Below, in pieces: positions 1-38,083 of a stretch of DNA of 38,083 nucleotides (positions within the stretch are counted from its first letter, which is position 1; every line of letters starts with the position of its first letter). The stretch spans positions 1-38,083 of the forward strand of contig DATCCQ010000254.1 of NCBI GenBank assembly GCA_036511185.1. Direction: 5' to 3'. The position numbers and the translations under genes are program-made. The notes under the pieces were generated by a model. It was not told the DNA's origin. It did not search any database and saw nothing but the letters and a program-made list of their open reading frames with translations. This DNA comes from Gaiellaceae bacterium (lineage in GTDB: Bacteria; Actinomycetota; Thermoleophilia; Gaiellales; Gaiellaceae).

Positions 1-500
1 CGCAGCGCCGCTACCGAGCGATCGGACTCGTCTCCCTCCACCACCAGCCAGCCGGAGCCCGCACGGGCGTTGCCACCAAGCTGCGCGATCTCGCCGCCGA
101 CGATGAAGGCCGGGTCGAGCCCGAGCCGGTCGAGGCAGAAGGCGATCATCCCGCTCGTCGTGGTCTTGCCGTGGGCGCCCGAGACGACAATCGACTTGCG
201 CAGCGAAACGAGCTCGGCCAGCAGCTCGGCGCGGGGCCGGCCTTCAATCCTCGCGACGAAGGCGGTCGAGACGTAGCGCTCGATCTCGGGGCCGGGAAGC
301 GTCGGCTCGGGCGCGATTTCGACCGGAATACCGGCCGCCCGCACGTTGACCAGGTAGGGCGTCTCGGCCTTGTCCCAGCCTGAAACTTCCGCTCCCCAGG
401 CCTTGGAGATGAGGGCGTAGGCGCTCATACCGGCGCCGCCGATCCCGGCCAGCCAGATCGTGCGCCCGGTAAGCGGAACCTTTTGCGCCGCCTTGCTCAT
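1..500 (-). CDS. murC: UDP-N-acetylmuramate--L-alanine ligase, N-terminal part (C-terminus lies outside the window)
   Basis: My own reverse-strand translation from ATG at 500..498 reads MSKAAQKVPLTGRTIWLAGIGGAGMSAYA...SGAHGKTTTSGMIAF...VVEGDESDRS. This shows a Mur-ligase Rossmann N-terminus and a GxxGKT P-loop. The start overlaps the murG stop as ATGA, and the position at the end of the dcw cluster fits murC. Confidence 0.85.
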   Translation of the reverse strand, partial: MSKAAQKVPLTGRTIWLAGIGGAGMSAYALISKAWGAEVSGWDKAETPYLVNVRAAGIPVEIAPEPTLPGPEIERYVSTAFVARIEGRPRAELLAELVSLRKSIVVSGAHGKTTTSGMIAFCLDRLGLDPAFIVGGEIAQLGGNARAGSGWLVVEGDESDRSVAAL

Positions 501-1588
501 AGCGCTCTACCCTTCTTGCGCTTGCCTGCCAGCTCGATCAACTCGTTAGCGATCTCCTCGGCGGCGTTCGGGCGGGCCAGGCGCAGCATCGCCGCGGACA
601 TCTTCTCCAAGCGAGCAGGGTCTTTCAGCAGATCCAGCAGCGTGGCCGGAACCCGTTCGAGCTCGCTCTCTGGCAGCGCGAGCGCCCCGCCGCCTTCTAC
701 GAAGTAGTTCGCGTTCTTGGCCTGGTGATCTGCGGTGGCATAGGGATAGGGCACGAGCAGCGCCGGCTTTCCTGCGGCGGCCAACTCCCAGACCGAGCCG
801 CCGGCGCGCGCCAGCGCCAGATCGCAAGCCGCCAGCGCTGTTCCAAACTCGTTCGTGAATCCCAGCATGACGTAGTCGGGCCGCTTCACGCGCTTCGCGA
901 GCGCCGGATAGTCGCGCTCTCCGGCCAGGTGCAAGATCGCCGGGCCACTCTCTGCGAAACGCTCGACCACGAGCTCGTTCAATGCCCGCGCGCCCTGACT
1001 GCCGCCCGCCACGAGCAATACGGGCCCTTGACGGGGCAGCCCGAAATGCTTGCGCGCCTGCGCCTGCTCGGGCGGATGCGAGCGCGCGGGAACCGGGCGT
1101 CCGGTGACGCGGTACTTGCTCTTCTCCTGTCCTTCGATCGGGAAAGCCAGGAATACGCGGCGCGCGAACGGCTCCGCCAGCCTGTTTGCCAGGCCGAGGT
1201 GTGCGTCTGCCTCACTCAGCGCCGCCGGAATCCGCTTCAACCAGGCGGCCAGAACCATCGGCCCGGCCACGTAGCCGCCGCCGCCGAAGACGACGTCAGG
1301 CTTACGCCGCCCAAGTATTCGCAGGCAGGAGAAGGGGGCGACCGAGGCCCGTGCGAGCCCGCGCGCCAACTTGAGCCCCGGTCGCCGCGAGAAGCCCGAG
1401 ATGCGGAAGGAGTCGAAGGCGTAGCCGGCTTGCGGCACCAGCTCGGCCTCCATGCGCTCGGACGAGCCGGCGAAGGTGACCTCTAGACCGCGTTTCTCGA
1501 GCGCCTCAGCGACGGCGAGCGCGGGCATGAGATGCCCGGCCGTTCCGCCGGCGGCGATCAGACACCTCAGGGGCCGCTGTTTTTCCAT
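497..1588 (-). CDS. murG: UDP-N-acetylglucosamine--N-acetylmuramyl-(pentapeptide) pyrophosphoryl-undecaprenol GlcNAc transferase
   Basis: The 363-aa ORF has the N-terminal IAAGGTAGHLMPALAVAEAL G-loop typical of MurG. It sits in dcw context between ftsW and murC. Confidence 0.93.
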   Translation of the reverse strand: MEKQRPLRCLIAAGGTAGHLMPALAVAEALEKRGLEVTFAGSSERMEAELVPQAGYAFDSFRISGFSRRPGLKLARGLARASVAPFSCLRILGRRKPDVVFGGGGYVAGPMVLAAWLKRIPAALSEADAHLGLANRLAEPFARRVFLAFPIEGQEKSKYRVTGRPVPARSHPPEQAQARKHFGLPRQGPVLLVAGGSQGARALNELVVERFAESGPAILHLAGERDYPALAKRVKRPDYVMLGFTNEFGTALAACDLALARAGGSVWELAAAGKPALLVPYPYATADHQAKNANYFVEGGGALALPESELERVPATLLDLLKDPARLEKMSAAMLRLARPNAAEEIANELIELAGKRKKGRAL

Positions 1589-2693
1589 GGTTCACCGCGA
1601 TGTTAAGGAGGATGCCCACCGCTATGAGGGAGACAACAAGGCTGGAGCCTCCGTAGGAGACAAAGGGGAGCGTGATCCCGGTTAGTGGAAGTAGCCCGAA
1701 AACGGCCGCCAGATTGATCGCAGCCTGGCCGCAAATGAGCGCGGTAAGAGCGGCTGCGACCGCCTTGCCGAACGGGTCGTGGCAGGCGATGGCAATTCGC
1801 AAGCCGGCCCAGACGAACACGGCGTAGAAGACGATCAGCAGAGCGATGCCGATCAGCCCGAGCTCTTCGCCGACCACCGAGGCAATCATGTCGGTATGCG
1901 CCTCCGGCAGGTAGTGAATCTTCTGCACACCCTGCCCCAGCCCGCGTCCAAAGACGCCGCCCGAGCCCAGCCCGATCAGCGATTGCATGCCCTGGTAGCC
2001 GCTTCCCTGCGCGCTCGCCAGCGGATGCAGGAAGGCGGTCAGGCGCGCGCGTTGATAGGGCTGCGACATTACGTAGAGCATTGCCAGCGTCCCCATCAGA
2101 GCGTAGGCGCGGGTAATCAGCCCGAGCGGCACTCCGGACACGGCAAGCGCCGCCGCGACCATCACCAGAATGCTCGTGACCGTACCGAGGTCGGGCTCGG
2201 CCGCGATCATACCGCAGGCAATCAAGACCATCAGGCCAACCGGTTTGGCCAGCTCGCCCAGAGTCCGCGGCCGCGGCCGGCGCACGAGTCGAGCAGGAAT
2301 CCAGAGTGCGAGAGCCAGCTTGACCAGCTCCGAGGGCTGCAGGCCGACCGGCCCGATCGAGATCCAGCGCCGCGCTCCGTTGACCTGGGAGCCGACGGCG
2401 AACACCGCCAGGCAGAGCGCAAGCGAGCCCATCAAGAGCGACGGCGCGAGCGGGCGCAGCTTGCGATAGTCAAAGTGCATGAAGGCGATCATCGCTCCCA
2501 GCCCAACGAAGGCATAGAAGGCCTGGCGCACCAGATAGGCGCTCGCGTTGCCACCTCCCAGCGTGGCCGTAGCCGAGGTGGAGCTGAAGACCATCACCAG
2601 ACCGAAGGCGACGAGCGCCAGAGTGGCCAGGGCCAGGAGCTGAAACTCGAGCTGCATCTTCGGCGCCCGCGCGCGAACCGGGCCGCTGTCCAT
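1506..2693 (-). CDS. ftsW: SEDS-family peptidoglycan glycosyltransferase / cell division protein FtsW
   Basis: Multi-TM protein with the SEDS motif YLPEAHTDMIASVVGEELGLIG, in dcw position. The maximal ORF runs to GTG 2870, but its first ~60 codons are Arg-rich and use rare codons (ATA, AGG). I therefore prefer ATG 2693; ATG 2657 (MQLEFQLL...) is also possible. The 3' end overlaps murG by 83 nt. Confidence 0.85.
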   Translation of the reverse strand: MDSGPVRARAPKMQLEFQLLALATLALVAFGLVMVFSSTSATATLGGGNASAYLVRQAFYAFVGLGAMIAFMHFDYRKLRPLAPSLLMGSLALCLAVFAVGSQVNGARRWISIGPVGLQPSELVKLALALWIPARLVRRPRPRTLGELAKPVGLMVLIACGMIAAEPDLGTVTSILVMVAAALAVSGVPLGLITRAYALMGTLAMLYVMSQPYQRARLTAFLHPLASAQGSGYQGMQSLIGLGSGGVFGRGLGQGVQKIHYLPEAHTDMIASVVGEELGLIGIALLIVFYAVFVWAGLRIAIACHDPFGKAVAAALTALICGQAAINLAAVFGLLPLTGITLPFVSYGGSSLVVSLIAVGILLNIAVNHGKTAAPEVSDRRRRNGRASHARARRR

Positions 2694-2934
2694 CGCCCGC
2701 GCCGGCACGGCCTTGAGCCGAACGGGTGCCTGCACCCGCCTGGTGGCGGGTCGCGCCGACCGCGCCGTCCCCTGCGCTCGACGCGAGGACGTCGCCGTAG
2801 AAGCGCGCCTTGTACGCCCCGGCGTGCTCCTATGTATAGCCCCCGTCTCCTCGAACCAACTTCCAGTCACGCTAGGACGGTTCGACCGCGCGAGCGCGCT
2901 TCCTACCCTCGGCGACTCAGATGAGGCCGAAAAA

Positions 2935-4197
2935 TCAGGCGCGAGAGCTCAAGGCCGCCACGTAAGAGCGGAATGCATCGCCGCGCTGCTCGAAGTTCTC
3001 GAACTGGTCGAAACTGGCGCAGGCGGGCGCGAGCAACACGATCTCGCCCGGCTTTGCCTTGTCCGTAGCCACTCTGACGGCCTGCTCGAGCGTCCCGCAT
3101 TGGTCATGGGCGACGCCGACCCGCCGCAGTGCGCCGGCTATCTCGTCGGCTGTCTCGCCGATCAGATAGGCGCGGGCCTCATGGGCGCTCAGCTCCTGGC
3201 CTAAACGGTCGTAGGACTCGGCCTTGCCGCGTCCGCCGAGGATGATGTGCAGCGGTTCGGGATAGGAGGCGATTGCTCGGCGCGCGGCGGCGGTGTTGGT
3301 GGCCTTGGAATCGTTCACGTAGCGAATTCCGTTGACCTCGGCGACGGGCTCTAAGCGGTGCGGAACGCCCGGGAAGCTGCGCAGCGCTGCGGCGATTGCC
3401 TCCTCGGCGATTCCGGCCGCCCGCGCCGCCTGAGTGGCCGCGGCGGCGTTCTCACGGTTGTGCTCACCCGGGATCAGCGGCTCGGCCGGGAGCGGATCGT
3501 GGGCGTCGAACTCGACCCGCCGGCCGCGCCCGGGCAACTTGCCAAACCCCCGCGGCAGCACGGCAACGTCATCCTCGAGCTGATTCTCGAAGATGCGCAA
3601 CTTGGCGTCGCGGTAGGCCTCTAGCGAGCCGTGGCGATCGAGATGATCGGGCTCGACGTTGAGCAGCACGGCAACGCGCGGCCGCAGGCGCTCGATGTCC
3701 TCGAGCTGGAAGCTGGAGAGCTCGCAGACGATCCAGGCCTCAGGATCGAGCTGGCCGTCGAGATCGCAGATCGCGCGCCCGACGTTACCGGCCACCTCTA
3801 CCTTGCGATCGGCTGCGCGGAAGATCGCTCCCAGAAGCTCGGTGGTGGTTGTTTTTCCGTTCGTGCCGGTTACGCCGAGGAGCGGATTCGAGAAGAGCCG
3901 CGAGGCTAGCTCAACCTCGCTCCAGACCGGGATCCTGCGCTTACGCGCCACTTGCACCAGGGGCGCCTCGAGCGACACGCCCGGGCTCTTCACGAGCAGT
4001 CCCGCGCCCTCCAGCAGCCGCTCGCTTTCGAGGCCGAGCCTCAGCTCGATGCCTGCCTTGATCAGCTCCCTCACGTCCAGCTCGGTCGAGCGATCGACCG
4101 CCACGACGGTTACGCCGCGCCGCGCCAAGGCCAGAGCCGCCGCCCGCCCCGACCGGGCCAGGCCCAGCACAAGCACGCGACTCGGCAGCTCGCTCAT
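2935..4197 (-). CDS. murD: UDP-N-acetylmuramoylalanine--D-glutamate ligase
   Basis: 420 aa with an N-terminal VLVLGLARSGRAAA dinucleotide-like fold and a Mur-ligase P-loop GVTGTNGKTTTTELL. It lies between mraY and ftsW. Confidence 0.93.
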   Translation of the reverse strand: MSELPSRVLVLGLARSGRAAALALARRGVTVVAVDRSTELDVRELIKAGIELRLGLESERLLEGAGLLVKSPGVSLEAPLVQVARKRRIPVWSEVELASRLFSNPLLGVTGTNGKTTTTELLGAIFRAADRKVEVAGNVGRAICDLDGQLDPEAWIVCELSSFQLEDIERLRPRVAVLLNVEPDHLDRHGSLEAYRDAKLRIFENQLEDDVAVLPRGFGKLPGRGRRVEFDAHDPLPAEPLIPGEHNRENAAAATQAARAAGIAEEAIAAALRSFPGVPHRLEPVAEVNGIRYVNDSKATNTAAARRAIASYPEPLHIILGGRGKAESYDRLGQELSAHEARAYLIGETADEIAGALRRVGVAHDQCGTLEQAVRVATDKAKPGEIVLLAPACASFDQFENFEQRGDAFRSYVAALSSRA

Positions 4198-5282
4198 TTG
4201 GGCAGTGGGCGGAGGAAGTTGAAGCCGGTGAAGTTGCGGTAGTAGAGCGCGAAGGCAAGTGCGCAGAGGATTCCGCAGAGGATCCAGAAGCGCACCATGA
4301 TCTTCGTTTCCGACCAGGCCTTCATCTCGAAGTGGTGGTGGATCGGCGCCATCAAGAAAACGCGGCGCTTGAAGAAGCGAAAGCTGAACACCTGGATCAT
4401 TACCGAGAGCGCCTCAATCAGGAAGATCCCGGCGATCAAAAGCAGCAGGAGCTCAGTCTTGGTCATGATGGCGAAGCCGGCCAGTGCGCCGCCGATACCC
4501 ATCGAGCCGGTGTCTCCCATGAACACGTCTGCCGGGAAGGTGTTGTACCAGAGGAAGCCGATCAACCCTCCGATCAGCGCCGCCGCCAGAATCGCCAGAT
4601 CGACGAGCCTGGGCTCGCGCAAGCCGGGGTTCGGCGAGGAACGCACGTAGGCGACGACAGCGATCGAAAGGAAGGTGAAGGTGGCAATCATGCCGGTGCC
4701 CGCCGCCAGGCCGTCGAGACCGTCGGTCAGATTGACGCCGTTGGCCGCGCCGGCGATGACGAAGAAGAGCAGCACGTACCAGACCACGCCGAGATGCAGA
4801 CGCGAGTTGGTGAAGGGAACGGCGATCCAGGTCGGCTGGCCGGCGCGGTGCGCAAGGTAGCCGGCGCCGACGGTGATCAAGACGAGCAGCAGCATTTTCC
4901 ATCGTCCGGCCAGCCCAAGCGAGCGTCGGTGGCGCACCTTCATCAGGTCGTCGAAAAATCCGATACCGGCGCAGGCAAGCATGATGAAGAGCACGGTCAG
5001 CGCCTGGATCGTGTACTCGCTCAGGATGAGGAAGGCAATGACCGCTGCCGCCAGGAAGAGCACGCCACCCATCACCGGTGTTCCCTGCTTGACCACATGC
5101 CCTGCCGGCCCTTCCTCGCGAATGTGTTGGCCGACATCGTGATTACGCAGGAAGTCGATGAAGCGCGGCCCAGCGAAGATCGAGATTCCGAGCGCCAGGA
5201 TGCTGGCCACGATCACCCGCACCATCGGGCTCGGAAGCGTCAGGCCCGCCAGCGCGAGATTGCTGGTGAGGGCGGCGCTCAC
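4194..5282 (-). CDS. mraY: phospho-N-acetylmuramoyl-pentapeptide transferase
   Basis: 362-aa polytopic membrane protein with the MraY motifs NGVNLTDGLDGLA and FMGDTGS. It has 4-nt overlaps with murD and murF. Confidence 0.95.
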   Translation of the reverse strand: MSAALTSNLALAGLTLPSPMVRVIVASILALGISIFAGPRFIDFLRNHDVGQHIREEGPAGHVVKQGTPVMGGVLFLAAAVIAFLILSEYTIQALTVLFIMLACAGIGFFDDLMKVRHRRSLGLAGRWKMLLLVLITVGAGYLAHRAGQPTWIAVPFTNSRLHLGVVWYVLLFFVIAGAANGVNLTDGLDGLAAGTGMIATFTFLSIAVVAYVRSSPNPGLREPRLVDLAILAAALIGGLIGFLWYNTFPADVFMGDTGSMGIGGALAGFAIMTKTELLLLLIAGIFLIEALSVMIQVFSFRFFKRRVFLMAPIHHHFEMKAWSETKIMVRFWILCGILCALAFALYYRNFTGFNFLRPLPK

Positions 5283-6589
5283 GCTGCGAAGGCCTCCTCG
5301 AGCGCCTTGGCAACCAGCTCCAGGCCGACGACGCGCGAGCCCTTGACGAGCACGCAGTCGCTGGGCCTGATTATCTCCAGCGCCAGCTGAGCGGCCTTCT
5401 CAGCGTCCGGCGCCCACTCGCGCTCAGGCACGCCGTCGGCCAGATCCAGATAGGCGCGGGCACCCTCCCCGACCGCCAGCACGGCGGCGACGCCGAGCTC
5501 CGAGGCCTGCTTGCCGATCTCGCGGTGGTAGCGCTCGCTCTCGGCGCCGAGCTCGGCCATCGTCCCGAGCACGGCCACCCGTCTGCGGCCGGCGGCAAGC
5601 TGAGCTTGATGCTCGAGCGCCGCGGCGAGCGAGGTCGGGTTGGCGTTGTAGGAGTCGTTGATCAGAAGTCCTCCAGCGGGCAGCGCAGTCTCTTCGCCGC
5701 GCCAGCGAGAGAGCCTAATCGTCCGCGCACCTTCCCGCGCACCTTCCAGTGGCAGACCCAGCGCATGGTAGGCGACGAGCGCGGCGAGCGCGTTCTCAGC
5801 CTGATGACGGGCGTTCAGAGCGAGTTCCAACTCGACCCGCTCACCCTCGATCTCGAAGACGGCGCGGGAGAGCTCCCCTACGGGCTCGAAAGAGACCAGC
5901 GACGAGGATCCTCCGGGGCCGAAGCGGCGCAGGTCGAGGCCCGCAGGAATGAAGGGCTCGAGCAGCGGCTCGCCGGCCGGCACGATCCCCACGCCACCGG
6001 GCTCCAGGCAACGCAGCAGCTCGGCCTTGGCCTGTGCGACTTTCTCAACCGTGCCGAGTAGCTCCAGATGCACCGGCCCGATGCTCGTGATCAGGCCGAT
6101 GTGCGGCCGAACGAAGCCGCAGGCCAGCTCGATCTGGCCGAGGCCGCGCATGCCGATCTCGACCACCAACAGCTCGCTGTCGGCTTCAAGGCGGCAGACA
6201 GTGAGCGGAATGCCGAGCTCGTTGTTGAAGCTCGCCTCCGCCGCCACGGTTTTCAGATGCGGCGCGCAGAGCGAAGCCAGAATGTCCTTGGTCGAGGTCT
6301 TGCCGGTCGAGCCGGTTATCGCAACAACGCGGGCATCGGAGCGAGCGCGAACCTCCCCGGCGAGCGCCGCCAGCGCAGCTTCCGCATCGCTCGGGACGAG
6401 CACCGCGGCCGCCCCCCGCTTCAGCGCCTCGGGCGCGAACTCCGCGCCGCTACTCACGGCCACGAAGAGGTCGCCCGCCTGAACGCGCCGCGAGTCGATG
6501 ACAACGCCCGTAATCTCAACGGCGCCCTCCGCCTTCGTCAGCTCTCCTTCGCAGAGCCGCGCGACTTGATCGATCGAAAGCGGAATCAT
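5279..6589 (-). CDS. murF: UDP-N-acetylmuramoyl-tripeptide--D-alanyl-D-alanine ligase
   Basis: 436 aa with the P-loop ITGSTGKTSTKD and Mur-ligase middle and C-terminal domains. It lies between murE and mraY. Confidence 0.92.
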   Translation of the reverse strand: MIPLSIDQVARLCEGELTKAEGAVEITGVVIDSRRVQAGDLFVAVSSGAEFAPEALKRGAAAVLVPSDAEAALAALAGEVRARSDARVVAITGSTGKTSTKDILASLCAPHLKTVAAEASFNNELGIPLTVCRLEADSELLVVEIGMRGLGQIELACGFVRPHIGLITSIGPVHLELLGTVEKVAQAKAELLRCLEPGGVGIVPAGEPLLEPFIPAGLDLRRFGPGGSSSLVSFEPVGELSRAVFEIEGERVELELALNARHQAENALAALVAYHALGLPLEGAREGARTIRLSRWRGEETALPAGGLLINDSYNANPTSLAAALEHQAQLAAGRRRVAVLGTMAELGAESERYHREIGKQASELGVAAVLAVGEGARAYLDLADGVPEREWAPDAEKAAQLALEIIRPSDCVLVKGSRVVGLELVAKALEEAFAA

Positions 6590-8037
6590 CTTCCCGCCCC
6601 GAGCTCTACGAGCAACTCCGCGGCGACCACGCGGTCGTCGAAGGGAAGCACTCGGCCGCCGATCTCCTGACCCTGCTCGTGCCCTTTGCCGGCGATGACC
6701 ACCACGTCGCCCTCGCGCGCCTGCGCAAGGGCCTGCTCGATAGCCGCTCTACGGTCGAGCTCGACCTCGACCTTCTTGTCCTCGACGCCTACGAGTATCT
6801 CGTCGATGATCGCTTGCGGCTCCTCGCTGCGAGGATTGTCTGAGGTGACGATGGCGACGTCGCTCAATTCCGCAGCGATCTCGCCCATCAGCGGCCTCTT
6901 CTCGCGATCGCGATCGCCGCCGCAGCCAAAGACGCAAATCAGCTTTCCGCGAGTCAGCTCTCGCGCCGCGGTGAGCAACCCGGCAAGCGCATCGGGAGTG
7001 TGCGCGTAGTCGACGACGACGGCGAAGGGCTGGTCGTGCTCGACCGCCTCGAAGCGGCCCGGGACTCCCTTCAGCGCCGCAACCCCGGCCGCGATCTGCG
7101 CGTCCTCGACGCCGAGCAGGCGAGCCAGCGCCGTCGCGGTGAGCAGGTTTTCGGCGTTGAAGGCGCCGCGCAGCGGACTGCGCAGCTCGAGCTCGCCGAG
7201 GCTGATCCGCGTGCCCTCGGCGCCCAGCTCGATCTCTTCCGGGCTCAGGTCGGCATCGGGCGCGCGCCCGAAGGTGAGCACGTGTTCGTGACCAATGGCG
7301 CGCAGATCGGTGGCCAAACGGCGACCGTAGGCGTCGTCGATATTGATCGCGGCCGGAGTCTCGTCGCCCTCGAGGAAGAGCCGCCGCTTGGCGGCGAAGT
7401 ACTTTTCCATCGTTTCGTGAAAGTCGAGGTGATCCTGGCTCAGATTGGTGAAGGCGAGGGCAGAAAAGTGGGCTCTGTCGAGCCTGTGTAGCTCGATCGC
7501 GTGCGACGAGGCTTCAATGACGCAGCTGCGATCGCCGGCGTCGAGCATCTCGCGGAATAGTCGCTGCAAATCAATCGCTTCTGGGGTCGTTCGCGCCATT
7601 TTCCTGGGCTTTCCGCCGACACGGCTCTCGACCGTTCCCACCAGCCCCGGGCGCCGCCCGGCCGCGGCCAGGATCTCGTAGACGAGAAAGCAGGTCGTCG
7701 TCTTACCGTTGGTCCCCGTGACTCCGGCCAGCTGAAGCTCGCGCGTGGGCTCTCCGAAGAAGGCGTCAGCGGCCTTCGCCATCGCCACGCGCGACGAGGC
7801 GACTACCAACTGCGGTACCTCCAACTCCAGCGGACGCTCCACGACCAAGGCAACGGCTCCGCGCTGAACGGCTTCGACGGCGAAATCGTGGCCGTCGGCA
7901 TGCATACCGGGGACGCAGAAAAAGAGTGAGCCCTGCTCGACTCTGCGCACGTCGTAGGCCAGATCGCGCAACTCAACGGGAGAGCGCCGGATTATCTCGC
8001 GGGGCTCGAGCGCCGCGCTCAAACGCTCCAGATCCAT
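6586..8037 (-). CDS. murE: UDP-N-acetylmuramoyl-L-alanyl-D-glutamate--2,6-diaminopimelate ligase
   Basis: 483 aa with the P-loop GVTGTNGKTTT and a C-terminal TSDNPRSEEP (DNPR) motif typical of meso-DAP-adding MurE. dcw context. Confidence 0.92.
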   Translation of the reverse strand: MDLERLSAALEPREIIRRSPVELRDLAYDVRRVEQGSLFFCVPGMHADGHDFAVEAVQRGAVALVVERPLELEVPQLVVASSRVAMAKAADAFFGEPTRELQLAGVTGTNGKTTTCFLVYEILAAAGRRPGLVGTVESRVGGKPRKMARTTPEAIDLQRLFREMLDAGDRSCVIEASSHAIELHRLDRAHFSALAFTNLSQDHLDFHETMEKYFAAKRRLFLEGDETPAAINIDDAYGRRLATDLRAIGHEHVLTFGRAPDADLSPEEIELGAEGTRISLGELELRSPLRGAFNAENLLTATALARLLGVEDAQIAAGVAALKGVPGRFEAVEHDQPFAVVVDYAHTPDALAGLLTAARELTRGKLICVFGCGGDRDREKRPLMGEIAAELSDVAIVTSDNPRSEEPQAIIDEILVGVEDKKVEVELDRRAAIEQALAQAREGDVVVIAGKGHEQGQEIGGRVLPFDDRVVAAELLVELGAGR

Positions 8038-8089
8038 CGCCGGGCGAGTTTACCAACGTGCCCCGACCGCAAGGTCCGTCGCTCGCTGC

Positions 8090-9775
8090 TCAACTCGGTC
8101 GATCGGGCGGAACTTCCAGGTAGCGCAGGCAGTCGAGCGCGATCTGCTTGAAGGCCGGCGCCGCGACGCTGCCTCCCCAGATCGCGCCCTTCGGCTCGTC
8201 GACGGTGACCAGGATTACGAGTCGCGGATCGGAGGCCGGAACGATGCCGACGAAAGAGGCCACGTACTTGTAGGTCGAATAGCCGCCGCTCACGGGATCG
8301 GGCTTGGCCGCCGTGCCAGTCTTACCGGCAACGGAGTAGTTCGGAATCTCCGCCTCGACTCCAGTGCCCTCGTCAACGACGCTGCCGAGCATGCTCATCA
8401 GCTGCTCCGCCACCACCGGCGTCACAACCCGCCGCCGTTTCGCCGCCGAAGCCGCTTTGCCACCGACACGCGCCACCAGATGCGGCTGTATCCAAACGCC
8501 TTCGTTCGCGATCGCCGCGTAGGCGGCGGCCAGCTGTATCGGCGTAACGGCGATTCCCTGCCCGATCGGGATCGTGCCGGTAGCCGATCCGTACCATTTA
8601 TCCTGCGGCAACACGATGCCCTGGCTTTCGCCCGGGAAATCGACGCCCGTCTTTTCGCCAAAACCGAAGCGCTTGATCCAGCGGGCGAGCCGCTCGGTGC
8701 CGAGCAACTGCGTGGAGATGGTGGCGACGCCCACGTTCGAGGAAACGGTCAGGATCTTGGAGACCGTCATTAGCTCGGTAGCACGCGGGTGCGAGTCGTG
8801 GATGATCTTGTCGGCGACTTTGATCGAGTAGGGCAGCGTGAAGGCGGTTTGTGGTGTGACCAGGCCCTCAGACAGCGCTCCCGCGATCGTCACGAGCTTG
8901 AAGGTCGAGCCTGGCTCGTAGGTGTCGGTAACAGTCCTGTTTCGCTGAAGATCCTGTGCAGTCTCTCCGACCTTATTGGCGTCATAGGTAGGCGCGGTCG
9001 CCATCGCCAGCACCTCGCCCGTGTGCGGATCCAGTACCACCGCCGACGCCGAACGAGCCCGCCAGGTCTTGAGGGCTCGGGCTAGCTCCTGCTGTACGTA
9101 GAGCTGAATCGCGTTGTCGATCGTCAGAGCGAGATTGGCGCCGGGCCTATCGACGGTGGTGCTCTTCACGTCGATCAGACGCTGGGCAGGATCTCGAACC
9201 ACTGTCTGCTTGCCGTCGCGCCCGACCAGGGATTTGTCGTACTGCTTCTCGAGACCGGCCAGACCGCGATTGTCAAGGCCCGCGAAGCCGATCGTCTGAG
9301 CGGCCAGCACACCTTGCGGGTAAATCCGCTTGGGCTCGACGGTGTAACCAAAACCCGCGAGCTTCAACCGCTTCACCCTGTTGGCCTGGGCGAGCGACGC
9401 TTTCCTGGCTACGTACACGAAGCGGCTCTTTCGGTCGGCAAGCTTTCCTAGTAGCTCCGTCCCGGCTTGCACGTCGAGGCCGAGCGCCTCAACCACGCGC
9501 TGTGTCGTCGCCGCCGGAGAGCGCACAAGCTTGGGATCGGCATAGATCGTGACGGAGTCTTCGTTAGCTGCCAGCTCGACGTTGTTGCGATCGACAATCG
9601 CGCCGCGGGGCGCCGGGATCGTGAGCGTCTGTGTCTGCTGGGCGTCGGCAAGCCTGGCCAGCGAGCTTGCTCGAACGACCTGGATCCAGCCTGCCCGAGC
9701 GAGCGCACAGGCGAGAGCGATTGCCAGTGCCGCTCCGAGCAGCCTGATTCGTCGGTTCGCCGCCCGCTGGCTCAC
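8090..9775 (-). CDS. ftsI: class B penicillin-binding protein (division transpeptidase, FtsI/PbpB-like)
   Basis: 561 aa with an N-terminal TM anchor plus SxxK (GSTFKLV), SxN (VSSNVG) and KTG (AGKTGTA) motifs. It lies between ftsL and murE. Confidence 0.92.
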   Translation of the reverse strand: MSQRAANRRIRLLGAALAIALACALARAGWIQVVRASSLARLADAQQTQTLTIPAPRGAIVDRNNVELAANEDSVTIYADPKLVRSPAATTQRVVEALGLDVQAGTELLGKLADRKSRFVYVARKASLAQANRVKRLKLAGFGYTVEPKRIYPQGVLAAQTIGFAGLDNRGLAGLEKQYDKSLVGRDGKQTVVRDPAQRLIDVKSTTVDRPGANLALTIDNAIQLYVQQELARALKTWRARSASAVVLDPHTGEVLAMATAPTYDANKVGETAQDLQRNRTVTDTYEPGSTFKLVTIAGALSEGLVTPQTAFTLPYSIKVADKIIHDSHPRATELMTVSKILTVSSNVGVATISTQLLGTERLARWIKRFGFGEKTGVDFPGESQGIVLPQDKWYGSATGTIPIGQGIAVTPIQLAAAYAAIANEGVWIQPHLVARVGGKAASAAKRRRVVTPVVAEQLMSMLGSVVDEGTGVEAEIPNYSVAGKTGTAAKPDPVSGGYSTYKYVASFVGIVPASDPRLVILVTVDEPKGAIWGGSVAAPAFKQIALDCLRYLEVPPDRPS

Positions 9776-10158
9776 TTCCCGCCCGCGCTGAGCTGGATGT
9801 AAATCGTCTGGTCAGAGCCGGCCTGGACCAGCCCTAGCTTCTTACTAGCAATACGCTCGATGTGGGACGGCGAGGAGGTTCGAGAGAGACGAGAGCGGAG
9901 CACAAGATTCTGATCGCGTAGCTGCGCCCCCTCGTTGGCGTAGCTTTCGAGCTGCATGTTCTGGCGCAGTACCGCGACATTGACGGCGACCACGCCGGTC
10001 AGAAGCATTGCCAGGGCGATGATCCAGACGATCCCGCCGCGCACGCTGCGCTGAACGGCCTCCTGCTTCCTTTGTCGAGGCGCCGTTCGTGCCGGTTGAG
10101 AACGTGGCGCCGGTCTGGCTGCCGGCCGAGTAGCAACTCGTGCGGTCGCCGGGCTCAC
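9772..10158 (-). CDS. ftsL: cell division protein FtsL-like (septum formation initiator)
   Basis: 128 aa with an Arg/Pro-rich cytoplasmic tail, a single TM (IVWIIALAMLLTGVVAVNVAVL), then a short coiled coil. It sits at the canonical position between rsmH and ftsI. Confidence 0.8.
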   Translation of the reverse strand: MSPATARVATRPAARPAPRSQPARTAPRQRKQEAVQRSVRGGIVWIIALAMLLTGVVAVNVAVLRQNMQLESYANEGAQLRDQNLVLRSRLSRTSSPSHIERIASKKLGLVQAGSDQTIYIQLSAGGK

Positions 10159-11111
10159 AGCTTCACCGCCGCGCGCAGGCGAGCCGAGGCGGCTCGCGGA
10201 TTGAGGGCAAGTTCACGCGGGCTCGGGCGGATGGCCTTGCGACCCAGCAAGCGCATCTCCGCCTCGTGCCCGCAGTTGCAGATCGGAAAATCGGGCGGGC
10301 AGATGCAACCGTGCTCCTTGGCGCGCAGGAAGCGCTTGACGATTCGGTCCTCAAGCGAGTGAAAGCTGATCACGGCCAGGCGACCGCCGGGACGTAGCAA
10401 CTCGAGCGCGCTGGGCAGCGCGTCGGCCAGCGACTGGAGCTCGTCGTTGACCGCGATACGAAGTGCCTGGAACACGCGCTTGGCCGGATGCCCCTCGCCG
10501 AATCGCGCCGGAGCCGGAATGGCGCCCCTGATCGTTTCGACCAGCTCGGATGTGCGCGTAATCTCCTCGCGGCGCCTGCGCTCCACGATCGCGCGGGCGA
10601 TCGACTTGGCGTAGCGCTCCTCGCCGAAGCGGCGGAAGATCTTCTCCAGCTCCTTGGCGCTTGCCTCGTTGACGAGATCGCGCGCCGAATAGTCCTCGGA
10701 CGGATCCATACGCATATCCAGCGGCGCATCGACCGCGTAGGAGAAGCCGCGCTCGGGCCTGTCGATCTGCATGCTCGAGACGCCAAGGTCGAACAAGACA
10801 GCGTCCGCCCTGACGCCGTTTTGGGCCAGGCGCTCGAGCACGTCGGCGAAGTCGCCGTGCAGAAGGCGAGCCTGTACACCGGCGCGGCGCCGGAAGCTTT
10901 CGAAGTAGGGGCGCACCGAAGGATCGCGGTCGATCGCGATCAGCTTTCCCGCGCCGCGCAGATCGGCCGCGAGCAGGCGTGCATGACCGCCCGCGCCGAA
11001 GGTCGTGTCAACGACCGTCTCTCCCGGGCGGATGGCGAGCAGTTCTCGCACCTCGTCGGCGAGGACGGGAACGTGATCAGTCGCGTTGGGCTGCAAGGCG
11101 TTCGGCAGCAT
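10155..11111 (-). CDS. rsmH: 16S rRNA (cytosine1402-N4)-methyltransferase
   Basis: 318 aa with the motifs HVPVL, DTTFGAGGHA (SAM binding) and SFHSLEDRIVK. It follows mraZ. Confidence 0.95.
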   Translation of the reverse strand: MLPNALQPNATDHVPVLADEVRELLAIRPGETVVDTTFGAGGHARLLAADLRGAGKLIAIDRDPSVRPYFESFRRRAGVQARLLHGDFADVLERLAQNGVRADAVLFDLGVSSMQIDRPERGFSYAVDAPLDMRMDPSEDYSARDLVNEASAKELEKIFRRFGEERYAKSIARAIVERRRREEITRTSELVETIRGAIPAPARFGEGHPAKRVFQALRIAVNDELQSLADALPSALELLRPGGRLAVISFHSLEDRIVKRFLRAKEHGCICPPDFPICNCGHEAEMRLLGRKAIRPSPRELALNPRAASARLRAAVKL

Positions 11112-11511
11112 CTTCGACCTTCTCCTCTACTTGTTTCATGTAATTCCGCCAGGCCGCGCGATCCCAGATCTCCAGGTGATCGAGAACCCCGACCACCATG
11201 ACCTCGCGTGACAAACCAACGTTTTGGATCAAGGCCTGCGGCACCATCACGCGTCCCTGCCTGTCGGGAACCGCCTCGGCGGTGCCCGAGAAATAAAAGC
11301 GTTGCATGAGCCTGCTCTCGCGAGAGAGCGGATCGAGCCCGGCAAGACGAGTCTCGATCGTGCGCGAGAACTCCTCCTTGGTGTAGATGCTCAGGCAGCT
11401 GTCCATGCCGCGCGTGAGCACTAGGCCCTCGGCAAAGCGGGGCCTGAACCGGGCGGGAAGCGTCAGCCGGTTCTTCTCGTCAAGGGTATGTTCGTACTCG
11501 CCAGAAAGCAT
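11077..11511 (-). CDS. mraZ: transcriptional regulator MraZ
   Basis: 144 aa with two SpoVT/AbrB-like repeats carrying DxxxR motifs (LDEKNRLTLPARFR and DRQGRVMVPQAL). It is the first gene of the dcw cluster. Confidence 0.95.
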   Translation of the reverse strand: MLSGEYEHTLDEKNRLTLPARFRPRFAEGLVLTRGMDSCLSIYTKEEFSRTIETRLAGLDPLSRESRLMQRFYFSGTAEAVPDRQGRVMVPQALIQNVGLSREVMVVGVLDHLEIWDRAAWRNYMKQVEEKVEDAAERLAAQRD

Positions 11512-11530
11512 GGGCTCGATCGTTCGTGTG

Positions 11531-11580
11531 GTCCACGTGGCCCCACTTTACCCCACAACTTCCCATTCCGCAACACTTTT
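11531..11580 (-). promoter_or_regulatory. MraZ-type operator: five 10-bp-phased units with GTGGG-like cores
   Basis: The minus strand reads aGTGTTgcgg aATGGGaagt tGTGGGgtaa aGTGGGgcca cGTGGAccac. On the plus strand the central cores appear as gtccac, ccccac, ccccac and tcccat starting at 11531, 11541, 11551 and 11561, exactly 10 bp apart. The array lies 20-70 nt upstream of the mraZ ATG. GTGGG-N5 direct repeats are the known MraZ binding architecture. Confidence 0.7.
11545..11573 (-). promoter_or_regulatory. candidate sigma-70-type promoter of the dcw operon (TTGCGG-17 nt-TAAAGT)
   Basis: On the minus strand, TTGCGG (plus-strand coordinates 11573..11568) and TAAAGT (11550..11545) are separated by exactly 17 nt. 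The promoter is embedded in the GTGGG repeat array and implies a ~30-nt leader before the mraZ ATG. This is a pattern match only. Confidence 0.45.
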
Positions 11581-11777
11581 CGGCCAGGAACTTGCTCTGT
11601 CCTCCACCGGCGCTCGCTTCGATACCGACTCTCTACAGCCCGCTTTCTCGAGATTTGGATCGGTTTCGTCACACGGCCGTGCAGAGTGCCTCATTACGCT
11701 GAAACCGGGTGGTGGGCTTGGGGTGCCCCGGGCGAGATTCACAATTAGCGAAGATCGAGACTCCGGCGAAAGCCCGA

Positions 11778-12611
11778 TCAGTTACTCGGGCGCTGACGGC
11801 CCAACGTGAGCTGGCGCTCGTAAGGGCCGTTGCCGGTAAGGACCGTCGCCCCACAGCGAGCCGCCAGCTGAACGGCCTCGGCAACCGGCATCCCGGCGGC
11901 CAGACCGTAGGTGAGCCCGGCGGCGAAACAGTCGCCGCAGCCATAGCTGTCGACGATCGGGCCCGGAAGCTGGGCGGCGTCGTAGTGGCCGCCGGGCTCG
12001 AGCGTGCCACCATCCGCCCCCTCGGTGCGAACGACAAGGCGCGGCGCCGGATCGAGGTCGCCGCGCTCGTAGCGCTCGCTTGCGTCCAAGTCGCTGCCGA
12101 CGATCGCATCAAGCTCGACACCGGCCTCTTGCAACACCCCCAGAGAGCGTGAAGCGGCGACCAAGACGCGTGCCTTGCGCGCCTGGCGAACGGTCTCCGC
12201 ATCGCCGCTGACGAAATAGACGCCGTCTGCCTGCTCCAGCTCGCTCCAAGGTAATTCCGGATCGTCGCCGCGCAGCGTCAACCTCTCCCCCACTACCGTG
12301 ATCGTTCGTTCGCCGTCGTTGTCAACGAAGGTGACGCCGTAGCGCTGTGGCAACTCGATCTCGCGGGCGTATACGCGAACGCGCTGCGCCTCGAGCTTCT
12401 CTCTCGCCTGGCGGCCGCGCTCGTCAGCGCCAAAGGTGGTGAAAAGCATCGCGTCACTGGCGAGGTTCGCGAACTGAATCGCAGCCACCGCGCCACCGCC
12501 GGCCGCATCGCCCCAGCCTCGGCTGGCGTGAACTATCTCGCCCTGCGTGGGCACGCGCGAAACGCGTAGGAAATCGATCCACTCGACATGACCGACGACG
12601 GCTAGGTGCAC
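11778..12611 (-). CDS. PfkB-family carbohydrate kinase (ribokinase-like)
   Basis: C-terminal PfkB signature DSYGCGDCFAAGLTYGLAAG. The N-terminus VHLAVVGHVEW fits the family if GTG 12611 is the start. The maximal ORF begins at TTG 12644. Confidence 0.8.
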   Translation of the reverse strand: MHLAVVGHVEWIDFLRVSRVPTQGEIVHASRGWGDAAGGGAVAAIQFANLASDAMLFTTFGADERGRQAREKLEAQRVRVYAREIELPQRYGVTFVDNDGERTITVVGERLTLRGDDPELPWSELEQADGVYFVSGDAETVRQARKARVLVAASRSLGVLQEAGVELDAIVGSDLDASERYERGDLDPAPRLVVRTEGADGGTLEPGGHYDAAQLPGPIVDSYGCGDCFAAGLTYGLAAGMPVAEAVQLAARCGATVLTGNGPYERQLTLGRQRPSN

Positions 12612-12854
12612 GACGCAGAGCGTATCCGCTCGGCGAAGCTCCAACGCGTATTCAGGCGTACGGGCCTACTGGAGTAGGCCGAAAACTCAAGACGTCCGAT
12701 CGCGGCGCCGAGAACTTGAGAGACGCAGTCGCTGTTCTGCCAAGACCGGAAGACTCAGACGATCACTCGACTCGACACACGCGCGCGCTGGATCGGAGCA
12801 ACTGCGCTGGGCGGCTCGCTGGTTCTGCAGCTGGCGATCATCGTCACCGGCGCA

Positions 12855-13367
12855 TTGCGAAGCGGCGCTACAGCCTACGACCGCTCCAACTCGGTGCTCC
12901 TATCTCAGCAGCATCACCTCTCCGACGTCGTGTTAGTGGCGGGCTTGAACTGCGCCTGGCTGGCAGCGATCACGCTACTGGCCTGGCCGATCGCACGACT
13001 CTGGAGCTGGGATATTCACGACACCTGGGACCACCCCGGCGTGAATACCGCCGCCCGCGTCGTCTATCCCATCGTCGCCGTCTGCCTGCTGCTGGGGCTG
13101 TGGTGGATCTTCTCGGAGCAGGCTCGCGCGCTCGACGAGCACCTCATCTCGCACTGGGCTCTCTTTGCCACCCTTCCGCACGGAACGCCCGAGTTCAGCG
13201 CTCTACTTCTTCCACTTGCGGCAGCCGCGAGCTGTATCTTCGCGCCGGCCGAGAAGCCCGGGCGCCTGCTCTTGCGAACCGTCGAGGTGTCGGTTCCGCT
13301 GGTTCTCATCGCTGCGCTCGTCGAGGTCTACCTGACGCCGCAACTGCTCATCCCGCTGCAGGTGTGA
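12855..13367 (+). CDS. integral membrane protein, SpoIIM/DUF95-like (tentative)
   Basis: The reading frame has high GC3. It shows several TM helices and a C-terminal VPLVLIAALVEVYLTPQL segment resembling the SpoIIM-family C-terminus. The frame is open and coding-like back to 12720 with no canonical start codon (see finding). Confidence 0.55.
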   Translation: MRSGATAYDRSNSVLLSQQHHLSDVVLVAGLNCAWLAAITLLAWPIARLWSWDIHDTWDHPGVNTAARVVYPIVAVCLLLGLWWIFSEQARALDEHLISHWALFATLPHGTPEFSALLLPLAAAASCIFAPAEKPGRLLLRTVEVSVPLVLIAALVEVYLTPQLLIPLQV

Positions 13368-13407
13368 GCCCGGCACAAGGGACGCTCGCGGAGCTACAGT
13401 CCGATCG

Positions 13408-13920
13408 ATGTCCGTCGCATCTCCCAAGAAGTCGGCGCAGCGTGAAAAAGCGCTCGTCTCGACGCCACTCGGTTCGCTCACAGTCAGGGCCTCCGAGCGC
13501 GGGCTGACGCAGATCGACCTCGCTCCAAGCGGAGAGACGGCACAGGCGACCGAGCCGGCAGCGGGCAGCATCCTTGCCGAGGCCGTGCGGCAGTTTGAGG
13601 AGTACTTCGCCGGTAGCCGCCGCGACTTCGACCTCCCACTCGACTACGAGGCGGGCGAGTTCGAGCGTCGCGTGCTCGAGGAACTGAGCCGCGTCCCCTA
13701 CGGCACCGTCGTCAGCTACGGCCAACTCGCCGATATGGCCGGTTACCCGGGCGCGGCCCGCGCCGTCGGCAATGTGATGCGCACGAACCCGTTCATGATC
13801 GTGATTCCCTGCCACCGCGTGATCGGCGCCGACGGTTCGCTGCGGGGCTACGGTGGCCTCGGTTGCGGGCTTGATCGCAAACGCTGGTTGCTCGAGTTCG
13901 AGGGCGCCGAGCTTTCCTAG
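13408..13920 (+). CDS. ogt: methylated-DNA--protein-cysteine methyltransferase
   Basis: 170 aa with the active-site motif IPCHRVIGADGSLRGYGGG and an upstream YGQLA helix-turn-helix segment. Confidence 0.9.
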   Translation: MSVASPKKSAQREKALVSTPLGSLTVRASERGLTQIDLAPSGETAQATEPAAGSILAEAVRQFEEYFAGSRRDFDLPLDYEAGEFERRVLEELSRVPYGTVVSYGQLADMAGYPGAARAVGNVMRTNPFMIVIPCHRVIGADGSLRGYGGLGCGLDRKRWLLEFEGAELS

Positions 13921-13927
13921 AACGATC

Positions 13928-14290
13928 ATGGCCTGGACAGCCGCTCACGCACGTCTCCTTGCCCGACACATACCACCTGCTCGGCCGCCGCTCGAGGTTT
14001 CGACGGGCGATCGCCTCCGGGTCGGCGAGTTGAGCGAAGAATGGCCGGCCTTTCGCTGGTGCAGCGACGAGCACGGTCACGGCGGCTGGGTGCCCGATCG
14101 CCATCTCTCGCATCTGTCTAACGGTGAAGCAACGGCACTTCAGGACTACGACACGAGCGAGCTGGCGGCCGATCAGGGCGAGATCGTCAGCGTGGACGAG
14201 CCCGATGAGGAAAGCGGCTGGCTCTGGTGTAGTAACGCAAGCGGAGAGTCGGGATGGATTCCGCTGCGCTGGGTCGAGCCCGTCGACTAG
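13928..14290 (+). CDS. tandem SH3-like domain protein (hypothetical)
   Basis: ATG at 13928 (MAWTAAHARLL...). There are two SH3-like repeats, each ending in ...GWVPDRHL and ...GWIPLRWVEPV. The longer ORF from 13853 overlaps ogt and looks spurious. Confidence 0.6.
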   Translation: MAWTAAHARLLARHIPPARPPLEVSTGDRLRVGELSEEWPAFRWCSDEHGHGGWVPDRHLSHLSNGEATALQDYDTSELAADQGEIVSVDEPDEESGWLWCSNASGESGWIPLRWVEPVD

Positions 14291-14985
14291 TCGTCCAACA
14301 GCCGATAGCCCACGCCCCATTCGTTGATAACAAAGGGGCCGGCGCCGGGACGGGCGAGCTTGCGACGCAGGCGCGAAGCATGTGAGTCGACCGTGCGCGT
14401 GCGCCCAATCGAACGGAAGCCCCAGACCTCGCGTAGCAGCTCTTCTTTCGAGAAGACGCGGTAGGGCGCCGTGGCCAGCTTGATCAGCAGCTCGAACTCC
14501 TTAGCGGCGAGAAAGACGCGCTCACCCGCCACGCTGACCCGGCGCGTCTGTCGGTCTAGCTCAATCTCGCCGGCGACCAGGCACTGGCGCGAGTCGGGAG
14601 CGGCTCGGCGCAGCACAGCGTGGATGCGGGCGACCAACTCCTGGTGATGGAAGGGCTGCGTCAGGTAGTCGTCGCAACCGTGCTGGAAGGCCTGAACGCG
14701 ATCGACGGCGTCTGACTCGACGCTGCCGAGCACGATCACCGGCACCTCGCGATTCCACTTGCGGCCCGGCTCGCCTTCGCGCAGGCGCCTGCAGATCTCC
14801 GCCGCGGAGGCGTCGGGTAGCTCGTTTCCAACCAGGACGAGATCGGGCAAGGCCTGCTCGGCCAGCGTCAGCGCCTCGGCGCCGGCGCCGGCCTCGACCA
14901 CCGCGAAGCCCGCCACCGAGAGCTGGCGCTCGAGTAGACCGCGAAACTGGGGCTCGGGCTCGGCGAGGAGGACTGCGGCGCTCAT
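14287..14985 (-). CDS. atypical OmpR-family response regulator with a degenerate (pseudo-)receiver domain
   Basis: 232 aa with a C-terminal winged-helix (LLREVWGF...VDSHASRLRRKL...INEWGVGYRL). The receiver-like N-terminus has its conserved phosphorylation residues substituted (see finding). No kinase gene is adjacent. Confidence 0.85.
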   Translation of the reverse strand: MSAAVLLAEPEPQFRGLLERQLSVAGFAVVEAGAGAEALTLAEQALPDLVLVGNELPDASAAEICRRLREGEPGRKWNREVPVIVLGSVESDAVDRVQAFQHGCDDYLTQPFHHQELVARIHAVLRRAAPDSRQCLVAGEIELDRQTRRVSVAGERVFLAAKEFELLIKLATAPYRVFSKEELLREVWGFRSIGRTRTVDSHASRLRRKLARPGAGPFVINEWGVGYRLLDD

Positions 14986-15108
14986 GCAGGCGACGCTAAC
15001 AGGCCAAGTAGCGCACGAATAGTGTCCCTTTCTGCCCTCTTTACGGCGGAATCGTGACGGCCTATCCCCAACCGTCCGGGACGGCCGAGGCTTATCGCGA
15101 CCGCCTGT

Positions 15109-16779
15109 TCAGAGGCGTCCGGAGCGAATCACGCCCCAGAGCAGCCAGAGCCCGAGCACGCCTGAGAGCATGAAACCGGCGACCGAGATGACGTTCACAC
15201 CGAGGAAATGCGGTCCCTTGTGGGTGAAGATGCCGATCAGGCTCGAACCGATCAGCCCGCCCATCACCACGAAGGCGATCACGAGCCGGTTCATGGCCAC
15301 CGAGAACTGGTGCAGGACGTCCTCCAGCCCCTTGTGCACGAAACCGATCTCCAGCCGTCCCTCGCGGGTCTGGCTGAGAACTTCGTGCGCCAGGTGCGGC
15401 AGTTCGCGCCCGACGCGCACCAGATCAATGCTGTCGCGGCGCGCTCGCCTGGCCATTCGCTCGGGGCTGAAGCGTCGGCGCACGAGATCGCGGGCATAGG
15501 GCTTGGCGACCTCGAAGACGTTGAAGTCAGGCGTCAACTCGGCGCCGACCGAAGCCAGCGTGGCGAGCGTCTTGTCGAGGAGTAGGAAGCGCGACGGCAG
15601 GTGCAGGTTGAGCGAGTAGATCATCGAAAAGACCTCGCGGATCACCTGAAGCGGATCGATCTCGGCCAGGCTCGACCCGTAATAGCGGTAGTAGAACTCC
15701 CGCAGTTCGAGCGCAAACTGCTGCTCGTGCTCGGGCGGGCAGCGTACGCCCAGGTCGGAGATTCGCTGAGATAGGGCGTCGACGTTTTCGCTCGCGGCGT
15801 CGATGAAGACGCGGGTGAGCCGACCCATGTCCTCGTCCGACAACCGCCCGACAAGCCCGAAATCGACCAACCCGATCTCGTCGGGGCCCGAGAGCACCAG
15901 GATGTTGGCCGGGTGCGGATCGCCGTGGAAGGCACCGTGCTTGAAGATCATCTCCATCCAGGTCTTGGCGACCCTGGTCGCCAGAACGCGCCGGTCCTCG
16001 CGGGAGAGCTCGGAGCCCTCGAGATCGGCCAGCTGCGTCCCCTCCAGGAACTCGAGCGTGAGCACGCGCTGGCGGCAGTAAGTCCAGTAGATGCGCGGTA
16101 CGCGGACGTGCTTGTCGGCGGCGAACTGGCGCCGCAGCATGTCGGCGTTTCGGCCCTCTTGGTGGTAGTCGAGCTCGCGGTGGATCGAGCGGGCGAACTC
16201 ATCCACCACGTCGTGCAGATCCACGAAATCGAGCGCCCGCACCCGCTCCTTGAGAATGCGAGCTATCTGATATATCAAGCTCAGGTCGGACTCGATCTGC
16301 TGCGGTGCACCCGGCCGCTGCACCTTGACCGCCACCAGGTGTCCGTTCGGAAGCACGGCTCGGTGCACCTGGCCGATCGAAGCCGCCGCGACCGGCACTT
16401 CCTCGAACTCCGTAAAGAGCCGCTCGAGCGACTGGTCGAAGTCCTCCTGAATGACGCGACGCACGTCGGCAAAGGCGAAGGGCCTGACATCGTCTTGCAG
16501 CGGGCGCAATTCGGCGATCAGGTCGGGCGGCAGAAGGTCGGGGCGCATCGAGAGCAGCTGACCGAACTTGACGAAGGTCGGGCCGAGCTCTTCGAGCATC
16601 GCGCGCAGGTGGCGGCCGCGCTCCGAGACGGCCGGCTCTTCGAGGCGCAACTTCTTCCGCCCCGGAATCAGATCGCTCAGGTGGTGGCGGGCGAGTACGT
16701 AACCGAAGCCGTGGCGCACCGCGACCTGCGCGATTTCCGAGAGGCGACCGAGATTGCTCGCACTGGGTTGCGCGACCAT
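15109..16779 (-). CDS. ABC1/UbiB-family atypical protein kinase
   Basis: 556 aa with the motifs AAASIGQVHRA, HGDPHPANILV and LVDFG, plus two C-terminal TM helices. This is the typical UbiB/AarF domain layout. Confidence 0.9.
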   Translation of the reverse strand: MVAQPSASNLGRLSEIAQVAVRHGFGYVLARHHLSDLIPGRKKLRLEEPAVSERGRHLRAMLEELGPTFVKFGQLLSMRPDLLPPDLIAELRPLQDDVRPFAFADVRRVIQEDFDQSLERLFTEFEEVPVAAASIGQVHRAVLPNGHLVAVKVQRPGAPQQIESDLSLIYQIARILKERVRALDFVDLHDVVDEFARSIHRELDYHQEGRNADMLRRQFAADKHVRVPRIYWTYCRQRVLTLEFLEGTQLADLEGSELSREDRRVLATRVAKTWMEMIFKHGAFHGDPHPANILVLSGPDEIGLVDFGLVGRLSDEDMGRLTRVFIDAASENVDALSQRISDLGVRCPPEHEQQFALELREFYYRYYGSSLAEIDPLQVIREVFSMIYSLNLHLPSRFLLLDKTLATLASVGAELTPDFNVFEVAKPYARDLVRRRFSPERMARRARRDSIDLVRVGRELPHLAHEVLSQTREGRLEIGFVHKGLEDVLHQFSVAMNRLVIAFVVMGGLIGSSLIGIFTHKGPHFLGVNVISVAGFMLSGVLGLWLLWGVIRSGRL

Positions 16780-16941
16780 ACCGTCAGTGTGACAGGAAGC
16801 GCGCCGCGGGCGGGCTCGTTAGACGGGTTTTGCCGGTCGCTTACGAACGGGCGAGCGAGCGCTAGCGCAGAAGTAGAGCCAGAGCGAAGAACTGCACAAG
16901 CACCCTGTCGAGACTGTTGAGCTACTTGGCGTGACGCTTAA

Positions 16942-17102
16942 GGGCCTATCCCGGTAGGGAGGCGCGGCTGAGGCGGTCGAGGCGTGGATGCCGGAGGCCG
17001 CACGAGCCGCGAAAGCGCACTGGTAGTGCGGTGAGTGGATCGGGTGGTTCCTGGCGCCGCGAATCGGCCGCATCGGTTGTGCGGGCCTACCGGGATAGGC
17101 CC
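16942..17102. repeat. 161-bp element bounded by perfect 17-bp terminal inverted repeats and flanked by TAA/TAA (MITE-like element or long structured RNA)
   Basis: GGGCCTATCCCGGTAGG at 16942..16958 is the exact reverse complement of CCTACCGGGATAGGCCC at 17086..17102. TAA sits directly outside both ends (16939..16941 and 17103..17105). There is no ORF inside. The element abuts the stop codon of the gene at 17102..17446. Confidence 0.6.
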
Positions 17103-17446
17103 TAAGCCGAGTCGCTGCTCTGCTCCAGCAGATGCAGCCGGTGCTCGAGCTGAGCTACCCGCAGCTCCAGCTCATCGGACTCCTCGCGGGTCATCAGCCC
17201 TAGTTCGCTCGCCAGAGCGCTCACGCGGGAGGCCGCCTGGCTTCCCACGCGCGCTGCGTCTTCCCGCCAGTGCTCGACCTGATCGCGCAGTAGCTCGCGT
17301 GCTTCTTCGACGCTGCCGATGTTGCCGCGAGCCGCTATCGCCTCGGCCAGGGCGTCGATCCGGTCAGCGGTCAGCGCAACCACGCCGACGGCTGCCAGCG
17401 CCAGCTCGCTGACGAGCTGCCGTGAGCTACTAGCGGGGTCGTCCAT
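17102..17446 (-). CDS. coiled-coil protein, phasin/COG3937-like (hypothetical)
   Basis: High GC3. ATG 17446 is preceded by GAGG. The C-terminal LMTREESDELELRVAQLEHRLHLLE segment resembles phasin-like proteins. The maximal ORF starts at TTG 17521 but lies deep inside secDF. Confidence 0.55.
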   Translation of the reverse strand: MDDPASSSRQLVSELALAAVGVVALTADRIDALAEAIAARGNIGSVEEARELLRDQVEHWREDAARVGSQAASRVSALASELGLMTREESDELELRVAQLEHRLHLLEQSSDSA

Positions 17447-20144
17447 GTGGCCTCGAGCGTCGCCTTTGCCGGCGCCGCTCCCTCTTGGCCGCGTCTGTAG
17501 CGGTCTCGATTCCAGATCCAACCGAACGCTCGCTCACTGCCGCCATCGCCGGCTCCGGCAAGACCTTGCCGACCGACTCGTCATGCCTGAAGCGCTGGAA
17601 AGACTCGGCGTTGAGGCGCCGTGCAAACTCCGGTTCGCGCTCCTTCCACATCGTGAGCAGCGGCGCGGCTACGAAGATCGAGGAGTAGGCGCCGGACGTG
17701 ATGCCGATCAGCAAAGCGAAGGCGAAGTCCTTGAGCGTGGCGCCGCCGGCAACGAAGAGCGCGCCGACCGGGAGGAGGGTGATGAAAGTCGTGGCCAGGG
17801 AGCGCCGGATCGTCTCCCAGATCGACACGTTGGCGATGCGGGCAAACGGCGCCTGGCGCATCAACGGCACGTTCTCGCGGACACGGTCGAAGATGATGAT
17901 TGTGTCGTAGACCGAATAGCCGAGCACGGTCAGCACCGCGGCCACCGTTGAGGTGGTCACCTCCCGACCCGTCAGCGAATAGACCCCGACCGTAATCACG
18001 ATGTCGTGCAGCACAGCGACGATCACCGGCACGGCGTATTTGAAGTCGAAGCGCATCGAGATGTAGCCGATGATCAGCAGGAAAGAGACGATCAGAGCTT
18101 TGATCGCGCTGCGTGCGATCTCGCTGCCGAAGCTGGCCGAGACGTTCTTCGACCCCCTGATCGTGGCTTGGACCTTGGTCTCCAGTTGCTGCGTCAGCTT
18201 GTCCTGCTGCGCCCGGCTGGTGGTGCGCAGGCGCAACTGGAAGCCCTCGTAGCTTTCCGAGCCGCCGACCGTCTTTCCAGTGCCGTAAATCGGAGCGCTT
18301 CTCTCGCCGGTGACGTCGGCGACGATATTGCGCACCGTCCCGAGTTTGGTCGGCTGCTGGGTGTTGAACGTGATCTGCGTCCCGCCCTTGAAGTCGATGC
18401 CCAGGTTGAGGCCTTTGACACCGAGCGATAAGGCGCTGACCAGCACGACGACTCCCGATATCCCAAGCCACAGGTAGCGCTTGCGCATGAAGTCGATCTG
18501 CAACCAGCGCCCGCGCTGGGCTCCATGGGCGCCCATGAAGCTCGGATTGTTGAACCAGCGGAAGTTGGAGAGCAGTCCAAGCATTGCGCGCGTGCCGGCG
18601 ACTGCGGTGATCAGCGAGATGCCGGTACCGAGCAGCAGCATCAGCGCGAAGCCCTTGACGCCCGCCGTAGCGACCAGGAAGAGGACGGCGGCGGTGATCG
18701 CGGTCACCACGTTGGCGTCGAGGATGGTGTGGAAGCCGCGCTCGTACCCGGTGGCAACGGCAGCTTTCACCGATTTGCCCGCACGGGATTCCTCCTTGAT
18801 GCGCTCGAAGATGACGACGTTTGCGTCGGCCGCGACACCGATGGTGAGGATCATGCCGGCGAACCCTGGCAGCGACAGGGTGACGTTGAAGACCAGGATC
18901 ATTCCGTAGAGGAAGACCGCGTAGATGCCGAGACCGATGACCGCCACGAGCCCGAGGAAGCGATAGAGGGTCAGCAGGAAGACGACGACCAGCGCCAGTC
19001 CGATGATTGCCGCCACCATTGCCTGGCGCAGCGAGTCCTTACCAAGCGTGGCCGAGATCTGGTTGCGAGAGGCAACTTCGAACTTCACCGGCAGCGCGCC
19101 GGTCTGCAGCACGGTGGCGATGTCGTTGGCCTCGCTCATCGTGCCGATTCCCTCGATGATTGCCCCGCTGATCGAGGGATCGATGCCGTCGGAAAGCGAG
19201 TTGTCCCTGAAATCGATCATCGGGAAGGTGATGAACTCTCCGTCGAGCACAACCGCGAAGTGCTGCTCTGCCTGATACGCCTTTCCCCGGTTCCACTCGT
19301 CACTGGTGATCTTGTGGAAGACCTTGTTCCCGTGGCTAGTGAAGGAGAGATCGACCTGTGGCCCGTGAGAGCCGAACTCGGATCGGATGCCGCCCGCATT
19401 CAGATCCTTACCGCCGAGGTTGGGGGGCAGTTTGAATAGGTAGTACCAGGTCTGGTTTGCCTTGGGCACGAAACCACCGTTCGGGCCCGGGCATGAGCGG
19501 CTCGTCACTAAGTCGCAGGAGGCGAGTGACATCGTCTTAGGCACGCCGAGGACGATGCCGCCTTTGCTCGTCAGTCGCTTCTGCAGAAGCCAGTTCTGAA
19601 GCTGCTTCTGAGTGTTGAACGAGGTCTTCGTAACGAGACGATGATCCTTGCCAAAGAGGTAGTAGCTAGAAGCGCTCTTACTCTTCGCCTCCGACTTGAC
19701 CAGAGTGAGCAGGTCGAAGAGCTTGTGCGGTTCGGGCACCAGGTTGTTTACCGATACGCCCTCGACCAGCTTCGTCTCCAGATCGAAGAGCTGCAACTCG
19801 GCGAGCTTGCCGATCACCTGCATCGCTCTTCCCGGATCTTTTATGCCGGGCAGGTCGATGACAATTTCGTTCGCGCCCTGAGTGCGGATGTCGGGCTCGG
19901 CGACACCGAGCTTGTCGACGCGCTTGCGCATGATGCTGATCGAGCGCGACATGTCCGTGCTGGTCACCGGGTGACCGGCCGTCGTCGGCTTCGCCTTCAG
20001 CACCACCTGCAAGCCGCCCTTGAGGTCGAGCCCTAACGCCGGCGACTTATAGAGAGGCGAGCTCGGCGCGGCGAAGGCGAAGACCGCTACCAAGGTGGCC
20101 GCGATCAGTAAGAGCAGGATGATGTGTGGTCGGCGCGATGACAC
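17430..20144 (-). CDS. secDF: fused protein-export membrane protein SecD-SecF
   Basis: A 904-aa single ORF. The N-terminal half is SecD-like (TM1, a large periplasmic domain, then a 5-TM bundle). The C-terminal half begins with the SecF-type RKRYLWLGISG...GIDFKGGTQITF and a second TM bundle. It lies downstream of queA-tgt. Confidence 0.9.
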   Translation of the reverse strand: MSSRRPHIILLLLIAATLVAVFAFAAPSSPLYKSPALGLDLKGGLQVVLKAKPTTAGHPVTSTDMSRSISIMRKRVDKLGVAEPDIRTQGANEIVIDLPGIKDPGRAMQVIGKLAELQLFDLETKLVEGVSVNNLVPEPHKLFDLLTLVKSEAKSKSASSYYLFGKDHRLVTKTSFNTQKQLQNWLLQKRLTSKGGIVLGVPKTMSLASCDLVTSRSCPGPNGGFVPKANQTWYYLFKLPPNLGGKDLNAGGIRSEFGSHGPQVDLSFTSHGNKVFHKITSDEWNRGKAYQAEQHFAVVLDGEFITFPMIDFRDNSLSDGIDPSISGAIIEGIGTMSEANDIATVLQTGALPVKFEVASRNQISATLGKDSLRQAMVAAIIGLALVVVFLLTLYRFLGLVAVIGLGIYAVFLYGMILVFNVTLSLPGFAGMILTIGVAADANVVIFERIKEESRAGKSVKAAVATGYERGFHTILDANVVTAITAAVLFLVATAGVKGFALMLLLGTGISLITAVAGTRAMLGLLSNFRWFNNPSFMGAHGAQRGRWLQIDFMRKRYLWLGISGVVVLVSALSLGVKGLNLGIDFKGGTQITFNTQQPTKLGTVRNIVADVTGERSAPIYGTGKTVGGSESYEGFQLRLRTTSRAQQDKLTQQLETKVQATIRGSKNVSASFGSEIARSAIKALIVSFLLIIGYISMRFDFKYAVPVIVAVLHDIVITVGVYSLTGREVTTSTVAAVLTVLGYSVYDTIIIFDRVRENVPLMRQAPFARIANVSIWETIRRSLATTFITLLPVGALFVAGGATLKDFAFALLIGITSGAYSSIFVAAPLLTMWKEREPEFARRLNAESFQRFRHDESVGKVLPEPAMAAVSERSVGSGIETATDAAKRERRRQRRRSRPHGRPR

Positions 20145-20308
20145 TGGGGCTGCAGCTTAGCTTGATGAATCGCGGTTCGAGTTGGAAAGCACACTCGACC
20201 TTCTGTCGAACGCGCCCCTATTGACGCTCGGGCGCCTCAACCGGAATTGTGCAGATTGCCGCCGCTCTCCCGCCAGATCAGGCGGCGCCGGATAGGCCAG
20301 ACGAGCGC

Positions 20309-21433
20309 TCAAGCCTCGTTAGCGACGAGCCGCGCGAGAGCATCGCGCTTGTATGAGGCAAGCTCTCCGCGCACGATCGCCTCGCGTGCCCCGACCACCA
20401 GCTTGATCAGGAAGCGCAGGTTGTGCAGGCTGAGCAGGCGCAATCCGAGCAGCTCCTGCTGGTTGACCAGGTGGCGCAGATAGGCGCGGCTGAAGCGGTT
20501 ACAGGCCGGGCAGTCACAGCCCTCCTGCAGCGGGCGCTGATCGCGCGTGAAGCGAGCGTTGCGGAGATTGATCCTTCCCTCCCAGGTCAGCGCCGAGCCG
20601 GTGCGAGCGGTGCGCGTCGGCAGTACGCAGTCGAACATGTCGATGCCGCGCTCGATCACTTCCAGAACGCCCTCAGGGTCGCCGATGCCCATGAAGTACC
20701 GCGCTTTCGCGGCCGGCAGGAGCGGCGCCGAGAAGCCCGTCGCCTCCAGCATCGCCGGACGGTCCTCCCCCACGCTCAGCCCGCCGAGTGCGTAGCCGTC
20801 GAAGTCGAGCTCGCCGAGCTGCTCGGCCGAGCGTCGCCTCAGCTCCTCGTCGATGCCGCCTTGGACGATTCCGAAGAGAAGTTGCCCGTCGGCCCGCGGC
20901 GCTTGCCTTTGCCGCTCGGCCCAGACCGACGTCAATTCGACCGCCCGCTCGAGCTCGGCGCGCGGTGCGCCGGCCGGTGGGCAGACATCGAGGCACATGG
21001 CAATGTCCGAGCCGAGCCGGCACTGAATCTCGGCCGCGAGCTCGGGTGTGAAGCGCGCCGCCTTGCCGTCGTAAACCGAGCGGAAAGTGACGCCTTCCTC
21101 ATCCACCGCGAGCAGCGTGTCGCGCAGCGAAAAGACCTGGAAACCGCCGGAGTCGGTGAGTATCGGGCCGGGCCAGCCCATGAAGCCGTGCAGGCCGCCC
21201 ATTTCCTCGACGAGCTGCTCGCCCGGGCGGAAGTGCAGGTGGTAGCTGTTGGCGAGCACGATCTCGGCGCCGAGTGCGCGCAGCTCCTCGGGATCGACGC
21301 TCTTCACGCTCGCCTTGGTGCCGACCGGCATGAAGACGGGCGTCCGCACCTCGCCGTGCGCGGTCTTGAGCACACCGGCGCGCGCCTCGCCCTCCTGCGC
21401 TGTCAGTTCGAATGTCGGTTGCTCAGTCGTCAC
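20309..21433 (-). CDS. tgt: queuine tRNA-ribosyltransferase
   Basis: 374 aa with a GTG start. Motifs are TPVFMPVGT, DCVLPTR and the zinc site CDCPACNRFSRAYLRHL. Confidence 0.95.
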   Translation of the reverse strand: MTTEQPTFELTAQEGEARAGVLKTAHGEVRTPVFMPVGTKASVKSVDPEELRALGAEIVLANSYHLHFRPGEQLVEEMGGLHGFMGWPGPILTDSGGFQVFSLRDTLLAVDEEGVTFRSVYDGKAARFTPELAAEIQCRLGSDIAMCLDVCPPAGAPRAELERAVELTSVWAERQRQAPRADGQLLFGIVQGGIDEELRRRSAEQLGELDFDGYALGGLSVGEDRPAMLEATGFSAPLLPAAKARYFMGIGDPEGVLEVIERGIDMFDCVLPTRTARTGSALTWEGRINLRNARFTRDQRPLQEGCDCPACNRFSRAYLRHLVNQQELLGLRLLSLHNLRFLIKLVVGAREAIVRGELASYKRDALARLVANEA

Positions 21434-21564
21434 GCCATCCCGCTCTCAAACACCCCCAAGGGACCAGTCGCGACCCCTGAGGGAAGGCTATCCCGGAAAG
21501 CCATACGTGTTTGTGCTGTATCTGCGACGAGATTCGTCCGGCCGGCCGTCGAACCGAGAGGAGT

Positions 21565-22503
21565 TCAGAGTACGAGCATCGCGTCGCCAAAGGAGTAGAA
21601 GCGGTAGCGCTCGGCGATCGCCAAGCGATAGAGCTCCCGCGTCTCCTCCACGCCGGCGAAGGCCATCACTAGCGCCAGCAGGGTCGAGTGCGGTAGGTGG
21701 AAGTTGGTCAGCAGCGAATTCGCGCGCTTGAACTCGAAGGGTGGCTGGATGAAGAGCTCCGTTCGCCCGGCAAGCGGAGCGCCACGGGCCAGCGTCTCCA
21801 GCACACGCACGCTGGTCGTTCCAACTGCCAGCACACGTTTTGCGTCCTCGATCCTCCGCCAACTCGCGGCGCTCACCTCATAGCGCTCGCCGTGCATCTG
21901 GTGCTCGCGCAGATCGTCCACCGCCACAGGGCGGAAGGTGTCGAGCCCGACGTGCAGCGTGATCCGCTCGACGTCGAGGCGCCCGAGCAACTCGGGCGTG
22001 AAGTGCAGGCCGGCGGTCGGCGCGGCAGCCGAGCCCAGCCGCTCGGAAAAAACTGTTTGGTAGCGCTCGGGATCGTCCAACTTCTCGTGGATGTAGGGCG
22101 GAAGCGGCGCCTCTCCCGCCGGCTCACCCTCGAGCGCGATCCGCCAGCGTCCCTCCCCGAGCGCTTCCAGAAACTCCACCGGCCCCAGGCGCAAGCCAAC
22201 GCGCAACTTACGGGAAGGACGCGCCAATGCCTCCCACTCGCCGCCGCCGAGCGGCTCGAGTAAGAGCACCTCGACCTGACCGCCAGTGGACCTCAGCAGA
22301 TGCAGCCTGGCCGGCACGACGCGGGTGTCGTTCACCACGACTAATTCGCCATGTAGTTCCTCGGGCAGCTCGCGGAAACGGCGATGACGCACTTCTCCGC
22401 TTGAGCGCTCATAGACGAGCAGCCGCGATTCATCACGCTGCTCGAGCGGGCGCTGCGCGATCAGCTCGGGCGGTAACTCGTAGTCCAGTTCGCGTAGGAG
22501 CAT
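21565..22503 (-). CDS. queA: S-adenosylmethionine:tRNA ribosyltransferase-isomerase
   Basis: 312 aa with the N-terminus LDYELPPELIAQRPLEQRDESRLLV and the C-terminal motifs NFHLPHSTLL and RFYSFGDAML. It lies upstream of tgt. Confidence 0.93.
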   Translation of the reverse strand: MLLRELDYELPPELIAQRPLEQRDESRLLVYERSSGEVRHRRFRELPEELHGELVVVNDTRVVPARLHLLRSTGGQVEVLLLEPLGGGEWEALARPSRKLRVGLRLGPVEFLEALGEGRWRIALEGEPAGEAPLPPYIHEKLDDPERYQTVFSERLGSAAAPTAGLHFTPELLGRLDVERITLHVGLDTFRPVAVDDLREHQMHGERYEVSAASWRRIEDAKRVLAVGTTSVRVLETLARGAPLAGRTELFIQPPFEFKRANSLLTNFHLPHSTLLALVMAFAGVEETRELYRLAIAERYRFYSFGDAMLVL

Positions 22504-22530
22504 CCGCTGCCAACGTTAGCCTTCTTGCCC

Positions 22531-22968
22531 ATGGAAGAGGCACTGGCCAGGGCGCGCGAGCGGCTCGAGCAGGCGAGCAGTAATGTCGTCGATCCATCTC
22601 AAACCAGGGCGGCTTTCGAGCGGGCGCGGGCGCAGATGGAGGCGTTGACCCAGATGGGCGCCGAGCTGGAGACCATTCTCCCCGAAGAGATCGGGCTGGC
22701 CATCCGCGAAGGATTGCGAGCCGAGGCGCTTCCGATCGCCAGCCAGCTCAGTGAGCTACGCGGACTCACCGACCAGCTGATCCGAAACCTGAGCGGGCTC
22801 CAGCAGGAGATAGAGGCCGAGCGCCTTGCCCGCGTCGAGGATCTCGGCCTACTCGTCGATCTCATCGCCGGCGGCTGGCGTGGAGTAGGCGAGCGACTGG
22901 CGCGCATCGAAGAGGGCCTGAACGGGCGCGGCGCGACCGTCTACAACCTCGAGCGCGACAGCGCTTGA
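22531..22968 (+). CDS. hypothetical coiled-coil protein
   Basis: High-GC3 ORF, helical and Glu/Arg/Leu-rich, with no family recognised. ATG 22531 is preferred over TTG 22525. Confidence 0.5.
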   Translation: MEEALARARERLEQASSNVVDPSQTRAAFERARAQMEALTQMGAELETILPEEIGLAIREGLRAEALPIASQLSELRGLTDQLIRNLSGLQQEIEAERLARVEDLGLLVDLIAGGWRGVGERLARIEEGLNGRGATVYNLERDSA

Positions 22969-23095
22969 CGATCCCTCCTTAGTAGTTATTACCGACGGTT
23001 CCTAGGTCGCCCAACCGACGCAGGCTCGGTCCGATTTCGGTATTACCTTTGTAGCTTTTCTACCGTGCCAAGAAAGAACTGATTGAGAGGTCGCA

Positions 23096-24127
23096 ATGCC
23101 CATCGTTGATCCCAAGACCTACACGCAGATGCTCGACGCCGCTAGGGCCGGCAAGTTCGCCTACCCGGCGATCAACATCTCCTCCTCGGAGTCCCTGAAC
23201 GCCGCTCTCCGCGGTTTCGTCGAGGCCAAGTCCGACGGCATCGTCCAGGTCTCGACCGGCGGTGGCGAGTTCGGCTCCGGCGCAACCGTGAAAGACGGCG
23301 TCCTGGGCGCAGTCGCACTGGCCGAGTACGCGCACATCGTCGCTGAGAAGTGCCCGGTCAACATCGCCCTGCACACCGACCACTGCCATCCCGAGAAGGT
23401 GGGCACCTTCTTGAGGCCACTGCTCGAAGTGTCGCGCAAGCGCGTCGCGGCGGGCAAGGGACCGCTCTTCCAGAGCCACATGTTCGACGGCTCGACGCTA
23501 CCGCTGGCCGAGAACATGAAGATCGCCAAGGAGCTTCTAGCCGAATGCGCGGAGCTGGACATCATCCTCGAGATCGAGGCCGGCGTCGTCGGCGGCGAGG
23601 AGGACGGAGTCAGTAACGAAGGTGTCGGGCGCGAGAAGCTCTACACGACCCCCGAGGACATGCTCGCCGTGGCCGATGCGCTCGGCACCGGCGACAAGGG
23701 CCAGTACATGTTCGCGGCCACCTTCGGCAACGTGCACGGCGTCTACAAGCCGGGCAACGTGGTGCTCAAGCCGACCATCCTGCGCGACGGCCAGGCTGCG
23801 GTCGAGAAGAAGTACGGAAAAGAAGGCCGCTTCCTGCTCGTCTTCCACGGCGGCTCGGGCTCGGCCCTGGAGGAGATCCGCGAGACCCTCGATTACGGCG
23901 TCGTCAAGATGAACGTCGACACCGACACGCAGTACGCGCTGACCCGTGCGATCGCCGATCACATGTTCAAGAACTACGATGGCGTGCTCAAGATCGACGG
24001 TGAGGTCGGAGTCAAGAAGGTCTACGACCCGCGCGCCTGGGGCAAGGCCGGCGAGGCTTCGATGGCCGCCCGTGTCGCCCTAGCCTGCGACGACCTGCGC
24101 TCGACGGGAACGACGCTGCTCAAGTAA
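23096..24127 (+). CDS. fbaA: class II fructose-1,6-bisphosphate aldolase
   Basis: 343 aa with the N-terminus MPIVDPKTYTQMLDAARAGKFAYPAINISSSESLNAALRGF and the motifs HTDHC and FHGGSGS. It closely resembles actinobacterial class II FBA. A GAGAGG Shine-Dalgarno-like sequence is upstream. Confidence 0.95.
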   Translation: MPIVDPKTYTQMLDAARAGKFAYPAINISSSESLNAALRGFVEAKSDGIVQVSTGGGEFGSGATVKDGVLGAVALAEYAHIVAEKCPVNIALHTDHCHPEKVGTFLRPLLEVSRKRVAAGKGPLFQSHMFDGSTLPLAENMKIAKELLAECAELDIILEIEAGVVGGEEDGVSNEGVGREKLYTTPEDMLAVADALGTGDKGQYMFAATFGNVHGVYKPGNVVLKPTILRDGQAAVEKKYGKEGRFLLVFHGGSGSALEEIRETLDYGVVKMNVDTDTQYALTRAIADHMFKNYDGVLKIDGEVGVKKVYDPRAWGKAGEASMAARVALACDDLRSTGTTLLK

Positions 24128-24153
24128 CAGCTCGCGAAAACCGCTTGTTGGAG

Positions 24154-24186
24154 AGCCCCGGCGCGAGTCGGGGCTTTCTCTTTCTT
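24154..24186 (+). terminator. rho-independent terminator downstream of fbaA
   Basis: Stem AGCCCCG (24154..24160) pairs with CGGGGCT (24169..24175) across an 8-nt loop, followed by TTCTCTTTCTT. It lies in the 60-bp gap between the convergent fbaA and histidine kinase genes. Confidence 0.7.
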
Positions 24187-24187
24187 G

Positions 24188-25651
24188 TCAGGAAGACCGC
24201 TTCGGCTTGTTTCGTTCTGCCCGCCCGCTGAGCGGGAGCTTGAGCACGAAGCGGGCGCCCGAGTCGCTCTCGGTGCAGATCAGGCTGCCACCGTGCGCCT
24301 CGGCAAACCCGCGCGCGATCGCCAGCCCGAGCCCGCTCCCGTAGACGCGTTCCGAATCTTGGGCGTTGCCGAGCCGAACGAAGCGCTCGAAGATGTGCTC
24401 CCGCTCGGCCGCGGGCACCCCGGGGCCAGAGTCCTGCACCCATAGCTCTATACCGGCTCCGCTGCGGCCGATCGAGATATCGATCTTCCCCTCTCCAGCG
24501 GTGGCCTTGCGAGCGTTGTCGAGCAGGTTCGAGATCACCTGGCGAATGCGCTCGGGATCGGCGACGAGCGGGTAGTCGCCGTCGCTCTTGAGCCTCAACT
24601 TCAACTTCGGCTCCTGCTCCCGCAAGAGTTCGACTTCCTCGGCGACCAGCGCGGCGAAATCGAACGGCTTTTGCTCGATCTTGATTCCCTGATCGAGCCG
24701 CGCCATCGAAAGCAGATCGGCCACGAGTTGCGCGGCGCGGCGCGCCTGCTTGGCTATCTCAAAGGAGAGCTGCTCGCGCCGCTCGCGCTCGTGTCCATGG
24801 CGAAGAAGGGTCTCGGCACTCCATTGCATGCCCGCGATCGGCGTGCGTAATTCGTGCGAGGCATCGGAGAGGAAGTTGCGCATGCGCTCCTCCGAGAGGG
24901 AGGCCCGCTCGTGAGCGCGGCGCTCCGAGCCGAGCGATTCGGCCAGCGACTCGAGCATCGCGTCGAGGGCGGCCGCGAGCCGACCCAGCTCCGTCGAAGC
25001 CTTACTCGGGCGGAGGCGCCGACTGATATCTCCGGCGGCAATGCGATCGGCTACCGTGGCCATGCGATCGAGCGGAAGTAGAGTCAGCCTGACCGCGACA
25101 CCAACGATGAGCACAGCGAGCGCGAGCACCAACACTGTCCCGATCAGCTCGGCGAGTAGCAGACGCCGAAGCGATGCCTCCACCGGAGCCTTGCTGGCGA
25201 TGAAGGAAACGGTGTCGGAGCTGGTGGGATAGGAGCTGAGCGGCTCCGTGCTCAAATTCGAGTCGGAGGTAACCGCTACCTGGAAGAGCGTCTGGGCTAC
25301 GTCGGGCAGCTGGTGATGATCGACCTTGGGCAGCTTCGGCGGCTCGAATCCCGTCGGTTTTCCGATCGTCGGGTAGCGCCCCGGCCGATAGATGACTGCA
25401 ACCACGTTCGACCAGGAGATTGTCGTCGCAATGGTCGCCAGAGTGTCGTGCGGGCCAGGGTTGTAGTCGCGGGCGCGCGAGATGACCGACGCCGTGTTCG
25501 CTTTTAGATCACTGTAGTAGCGCTGGTGCAAACTGATGTAGATCGTCGTGTCCAGTGCCAGTAGCGCCAAGAACAGCATGGCGAGGCTGACAAACGTCAG
25601 TCGCCAGCGCAGCGACGCTGTCTTCGTCCCATTCAGATTGCTGTTCGTCAT
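24188..25651 (-). CDS. sensor histidine kinase (two TM segments, periplasmic sensor, HAMP, HisKA, HATPase_c)
   Basis: 487 aa with the H-box SDASHELRTPIAGM, the N-box LLDNARKAT and the G-box GSGLGLAIARG. Two TM helices flank a ~150-aa extracytoplasmic region. It has a 4-nt overlap with the upstream response regulator gene. Confidence 0.92.
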   Translation of the reverse strand: MTNSNLNGTKTASLRWRLTFVSLAMLFLALLALDTTIYISLHQRYYSDLKANTASVISRARDYNPGPHDTLATIATTISWSNVVAVIYRPGRYPTIGKPTGFEPPKLPKVDHHQLPDVAQTLFQVAVTSDSNLSTEPLSSYPTSSDTVSFIASKAPVEASLRRLLLAELIGTVLVLALAVLIVGVAVRLTLLPLDRMATVADRIAAGDISRRLRPSKASTELGRLAAALDAMLESLAESLGSERRAHERASLSEERMRNFLSDASHELRTPIAGMQWSAETLLRHGHERERREQLSFEIAKQARRAAQLVADLLSMARLDQGIKIEQKPFDFAALVAEEVELLREQEPKLKLRLKSDGDYPLVADPERIRQVISNLLDNARKATAGEGKIDISIGRSGAGIELWVQDSGPGVPAAEREHIFERFVRLGNAQDSERVYGSGLGLAIARGFAEAHGGSLICTESDSGARFVLKLPLSGRAERNKPKRSS

Positions 25652-26319
25652 ACGCGCAGAACGTATCCCTGGCCGCGAACGGTGTGGATCAAGCGCGGTC
25701 CGGCCGCCTCCAGCTTATGGCGCAGGTTACCCATGTGTACCGGCACCAGGTTCGGGTCGTGCTCCTCGTAGCCCCAAACCTGGCTCATTATCTGCAGCCT
25801 CGAGAGTACGACGCCGCGGTTTCTCATCAAGAAGGCGAGCAGCTCGAACTCGATCGGAGTGAGCTCTAGCGTCATATCGGCGCGCCTGACGACGCGGGCC
25901 GGCTCGTCGAGAATCAGATCTCCCACCTCCAGTACCTCGGTCTCCAGGCGGCCGCTGCGCCTGAGCAGGGCCCGCAAGCGCGCCAACAGCTCCTCAAGCA
26001 CCACGGGCTTGAGCACGTAGTCGTCGGCGCCCGCCGAGAAGCCGGCCAAACGAGCGCTGACTGAATCCCTAGCAGTGAGAAAGAGGATCGGCAGGTCGCT
26101 CTTGTTGCGAAGCTCGCTCGCAAGCTCGAAGCCGCTCCGCCCGGGCAGCATCACGTCGAGGATGGCTAGATCCGGGCGAAAGCTCTCCACGATCTCCGCT
26201 AGTGAGCCCCCGTCGACCTCGGCCTGCACTGTATATCCGGCTGCGCGCAGCTCCAGGGCGAGAGCGTTCCTGACGGCCTCATCGTCCTCAACGAACAAGA
26301 TTCGCGAAGATCTGCTCAT
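25648..26319 (-). CDS. OmpR/PhoB-family response regulator (canonical)
   Basis: 223 aa. The receiver keeps all conserved residues (FVEDDE, DLAILDVMLPG, LFLTAR, DDYVLKP). The C-terminal winged helix ends in RGQGYVL. Confidence 0.93.
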   Translation of the reverse strand: MSRSSRILFVEDDEAVRNALALELRAAGYTVQAEVDGGSLAEIVESFRPDLAILDVMLPGRSGFELASELRNKSDLPILFLTARDSVSARLAGFSAGADDYVLKPVVLEELLARLRALLRRSGRLETEVLEVGDLILDEPARVVRRADMTLELTPIEFELLAFLMRNRGVVLSRLQIMSQVWGYEEHDPNLVPVHMGNLRHKLEAAGPRLIHTVRGQGYVLRV

Positions 26320-26378
26320 GCGGGAAGCATGCCACCATCCTGAGATGAGACGGCTGCGCTAGACTCGCGCCGGTCGAG

Positions 26379-27140
26379 ATGGCGCGCTTTCGCTCACTAA
26401 AACGCACGCCTGACTCAGGCGACGCCGATCCATCCACAGGCCTCGAGTCGGAGCCTACTTCGCAACTTCAAGGCGGCGAGCAGGCCGTCGTCGAGGTCCC
26501 GGCGCCAGAGTTACCGCCCGTCGAAATCGCAGCCATAGAGCCGGCGCCGGCCGTTACGTCGATCGAAGAGGTAGAGGCGGAGCAGCCGGCCGAGGACGAG
26601 CAACGGCGTGGCCGGCGCAAGGGAGCGAAGGCCCATCCGCGACGCCCACCGGTGGCCAATCTCTCTCGCGTCCGCCGCGAGCGTCGAGCGCTCCTGCGCG
26701 AGCGCGAGCGCCGTATCCGCGACCTCGGCGGTCTGATGCTCGAGATGTACCGGCACGATCAGTTCCGCGAAGACCTGATCGTGGAGCACTGCGCCCAGGC
26801 GATGGGCGTCGAGAACCGTATACACGAGCTGGAGTCCATTCTCATGCGCGCTCGTTCCAGACGAGCGACGCCCGGACCGCAGTGCGCCTGCGGGGCCCCC
26901 TTGCTCTTCGGAGCCCGCTTCTGCGCTAGTTGCGGAAGGCCAACCGAGCTTGCCGCCGCAGGCGAGCAGTGCGCAGGCTGCGGCCAGCCGCTCGCCGTCG
27001 GCGCCAGCTTCTGCGCAAACTGCGGCGCGGTCGTGGGCGAAGTTCGAGGCTCGAGTGACCAGAACGAGCAGACGATAGAGCACACTCCACCGGCAGAGCC
27101 CGGTAGCGCGGTCGAACGAACCGAGGACGGCGCGACTTGA
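26379..27140 (+). CDS. double zinc-ribbon protein with acidic/Pro-rich N-terminus and coiled-coil middle (hypothetical)
   Basis: 253 aa with two C-terminal zinc ribbons: CACG-x10-CASCG and CAGCG-x10-CANCG. It is divergent from the two-component operon. Confidence 0.7.
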   Translation: MARFRSLKRTPDSGDADPSTGLESEPTSQLQGGEQAVVEVPAPELPPVEIAAIEPAPAVTSIEEVEAEQPAEDEQRRGRRKGAKAHPRRPPVANLSRVRRERRALLRERERRIRDLGGLMLEMYRHDQFREDLIVEHCAQAMGVENRIHELESILMRARSRRATPGPQCACGAPLLFGARFCASCGRPTELAAAGEQCAGCGQPLAVGASFCANCGAVVGEVRGSSDQNEQTIEHTPPAEPGSAVERTEDGAT

Positions 27141-27862
27141 CCTCCTCCGAGGGGGAGCCCGCGGGCGAGAGCGCTTCTTCGAACGCAAGAGGCGTCTGCC
27201 CCGACTGCGGCGCGATCGTCGAACCCTTCCAGGAGTACTGCCTGACTTGCGGCGCGCGACTCAACGAGACCGGAAGCGCCGGCCTCGCCCAGCGCTGGCG
27301 AAACGCCTTACCGCTGGCCGACAAAGAGTGGGGCTGGCCGGTCTTGATCGCCCTGGTCATCGCGTCTCTGGCCGCTCTGTTCGCGATCCTCGCTGTGCAG
27401 AGCAACAAGACGAGCACTCTGCAGGCGCTCGGGCCGACGGTCAAGCAAACGACCGCTGCAGCCACGACTAGCACCTCGCAAACGACTACCGGCAACGAAA
27501 CAACGGGCACCAGGAGCACGAAAACCCAGACGACGGCCGGCACCGGCACGACGTCCACTTCGCCAATCAGCCCCGGCGGCGGCCTGATCACCTGGCCGGG
27601 TCCAGCGGCCTACACAATTGTGCTCGCCTCGTTGCCTGTCTCGAACGGGAAGGCAGCCGCGCGCGCGAGAGCACTCGAGGCAGTGCACTCCGGCCTTGTT
27701 GACGTCGGTGTTCTCGCCTCATCCGACTATTCGAGCCTGCACCCCGGTTACTACGTCATCTTCAGCGGTGTGTACAGGAACCAAAGTGAAGCGCAGAAAC
27801 ACCTCTCAGCGGCTCAACGGGCCGGTTTCGATACGCCGTACCCAAAACGCGTCGCCTCCTGA
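27137..27862 (+). CDS. zinc-ribbon / single-TM / Thr-rich linker / SPOR-like domain protein
   Basis: TTG start overlapping the upstream stop (TTGA). It has an N-terminal CPDCG-x10-CLTCG ribbon, a TM segment (WGWPVLIALVIASLAALFAILAV), and a Thr-rich low-complexity linker. The C-terminus (AYTIVLASLPVSNGKAAARARA...GYYVIFSGVYRNQSEAQKHLSAAQRAGF) resembles a SPOR peptidoglycan-binding domain. Confidence 0.7.
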   Translation: MTSSEGEPAGESASSNARGVCPDCGAIVEPFQEYCLTCGARLNETGSAGLAQRWRNALPLADKEWGWPVLIALVIASLAALFAILAVQSNKTSTLQALGPTVKQTTAAATTSTSQTTTGNETTGTRSTKTQTTAGTGTTSTSPISPGGGLITWPGPAAYTIVLASLPVSNGKAAARARALEAVHSGLVDVGVLASSDYSSLHPGYYVIFSGVYRNQSEAQKHLSAAQRAGFDTPYPKRVAS

Positions 27863-27875
27863 GGCGCAGCTCCCT

Positions 27876-27913
27876 AATTCGCTGCAATTCTCCCCCACTT
27901 TGGCGAATTTTTT
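27876..27913 (+). terminator. possible intrinsic terminator after the SPOR-domain gene
   Basis: AATTCGC (27876..27882) pairs with GCGAATT (27903..27909) and is followed by a T-run through 27913. The ~20-nt loop is long for a terminator, so this call is tentative. Confidence 0.35.
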
Positions 27914-27940
27914 GTCATAGGCCGCAAAAGCCGATAGACT
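27912..27940 (+). promoter_or_regulatory. candidate strong sigma-70-type promoter (TTGTCA-17 nt-TAGACT)
   Basis: TTGTCA at 27912..27917 and TAGACT at 27935..27940 have a 17-nt spacer, in a locally AT-richer intergenic stretch. This sits ~90 nt upstream of ATG 28034. Pattern match only. Confidence 0.45.
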
Positions 27941-28033
27941 ACGGCCGCGCCGCGGAAGCCGAGTTGGGCTTTGGCCAGTTCGCCGCCTGGCGTGGGGGCT
28001 CGCTCCGAAATAGAGGAGAACACTCGAATCGCA

Positions 28034-28483
28034 ATGGATGATCAACGTACACAGCTAGTGAGCTGCATGTACCAATATTCTCGAGCGATCTACCGCTCGA
28101 TCAAGGATCTCATCGATCCCTATGCCGACCCCGAGCAGCAGCTCGAGTTCAAGCGATCCGTCCTCACCGCCTGTGAGCAGACAATGGTTCGCTTGGCGAC
28201 CGATCCTCACTACTTCGCCAAGCCAGATCGCGCCCTCTTCCAGGACATCCGCCGTTACTACCCGATCACTGTGCAGGCTCAGGTCGGTTGGGCGGTTCAG
28301 AAGGGAATCGGCGCAGCCGGCGAGTTCATTCAGAAGCAGATCGAGGCCGGTGCTCTCGACGGTGGCATCGCGCGTTGCAAGGCGACTACCCGCAAGGGCA
28401 AGGCCTGCCAGCGCACACCGCTTCCCGACCGTGATTACTGCCCGTCTCATCAGCATCTCGAGCGGGCCAAAGTCGCGGCCTAA
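28034..28483 (+). CDS. hypothetical protein with C-terminal Cys-x10-Cys-x11-Cys-x2-His motif
   Basis: ATG 28034 (MDDQRTQLV...) with high GC3 and a helical body. The C-terminus is RCKATTRKGKACQRTPLPDRDYCPSHQH, a putative zinc knuckle. The longer ORF from 27971 adds a low-complexity leader and is less likely. Confidence 0.6.
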   Translation: MDDQRTQLVSCMYQYSRAIYRSIKDLIDPYADPEQQLEFKRSVLTACEQTMVRLATDPHYFAKPDRALFQDIRRYYPITVQAQVGWAVQKGIGAAGEFIQKQIEAGALDGGIARCKATTRKGKACQRTPLPDRDYCPSHQHLERAKVAA

Positions 28484-28516
28484 CAGCCAGATTTCGCTGT
28501 TTAGCAAGGGCCCAAG

Positions 28517-28544
28517 TGGCTCTAGCTTGGCTTATGGCTCTAGC
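28517..28544. repeat. direct repeat TGGCTCTAGC x2 (18-bp period) upstream of the pafBC-like gene
   Basis: TGGCTCTAGC occurs at 28517..28526 and again at 28535..28544, with a partial TGGCT at 28528..28532 between them. This lies 85-110 nt upstream of ATG 28629. Confidence 0.5.
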
Positions 28545-28628
28545 GATTTTGCGACCCTGACCTCCGCTGAGCGAAGGGCCGGATTGCCGACTCCGCTGGG
28601 TCAGCGCTAGCGGTAAGCTCGCAGGGCT

Positions 28629-30635
28629 ATGTCTCACGACGCCGACAAGCTGATCCGCCAGCTCTCACTGGTCGCCTTTTTGATGGCTGAGCGCCGTCCG
28701 GTCACGGCTCGCGACGTGAAATCTAACGTCGAGGGATACTCGGAGATGTCCGATGAAGCCTTCGCTCGGCGCTACTACGCCGACCGCTCGGAGCTCACCT
28801 CGCTTGGTGTACCGCTTCGCTCGCAGCGGGACGAGTTCACCGGAGAGGAGCTCTACACGCTTCGCTCCGAGCAGTACTTCCTACCGCCCCTCGAGCTAAC
28901 CGACGAAGAGCTGGCAGCGTTGCAGACCTCTCTCTACCTGCTGGAAGGGAAATTCGCCTACGCCGAGCCCTTCCGATTGGCACTGCAGAACCTGGCTCTC
29001 GGTCGCCCCGGCTTCAACGAGCAGCCGACTACAACGGCCGTCCGCGTCGAGGTGCTCGATCCCGATTACACGCCCGAGACACCCGGGCGCCTAGGCAAGC
29101 TGGAGGCCGCCATCTCCAAGCAGCGAACGGTCCGCTTCGAGTACTGGTCGATCTCGCACGACACGCTTTCCGAGCGCGTCATAAACCCCTACGGGCTGCT
29201 CTCTGACAACGGGCTCTGGTACGTGATCGGCTTCGATCTCGAGCGCCAGGCGATGCGCACCTTCCGCGTCTCGCGCATCCGCTCGGACATCCGTTTTGCC
29301 ACCCGCAAAGAGCGCGACTTCCGCATTCCGCCAGAGTTCGATATCGATGAATACCGCGGGCGAGCTCCCTGGCAGATCGGAGCGCTCGTGGGCGAGGCTC
29401 AGATCGGTGTCGGGCGCGAGACGGCCTGGTGGGTCGAGCGCACCTACGGAAACGCCGGGCAGGTAGAGGATGGGGTCTTCACGACTGGATACTCCTCGCT
29501 CGGTCTGCTTGCGGCCTGGGTCTTACGTCAGGACGGACGCGCGATACCGCTGGAGCCGCCGGAGTTGCGCGAGGAAGTCAATGCAGCGCTGCGACTGGTC
29601 GAGAAGCGCCACTCCTCCGCGCCGCTCAAGCCCGCGCGAGAGTGCGATGAGGTGACAGACAGTGCGCAAGCGGCCGACCACTCCTCAGGCCCGGTTGCCC
29701 CGGAGCGCTTCGCGCTTCTGCAGGCCCTGCTCGCGCATCTTCTGACCGCTTGCGGCGAGGAGAACGAGGCGGAGATTCCCGCCAGCGAGATTGTCAAGAA
29801 CCTGCGCATCCCGCTCGAGGACCTCGAGGAGCATCTCTCGATGCTCAACCTCGTCAACTTCGGCGGCGGCTGCTACACCGTCTACGCGGAGCTCGACGGC
29901 GACACAGTACGCATCGACAAGGAGCTTTTTGGCGACACCTTCCGCGCATCGCCTCGCCTGACGCCGCTCGAGGCGCGGGCGATCCGGCTGGCGCTAGAGT
30001 TCGTGGGCCCGATGATCGCGGCCGACGCGCACACACCTCTGGAGCGTGTGCGACGGAAGCTCGAAGAGACCTTCGGGCAGTTCGAGCTTCTACAAACGCC
30101 GGAGCCGCAGGTGAGCGTGGCCGAGGAAGATCTGATCGCCCGCTTGGCCGAAGGCATCCGCGTGCGCGAGCTGGTCGAGCTGGAGTACCTGAAGGAAGGT
30201 GACGAAGAGGCCTCGCGGCGACTGACCGAGCCCTACGCGCTCGAGCGGAAGCTGCCCTTCTGGTACGTGCATACCTGGGACCGCACCACGGGCGGCGAGC
30301 GCAGCTTCCGCCTTGACCGGATGCGCAGCGCCAGGCTCACCGGCAAGAACTTCGAGCAGCGGCCCGGCTTCGAGCCGCGCGGGCTCCGCGATGCGCGCCA
30401 GGCGCACATTTGGTACTCGCCCAAGGTGGCCCGCTGGCGCCTGGAGCGAGGCGGCGCTAAAAGGCTCATCGACGGGGCCGCACTGGCCGAAACGGCGGTC
30501 GGAAGCCCGGAGTGGCTGGCGGGAGAGATCCTCTCGCACCGTGGGGAAGCCGTCGTGCTCAAGCCTGGTGACCTGCGCGAGCTCGTCGCTGCCAGAGCAC
30601 GAGAGCTGACCGCGGCTTTCGCCGCTACGCACTAG
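28629..30635 (+). CDS. pafBC: fused PafB-PafC-like transcriptional regulator (two tandem HTH-WYL-WCX modules)
   Basis: 668 aa. Module 1 has LIRQLSLVAFLMAERRPVTARDV (HTH) and ...VRFEYWSISHDTLSERVINPYGLLSDNGLWYVIGFDLERQAMRTFRVSRI (WYL). Module 2 has FALLQALLAHLL... and ...VELEYLKEGDEEASRRLTEPYALERKLPFWYVHTWDRTTGGERSFRLDRM (WYL). Confidence 0.85.
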   Translation: MSHDADKLIRQLSLVAFLMAERRPVTARDVKSNVEGYSEMSDEAFARRYYADRSELTSLGVPLRSQRDEFTGEELYTLRSEQYFLPPLELTDEELAALQTSLYLLEGKFAYAEPFRLALQNLALGRPGFNEQPTTTAVRVEVLDPDYTPETPGRLGKLEAAISKQRTVRFEYWSISHDTLSERVINPYGLLSDNGLWYVIGFDLERQAMRTFRVSRIRSDIRFATRKERDFRIPPEFDIDEYRGRAPWQIGALVGEAQIGVGRETAWWVERTYGNAGQVEDGVFTTGYSSLGLLAAWVLRQDGRAIPLEPPELREEVNAALRLVEKRHSSAPLKPARECDEVTDSAQAADHSSGPVAPERFALLQALLAHLLTACGEENEAEIPASEIVKNLRIPLEDLEEHLSMLNLVNFGGGCYTVYAELDGDTVRIDKELFGDTFRASPRLTPLEARAIRLALEFVGPMIAADAHTPLERVRRKLEETFGQFELLQTPEPQVSVAEEDLIARLAEGIRVRELVELEYLKEGDEEASRRLTEPYALERKLPFWYVHTWDRTTGGERSFRLDRMRSARLTGKNFEQRPGFEPRGLRDARQAHIWYSPKVARWRLERGGAKRLIDGAALAETAVGSPEWLAGEILSHRGEAVVLKPGDLRELVAARARELTAAFAATH

Positions 30636-31633
30636 AAGAGGCGCTCGTGGAGGCGACTCAGAGCCCAGCGGGCATGCTCGGCGAGTAACTCGTCTCCGCC
30701 ACCTGCGTAGCGCTCTAGCAACGGCTCGTGCTCACGAGCACCGGCACTGGCCATGGCCACCAGGGCGTTTCGGCGTAGGAAGCGCGGATCGCGGCGCGGG
30801 AAATAGAGCCGCTGGTAGCGCGCTACCAATTCCGCGTCGTCAGCCTTCAGCCAGCCTTCGAGTGAGACAAGCGGTTCTGCCCCGTCGTGCGCCAGCGCGG
30901 CTTTGCGCTTTTCGACCCCTCGGTTCCAGGGACAGACCTGCTGGCAGATGTCGCAGCCGTAGACACTTGCGCCCATTCGCTCGCGCATCGGCTCGGGCAT
31001 AGCCGTACGCGCCTGCGTCCAGTAGGAGAGGCAGAGGCGCGCGTCGAGCACACCCTCCTGCACAAGCGCGGCGGTCGGGCAGGCCTCGATACACAATCGA
31101 CAGGCGCCGCAGTGTCGCCCAAGCGGCTCCCCAGGCTCGAGCGCAACGTCGCTCACGAGCGTCCCGAGCACGATCCAGGAACCGAGCCGGGGAACTATTA
31201 CAAGCCCGTTCTTGCCGAAGAAGCCGAGACCGGCGCGTACAGCCGCCTCGCGATCAACGTGCTCGCTGGAGTCGACCAGGACGCGATAGGCGCCGCCGAT
31301 ACGCTCAGCCAGTGCCGCGAGCTTGAGCCGAAGCTCGGCGTAGTAGTCGCGCCAGGCGTGCCGCGCCAGGCGCCCCTCCCCCGCGCCCGGCTCGGGGCCC
31401 GGCAGATAATAGGAAAGCGCCGCGGAGACGACGCTGCGAGCGCCCTCGAGCAGGCGCTCCGGATGGCAGGAGAGCTCTGGTCGGGCGACCGTGAAGCTCA
31501 GGTCCGCGAACAGCCCCTGCGCCCGTCGCTCGGCGATCGCGCGCTCGGCGCTCTCGTAGGGCCCGGCCGGCGCCGCGGCCACCGCGTCCAAGCCCAGCTC
31601 CGAGGCGATCTCGCTGAGTCGAGCGGCATTCAT
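30632..31633 (-). CDS. queG: tRNA epoxyqueuosine(34) reductase
   Basis: 4Fe-4S motifs CGACRLCIEACP and CDICQQVCPWN, a YWTQ segment and C-terminal HEAT-like repeats. ATG 31633 (MNAARLSEIASELG) is preferred. The maximal ORF to 31861 would overlap the upstream gene and is Arg/Gly-rich. Confidence 0.88.
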   Translation of the reverse strand: MNAARLSEIASELGLDAVAAAPAGPYESAERAIAERRAQGLFADLSFTVARPELSCHPERLLEGARSVVSAALSYYLPGPEPGAGEGRLARHAWRDYYAELRLKLAALAERIGGAYRVLVDSSEHVDREAAVRAGLGFFGKNGLVIVPRLGSWIVLGTLVSDVALEPGEPLGRHCGACRLCIEACPTAALVQEGVLDARLCLSYWTQARTAMPEPMRERMGASVYGCDICQQVCPWNRGVEKRKAALAHDGAEPLVSLEGWLKADDAELVARYQRLYFPRRDPRFLRRNALVAMASAGAREHEPLLERYAGGGDELLAEHARWALSRLHERLF

Positions 31634-31704
31634 GACGGCATTCTGACGACCCCGATTGGATATTTCGGTAGCGACGCGAACGTAGGGCTGCCGGCAGCCG
31701 CGAC

Positions 31705-32007
31705 TCAGTAACCGAAACCGAGCAGGAGCTTGGCGTCCTCGGACATCCGCTCCGGTGTCCAGGGAGGATCCCAGACCAGCTCTAGTACCGCCTTCTCGAT
31801 CCCCGGTATCTCGCGTAGCGCTTCCAGGATCTGCTGGTGAATGAGCGGGCCGGCCGGACAACCGATCGAGGTCAGGCTGTAAAAAACCTTGACTTCGTTG
31901 CCCACGAATTTAACGTCGTAGAGAAGACCGAGCTCAACGATGTCCAGCCCCAGCTCCGGGTCGAAGACCTGGCGCAGAGCCTCGGTTACATCGTCGGTCG
32001 TGAGCAC
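31705..32007 (-). CDS. DUF59/MIP18-family Fe-S cluster assembly protein (SufT-like)
   Basis: 100 aa with a GTG start. Motifs are DPELGLDIVELGLLYDV and LTSIGCPAG (conserved Cys), and the C-terminus contains WDPPWTPERMS. Confidence 0.85.
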   Translation of the reverse strand: MLTTDDVTEALRQVFDPELGLDIVELGLLYDVKFVGNEVKVFYSLTSIGCPAGPLIHQQILEALREIPGIEKAVLELVWDPPWTPERMSEDAKLLLGFGY

Positions 32008-32022
32008 AGCCTCAGTCTATCT

Positions 32023-32064
32023 TCCGGCGAAAGTCGCCCGCAAAGCGGGCCTAGACTTTCGCCG
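32023..32064. other. 42-nt composite GC-rich hairpin (12-bp + 6-bp stems)
   Basis: CCGGCGAAAGTC (32023..32034) pairs with GACTTTCGCCGG (32053..32064). Nested inside, GCCCGC-AAA-GCGGGC (32035..32049) forms a second stem, followed by a 3-nt CTA bulge. It lies 16 nt upstream of the GTG of the DUF59 gene and has no U-tract on either strand. Confidence 0.6.
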
Positions 32065-32267
32065 GCGCAGATCCGTACGAGTCACCGCGCCTTCGGCGCG
32101 CGTGTCTCGTCTGCTCCTAGATGACGCGCTCGGCTCACCGCGGGTGTGATCAGTGTTCGCGGTGTAGAAGCCGGGGGGCGGCGTTAGGTTAGCCGCGCCC
32201 GCCATGTCGGTCGCGGCGGCCATCGGGTTCCGACCGGAGCAGCTACGCGGACGCTCGCCGGACTTCT

Positions 32268-33287
32268 CTAGTAACCGAGCAGGCGCACCTCTTCGCGCCG
32301 CTCACGGGCGAAGAAGTGAATGCTGTCGATGAAACGCACCCAGTTGCAGCGCGTACACATGACAAGGGTATGGGTACGGGCACTGTCAGCGAGGAAGCGA
32401 ACGCCGCGCAGGAGATCGCCACCCGAGACGCCGGTCGCGGCGAAGATGATCTCGCCCGGCACCAGGTCGGTCGTGCTGAAGATGCGCTCGATATCGTCGA
32501 TTCCGGTTGCTTTGGCCTGCTCGATCTCGCGTCTCGACACCGGCCAGAGCTGAGCCTGGAGCTCGCCTCCGAGGCAGCGAAGCGCGGCCGCGGTCAGCAC
32601 GGCCTGGCGCGTGCCGCCGATGCCAATCGCTAGATGGTCGTTGGTGCCGCGGATCGCCGCCGAGATCGAGGCTGTCACGTCTCCGTCGGGAATCAACTTG
32701 ATGCGCGCACCTGCTTGCCTTATCTCGTCGATCAGGTCGTGGTGACGAGGGCGATCGAGCACGATCGTGGTGATGTCGTTGGGGTTGCGTCCGAAGGCCT
32801 TGGCAATCGCGACGATGTTCTCGCCGACCGGCTTGCGCAGGTCGATCTTGCCACGAGCACGCGGCCCGACGGATATCCGCCGCATGTACATATCAGGAAG
32901 AGTCACGAACGCACCCGGCTCTCCGATGGCGATCATTGACATCGCGCCCGGGCCTCCCCGGGCCACGACCTCACGTCCCTCGAGCGGATCGAGAGCCAGA
33001 TCGACCGGCGTCCCGCCGGCGCCGATCTGCTGCCCGGCGGCAAGCCCTCCCTCGTCAGAGGCGCCGACGACGATACGACCGTCGATCGGGAGATTGGCGA
33101 GCGTGCTCTGCATCGCGGTGAAAGCAGCCTCCGCGGCGCCCTCGCGGTCGGCGCGGCCCAACCAGCGTGCGCTGGCCAGCGCGGCCGCGTCGGTAGCCCT
33201 GGCGTAGTGCGCGCAAATGCAGGTCGAGCCGGGCGGCTCTGAGACAGGAGCTGCTTTCTTCTTCCTATCTGTCTTGGACGTGCTCAT
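32268..33287 (-). CDS. glpX: class II fructose-1,6-bisphosphatase (GlpX type)
   Basis: 339 aa with ATDAAALASARWLGRADREGA, LALDPLEGR (metal and substrate site), IPDGDV and GIGGTRQAV segments typical of GlpX. It is the last gene of an ATGA-coupled operon. Confidence 0.88.
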   Translation of the reverse strand: MSTSKTDRKKKAAPVSEPPGSTCICAHYARATDAAALASARWLGRADREGAAEAAFTAMQSTLANLPIDGRIVVGASDEGGLAAGQQIGAGGTPVDLALDPLEGREVVARGGPGAMSMIAIGEPGAFVTLPDMYMRRISVGPRARGKIDLRKPVGENIVAIAKAFGRNPNDITTIVLDRPRHHDLIDEIRQAGARIKLIPDGDVTASISAAIRGTNDHLAIGIGGTRQAVLTAAALRCLGGELQAQLWPVSRREIEQAKATGIDDIERIFSTTDLVPGEIIFAATGVSGGDLLRGVRFLADSARTHTLVMCTRCNWVRFIDSIHFFARERREEVRLLGY

Positions 33288-34192
33288 TTCACCCCTTGTA
33301 CGCGCTCGGCGCCTTCCAGTACCAGCTCGATCACCGCGCCGACGGTGCGATCGACGTTCTCATTCTCTATCACCGGGACGCCAGATTTGCGAGCGTGCTT
33401 GAGCAAGAAGTCTTGAACCTGGCGAATCTCGCCGAGACTTTGGAGGTACTTCTCAACCGGGCGCACGCCTTCGGTAGCAAGGTCGCGCACGAAGAAGTTC
33501 GAGGCGTGAACCTCCTCGTTGTAGACCACGAGCTGGCATTGGACGACAAGCGCTCCCTCGATCTCGCACGGCAGCATCCCCGGAACCAGGTGCACGCCCT
33601 CGAGCACCATCGACCAGCCCTCCTCGATCGCACGGTCGATCGAAGCGCGCACTCCCACGAGCACGTTCTTCGTCTGCTGGAGGAAACCGCGGACAAGTGG
33701 GTCGCCCTCCTCGCGCTCGGCCTCCGGCAGCGCCTCCCAGGCCTTGAAGCTCGAGTAGTGGATCGTGGGCATGAACTCCTCGGAGAAAAAGGCGCGCATC
33801 GTCTGACGGATGAAGTCGGTCGAGGAGAGGCGCGTAATGCCGAGCCGGTGCGCGACCTCGGCGGCGATTGTCGTCTTGCCCGTGCCGGTGGCGCCACCGA
33901 TGAGCACGATCAACGGTATGTCGAGCTGATCGAGATCGTGGTAGCGGCGTAGGCGCTCGACCGCCTCGTGGCCCTCGACCGGGCCCAGTATTTCGATCGC
34001 TAGCTCGTGCAGGCGCTCGAGCTCGACAACGCGCTCGTCGCGCCTGGCCAGGTCGATCTCCACCTGCCGTGCCAGCTCGTAAGCGCGTACGCCGCCGACT
34101 CCAACGGCGATCAGCGCCCGCGCCATCAAGCCCTTCGAATAGGGAAGGCTTTCGTCGCCCAGCGGGAAGGGATTGTGGCGATGTTGGGTCAT
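33284..34192 (-). CDS. 2-phosphoglycerate kinase-like protein (COG2074)
   Basis: 302 aa with the N-terminal PYSKGLMARALIAVGV...AYELARQVE segment followed by the P-loop LIGGATGTGKTTIAAEVAHRLGI and STDFIRQ. This is the layout of archaeal 2PGK. It has ATGA overlaps on both sides. Confidence 0.75.
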   Translation of the reverse strand: MTQHRHNPFPLGDESLPYSKGLMARALIAVGVGGVRAYELARQVEIDLARRDERVVELERLHELAIEILGPVEGHEAVERLRRYHDLDQLDIPLIVLIGGATGTGKTTIAAEVAHRLGITRLSSTDFIRQTMRAFFSEEFMPTIHYSSFKAWEALPEAEREEGDPLVRGFLQQTKNVLVGVRASIDRAIEEGWSMVLEGVHLVPGMLPCEIEGALVVQCQLVVYNEEVHASNFFVRDLATEGVRPVEKYLQSLGEIRQVQDFLLKHARKSGVPVIENENVDRTVGAVIELVLEGAERVQGVK

Positions 34193-35481
34193 GCGACGGT
34201 CGCTTTCGCTCGCGCTTGCTTGGCCAGCTCGAGTAGCGCAGGCGCCAGCGCGGTCTCGCCCTCCAGCGGCACCAGCTCGTTGTCGATGAGCCCAACCTCC
34301 CGTCCACGCGCCACCGCAGCCTCGATCACAACGTCAACGGCGGCCGCCTTCAGCTCGACCAGGAAAACCTCGGCGTCGATCTGGGCCAACTCTTCGGCCA
34401 GTTCCTGGCGCCGGGCGAGATTGCCCGAGACGTGAACCACCTCGGCGCCGTGAGCGCGCTCCAGATGCTCGCCGAGCGAGCGAAGCGCCTTCTTCGGCGC
34501 TGTGGTGAAGAGCGCCACCTTCTTCCCGGCGACGGGCGCGAGCGGACGCGGGCGCATCGAGGTGGCGATCACCGGCAGATCGGGTCGCAGCGCGGCGATT
34601 GCGGCGCGAAGCTGATCGAGGCGCTCACCGGGCTCGGCGAAGCTCAGCACGAGCAGGTCGGAGATGAGAATGCGGTAGGCGTTCAGGTAGCCGCAGGCCA
34701 GCTCTGCGTCCTGGTGCGCGCTCACGACGAGCACGCGCCGATCAGTGGCGATCGGCGGCAAGGAAGCACCGCTTCCCTCGAAGATGACCAGCTCGGGATG
34801 GCGCTCGAGCGCCAGCTCAGCTGCCTGGGCCACGTTCGAATACCCGACCGCGCCTGCCAGGCCGCCGCCGCAACGGCGCGCCCCGACGCTGACGATCTCG
34901 CCCAGCAGGGCGTCCTCCAGATAGTCCGAAGCCGCGTGCTGACCCGAGCGAGCGAGCTCGAGTAGCTCCTCGACGCTCGGCGGAGTCTCGCGCAGCTCCG
35001 GCTCGGGCGGTCCGCCCCGCCCCATCGCCACAACTACGACGTCGAGCTGCTGCGCGCAAACACGGGCCAGCTGTATTGCCAGCGCCGTCTTCCCAACCCG
35101 CTTGCCGGTGCCGATCACACTCAGGCTGGGAAGGGCGAAAGGTTCGAGAGCAGGCGGATTAAAGCGGAAATCCGCGCCCACGTAGGGCAGCCCGAGCGCC
35201 AGCACGCGACTCACCTCAGCCAGACGTTCGCGCGGGCCTAGAACGGGCTCGTCCGAAAGATCGACAACGAGCTCGGGCGAGTAGCTCTCGACCCCCTGCT
35301 CGATCGAGGCGGCGAGCGGAACACCGTAGAGCTCTTCGCCCGTCTGCGCCGGCGAGCGAAGCTTCTCTCCGCCGCCCACGTTGACGCAGCAGACGAACTC
35401 GTAGGGCAGAGCGCTCAGCGCATCGCGCACGACCCGCGGATAGTGCTCGCCGTCGATCAGCGCGAGCGCAGCGGCCTTCAT
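34189..35481 (-). CDS. cpgS: cyclic 2,3-diphosphoglycerate synthetase-like protein
   Basis: 430 aa. The conserved blocks are LIDGEHYP, DLSDEPVL, GTGKRVGKTA (P-loop), VAMGRGGPPEPE, HAASDYLEDAL, RRCGGG, EGSGASLPP, LFTTAP and ELKAAAVDV. They match my recollection of the methanogen cDPGS family. It is adjacent to a 2PGK-like gene. Confidence 0.7.
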   Translation of the reverse strand: MKAAALALIDGEHYPRVVRDALSALPYEFVCCVNVGGGEKLRSPAQTGEELYGVPLAASIEQGVESYSPELVVDLSDEPVLGPRERLAEVSRVLALGLPYVGADFRFNPPALEPFALPSLSVIGTGKRVGKTALAIQLARVCAQQLDVVVVAMGRGGPPEPELRETPPSVEELLELARSGQHAASDYLEDALLGEIVSVGARRCGGGLAGAVGYSNVAQAAELALERHPELVIFEGSGASLPPIATDRRVLVVSAHQDAELACGYLNAYRILISDLLVLSFAEPGERLDQLRAAIAALRPDLPVIATSMRPRPLAPVAGKKVALFTTAPKKALRSLGEHLERAHGAEVVHVSGNLARRQELAEELAQIDAEVFLVELKAAAVDVVIEAAVARGREVGLIDNELVPLEGETALAPALLELAKQARAKATVA

Positions 35482-36284
35482 CGAGTAGTGACCTCGTCCT
35501 CGATCGACGTGGTGTACTTGTGGAACTCGAGCGTGTCGGTATCGAACTCGATGATGCGCTCGATTCCGTGGAAGGGGTAGTGGCGATCGACCTCGATCCT
35601 CTTCCCGCTGAGCTTGATCACGTTGTAACAGGGCCTGATGTTTCCGCGCAGTCGCAGCGACGAGACCGTCCCCGCGTTAACGACGAACAGACTCTCCAGC
35701 TTCCAGGCATAGGGAACGTGCTTGTGGCCGCACAGAACGAGATTTACGCCCGCGCGCTGCAGGCACTCGATCGCGTCGCCGGCGTCGTGCACGATATTGC
35801 GCTCCCGGCCGGTACCGGGCACCGGCAACAGATGGTGATGGAGGACGAAGATGCGCAGCGAGGCCGAGCGCGCGAACTGCTCCTCGATCCAGCGGTAGCG
35901 GCCGCGCCCAATCTGCCCGTAGTCAAGATCGGGAGCGGTGGAGTCGATCGCGACGATGCTGACCGGGCCCTTGTGCAGGACGGAGTTGCGCTCACCGAAG
36001 AGCTGCTCGAAGTGGACGTAGCCGACGTTGCGAGCGTCGTGGTTGCCCGGGATGACGACCATGCTCGGGCACTCGATGCGATCGAGGTAGGCCCGCGCCT
36101 GCGCGTACTCGCCCTTGAAACCGAAGGAGGTCAAGTCGCCCGAGCAGACGACCACATCGGGTGCGAGATCGTTGATCTCCGAGATGGCACGCTCCAGCAG
36201 GTTGGGGGCGAAGTATTGTTCGCCGCAGTGCAGATCGGAAATCTGGGCGATTCTGAAAACGCGACCGTCGTTCCGGCCCGGCAT
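35478..36284 (-). CDS. calcineurin-like metallophosphoesterase (CpdA/class III phosphodiesterase-like)
   Basis: 268 aa with the full motif set D-x-H (ISDLHCG), GD (CSGDLTS), GNHD, HHH and GHKH. Its stop overlaps the cpgS-like start (ATGA). Confidence 0.88.
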   Translation of the reverse strand: MPGRNDGRVFRIAQISDLHCGEQYFAPNLLERAISEINDLAPDVVVCSGDLTSFGFKGEYAQARAYLDRIECPSMVVIPGNHDARNVGYVHFEQLFGERNSVLHKGPVSIVAIDSTAPDLDYGQIGRGRYRWIEEQFARSASLRIFVLHHHLLPVPGTGRERNIVHDAGDAIECLQRAGVNLVLCGHKHVPYAWKLESLFVVNAGTVSSLRLRGNIRPCYNVIKLSGKRIEVDRHYPFHGIERIIEFDTDTLEFHKYTTSIEDEVTTR

Positions 36285-36393
36285 GGCCGAAGTGTATGCC
36301 GCGCAGAGCAGTTGGGGAAATATCGGCTTCGCTCGAGCTCCCGCAAAGGTGGCGCTCGGTAGCGTCCGACCGTATTGCTACGCTTGCCTGTAG

Positions 36394-36762
36394 ATGGGCT
36401 TCGAAAGCGCCGATTTGCAGGCAGATCGCAGCTCCAAACCCCCCCGGTTCGCGAACCAGGCTGAGGTTGAATGCGCCCGCATCCTCGACTATTACCGAAT
36501 CGCCTGGGAGTACGAGCCCACCTCTTTCGTGCTCGAACGCGACGAGGAAGGCCGCGTCAGCGAGGCTTTCACGCCCGACTTCTACCTTCCCGAGCAGGAT
36601 CTCTACCTGGAGATCACGGTGATGAAACAGTCGCTCGTAACGCGCAAGAACCGCAAGCTGCGCAAGCTACGAGCGCTGTACCCCGGAGTACGCGTCAAGC
36701 TCTTCTACCGGCGCGACGTTCAGCGCCTGGCCGAGCGCTTTCGCCTCGATCTGGCCTCCTAA
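36394..36762 (+). CDS. small hypothetical protein, PD-(D/E)XK nuclease-like (tentative)
   Basis: 122 aa with high GC3. It has AEVECARILD (helix with Glu), then FTPDFYLPEQDLYLEITVMK, resembling the E...PD...ExK core of restriction-endonuclease-fold proteins. The C-terminus is basic. Confidence 0.5.
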   Translation: MGFESADLQADRSSKPPRFANQAEVECARILDYYRIAWEYEPTSFVLERDEEGRVSEAFTPDFYLPEQDLYLEITVMKQSLVTRKNRKLRKLRALYPGVRVKLFYRRDVQRLAERFRLDLAS

Positions 36763-36909
36763 AGCTCATAGAGCGGCGGCGGGACGCTTTCCTTCCAAAC
36801 CACGACATGAGCCCGGATCGGGAAGGATGTCGGAGTAGAGGAGGAAGAGACGACTGAGAGCCTAAGCATCGGTGAGGTCTATCTGCGGCGAGAGGAGATC
36901 GCCGACCGT

Positions 36910-37401
36910 GTGCACGAGCTCGGAGCCGAGATCGCCCGCGATTACTCGGATAGGGAGCCGATTCTGGTGGCGCCGCTCAAGGCAAGCGTGGTCTTCCTCG
37001 CCGATCTCTCACGTGCGCTCCCTATCCCGCATACGATCGACTTCGTCGAGCTGGCAGGCTTCACTGCGGCGGCCATGGGTGGGCAGCAACGGATCCGCCT
37101 GCTCAAGGATCTCGACATCGATGTCACAGGCCGTGACCTGATCGTGGTCGAGGACGTGGTCGACACGGGGCTCACGCTCAACTACCTAACGCGGGTTTTC
37201 GCGCTCCGCGCGCCCGCCTCGATCACCATCGCAACGCTCTTCGACCGTCCCTACCGACGCCTGGTCGACGACCTACCGGTTCGCTACGTCGGTTTCACGG
37301 TCCCGGACGAGCTCTTCGTCGGCTACGGCTTCGACCTCGCCGAGCGCTTCCGCAATCTCCCCGACATCCACCTCACGACAGGTAAGACAGCGGATCAATA
37401 G
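36910..37401 (+). CDS. hpt: hypoxanthine(-guanine) phosphoribosyltransferase
   Basis: PRPP-binding motif LIVVEDVVDTGLTL, C-terminal DELFVGYGFDLAERFRNLPDI. GTG 36910 is the first canonical start. Family-like N-terminal sequence continues upstream in frame (see finding), so the true start may be 36883 or 36868. Confidence 0.88.
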   Translation: MHELGAEIARDYSDREPILVAPLKASVVFLADLSRALPIPHTIDFVELAGFTAAAMGGQQRIRLLKDLDIDVTGRDLIVVEDVVDTGLTLNYLTRVFALRAPASITIATLFDRPYRRLVDDLPVRYVGFTVPDELFVGYGFDLAERFRNLPDIHLTTGKTADQ

Positions 37402-38083
37402 GCGCCCCGTTGACTCGCACCTCGAAATGCAGGTGCGGCCCGGTGGAGTGCCCGGTCGAGCCCACGTAGCCGACTACCTGACCGCGTGAAACCGTCTGCC
37501 CCGACGAGACAGCCAGCTGCGACTGATGCCCGTAGGCCGTGGCCAGCCCGTTTCCGTGATCAATGACGGTCAGGTTGCCGTAGCCGCCTTCCCAGCCCGC
37601 GTAATTCACCGTTCCGCTCGCGGCGGCATAGATCGGAGTCCCCTGCGCGGCGCCTATGTCGATGCCCTCGTGCATCCGTCCCCAACGCATGCCGTAGGGG
37701 CTGGTTAGTACGCCCTGAACCGGCCAGATCAGCCCGGCGGCTGAAGGCGTGGCGCTGGAATGGGAACCACTGCTGCGTAGACGGGCAGCAATGTTGGCGC
37801 TACCGGCCTGGAGCGCCGCGATATCGGCCAGCCAATTCGCTTTAGACTCACGCACGCTCGCCAGCGTCTCCTGCTTTGTCTTGCGCTCGTTGCGCAGTCG
37901 TGCGCGGTTCGAGCTCAGGCGATCGCGGGTCGCAAGCACGCGCGAGGCCTTAAGCACCACTATGTGCGTCTCCGTGTCGATACGTACGAGCAACCGATGC
38001 GTTCGATTGCGAATCGCAGTCCAGCGGTGCTTGACCCTCATTGCCTGCTCGGCGACATGCCGGTCGTGAGCCGAGACGGCCTC
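37373..38083 (-). CDS. M23-family metallopeptidase with N-terminal coiled coil (5' end probably outside the window)
   Basis: LytM-domain motifs HEGIDIGA, YGHQS and GHSTGPHLHFEV. The frame remains open from ATG 38041 to the window edge (…EAVSAHDRHVAEQA-M…). The upstream part is coiled-coil as in EnvC-like proteins, so the gene likely extends beyond 38083. It converges on hpt and overlaps it by 29 nt. Confidence 0.85.
   Translation of the reverse strand, partial: EAVSAHDRHVAEQAMRVKHRWTAIRNRTHRLLVRIDTETHIVVLKASRVLATRDRLSSNRARLRNERKTKQETLASVRESKANWLADIAALQAGSANIAARLRSSGSHSSATPSAAGLIWPVQGVLTSPYGMRWGRMHEGIDIGAAQGTPIYAAASGTVNYAGWEGGYGNLTVIDHGNGLATAYGHQSQLAVSSGQTVSRGQVVGYVGSTGHSTGPHLHFEVRVNGAPIDPLSYLS

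What the first reader, a model, noticed from the sequence alone, without database searches (positions are those of the whole stretch)
32268..36284. Archaeal-type cyclic 2,3-diphosphoglycerate (cDPG) pathway encoded as a tightly coupled four-gene operon in a high-GC bacterium
**Seen in the sequence.** Four minus-strand ORFs are each joined to the next by a 4-nt ATGA stop/start overlap, at 35478-35481, 34189-34192 and 33284-33287. This indicates one translationally coupled unit: metallophosphoesterase, a 430-aa protein, a 302-aa protein, and GlpX.

- The 430-aa product carries blocks I recognise from cyclic 2,3-diphosphoglycerate synthetase of methanogens: LIDGEHYP, DLSDEPVL, GTGKRVGKTA, VAMGRGGPPEPE, HAASDYLEDAL, RRCGGG, EGSGASLPP, LFTTAP and ELKAAAVDV.
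- The 302-aa product has the 2-phosphoglycerate kinase (COG2074) layout: an N-terminal PYSKGLMARAL segment plus a GGATGTGKTT P-loop.

**Established knowledge.** 2PGK and cDPGS convert 2-phosphoglycerate via 2,3-DPG into cDPG. cDPG is a thermoprotective solute accumulated by hyperthermophilic methanogens such as Methanothermus and Methanopyrus.

**Inference.** This bacterium may synthesise cDPG. Co-transcription with the gluconeogenic FBPase GlpX would tie solute synthesis to the triose and 3-carbon phosphate pool. I am not aware of cDPG having been demonstrated biochemically in a bacterium, and this gene arrangement with GlpX and a phosphoesterase is not one I know as described.
Basis: partly seen in the sequence, partly recalled or inferred. 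Interest (0 to 1): 0.8.

Follow-up and report, generated by a model that had tools for sequence, protein, structure and literature searches.

The report
Bacterial cyclic-diphosphoglycerate operon with extra partners
A soil actinobacterium (order Gaiellales) carries, as one tightly coupled operon, the two enzymes that hot-spring methanogens use to make the protective solute cyclic 2,3-diphosphoglycerate, plus a dedicated phosphoesterase and a catalytically disabled FBPase look-alike, which suggests that this "archaeal heat solute" is also made and recycled in common mesophilic soil bacteria.

Summary
Four minus-strand ORFs (36284..32268) are joined by three ATGA overlaps.

- **cDPGS.** The 430-aa protein is a full-length homologue of crystallised cDPG synthetases (E 4e-86 and 7e-79). 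It keeps every published substrate, Mg and ATP ligand.
- **2PGK.** The 302-aa protein is a full-length 2-phosphoglycerate-kinase homologue (E 1e-80), though below NCBI's equivalog cut-offs.
- **Organism.** An uncultured Gaiellales bacterium; close relatives come from peat, permafrost and Danish and Antarctic soils.
- **Not rare, not clearly "archaeal".** At least 8000 homologues exist, already auto-named cDPG synthetase. They occur in Gaiellales, Solirubrobacterales, Acidimicrobiia and Bipolaricaulota. No open-access paper found describes a bacterial one.

New points:
1. The phosphoesterase is the most constant partner of bacterial cDPGS (78/80 Gaiellales loci, 39/49 other bacterial loci, in three gene orders). 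It is absent next to archaeal cDPGS. I propose it is a cDPG or 2,3-DPG hydrolase.
2. "GlpX" lacks the essential Thr nucleophile (R105) and two metal ligands, yet is under strong purifying selection. It is probably not an FBPase.
3. A conserved -10 box 6 nt before the first ATG indicates a leaderless transcript.

cDPG production is likely but unproven.

The parts
36291..36296 (-). Probable -10 promoter box TACACT, 6 nt upstream of the ATG of the first gene. This implies a leaderless operon mRNA starting at or near 36284.
   Evidence: Read from the sequence. A TANNNT hexamer (TATGCT, TACACT or TAGACT) lies 5-7 nt before the MPE start codon in 59 of 74 Gaiellales loci, although the flanks have diverged. 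No Shine-Dalgarno-like sequence is present. The transcription start has not been mapped experimentally.
35478..36284 (-). Gene 1: cytoplasmic metallophosphoesterase (268 aa), class-III-phosphodiesterase-like. Proposed cDPG (or 2,3-DPG) phosphohydrolase.
   Evidence: Pfam Metallophos 2.3e-19. Best PDB relatives are GpdQ (4e-9) and Rv0805 (2e-6). All five MPE metal motifs are conserved, along with subfamily-specific R85, the GRER160-162 loop and R213. The gene is adjacent to cDPGS in 78/80 Gaiellales loci and 39/49 assessable other bacterial loci, and in 0/26 archaeal-type loci. Identity across clades is 51-84% (mostly 53-63%), compared with 36-47% for cDPGS. The function is inferred.
34189..35481 (-). 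Gene 2: cyclic 2,3-diphosphoglycerate synthetase homologue (430 aa).
   Evidence: PDB 9sxb cDPGS E 4.1e-86; M. fervidus 8ork/8oru E 7.1e-79, full length, 41.6% identity. Conserved ligand residues are E39, K40, K127, R128, K131, T132, D186, E283, T327, E376 and K378. Orthologues at 80-91% identity carry Pfam PF27272 (CpgS_N) and are named cDPG synthetase by NCBI and JGI.
33284..34192 (-). Gene 3: 2-phosphoglycerate kinase homologue (302 aa).
   Evidence: NCBIfam 2PGK models NF008994 (5.5e-84, 282 bits) and NF003259 (1.4e-80, 271 bits; profile positions 13-294 of 306) match, both below their equivalog cut-offs. The related mevalonate-3-phosphate 5-kinase model scores only 95 bits. The P-loop G99-T108 and the N-terminal PxSxG motif are invariant among cDPGS-linked homologues, including Thermococcus.
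32268..33287 (-). Gene 4: class-II-FBPase (GlpX)-like protein (339 aa) with a degenerate catalytic centre. Probably not an FBPase.
   Evidence: PF03320 7e-107; TIGR00330 272.7 bits against a cut-off of 259.3. D100-P-L-E-G-R105 aligns with DPIDG-T84 (M. tuberculosis) and DPLEG-T89 (Francisella). E57 is replaced by A76 and E214 by Q228, while the RPR, IxDGD, D116 and Y118 equivalents are kept. All 77 cDPGS-linked homologues lack Thr at this position. dN/dS is 0.05-0.09.
35478..35481 (-). ATGA stop/start overlap between MPE and cDPGS.
   Evidence: Sequence. Conserved or near-conserved in Gaiellales loci.
34189..34192 (-). ATGA stop/start overlap between cDPGS and 2PGK.
   Evidence: Sequence. A -4 or -1 junction is seen in most Gaiellales loci. 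A 4-nt overlap is also seen in Thermococcus L089 and in L088.
33284..33287 (-). ATGA stop/start overlap between 2PGK and the GlpX-like gene.
   Evidence: Sequence. Conserved in L001-L010.

Best explanation
This is a chromosomal, leaderless, translationally coupled four-gene operon of an uncultured Gaiellales (Thermoleophilia, Actinomycetota) soil bacterium. I read it as a module for making and turning over cyclic 2,3-diphosphoglycerate.

**Steps supported by homology**
- 2PGK phosphorylates 2-phosphoglycerate to 2,3-DPG.
- cDPGS uses ATP to close the intramolecular pyrophosphate ring, giving cDPG.

**Steps inferred**
- The metallophosphoesterase encoded first in the operon re-opens or dephosphorylates the product (cDPG to 2,3-DPG, and/or 2,3-DPG to phosphoglycerate plus Pi). 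cDPG would then act as a mobilisable carbon, phosphate and energy reserve or compatible solute. Other storage systems likewise encode a synthase and a hydrolase in one operon.
- The fourth protein is a GlpX-family protein that has lost the Thr nucleophile and two metal ligands but keeps the sugar-phosphate-binding residues. It most likely acts as a ligand-binding or regulatory protein, or as a re-purposed phosphatase, and not as the gluconeogenic FBPase.

The close relatives live in cold or temperate soils and peat, so the role here is unlikely to be protection against extreme heat.
For: **cDPGS.** Full-length E 4e-86 and 7e-79 to solved cDPGS structures. All residues that bind 2,3-DPG, Mg and ADP in the M. 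fervidus complex are conserved.

**2PGK.** E 1e-80 to 1e-84 against the 2PGK models over the full length. The cDPGS-2PGK gene pair recurs in Thermococcus, Acidimicrobiia, Solirubrobacterales and many metagenomic bacterial loci. According to the authors of PMC10690619, a Thermus thermophilus whole-cell factory has been used to produce cDPG; I did not read that paper for its gene set.

**MPE.**
- Catalytic motifs are intact.
- It is linked to cDPGS in 78/80 Gaiellales loci and 39/49 other bacterial loci.
- The link holds in different genomic contexts and three gene orders: MPE-cDPGS-2PGK-(GlpX-like or TAL)-rho; MPE-cDPGS-GlpX-like-rho; and cDPGS-2PGK-CBS-MPE.
- It is more conserved than cDPGS itself.

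**Physiology in methanogens.** cDPG metabolism is described as branching from and returning to gluconeogenesis, with a hydrolase inhibited by K+ and Pi. No gene is named for that hydrolase in the open-access sources I found.

**GlpX-like.** The catalytic residues are lost, yet dN/dS is 0.05-0.09.

**Operon structure.** Overlaps, a conserved -10 box and no internal signals.

**Native gene set.** GC content is the same as the surroundings.
Against: - No biochemical data exist for any bacterial member, and cDPG has not been reported from a bacterium.
- The 2PGK homologue scores below both NCBIfam equivalog cut-offs, so its substrate specificity is not guaranteed.
- One bacterial clade has MPE-cDPGS-GlpX-like but no 2PGK within 4 kb. 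Other bacterial clades, and all archaeal loci examined, lack the MPE next to cDPGS.
- The MPE substrate is purely inferred. JGI names these proteins CpdA/Icc.
- Co-expression of a synthetase and a hydrolase would be futile without post-translational control.
- GlpX-like is missing from the cluster in 21 of 80 Gaiellales loci (19 once two truncated contigs are set aside).
Confidence: 0.62

Rival explanations
1. This is a pure biosynthetic cDPG operon whose fourth gene is the organism's working gluconeogenic FBPase (GlpX), tying solute synthesis to the triose and hexose phosphate pool. The phosphoesterase is an accessory or unrelated enzyme.
For: - TIGR00330 (class II FBPase equivalog) scores 272.7 bits, above its cut-off of 259.3, and PF03320 gives 7e-107.
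- The FBP-binding motifs RPR and IxDGD are kept.
- Other clades carry transaldolase/FSA or phosphoglycerate mutase at the equivalent place.
- cDPG metabolism is linked to gluconeogenesis in methanogens.
Against: - The nucleophile Thr is replaced (R105), and T84A and T89A mutants are completely inactive.
- The M1 ligand E57 and the M2 ligand E214 are also replaced.
- All 77 linked homologues lack the Thr.
- Linked homologues score at or below the equivalog cut-off, 224-297 bits.
- The MPE is linked more constantly than GlpX-like.
Confidence: 0.12
2. The bacterial enzymes handle a different metabolite. Either the pathway ends at 2,3-DPG (as a cofactor or regulator, with the MPE trimming it), or the cDPGS homologue cyclises or ligates another phosphorylated acid. 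In that case no cDPG pool exists.
For: - 2PGK is below the equivalog cut-offs.
- Identity to characterised enzymes is only about 34-42%.
- One clade lacks an adjacent 2PGK.
- COG2074 contains kinases with other substrates, for example mevalonate-3-phosphate 5-kinase.
- The hosts are mesophilic, so a thermoprotectant is not obviously needed.
Against: - Every residue contacting 2,3-DPG in the M. fervidus complex (E45', K145, R146, with K46' beside it at the site and the Mg ligands T150 and D208) is conserved.
- The kinase matches the 2PGK models far better than the sister families (282 and 271 bits against 143 and 95 bits).
- The cDPGS-2PGK pairing is the same as in Thermococcus.
- Mesophilic Methanobacterium and Methanobrevibacter carry cpgS too.
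Confidence: 0.15
3. The four genes are neighbours only by inherited synteny. The MPE is a cyclic-nucleotide phosphodiesterase (CpdA/Icc), as automatic annotation says, and has nothing to do with cDPG.
For: - The whole neighbourhood is syntenic across Gaiellales (M23 peptidase, hpt, a 122-aa gene, the operon, an FeS-assembly gene, queG, a WYL-domain gene).
- JGI names the MPE CpdA/Icc.
- The best PDB relatives are GpdQ and Rv0805.
Against: - The CpdA model scores 41 bits against a cut-off of 225.
- MPE-cDPGS linkage persists outside Gaiellales in a different chromosomal context (the hom-thrC...rho region) and in a re-ordered cluster (cDPGS-2PGK-CBS-MPE).
- The start/stop overlaps imply co-translation.
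Confidence: 0.05

Closest known systems
cDPG pathway of Methanothermus fervidus (2PGK plus cDPGS; cDPGS structures 8ORK and 8ORU)
   Same: The same two enzyme families. The cDPGS homologue is full length at 41.6% identity, with an identical Walker A motif GTGKRxGKT and all 2,3-DPG, Mg and ADP ligands conserved. The 2PGK homologue has the same length and domain layout.
   Different: - In M. fervidus and Methanothermobacter, cpgS stands without an adjacent 2PGK or MPE and is followed by a RimB-like gene.
- Here the genes form one overlapping operon with an MPE and a GlpX-like gene.
- The host is a high-GC soil bacterium whose close relatives come from cold or temperate soils, not a hyperthermophilic methanogen.
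- No activity data exist for the bacterial genes.
Thermococcus-type cDPGS (closest solved structure 9SXB; locus L089 from Thermococcus paralvinellae)
   Same: This is the best PDB match (E 4e-86). cDPGS is followed directly by 2PGK with a 4-nt overlap, as in the window.
   Different: The archaeal 2PGK carries an ATP-cone domain. The neighbour is a mannosylglycerate-synthase-like glycosyltransferase. There is no MPE and no GlpX-like gene.
Class II fructose-1,6-bisphosphatase GlpX (M. tuberculosis Rv1099c, F. tularensis, E. coli)
   Same: Same fold family: E 2e-66 to Mtb GlpX, and TIGR00330 above its cut-off. The DPxE part of the M1 site, the RPR 6-phosphate pocket, the IxDGD motif and the D116 and Y118 equivalents are kept.
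   Different: The Thr nucleophile is replaced by Arg105, E57 by Ala76 with a shortened EGELDEAP loop, and E214 by Gln228. T-to-A mutants of the real enzymes are inactive. The loss of Thr is shared by all 77 cDPGS-linked homologues.
Class-III-phosphodiesterase-like metallophosphoesterases (GpdQ of Enterobacter aerogenes, Rv0805, CpdA/Icc)
   Same: Calcineurin-like fold with all five metal-binding motifs. These are the closest solved relatives.
   Different: The sequence relationship is only distant: E 4e-9 to 2e-6, and CpdA and SpdA models at about 41 bits against cut-offs of 225-400. It forms its own subfamily with conserved Arg residues (R85, R160, R162, R213) and is genomically bound to cDPGS.
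Storage-compound operons that encode a synthase and a hydrolase together (for example ppk-ppx for polyphosphate; cited from my own knowledge, not tested here)
   Same: The logic is the same as I propose here: the enzyme that builds a phosphate-rich reserve and the one that mobilises it are co-transcribed.
   Different: The enzyme families are unrelated. The analogy is functional only and is unproven for this locus.

Membership tests
Cyclic 2,3-diphosphoglycerate synthetase (CpgS; Pfam PF27272 CpgS_N; PDB 8ORK, 8ORU, 9SXB) | Full-length sequence homology to a biochemically characterised or crystallised cDPGS, including the unique N-terminal domain | tested here: met
   phmmer against PDB gives 9sxb 4.1e-86 (query 6-422) and 8ork 7.1e-79 (query 6-419). 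Orthologues at 80-91% identity carry precomputed PF27272. The local Pfam and NCBIfam copies hold no model that hits it.
Cyclic 2,3-diphosphoglycerate synthetase | Walker A motif GTGKRxGKT, with K145, R146 and K149 (charge shielding and 2,3-DPG contacts) and T150 (Mg ligand) | tested here: met
   G124-T-G-K127-R128-V-G-K131-T132.
Cyclic 2,3-diphosphoglycerate synthetase | Trans-subunit substrate contacts E45 and K46, Mg ligand D208, and nucleotide contacts E305, T353, E404 and K406 | tested here: met
   E39, K40, D186, E283, T327, E376 and K378 align one to one. The RPxP segment that holds P335 is also kept.
Cyclic 2,3-diphosphoglycerate synthetase | Catalyses 2,3-DPG + ATP -> cDPG + ADP + Pi | not testable with these tools
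   Needs an enzyme assay.
2-phosphoglycerate kinase (COG2074; NCBIfam NF003259 and NF008994) | Score above the curated equivalog cut-off of the 2PGK models | tested here: not met
   NF008994 scores 282.4 bits (cut-off 603) and NF003259 scores 271 bits (cut-off 343). E-values are 5.5e-84 and 1.4e-80, and the alignment covers profile positions 13-294 of 306. This makes it a clear family member at superfamily level but not certified as an equivalog.
2-phosphoglycerate kinase | P-loop kinase core plus the family's N-terminal segment; closer to 2PGK than to sister families | tested here: met
   GGATGTGKTT and P17-x-S19-x-G21 are invariant among 43 cDPGS-linked homologues. The sister models NF008995 and NF008996 (mevalonate-3-phosphate 5-kinase) score only 143 and 95 bits.
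2-phosphoglycerate kinase | Genomic pairing with cDPGS | tested here: met
   The gene lies directly downstream of cDPGS in the window, in 78/80 Gaiellales loci, in Thermococcus L089, in Acidimicrobiia L086 and L088, in Solirubrobacterales L087, and in 24/46 assessable other bacterial loci.
Class II fructose-1,6-bisphosphatase (GlpX; TIGR00330, PF03320) | HMM score above the curated cut-off | tested here: met
   TIGR00330 scores 272.7 bits against 259.3; PF03320 gives 7.3e-107. The result is borderline: other cDPGS-linked homologues score 224-297 bits.
Class II fructose-1,6-bisphosphatase (GlpX) | Catalytic Thr nucleophile after DPxEG (Ec T90, Mt T84, Ft T89; T-to-A is inactive) | tested here: not met
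   Arg105 occupies this position in the window protein. Across the 77 cDPGS-linked homologues the residue is R (51), L (15), A (6), S (4) or H (1), and never T.
Class II fructose-1,6-bisphosphatase (GlpX) | Metal ligands: the M1 site (E57 plus the DPxE motif) and the M2 site (D116 plus E214) | tested here: not met
   E57 is replaced by A76 and E214 by Q228. D100, E103 and D132 are kept.
Class II fructose-1,6-bisphosphatase (GlpX) | Substrate-binding fingerprint: the R-P-R 6-phosphate pocket and the IxDGD motif | tested here: met
   LDRPRHH and IPDGDV are present and conserved in the Gaiellales homologues.
Calcineurin-like metallophosphoesterase superfamily (PF00149) | The five metal-binding motifs DxH, GD, GNH(D/E), H and GHxH | tested here: met
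   D17-x-H19, G49-D50, G80-N81-H82-D83, H149-H151 and G186-H187-x-H189 are all at least 95% conserved in 48 cDPGS-linked homologues.
3',5'-cyclic-nucleotide phosphodiesterase CpdA/Icc (the name JGI gives to the orthologues) | Score above the equivalog cut-off of the CpdA model | tested here: not met
   NF008359 scores 41.4 bits against a cut-off of 225, and SpdA scores 41.6 against 400.

The most novel reading that the evidence does not exclude
Abundant mesophilic soil Actinomycetota (Gaiellales, Solirubrobacterales, some Acidimicrobiia) accumulate cyclic 2,3-diphosphoglycerate as a mobilisable carbon, phosphate and energy reserve or stress solute. Under this reading, the conserved operon-encoded metallophosphoesterase is the cDPG hydrolase, for which I found no assigned gene in the open-access literature. 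The Thr-less GlpX-like protein would be a new pseudo-phosphatase that senses a sugar bisphosphate or diphosphoglycerate and tunes the cycle. This would overturn the view that cDPG is confined to hyperthermophilic methanogens.
Probability: 0.3. Interest if true: 0.8.

Novelty: new variant of a known kind. Interest (0 to 1): 0.6.

Why it matters
- **Distribution of cDPG.** cDPG is described in reviews and in the 2023 structure paper as a solute exclusive to hyperthermophilic methanogens. Here the complete gene pair, with intact active sites, proves to be standard equipment of Gaiellales and related Actinomycetota, which are major members of soil and peat communities. If it is active, cDPG is a widespread bacterial metabolite. 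That bears on soil phosphorus and carbon storage, and on tolerance of desiccation, freezing and oxidative stress.
- **A candidate for cDPG breakdown.** The survey gives a concrete candidate gene, the linked metallophosphoesterase. No gene for this step is named in the open-access literature I could search.
- **A disabled FBPase family.** It also uncovers a conserved family of class-II-FBPase look-alikes without the catalytic threonine. Automated pipelines currently label these proteins fructose-bisphosphatase.
- **A practical source of enzymes.** Mesophilic cDPGS and 2PGK variants could help the enzymatic production of this commercially interesting extremolyte.

Tried and rejected
1. **Local Pfam and NCBIfam for the 430-aa protein.** No hit. 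The model PF27272 is newer than the local copy, and the PDB search resolved the identity.
2. **Rfam over the whole window.** Nothing found.
3. **Sigma-70 consensus scan.** No promoter found. The conserved TANNNT box was found only by comparative alignment.
4. **Recent archaea-to-bacteria transfer.** Rejected as unsupported. The GC content is native, and the window protein is 36-43% identical to other bacterial cDPGS and 37-41% to archaeal ones. In the NJ trees the Methanobacteriales form one clade nested among many deep bacterial clades. These trees are star-like and not bootstrapped, so the direction and age of any transfer remain unresolved.
5. **A literature search with the term "cpgS".** It was swamped by "CpGs" and wasted. 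The searches for "Gaiella" with "diphosphoglycerate", and for the enzyme name with "Actinobacteria", found no bacterial report.
6. **PDB search for 2PGK.** No solved homologue, so no residue-level test of its substrate site was possible.
8. **Homology search with the MPE.** It returned only Gaiellales orthologues. Whether methanogens have an unlinked orthologue therefore stays open.
9. **Structure prediction.** Not run. I judged that it would not discriminate between candidate substrates.

Full report
**1. Observation**

| Coordinates | Length |
|---|---|
| 35478-36284 | 268 aa |
| 34189-35481 | 430 aa |
| 33284-34192 | 302 aa |
| 32268-33287 | 339 aa |

Each junction is an ATGA stop/start overlap. 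GC content (0.65-0.67) is the same as in the rest of the window. The simple scans find no promoter-like or terminator-like site inside the unit on the coding strand. The rest of the window is ordinary core chromosome: a dcw cluster, secDF, tgt and queA, a class II FBP aldolase, two-component systems, a WYL/PafBC-like gene and queG.

**2. The two core enzymes**

*cDPGS.* The 430-aa protein has no hit in the local Pfam or NCBIfam copies. It does match the solved cDPG synthetases over its full length: 9sxb at E 4.1e-86, and M. fervidus 8ork/8oru at E 7.1e-79. The M. fervidus complex structure names these residues:
- E45, plus K46 shown beside it at the site, from the partner subunit; K145 and R146 (2,3-DPG contacts).
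- K149 and K406 (charge shielding); T150 and D208 (Mg).
- E305, P335, T353 and E404 (ADP).

Threading the HMMER alignment shows that each of them is conserved, as E39, K40, K127, R128, K131, T132, D186, E283, T327, E376 and K378, at 41.6% overall identity.

*2PGK.* The 302-aa protein matches both NCBIfam 2-phosphoglycerate-kinase models end to end (5.5e-84 and 1.4e-80). It scores far lower against the sister families (143 and 95 bits). However, it stays below both equivalog cut-offs, and no solved structure exists for comparison.

**3. Organism and distribution**

The closest homologues (80-91% identity) are named "2,3-diphosphoglycerate synthetase [Gaiellaceae bacterium]" by NCBI and "cyclic 2,3-diphosphoglycerate synthetase" by JGI. 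At least 8000 proteins pass E 1e-10.

In the species-representative genome collection, at least 428 stretches encode a relative. The 80 best are all Gaiellales, Gaiellaceae, Thermoleophilia or Actinomycetota MAGs. Their record titles point to fen, palsa, peat, Siberian permafrost and Danish and Antarctic soils (lineage).

At 50% clustering the family has 1071 representatives at E <= 1e-3 and 251 at E <= 1e-30. The Gaiellales clade collapses to one or two of them, and everything else is at most 51% identical. Named members of other clusters include Bipolaricaulota, Actinomycetota, Solirubrobacterales, Acidimicrobiia and Acidimicrobiales, and Thermococcus paralvinellae. A search with the M. fervidus enzyme returns Methanobacteriales, including mesophilic Methanobacterium and Methanobrevibacter.

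**4. Gene neighbourhoods**

*Gaiellales (80 loci).* MPE-cDPGS-2PGK is present in every locus that is not cut by a contig end (78/80 for each flanking gene), and the junctions are tight. The GlpX-like gene follows in 59/80. Because that whole region is syntenic, I looked further afield.

*Archaea.*
- Methanothermobacter and M. fervidus: cpgS is followed by a RimB-like gene, with no 2PGK or MPE nearby.
- Thermococcus: a mannosylglycerate-synthase-like glycosyltransferase, then cDPGS, then 2PGK.

*Other bacteria.*
- Acidimicrobiia: apgM-cDPGS-2PGK-TAL/FSA-rho, or cDPGS-2PGK alone.
- Solirubrobacterales: MPE-cDPGS-2PGK-rho.
- An unnamed bacterium: apgM...MPE-cDPGS-2PGK-TAL/FSA-rho.
- Bipolaricaulota: ABC transporter-cDPGS-iPGM.
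- tblastn confirms these assignments. The MPEs are 55-61% identical to the window's, while the adjacent cDPGS are only 36-42% identical.

*Metagenome scan (80 more loci).*
- 26 loci are Methanobacteriales-like (low GC and/or RimB). None has an adjacent MPE or 2PGK.
- 54 are of other types. Of 49 assessable for the MPE, 39 have it. Of 46 with at least 1 kb of downstream sequence, 24 have 2PGK, 17 GlpX-like, 16 TAL/FSA and 6 iPGM.

*Gene orders seen among the bacterial loci.*
- MPE-cDPGS-2PGK-TAL-rho
- MPE-cDPGS-2PGK-GlpX-like-rho
- MPE-cDPGS-GlpX-like-rho (no 2PGK nearby)
- cDPGS-2PGK-CBS-pair protein-499-aa double MPE, in a locus that also carries an ECF sigma factor gene

The phosphoesterase therefore stays with bacterial cDPGS across different contexts and orders. 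The recurring extra partners are enzymes of lower glycolysis, gluconeogenesis and the pentose-phosphate pathway.

**5. The "GlpX"**

By HMM it is a class II FBPase: PF03320 at 7e-107, TIGR00330 at 272.7 bits against a cut-off of 259.3, and PDB hits at 1e-66 to cyanobacterial FBP/SBPase and to M. tuberculosis GlpX.

The residue-level alignment tells a different story:

| Protein | Motif |
|---|---|
| Window | D100-P-L-E-G-R105 |
| M. tuberculosis | DPIDG-T84 |
| Francisella | DPLEG-T89 |
| Cyanobacterial enzyme | DPCEG-T |

The literature identifies this Thr as the nucleophile. T84A and T89A mutants are completely inactive, and T-to-S mutants are partly active. It also defines the metal sites: M1 is E57 plus DPLE, and M2 is D116 plus E214.

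In the window protein E57 is A76, within a shortened loop, and E214 is Q228. The RPR 6-phosphate pocket, the IxDGD motif and the D116 and Y118 equivalents are retained.

In all 77 cDPGS-linked GlpX homologues the nucleophile position is R, L, A, S or H, and never T. The second large clade also has E57 replaced by R and the first Asp replaced by E. Their TIGR00330 scores straddle the cut-off, at 224-297 bits.

The gene is nevertheless strongly constrained, with dN/dS 0.05-0.09, tighter than cDPGS at 0.10-0.16. I conclude that it is a functional protein but very probably not an FBPase. The options that fit are a ligand-binding or regulatory pseudo-phosphatase, or a re-purposed hydrolase. The CBS-pair protein in the alternative cluster type is a loose parallel for a small-molecule-sensing component.

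**6. The phosphoesterase**

It has all five calcineurin-type metal motifs. It also has subfamily-specific invariant residues, several of them arginines: R85, the P154xPGxGRER162 loop, and R213. That would suit a small polyanionic substrate, but this is an inference.

Its nearest solved relatives are GpdQ and Rv0805, and only distantly. The CpdA and SpdA models score about 41 bits against cut-offs of 225-400. Databases call it metallophosphoesterase or CpdA/Icc.

In methanogens a cDPG hydrolase activity inhibited by K+ and Pi has been described, and cDPG is viewed as a carbon and phosphate store connected to gluconeogenesis. No open-access paper that I could find names a gene for this activity. 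From the linkage pattern I propose this MPE as a cDPG or 2,3-DPG phosphohydrolase.

**7. Expression signals**

The region upstream of the first gene carries TACACT at 36296-36291, then 6 nt, then the ATG at 36284. A TANNNT hexamer 5-7 nt before the MPE start codon is found in 59 of 74 Gaiellales loci, although the flanks have diverged. By my own estimate from base composition (not a tool result), roughly 2% would be expected by chance per site. This geometry fits a leaderless transcript, which is common in Actinomycetota (my own knowledge). A conserved (G/A)TTTCC block lies about 18-19 nt further upstream.

**8. Novelty**

Twenty-three open-access papers mention the enzyme. The bacterium-related queries returned only one archaeal paper, and none of the listed titles or abstracts concerns a bacterial homologue; I did not read them all in full. 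The 2023 structure paper states that cDPG occurs exclusively in hyperthermophilic methanogens. Annotation pipelines, on the other hand, already label thousands of bacterial proteins as cDPG synthetase. Bacterial cDPGS is therefore known to databases but, as far as I can see, not to the literature.

What this analysis adds:
- The breadth of the family in soil Actinomycetota.
- The conserved phosphoesterase partner.
- The catalytically disabled GlpX-like partner.
- The leaderless, overlapping operon architecture.

**9. Verdict**

The locus is real, and the core interpretation stands on strong homology evidence: bacterial 2PGK plus cDPGS, with likely cDPG synthesis. Function remains unproven without biochemistry.

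Noticed in passing
window 36394-36762 (+): A 122-aa gene is transcribed divergently from the operon. It is conserved at 64-98% identity in all Gaiellales loci, which is more than cDPGS. It has no Pfam or NCBIfam family and only a weak PDB hit to T7 endonuclease I (E 0.14). The segment TPDFYLPEQDLYLEITVMK looks like a PD-(D/E)xK nuclease motif.
   Followed up: partly
window 36297-36393 (intergenic region); loci L001-L080: A conserved block GTAGCA-N-GGTCGGACGC lies between the 122-aa gene and the MPE gene. In the more distant Gaiellales clade, "GGTAGC...CGGAC" sits about 17 nt upstream of the -10 box. It could be an operator or a promoter element.
   Followed up: no
L151 461-4683 and L167 1204-5399: An alternative bacterial cluster: cDPGS, 2PGK, a CBS-pair protein (142-144 aa) and a 499-aa duplicated metallophosphoesterase. 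Most junctions are 4-nt overlaps and the rest abut. In L167 the cluster lies next to an ECF sigma factor and a PAS histidine kinase.
   Followed up: partly
L101, L110, L124, L132-L134, L136-L139, L144, L146, L147: This clade has MPE-cDPGS-GlpX-like-rho with no 2PGK within 4 kb. Its GlpX-like protein carries VEPVEG-L (Asp replaced by Glu, Thr by Leu) and has E57 replaced by Arg. Where 2,3-DPG comes from in these organisms is unknown.
   Followed up: no
L081-L083 and 12 of 26 archaeal-type metagenome loci (for example L096, L097, L120, L121, L126): In Methanobacteriales, cpgS is regularly followed by a RimB-like (PF05618) gene of unknown relevance to cDPG metabolism.
   Followed up: no
L089 3467-7171 (Thermococcus paralvinellae): A mannosylglycerate-synthase-like glycosyltransferase (PF21969) sits immediately upstream of cDPGS-2PGK. 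This would be a cluster of two compatible-solute pathways. The 2PGK in this locus carries an ATP-cone domain.
   Followed up: no
L084, L094, L125, L141, L148, L157: In Bipolaricaulota-like loci, cDPGS is followed directly by a cofactor-independent phosphoglycerate mutase. In L084 it is preceded by an ABC transporter. These loci have no MPE and no recognisable 2PGK.
   Followed up: no
window 30632-31861 (-): The queG ORF as listed (409 aa, TTG start) has about 130 residues ahead of the first Pfam domain. The true start is probably further downstream. Queuosine genes (tgt, queA, queG) are scattered across the window.
   Followed up: no
window 23096-24127 (+): A class II fructose-bisphosphate aldolase lies about 8 kb from the operon. 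No canonical FBPase was seen among the window genes I scanned.
   Followed up: partly
window 33231-33256 (+): This is the only terminator-like hairpin in the region. It lies antisense to the 2PGK/GlpX-like junction and is within chance expectation (1 found against 3.2 expected).
   Followed up: yes

What the first reader, a model, noticed from the sequence alone, without database searches (positions are those of the whole stretch)
35478..36284. Metallophosphoesterase leading the cDPG operon: candidate for the unassigned cDPG-hydrolysing enzyme
**Seen in the sequence.** The first gene of the operon encodes a 268-aa calcineurin-like phosphoesterase with the complete class III phosphodiesterase/CpdA-like motif set (DLH, GDL, GNHD, HHH, GHKH). 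Its stop codon overlaps the start of the cDPGS-like gene.

**Inference.** Enzymes of this fold hydrolyse cyclic phosphodiesters and phosphoanhydrides. cDPG contains a cyclic pyrophosphate, so a co-translated phosphoesterase is a plausible cDPG (or 2,3-DPG) hydrolase or phosphatase that controls pool size. To my knowledge the gene responsible for cDPG breakdown has not been firmly assigned, so this linkage would be informative.
Basis: inference. Interest (0 to 1): 0.6.

Follow-up and report, generated by a model that had tools for sequence, protein, structure and literature searches.

The report
Phosphoesterase partner of bacterial cDPG synthetase
A soil actinobacterium's operon for the phosphate-rich compound cyclic 2,3-diphosphoglycerate starts with an intact metal-dependent phosphoesterase that travels with the synthetase gene across the phylum, so it is a strong but untested candidate for the enzyme that breaks this compound down.

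Summary
Window 35478-36284, on the minus strand, encodes a 268-aa calcineurin-type metallophosphoesterase (MPE) with all five metal-binding motifs. Its TGA stop overlaps the ATG of a cDPG-synthetase (cDPGS) homologue, which is followed by a 2-phosphoglycerate kinase (2PGK) and a GlpX-like gene.

- **Co-occurrence:** in 401 sampled genomes, cDPGS was found in 229 and the MPE in 227. 225 had both and 170 had neither.
- **Adjacency:** in 108 of 109 published genomes where both positions were listed, the MPE lies directly upstream on the same strand.
- **Tighter than the known pair:** the MPE-cDPGS pair stays together even where 2PGK lies elsewhere in the genome.

The linkage is not universal. In Methanobacteriales-type metagenome contigs, the closest archaeal homologues have no cDPGS or 2PGK within the contig. 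They sit beside a PhoU-domain regulator and near pst phosphate-transport genes. Unlinked paralogues also exist in Actinomycetota.

The substrate is unproven. The nearest solved structures, GpdQ and Rv0805, are only 19% identical. I found no paper that assigns a cDPG hydrolase gene.

Verdict: a dedicated partner of cDPGS, most likely acting on cDPG or 2,3-DPG (about 50%). This scan has already flagged the same candidate in more than 50 other genomes.

The parts
35478..36284 (-). Metallophosphoesterase (MPE, P0002, 268 aa), the first gene of the operon. Predicted metal ligands are D17, H19, D50, N81, H150, H187 and H189. The subfamily signature is HHHLLPVPGTGRERN...DAGD and GHKHVP..W.
34189..35481 (-). 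cDPG synthetase homologue (P0003, 430 aa). Its start overlaps the MPE stop (ATGA).
   Evidence: PDB 9sxb at 4e-86 and M. fervidus 8ork/8oru at 7e-79. The M. fervidus ligand residues E45, K46, K145, R146, T150 and D208 align with E39, K40, K127, R128, T132 and D186.
33284..34192 (-). 2-phosphoglycerate kinase homologue (P0004, 302 aa), with a 4-base overlap with cDPGS.
   Evidence: NCBIfam 2PGK models match at 5.5e-84 and 1.4e-80, both below their cut-offs. It lies downstream of cDPGS in 80 of 80 Gaiellales loci.
32268..33287 (-). GlpX-like protein (P0005, 339 aa), the last overlapping gene. The catalytic threonine of class II FBPases is replaced by Arg105 (DPLEGR).
36285..36393 (.). A 109-bp gap between the MPE and the divergent gene, presumed to hold the promoter. 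A TACACT hexamer ends 6 nt before the MPE ATG, and I see no Shine-Dalgarno sequence by eye, so the transcript may be leaderless (inference).
   Evidence: The sigma-70 consensus scan found nothing and there was no Rfam match.

Best explanation
The gene encodes a cytoplasmic, two-metal phosphoesterase that is a dedicated partner of the actinobacterial cDPG synthetase.

The most likely reaction is hydrolysis of the cyclic pyrophosphate of cDPG back to 2,3-DPG. Dephosphorylation of 2,3-DPG is less likely. Either way, the synthetase and hydrolase would together set the size of an intracellular pool rich in phosphate and energy, much as glycogen operons combine synthesis and breakdown genes.

Shown here:
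- The fold and metal ligands are intact.
- The gene is translationally coupled to cDPGS.
- The pair is co-inherited across the phylum.

Inferred, not shown:
- The substrate.
- The direction of the reaction.
- That the operon really makes cDPG in this bacterium.
For: 1. **Intact enzyme.** All five motifs are present. The AlphaFold model has a mean pLDDT of 91.5. It matches the phosphodiesterases GpdQ and Rv0805 at TM 0.71.
2. **Co-occurrence.** In 401 Actinomycetota genomes, cDPGS was found in 229 and the MPE (E <= 1e-45) in 227. Per-family tallies are almost identical. My count from the two genome tables is 225 with both and 170 with neither.
3. **Joint absence within families.** In families f13, f18, f22 and f26, the genomes that lack one gene also lack the other.
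4. **Most discordant cases are assembly breaks.** Two of the four cDPGS-only genomes have cDPGS at a contig end.
5. **Adjacency.** The MPE is directly upstream on the same strand in 108 of 109 published genomes where both positions were listed. The same holds in 80 of 80 Gaiellales loci, in 29 of 29 loci from other families, and in a 28% GC bacterial contig (L161).
6. **Tighter than the known pair.** In family f19 the MPE-cDPGS pair stays together while 2PGK lies hundreds of kilobases away or on another contig. This points to the synthetase's product rather than to 2PGK's.
7. **Ancestral linkage.** All actinobacterial MPEs form one clade (SH-aLRT 97) in which the linked state predominates. Most unlinked copies form one lineage-specific duplicate clade.
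8. **The synthetase looks functional.** cDPGS keeps the 2,3-DPG and Mg ligand residues of the M. fervidus enzyme.
9. **Basic active-site surroundings.** Ten charged residues, nine basic plus E161, are invariant in 93 linked MPEs: R85, R99, R127, R160, E161, R162, K188, R211, R213 and R234. By inference these lie near the active site, which would fit a small polyanionic substrate.
10. **Archaeal context.** Homologues in Methanobacteriales-type contigs lie beside a PhoU-type regulator and near pst genes. A review describes cDPG as a phosphate store in Methanothermobacter, with a hydrolase inhibited by phosphate (PMC1224877). The context fits that picture.
11. **No prior assignment.** cDPG hydrolase activity is described, but I found no assigned gene.
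Against: - No assay or docking was done. Nothing here tests the substrate.
- Making a hydrolase in fixed proportion with its synthetase would waste ATP unless the hydrolase is regulated. That regulation is assumed.
- In Methanobacteriales-type contigs the homologue has no cDPGS or 2PGK within about 8 kb on either side (L117, L121).
- The same active-site signature occurs in unlinked paralogues next to CapA-like and SAM-hydroxide-adenosyltransferase genes. It also occurs in Gaiellales genomes where no cDPGS was found (G418, G428).
- One genome (G019) and Streptomyces rimosus carry cDPGS-like genes with no MPE nearby.
- The Methanothermobacter hydrolase was reported as membrane-bound (PMC1224877). 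This protein models as a compact soluble domain.
Confidence: 0.5

Rival explanations
1. It is a general phosphate-mobilising phosphodiesterase or pyrophosphatase whose substrate is a common phosphorylated metabolite, such as a glycerophosphodiester, a nucleotide-derived compound or a polyphosphorylated small molecule. It would be recruited to different phosphate-related operons in different lineages. In that case its place in the cDPG operon reflects shared regulation, not action on cDPG.
For: - In 8 of 8 sufficiently long Methanobacteriales-type contigs, the homologue sits beside an HTH-PhoU regulator. Four of them also have PstS, PstC or PstB genes within a few kilobases.
- The signature residues R160, E161, R162 and K188 are the same in the linked, unlinked and archaeal groups.
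- The best structural match is GpdQ, a promiscuous glycerophosphodiesterase.
Against: - Shared regulation alone does not explain why the gene is kept immediately upstream of cDPGS, often overlapping it, in about 40 actinobacterial families.
- It also does not explain why the two genes are lost together.
- I found no pst or phoU genes in the stretch of the window next to the operon that I annotated.
Confidence: 0.25
2. It is an ordinary class III cyclic-nucleotide phosphodiesterase of the CpdA/Icc/Rv0805 type, as automatic annotation says. Its position by cDPGS would then be a conserved accident of gene order.
For: - The class III motif pattern is complete.
- Sources name close relatives 'CpdA' or 'Icc'.
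- Rv0805 is among the best structural matches.
Against: - The CpdA and SpdA equivalog models score 41-42 bits against cut-offs of 225 and 400.
- Identity to Rv0805 and GpdQ is only 19%.
- The loop after the HHH motif differs from that of GpdQ.
- The phyletic pattern follows cDPGS. A general signalling enzyme would not be expected to do that.
Confidence: 0.1
3. It has a biosynthetic or structural role with cDPGS. For example, it could remove a phosphate from a precursor or side product so that the operon's end product is not cDPG, or it could act as a non-hydrolytic subunit of the synthetase.
For: - It is the first gene, translationally coupled, and more conserved than cDPGS itself: 66-77% against 54-62% identity in the more distant Gaiellales loci.
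- Many compatible-solute pathways pair a synthase with a phosphatase. This rests on established knowledge, not on a test here.
Against: - The archaeal two-enzyme pathway needs no third enzyme. M. fervidus cDPGS alone fully converted 2,3-DPG to cDPG in vitro (PMC12136491).
- All catalytic residues are kept, which argues against a purely structural role.
- Database 'fusions' of MPE and cDPGS are all singletons with patchy coverage. They are probably frameshift artefacts.
Confidence: 0.15

Closest known systems
cDPG hydrolase activity of Methanothermobacter thermautotrophicus (Sastry et al. 1992; van Alebeek et al. 1994, as summarised in PMC1224877)
   Same: This is the reaction proposed here, cDPG to 2,3-DPG. 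The activity is real and, as far as I could find, has no assigned gene. It is reported as inhibited by phosphate and K+. That fits the PhoU/pst neighbourhood of the archaeal homologues.
   Different: The activity was reported as membrane-bound, whereas this protein models as a soluble globular domain. I could not check whether Methanothermobacter itself has a member of this subfamily. The link is an inference.
GpdQ glycerophosphodiesterase of Enterobacter aerogenes (PDB 2zo9, 3d03, 2dxl)
   Same: It is the best structural match (TM 0.71) and the best PDB sequence match (4.4e-9). It has the same two-metal sandwich fold and the same ligand pattern.
   Different: Identity is only 19%. The loop after the HH motif reads PLGNAQMD in GpdQ and PVPGTGRERN here. 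The gene context is different.
Class III cyclic-nucleotide phosphodiesterases (CpdA/Icc, Rv0805; PDB 2hy1, 3ib7)
   Same: The motif pattern D..H, GD, GNHD, H, GHxH and the fold.
   Different: The NCBIfam CpdA and SpdA cut-offs are missed by a wide margin. The phyletic pattern follows cDPGS.
Metallophosphoesterases that cleave pyrophosphate bonds (LpxH/LpxG, ApaH, ADP-ribose/CDP-alcohol diphosphatase)
   Same: They show, from established knowledge, that this superfamily can hydrolyse P-O-P bonds of small molecules, which is the chemistry needed to open cDPG. LpxG gives a weak N-terminal match (4.9e-9).
   Different: There is no close sequence relationship and the substrates are unrelated. This is a 'works like' comparison only.
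cDPG pathway of Methanothermus fervidus (2PGK plus cDPGS; PDB 8ork, 8oru)
   Same: The two downstream genes are clear homologues, and the synthetase's ligand residues are conserved.
   Different: The described archaeal pathway has two enzymes and no phosphoesterase partner. The host here is a soil-type Gaiellales bacterium, whereas the literature confines cDPG to thermophilic methanogens (PMC10690619).

Membership tests
Calcineurin-like metallophosphoesterase superfamily (Pfam PF00149) | Five conserved motifs that supply the ligands of a two-metal centre | tested here: met
   D17xH19, G49D50, G80NHD83, H149-H151 and G186HKH189 are present. Pfam gives 71 bits against a cut-off of 21.5. The ligands are invariant in 93 linked orthologues.
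Calcineurin-like metallophosphoesterase superfamily (Pfam PF00149) | A beta-alpha-beta-alpha-beta sandwich fold | tested here: met
   The AlphaFold model has pLDDT 91.5. Foldseek finds 367 PDB matches at E <= 0.001; the top matches, all I saw, are metallophosphoesterases.
Class III cNMP phosphodiesterase (CpdA/Icc/Rv0805) | A match to the curated equivalog models above their cut-offs | tested here: not met
   NF008359 CpdA scores 41.4 bits against 225. NF050112 SpdA scores 41.6 against 400.
Class III cNMP phosphodiesterase (CpdA/Icc/Rv0805) | Hydrolysis of 3',5'- or 2',3'-cyclic nucleotides | not testable with these tools
   This needs an enzyme assay.
cDPG hydrolase (orphan activity of Methanothermobacter) | Converts cDPG to 2,3-DPG | not testable with these tools
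   This needs an assay with cDPG. PMC12136491 describes an enzymatic route to the substrate.
cDPG hydrolase (orphan activity of Methanothermobacter) | Membrane-bound (van Alebeek 1994, via PMC1224877) | tested here: inconclusive
   The model is a compact globular domain with no long helix that would suit a membrane span. I ran no dedicated predictor, and peripheral binding cannot be excluded.
cDPG hydrolase (orphan activity of Methanothermobacter) | Present in organisms that make cDPG | tested here: inconclusive
   Homologues carry source names from Methanobacterium and Methanobrevibacter. I could not search the genomes of Methanothermobacter, Methanothermus or Methanopyrus.
Actinobacterial cDPG operon (MPE-cDPGS-2PGK unit) | The MPE lies directly upstream of cDPGS on the same strand | tested here: met
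   The window shows the ATGA overlap. The same order holds in 80 of 80, 29 of 29 and 108 of 109 comparisons (with 38).
Actinobacterial cDPG operon (MPE-cDPGS-2PGK unit) | The MPE and cDPGS are gained and lost together | tested here: met
   Of 401 genomes, 225 had both, 4 had cDPGS only, 2 had the MPE only and 170 had neither. Two of the four cDPGS-only cases lie at contig ends. In the order-level sample, all 21 cDPGS-positive genomes have a high-scoring MPE and 7 genomes lack both.

The most novel reading that the evidence does not exclude
This MPE subfamily is the long-missing cDPG hydrolase. In many mesophilic Actinomycetota it would be hard-wired to cDPG synthetase as a make-and-break pair that manages a phosphate and energy reserve. 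In methanogens of the order Methanobacteriales, the same enzyme would sit under Pho (PhoU/pst) control to release phosphate from cDPG during starvation. cDPG would then be a widespread storage metabolite rather than a thermophile-only protectant.
Probability: 0.3. Interest if true: 0.75.

Novelty: new variant of a known kind. Interest (0 to 1): 0.55.

Why it matters
cDPG breakdown was measured in methanogens about thirty years ago, but I found no gene assigned to it. A concrete candidate makes the question directly testable, because cDPG can now be made enzymatically.

If the candidate is confirmed, three things follow.
- It would complete the cDPG cycle.
- It would explain how cells tap this phosphate-rich pool.
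- It would support the idea that a compound the literature confines to heat-loving archaea is made and turned over by very common soil bacteria. cDPGS homologues were found in 229 of 401 sampled Actinomycetota genomes.

It would also matter for biotechnological production of cDPG, where a host hydrolase would need to be avoided.

The candidate is not new to this scan. Follow-ups on more than 50 other genomes reached the same proposal. What this report adds is the phylum-wide counts, the negative result for Methanobacteriales-type contigs, and the phosphate-regulon context there.

Tried and rejected
- **The look-up of encoding contigs:** I could not fetch the contexts of the archaeal or WOR-3 homologues.
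- **Scan caps:** the single genome-contig scan returned only Gaiellales loci. The single metagenome scan returned Methanobacteriales-type and actinobacterial contigs.
- **Archaeal genomes:** The genome search reaches no further than the window's phylum. Metagenome loci cannot be used as handles. So co-occurrence across archaea was not tested.
- **Extending metagenome contigs:** The fetch from genomes did not accept a locus id.
- **Viral contigs:** a scan with the tandem-MPE alignment found no relative.
- **RNA runs:** none was listed for the operon, so I have no transcript evidence. This is not evidence either way.
- **Rfam:** no match in 30000-38083.
- **Promoter and terminator scan:** no sigma-70 promoter, and only one terminator-like site, fewer than the shuffles gave on average.
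- **MPE-cDPGS fusion proteins as 'Rosetta stone' evidence:** rejected. All such database entries are singletons with partial, patchy coverage, mostly from single assemblies. They are probably frameshift read-throughs of the overlapping genes.
- **ESM Atlas:** it returned only the protein's own actinobacterial clusters.
- **My first 'linked/orphan' script:** it misclassified loci because ORF starts were over-extended in GC-rich DNA. I redid it with tblastn coordinates.
Full report
**1. Observation**

The ORF at 35478-36284 lies on the minus strand and encodes 268 aa. The translation shows D17-L-H19, G49-D50-L, G80-N-H-D83, H149-H-H151 and G186-H-K-H189.

Pfam Metallophos matches the whole profile at 2.3e-19. 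NCBIfam gives only sub-threshold matches:
- CpdA: 41 bits against a cut-off of 225.
- SpdA: 42 against 400.
- A partial match to an anti-phage phosphoesterase model: 70 against 420.

The stop overlaps the next start: the sequence reads CGATGAAGG, so TGA and ATG share 4 bases.

Four minus-strand genes overlap in a chain:
- MPE: 35478-36284.
- cDPGS homologue: 34189-35481.
- 2PGK homologue: 33284-34192.
- GlpX-like: 32268-33287.

Upstream of the MPE is a 109-bp gap. Beyond it lies a conserved divergent gene.

**2. Is this a cDPG operon?**

The second gene matches solved cDPG synthetases: 9sxb at 4e-86 and M. fervidus 8ork/8oru at 7e-79. The structure paper names the residues that bind 2,3-DPG and Mg: E45, K46, K145, R146, T150 and D208 (PMC10690619). 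These align with E39, K40, K127, R128, T132 and D186 in the window's protein.

The third gene matches 2PGK models at 5.5e-84, below their cut-offs. So the premise is reasonable. No one has measured cDPG in a bacterium, and the literature confines it to thermophilic methanogens (PMC10690619).

**3. Host**

The nearest loci are all Gaiellales or Gaiellaceae MAGs. The genome is a 1.85-Mb MAG, 92% complete.

**4. The linkage test within Actinomycetota**

- **Gaiellales loci.** In 80 of 80 loci the MPE lies directly upstream of cDPGS and 2PGK lies downstream. In the more distant loci the MPE is more conserved (66-77% identity) than cDPGS (54-62%).
- **Phylum sample.** In 401 genomes, cDPGS (E <= 1e-10) was found in 229 and the MPE (E <= 1e-45) in 227. 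Per-family tallies are almost identical, for example f16 10/10 for both, f19 31/31 for both, f30 16/16 for both, and zero for both in f2, f4, f6, f14, f15, f20 and f27.
- **Comparing the two genome tables.** 225 genomes have both genes, 4 have cDPGS only, 2 have the MPE only and 170 have neither. In f13, f18, f22 and f26 the genomes that lack one gene lack the other.
- **The four cDPGS-only genomes.** G195 and G281 have cDPGS at a contig end. G391 is unpublished and its match is weak. G019 is a real exception: an S49 peptidase gene stands where the MPE would be.
- **Adjacency.** Comparing the listed positions by eye, 108 of 109 published genomes have the MPE upstream on the same strand with a gap of at most about 470 bp. 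The exception, G146, has its best MPE at the start of another contig.
- **Other families.** A script on 29 loci from other families found the MPE upstream in all 29. One of these, L097, comes from an unpublished genome.
- **Order-level sample.** In 31 genomes, all 21 with cDPGS have a high-scoring MPE and 7 lack both.
- **Unpublished genomes.** Fourteen unpublished genomes are included in the phylum tallies: G001, G018, G048, G082, G088, G120, G148, G174, G226, G239, G268, G318, G343 and G391. Removing them leaves 212 with both, 3 with cDPGS only and 2 with the MPE only. The adjacency count excludes them.
- **Caveat.** Related genomes are not independent, so these counts overstate the number of independent events.

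**5. The pair is tighter than the known pair**

In family f19 the order is MPE, cDPGS, a short gap, then GlpX-like, with no 2PGK in the locus. 2PGK is present in these genomes but far away. In G056, for example, 2PGK is at 0.81 Mb and cDPGS at 1.68 Mb. This favours a role tied to the synthetase and its product.

**6. Paralogues**

- Some genomes have two to four copies.
- The unlinked copies I examined sit after a CapA-like (PGA_cap) gene and before a SAM hydroxide adenosyltransferase gene.
- In a quick maximum-likelihood tree, all actinobacterial MPEs form one clade (SH-aLRT 97). Six of the unlinked copies form a single clade (SH-aLRT 98) sister to the linked copies of f19, within a group supported at 100.
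- So linkage looks ancestral and most unlinked copies derive from one lineage-specific duplication.
- Lower-scoring paralogues (about 50% identity) occur in Gaiellales genomes where no cDPGS was found (G418, G428).

**7. Beyond the phylum**

- A search of 1.8 billion representative proteins found 253 clusters at E <= 1e-30.
- Named members come from Methanobrevibacter, Methanobacterium, Nitrososphaeraceae, Micrarchaeia, Wukongarchaeota and a WOR-3 bacterium.
- In the window's own genome, these archaeal proteins hit the operon's MPE far better than any paralogue: 196 bits against 65.
- About 500-aa tandem double forms occur in Pyrococcus, Palaeococcus and Bathyarchaeota. Their second domain has degenerate motifs.

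**8. Archaeal context**

The one metagenome scan, queried with a Methanobacteriales MPE alignment, returned eleven low-GC contigs that are 54-70% identical to the Methanobacterium protein.

- None has a cDPGS or 2PGK match within the contig. This includes two contigs with about 8 kb on each side (L117, L121).
- Neighbours include an archaeal-type geranylgeranyl reductase.
- In all 8 contigs long enough to judge, the MPE sits next to an unknown 216-aa ORF and an HTH-PhoU-domain protein.
- In four contigs, PstS, PstC or PstB genes lie within a few kilobases.

The phosphate-regulon context can be read two ways. It fits cDPG as a phosphate store with a phosphate-inhibited hydrolase (PMC1224877). 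It fits a general phosphate-scavenging esterase equally well.

Earlier notes of this scan say the MPE sits beside cDPGS in archaea too. I could not confirm that for any archaeon.

**9. Structure**

The model is confident: pLDDT 91.5 and pTM 0.91. The best PDB matches are GpdQ and Rv0805 at TM 0.71 and 19% identity, followed by purple acid phosphatases.

The alignment to GpdQ places the HH ligand pair correctly. It also shows a different following loop, PVPGTGRERN here against PLGNAQMD in GpdQ.

In 93 linked orthologues the ligands are invariant, as are R85, R99, R127, R160, E161, R162, K188, R211, R213 and R234. R160, E161, R162 and K188 are also fully conserved in the Methanobacteriales group. 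A basic pocket would suit a small polyanion, but this is inference only.

**10. Literature**

A review summarises cDPG hydrolase activities in Methanothermobacter, citing Sastry 1992 and van Alebeek 1994 (PMC1224877). I found no paper that assigns a gene or mentions a phosphoesterase partner. The Gaiella occulta genome paper does not mention cDPG genes. The library lacks most subscription journals, so this is not proof of absence.

**11. Verdict**

The MPE is a real, intact enzyme and a dedicated partner of the actinobacterial cDPG synthetase. Action on cDPG, or less likely on 2,3-DPG, is the best-supported reading at about 0.5.

The rivals are:
- A general phosphate-mobilising esterase (0.25).
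- A biosynthetic or structural role (0.15).
- An ordinary cyclic-nucleotide phosphodiesterase (0.1).

The proposal is new relative to the papers I could search. It has been raised repeatedly by this scan on other genomes.

Noticed in passing
window 32268-33287 (-): The operon's GlpX-like protein passes the TIGR00330 cut-off, but Arg105 (DPLEGR) stands where class II FBPases have a threonine that aligns with Mtb T84. From memory, that threonine is catalytic in Mtb GlpX (T84) and corresponds to T90 in E. coli GlpX. Every operon-linked GlpX-like gene I checked has R, A, S, L, H or G at that position. I found no other glpX and no class I or class V FBPase in the 92%-complete genome. It may not be an FBPase, and it could act on 2,3-DPG.
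   Followed up: partly
L117:6125-8801, and likewise L118-L123 and L126: In Methanobacteriales-type metagenome contigs, the MPE homologue is always next to an unknown 216-aa ORF and an HTH-PhoU-domain regulator. In four contigs PstS, PstC or PstB genes lie within a few kilobases. This looks like a conserved phosphate-regulon module.
   Followed up: partly
window 36394-36762 (+): A 122-aa protein (P0469) with no Pfam or NCBIfam match is transcribed divergently from the operon. It is found in 78 of 81 loci searched. In the close Gaiellales relatives listed it is 93-97% identical, more conserved there than the MPE itself. Its function is unknown.
   Followed up: partly
Genomes G001-G400: cDPG synthetase homologues were found in 229 of 401 sampled Actinomycetota genomes, across roughly 40 families. 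Many of these genomes are small (1.3-3.8 Mb). The literature describes cDPG as exclusive to hyperthermophilic methanogens.
   Followed up: partly
P0503, P0505, P0504, P0136, P0139 (alignment A3): Proteins of about 500 aa consist of two MPE domains in tandem and occur in Pyrococcus, Palaeococcus and Bathyarchaeota. The first domain keeps all motifs and the PxPxTGRERN signature. The second has degenerate motifs: DxH is lost, GNHD becomes GHND, and GHxH becomes GHGxN.
   Followed up: partly
L197:5450-8924, L146:1223-4929, L159: Second MPE copies in some actinobacterial genomes lie between a CapA-like (PGA_cap) gene and a SAM hydroxide adenosyltransferase gene. This context is unrelated to cDPGS.
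   Followed up: partly
L203 (Streptomyces rimosus pSRIMHP, NZ_CP100398.1, 458089-459381): A cultured Streptomyces carries a lone cDPGS-like gene, 52% identical and annotated as hypothetical. There is no MPE or 2PGK within 5 kb. No MPE of this subfamily was found in the whole plasmid collection (E <= 1e-25), which includes this replicon.
   Followed up: partly
L204 (G019:C10:20500-29500): This is the one clear exception to the linkage. An MGH1-like glycoside hydrolase and an S49 peptidase precede cDPGS. The 2PGK there carries an ATP-cone domain and is followed by transaldolase and rho.
   Followed up: partly
window 28629-30635 (+): A 668-aa protein has two WYL and two WCX domains plus a PafC-type HTH. 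It looks like a fused PafB-PafC-type regulator.
   Followed up: no
window 36285-36300: A TACACT hexamer ends 6 nt before the MPE ATG, and I see no Shine-Dalgarno sequence by eye. The operon mRNA may be leaderless.
   Followed up: no
L190:238-6094, L188:2231-9225: In a few soil contigs other genes are inserted between the MPE and cDPGS. One is an unknown 554-aa protein. In L188 the insert is a PAS-GGDEF-EAL protein on the other strand. In L190 a GlpD-like dehydrogenase lies upstream.
   Followed up: partly
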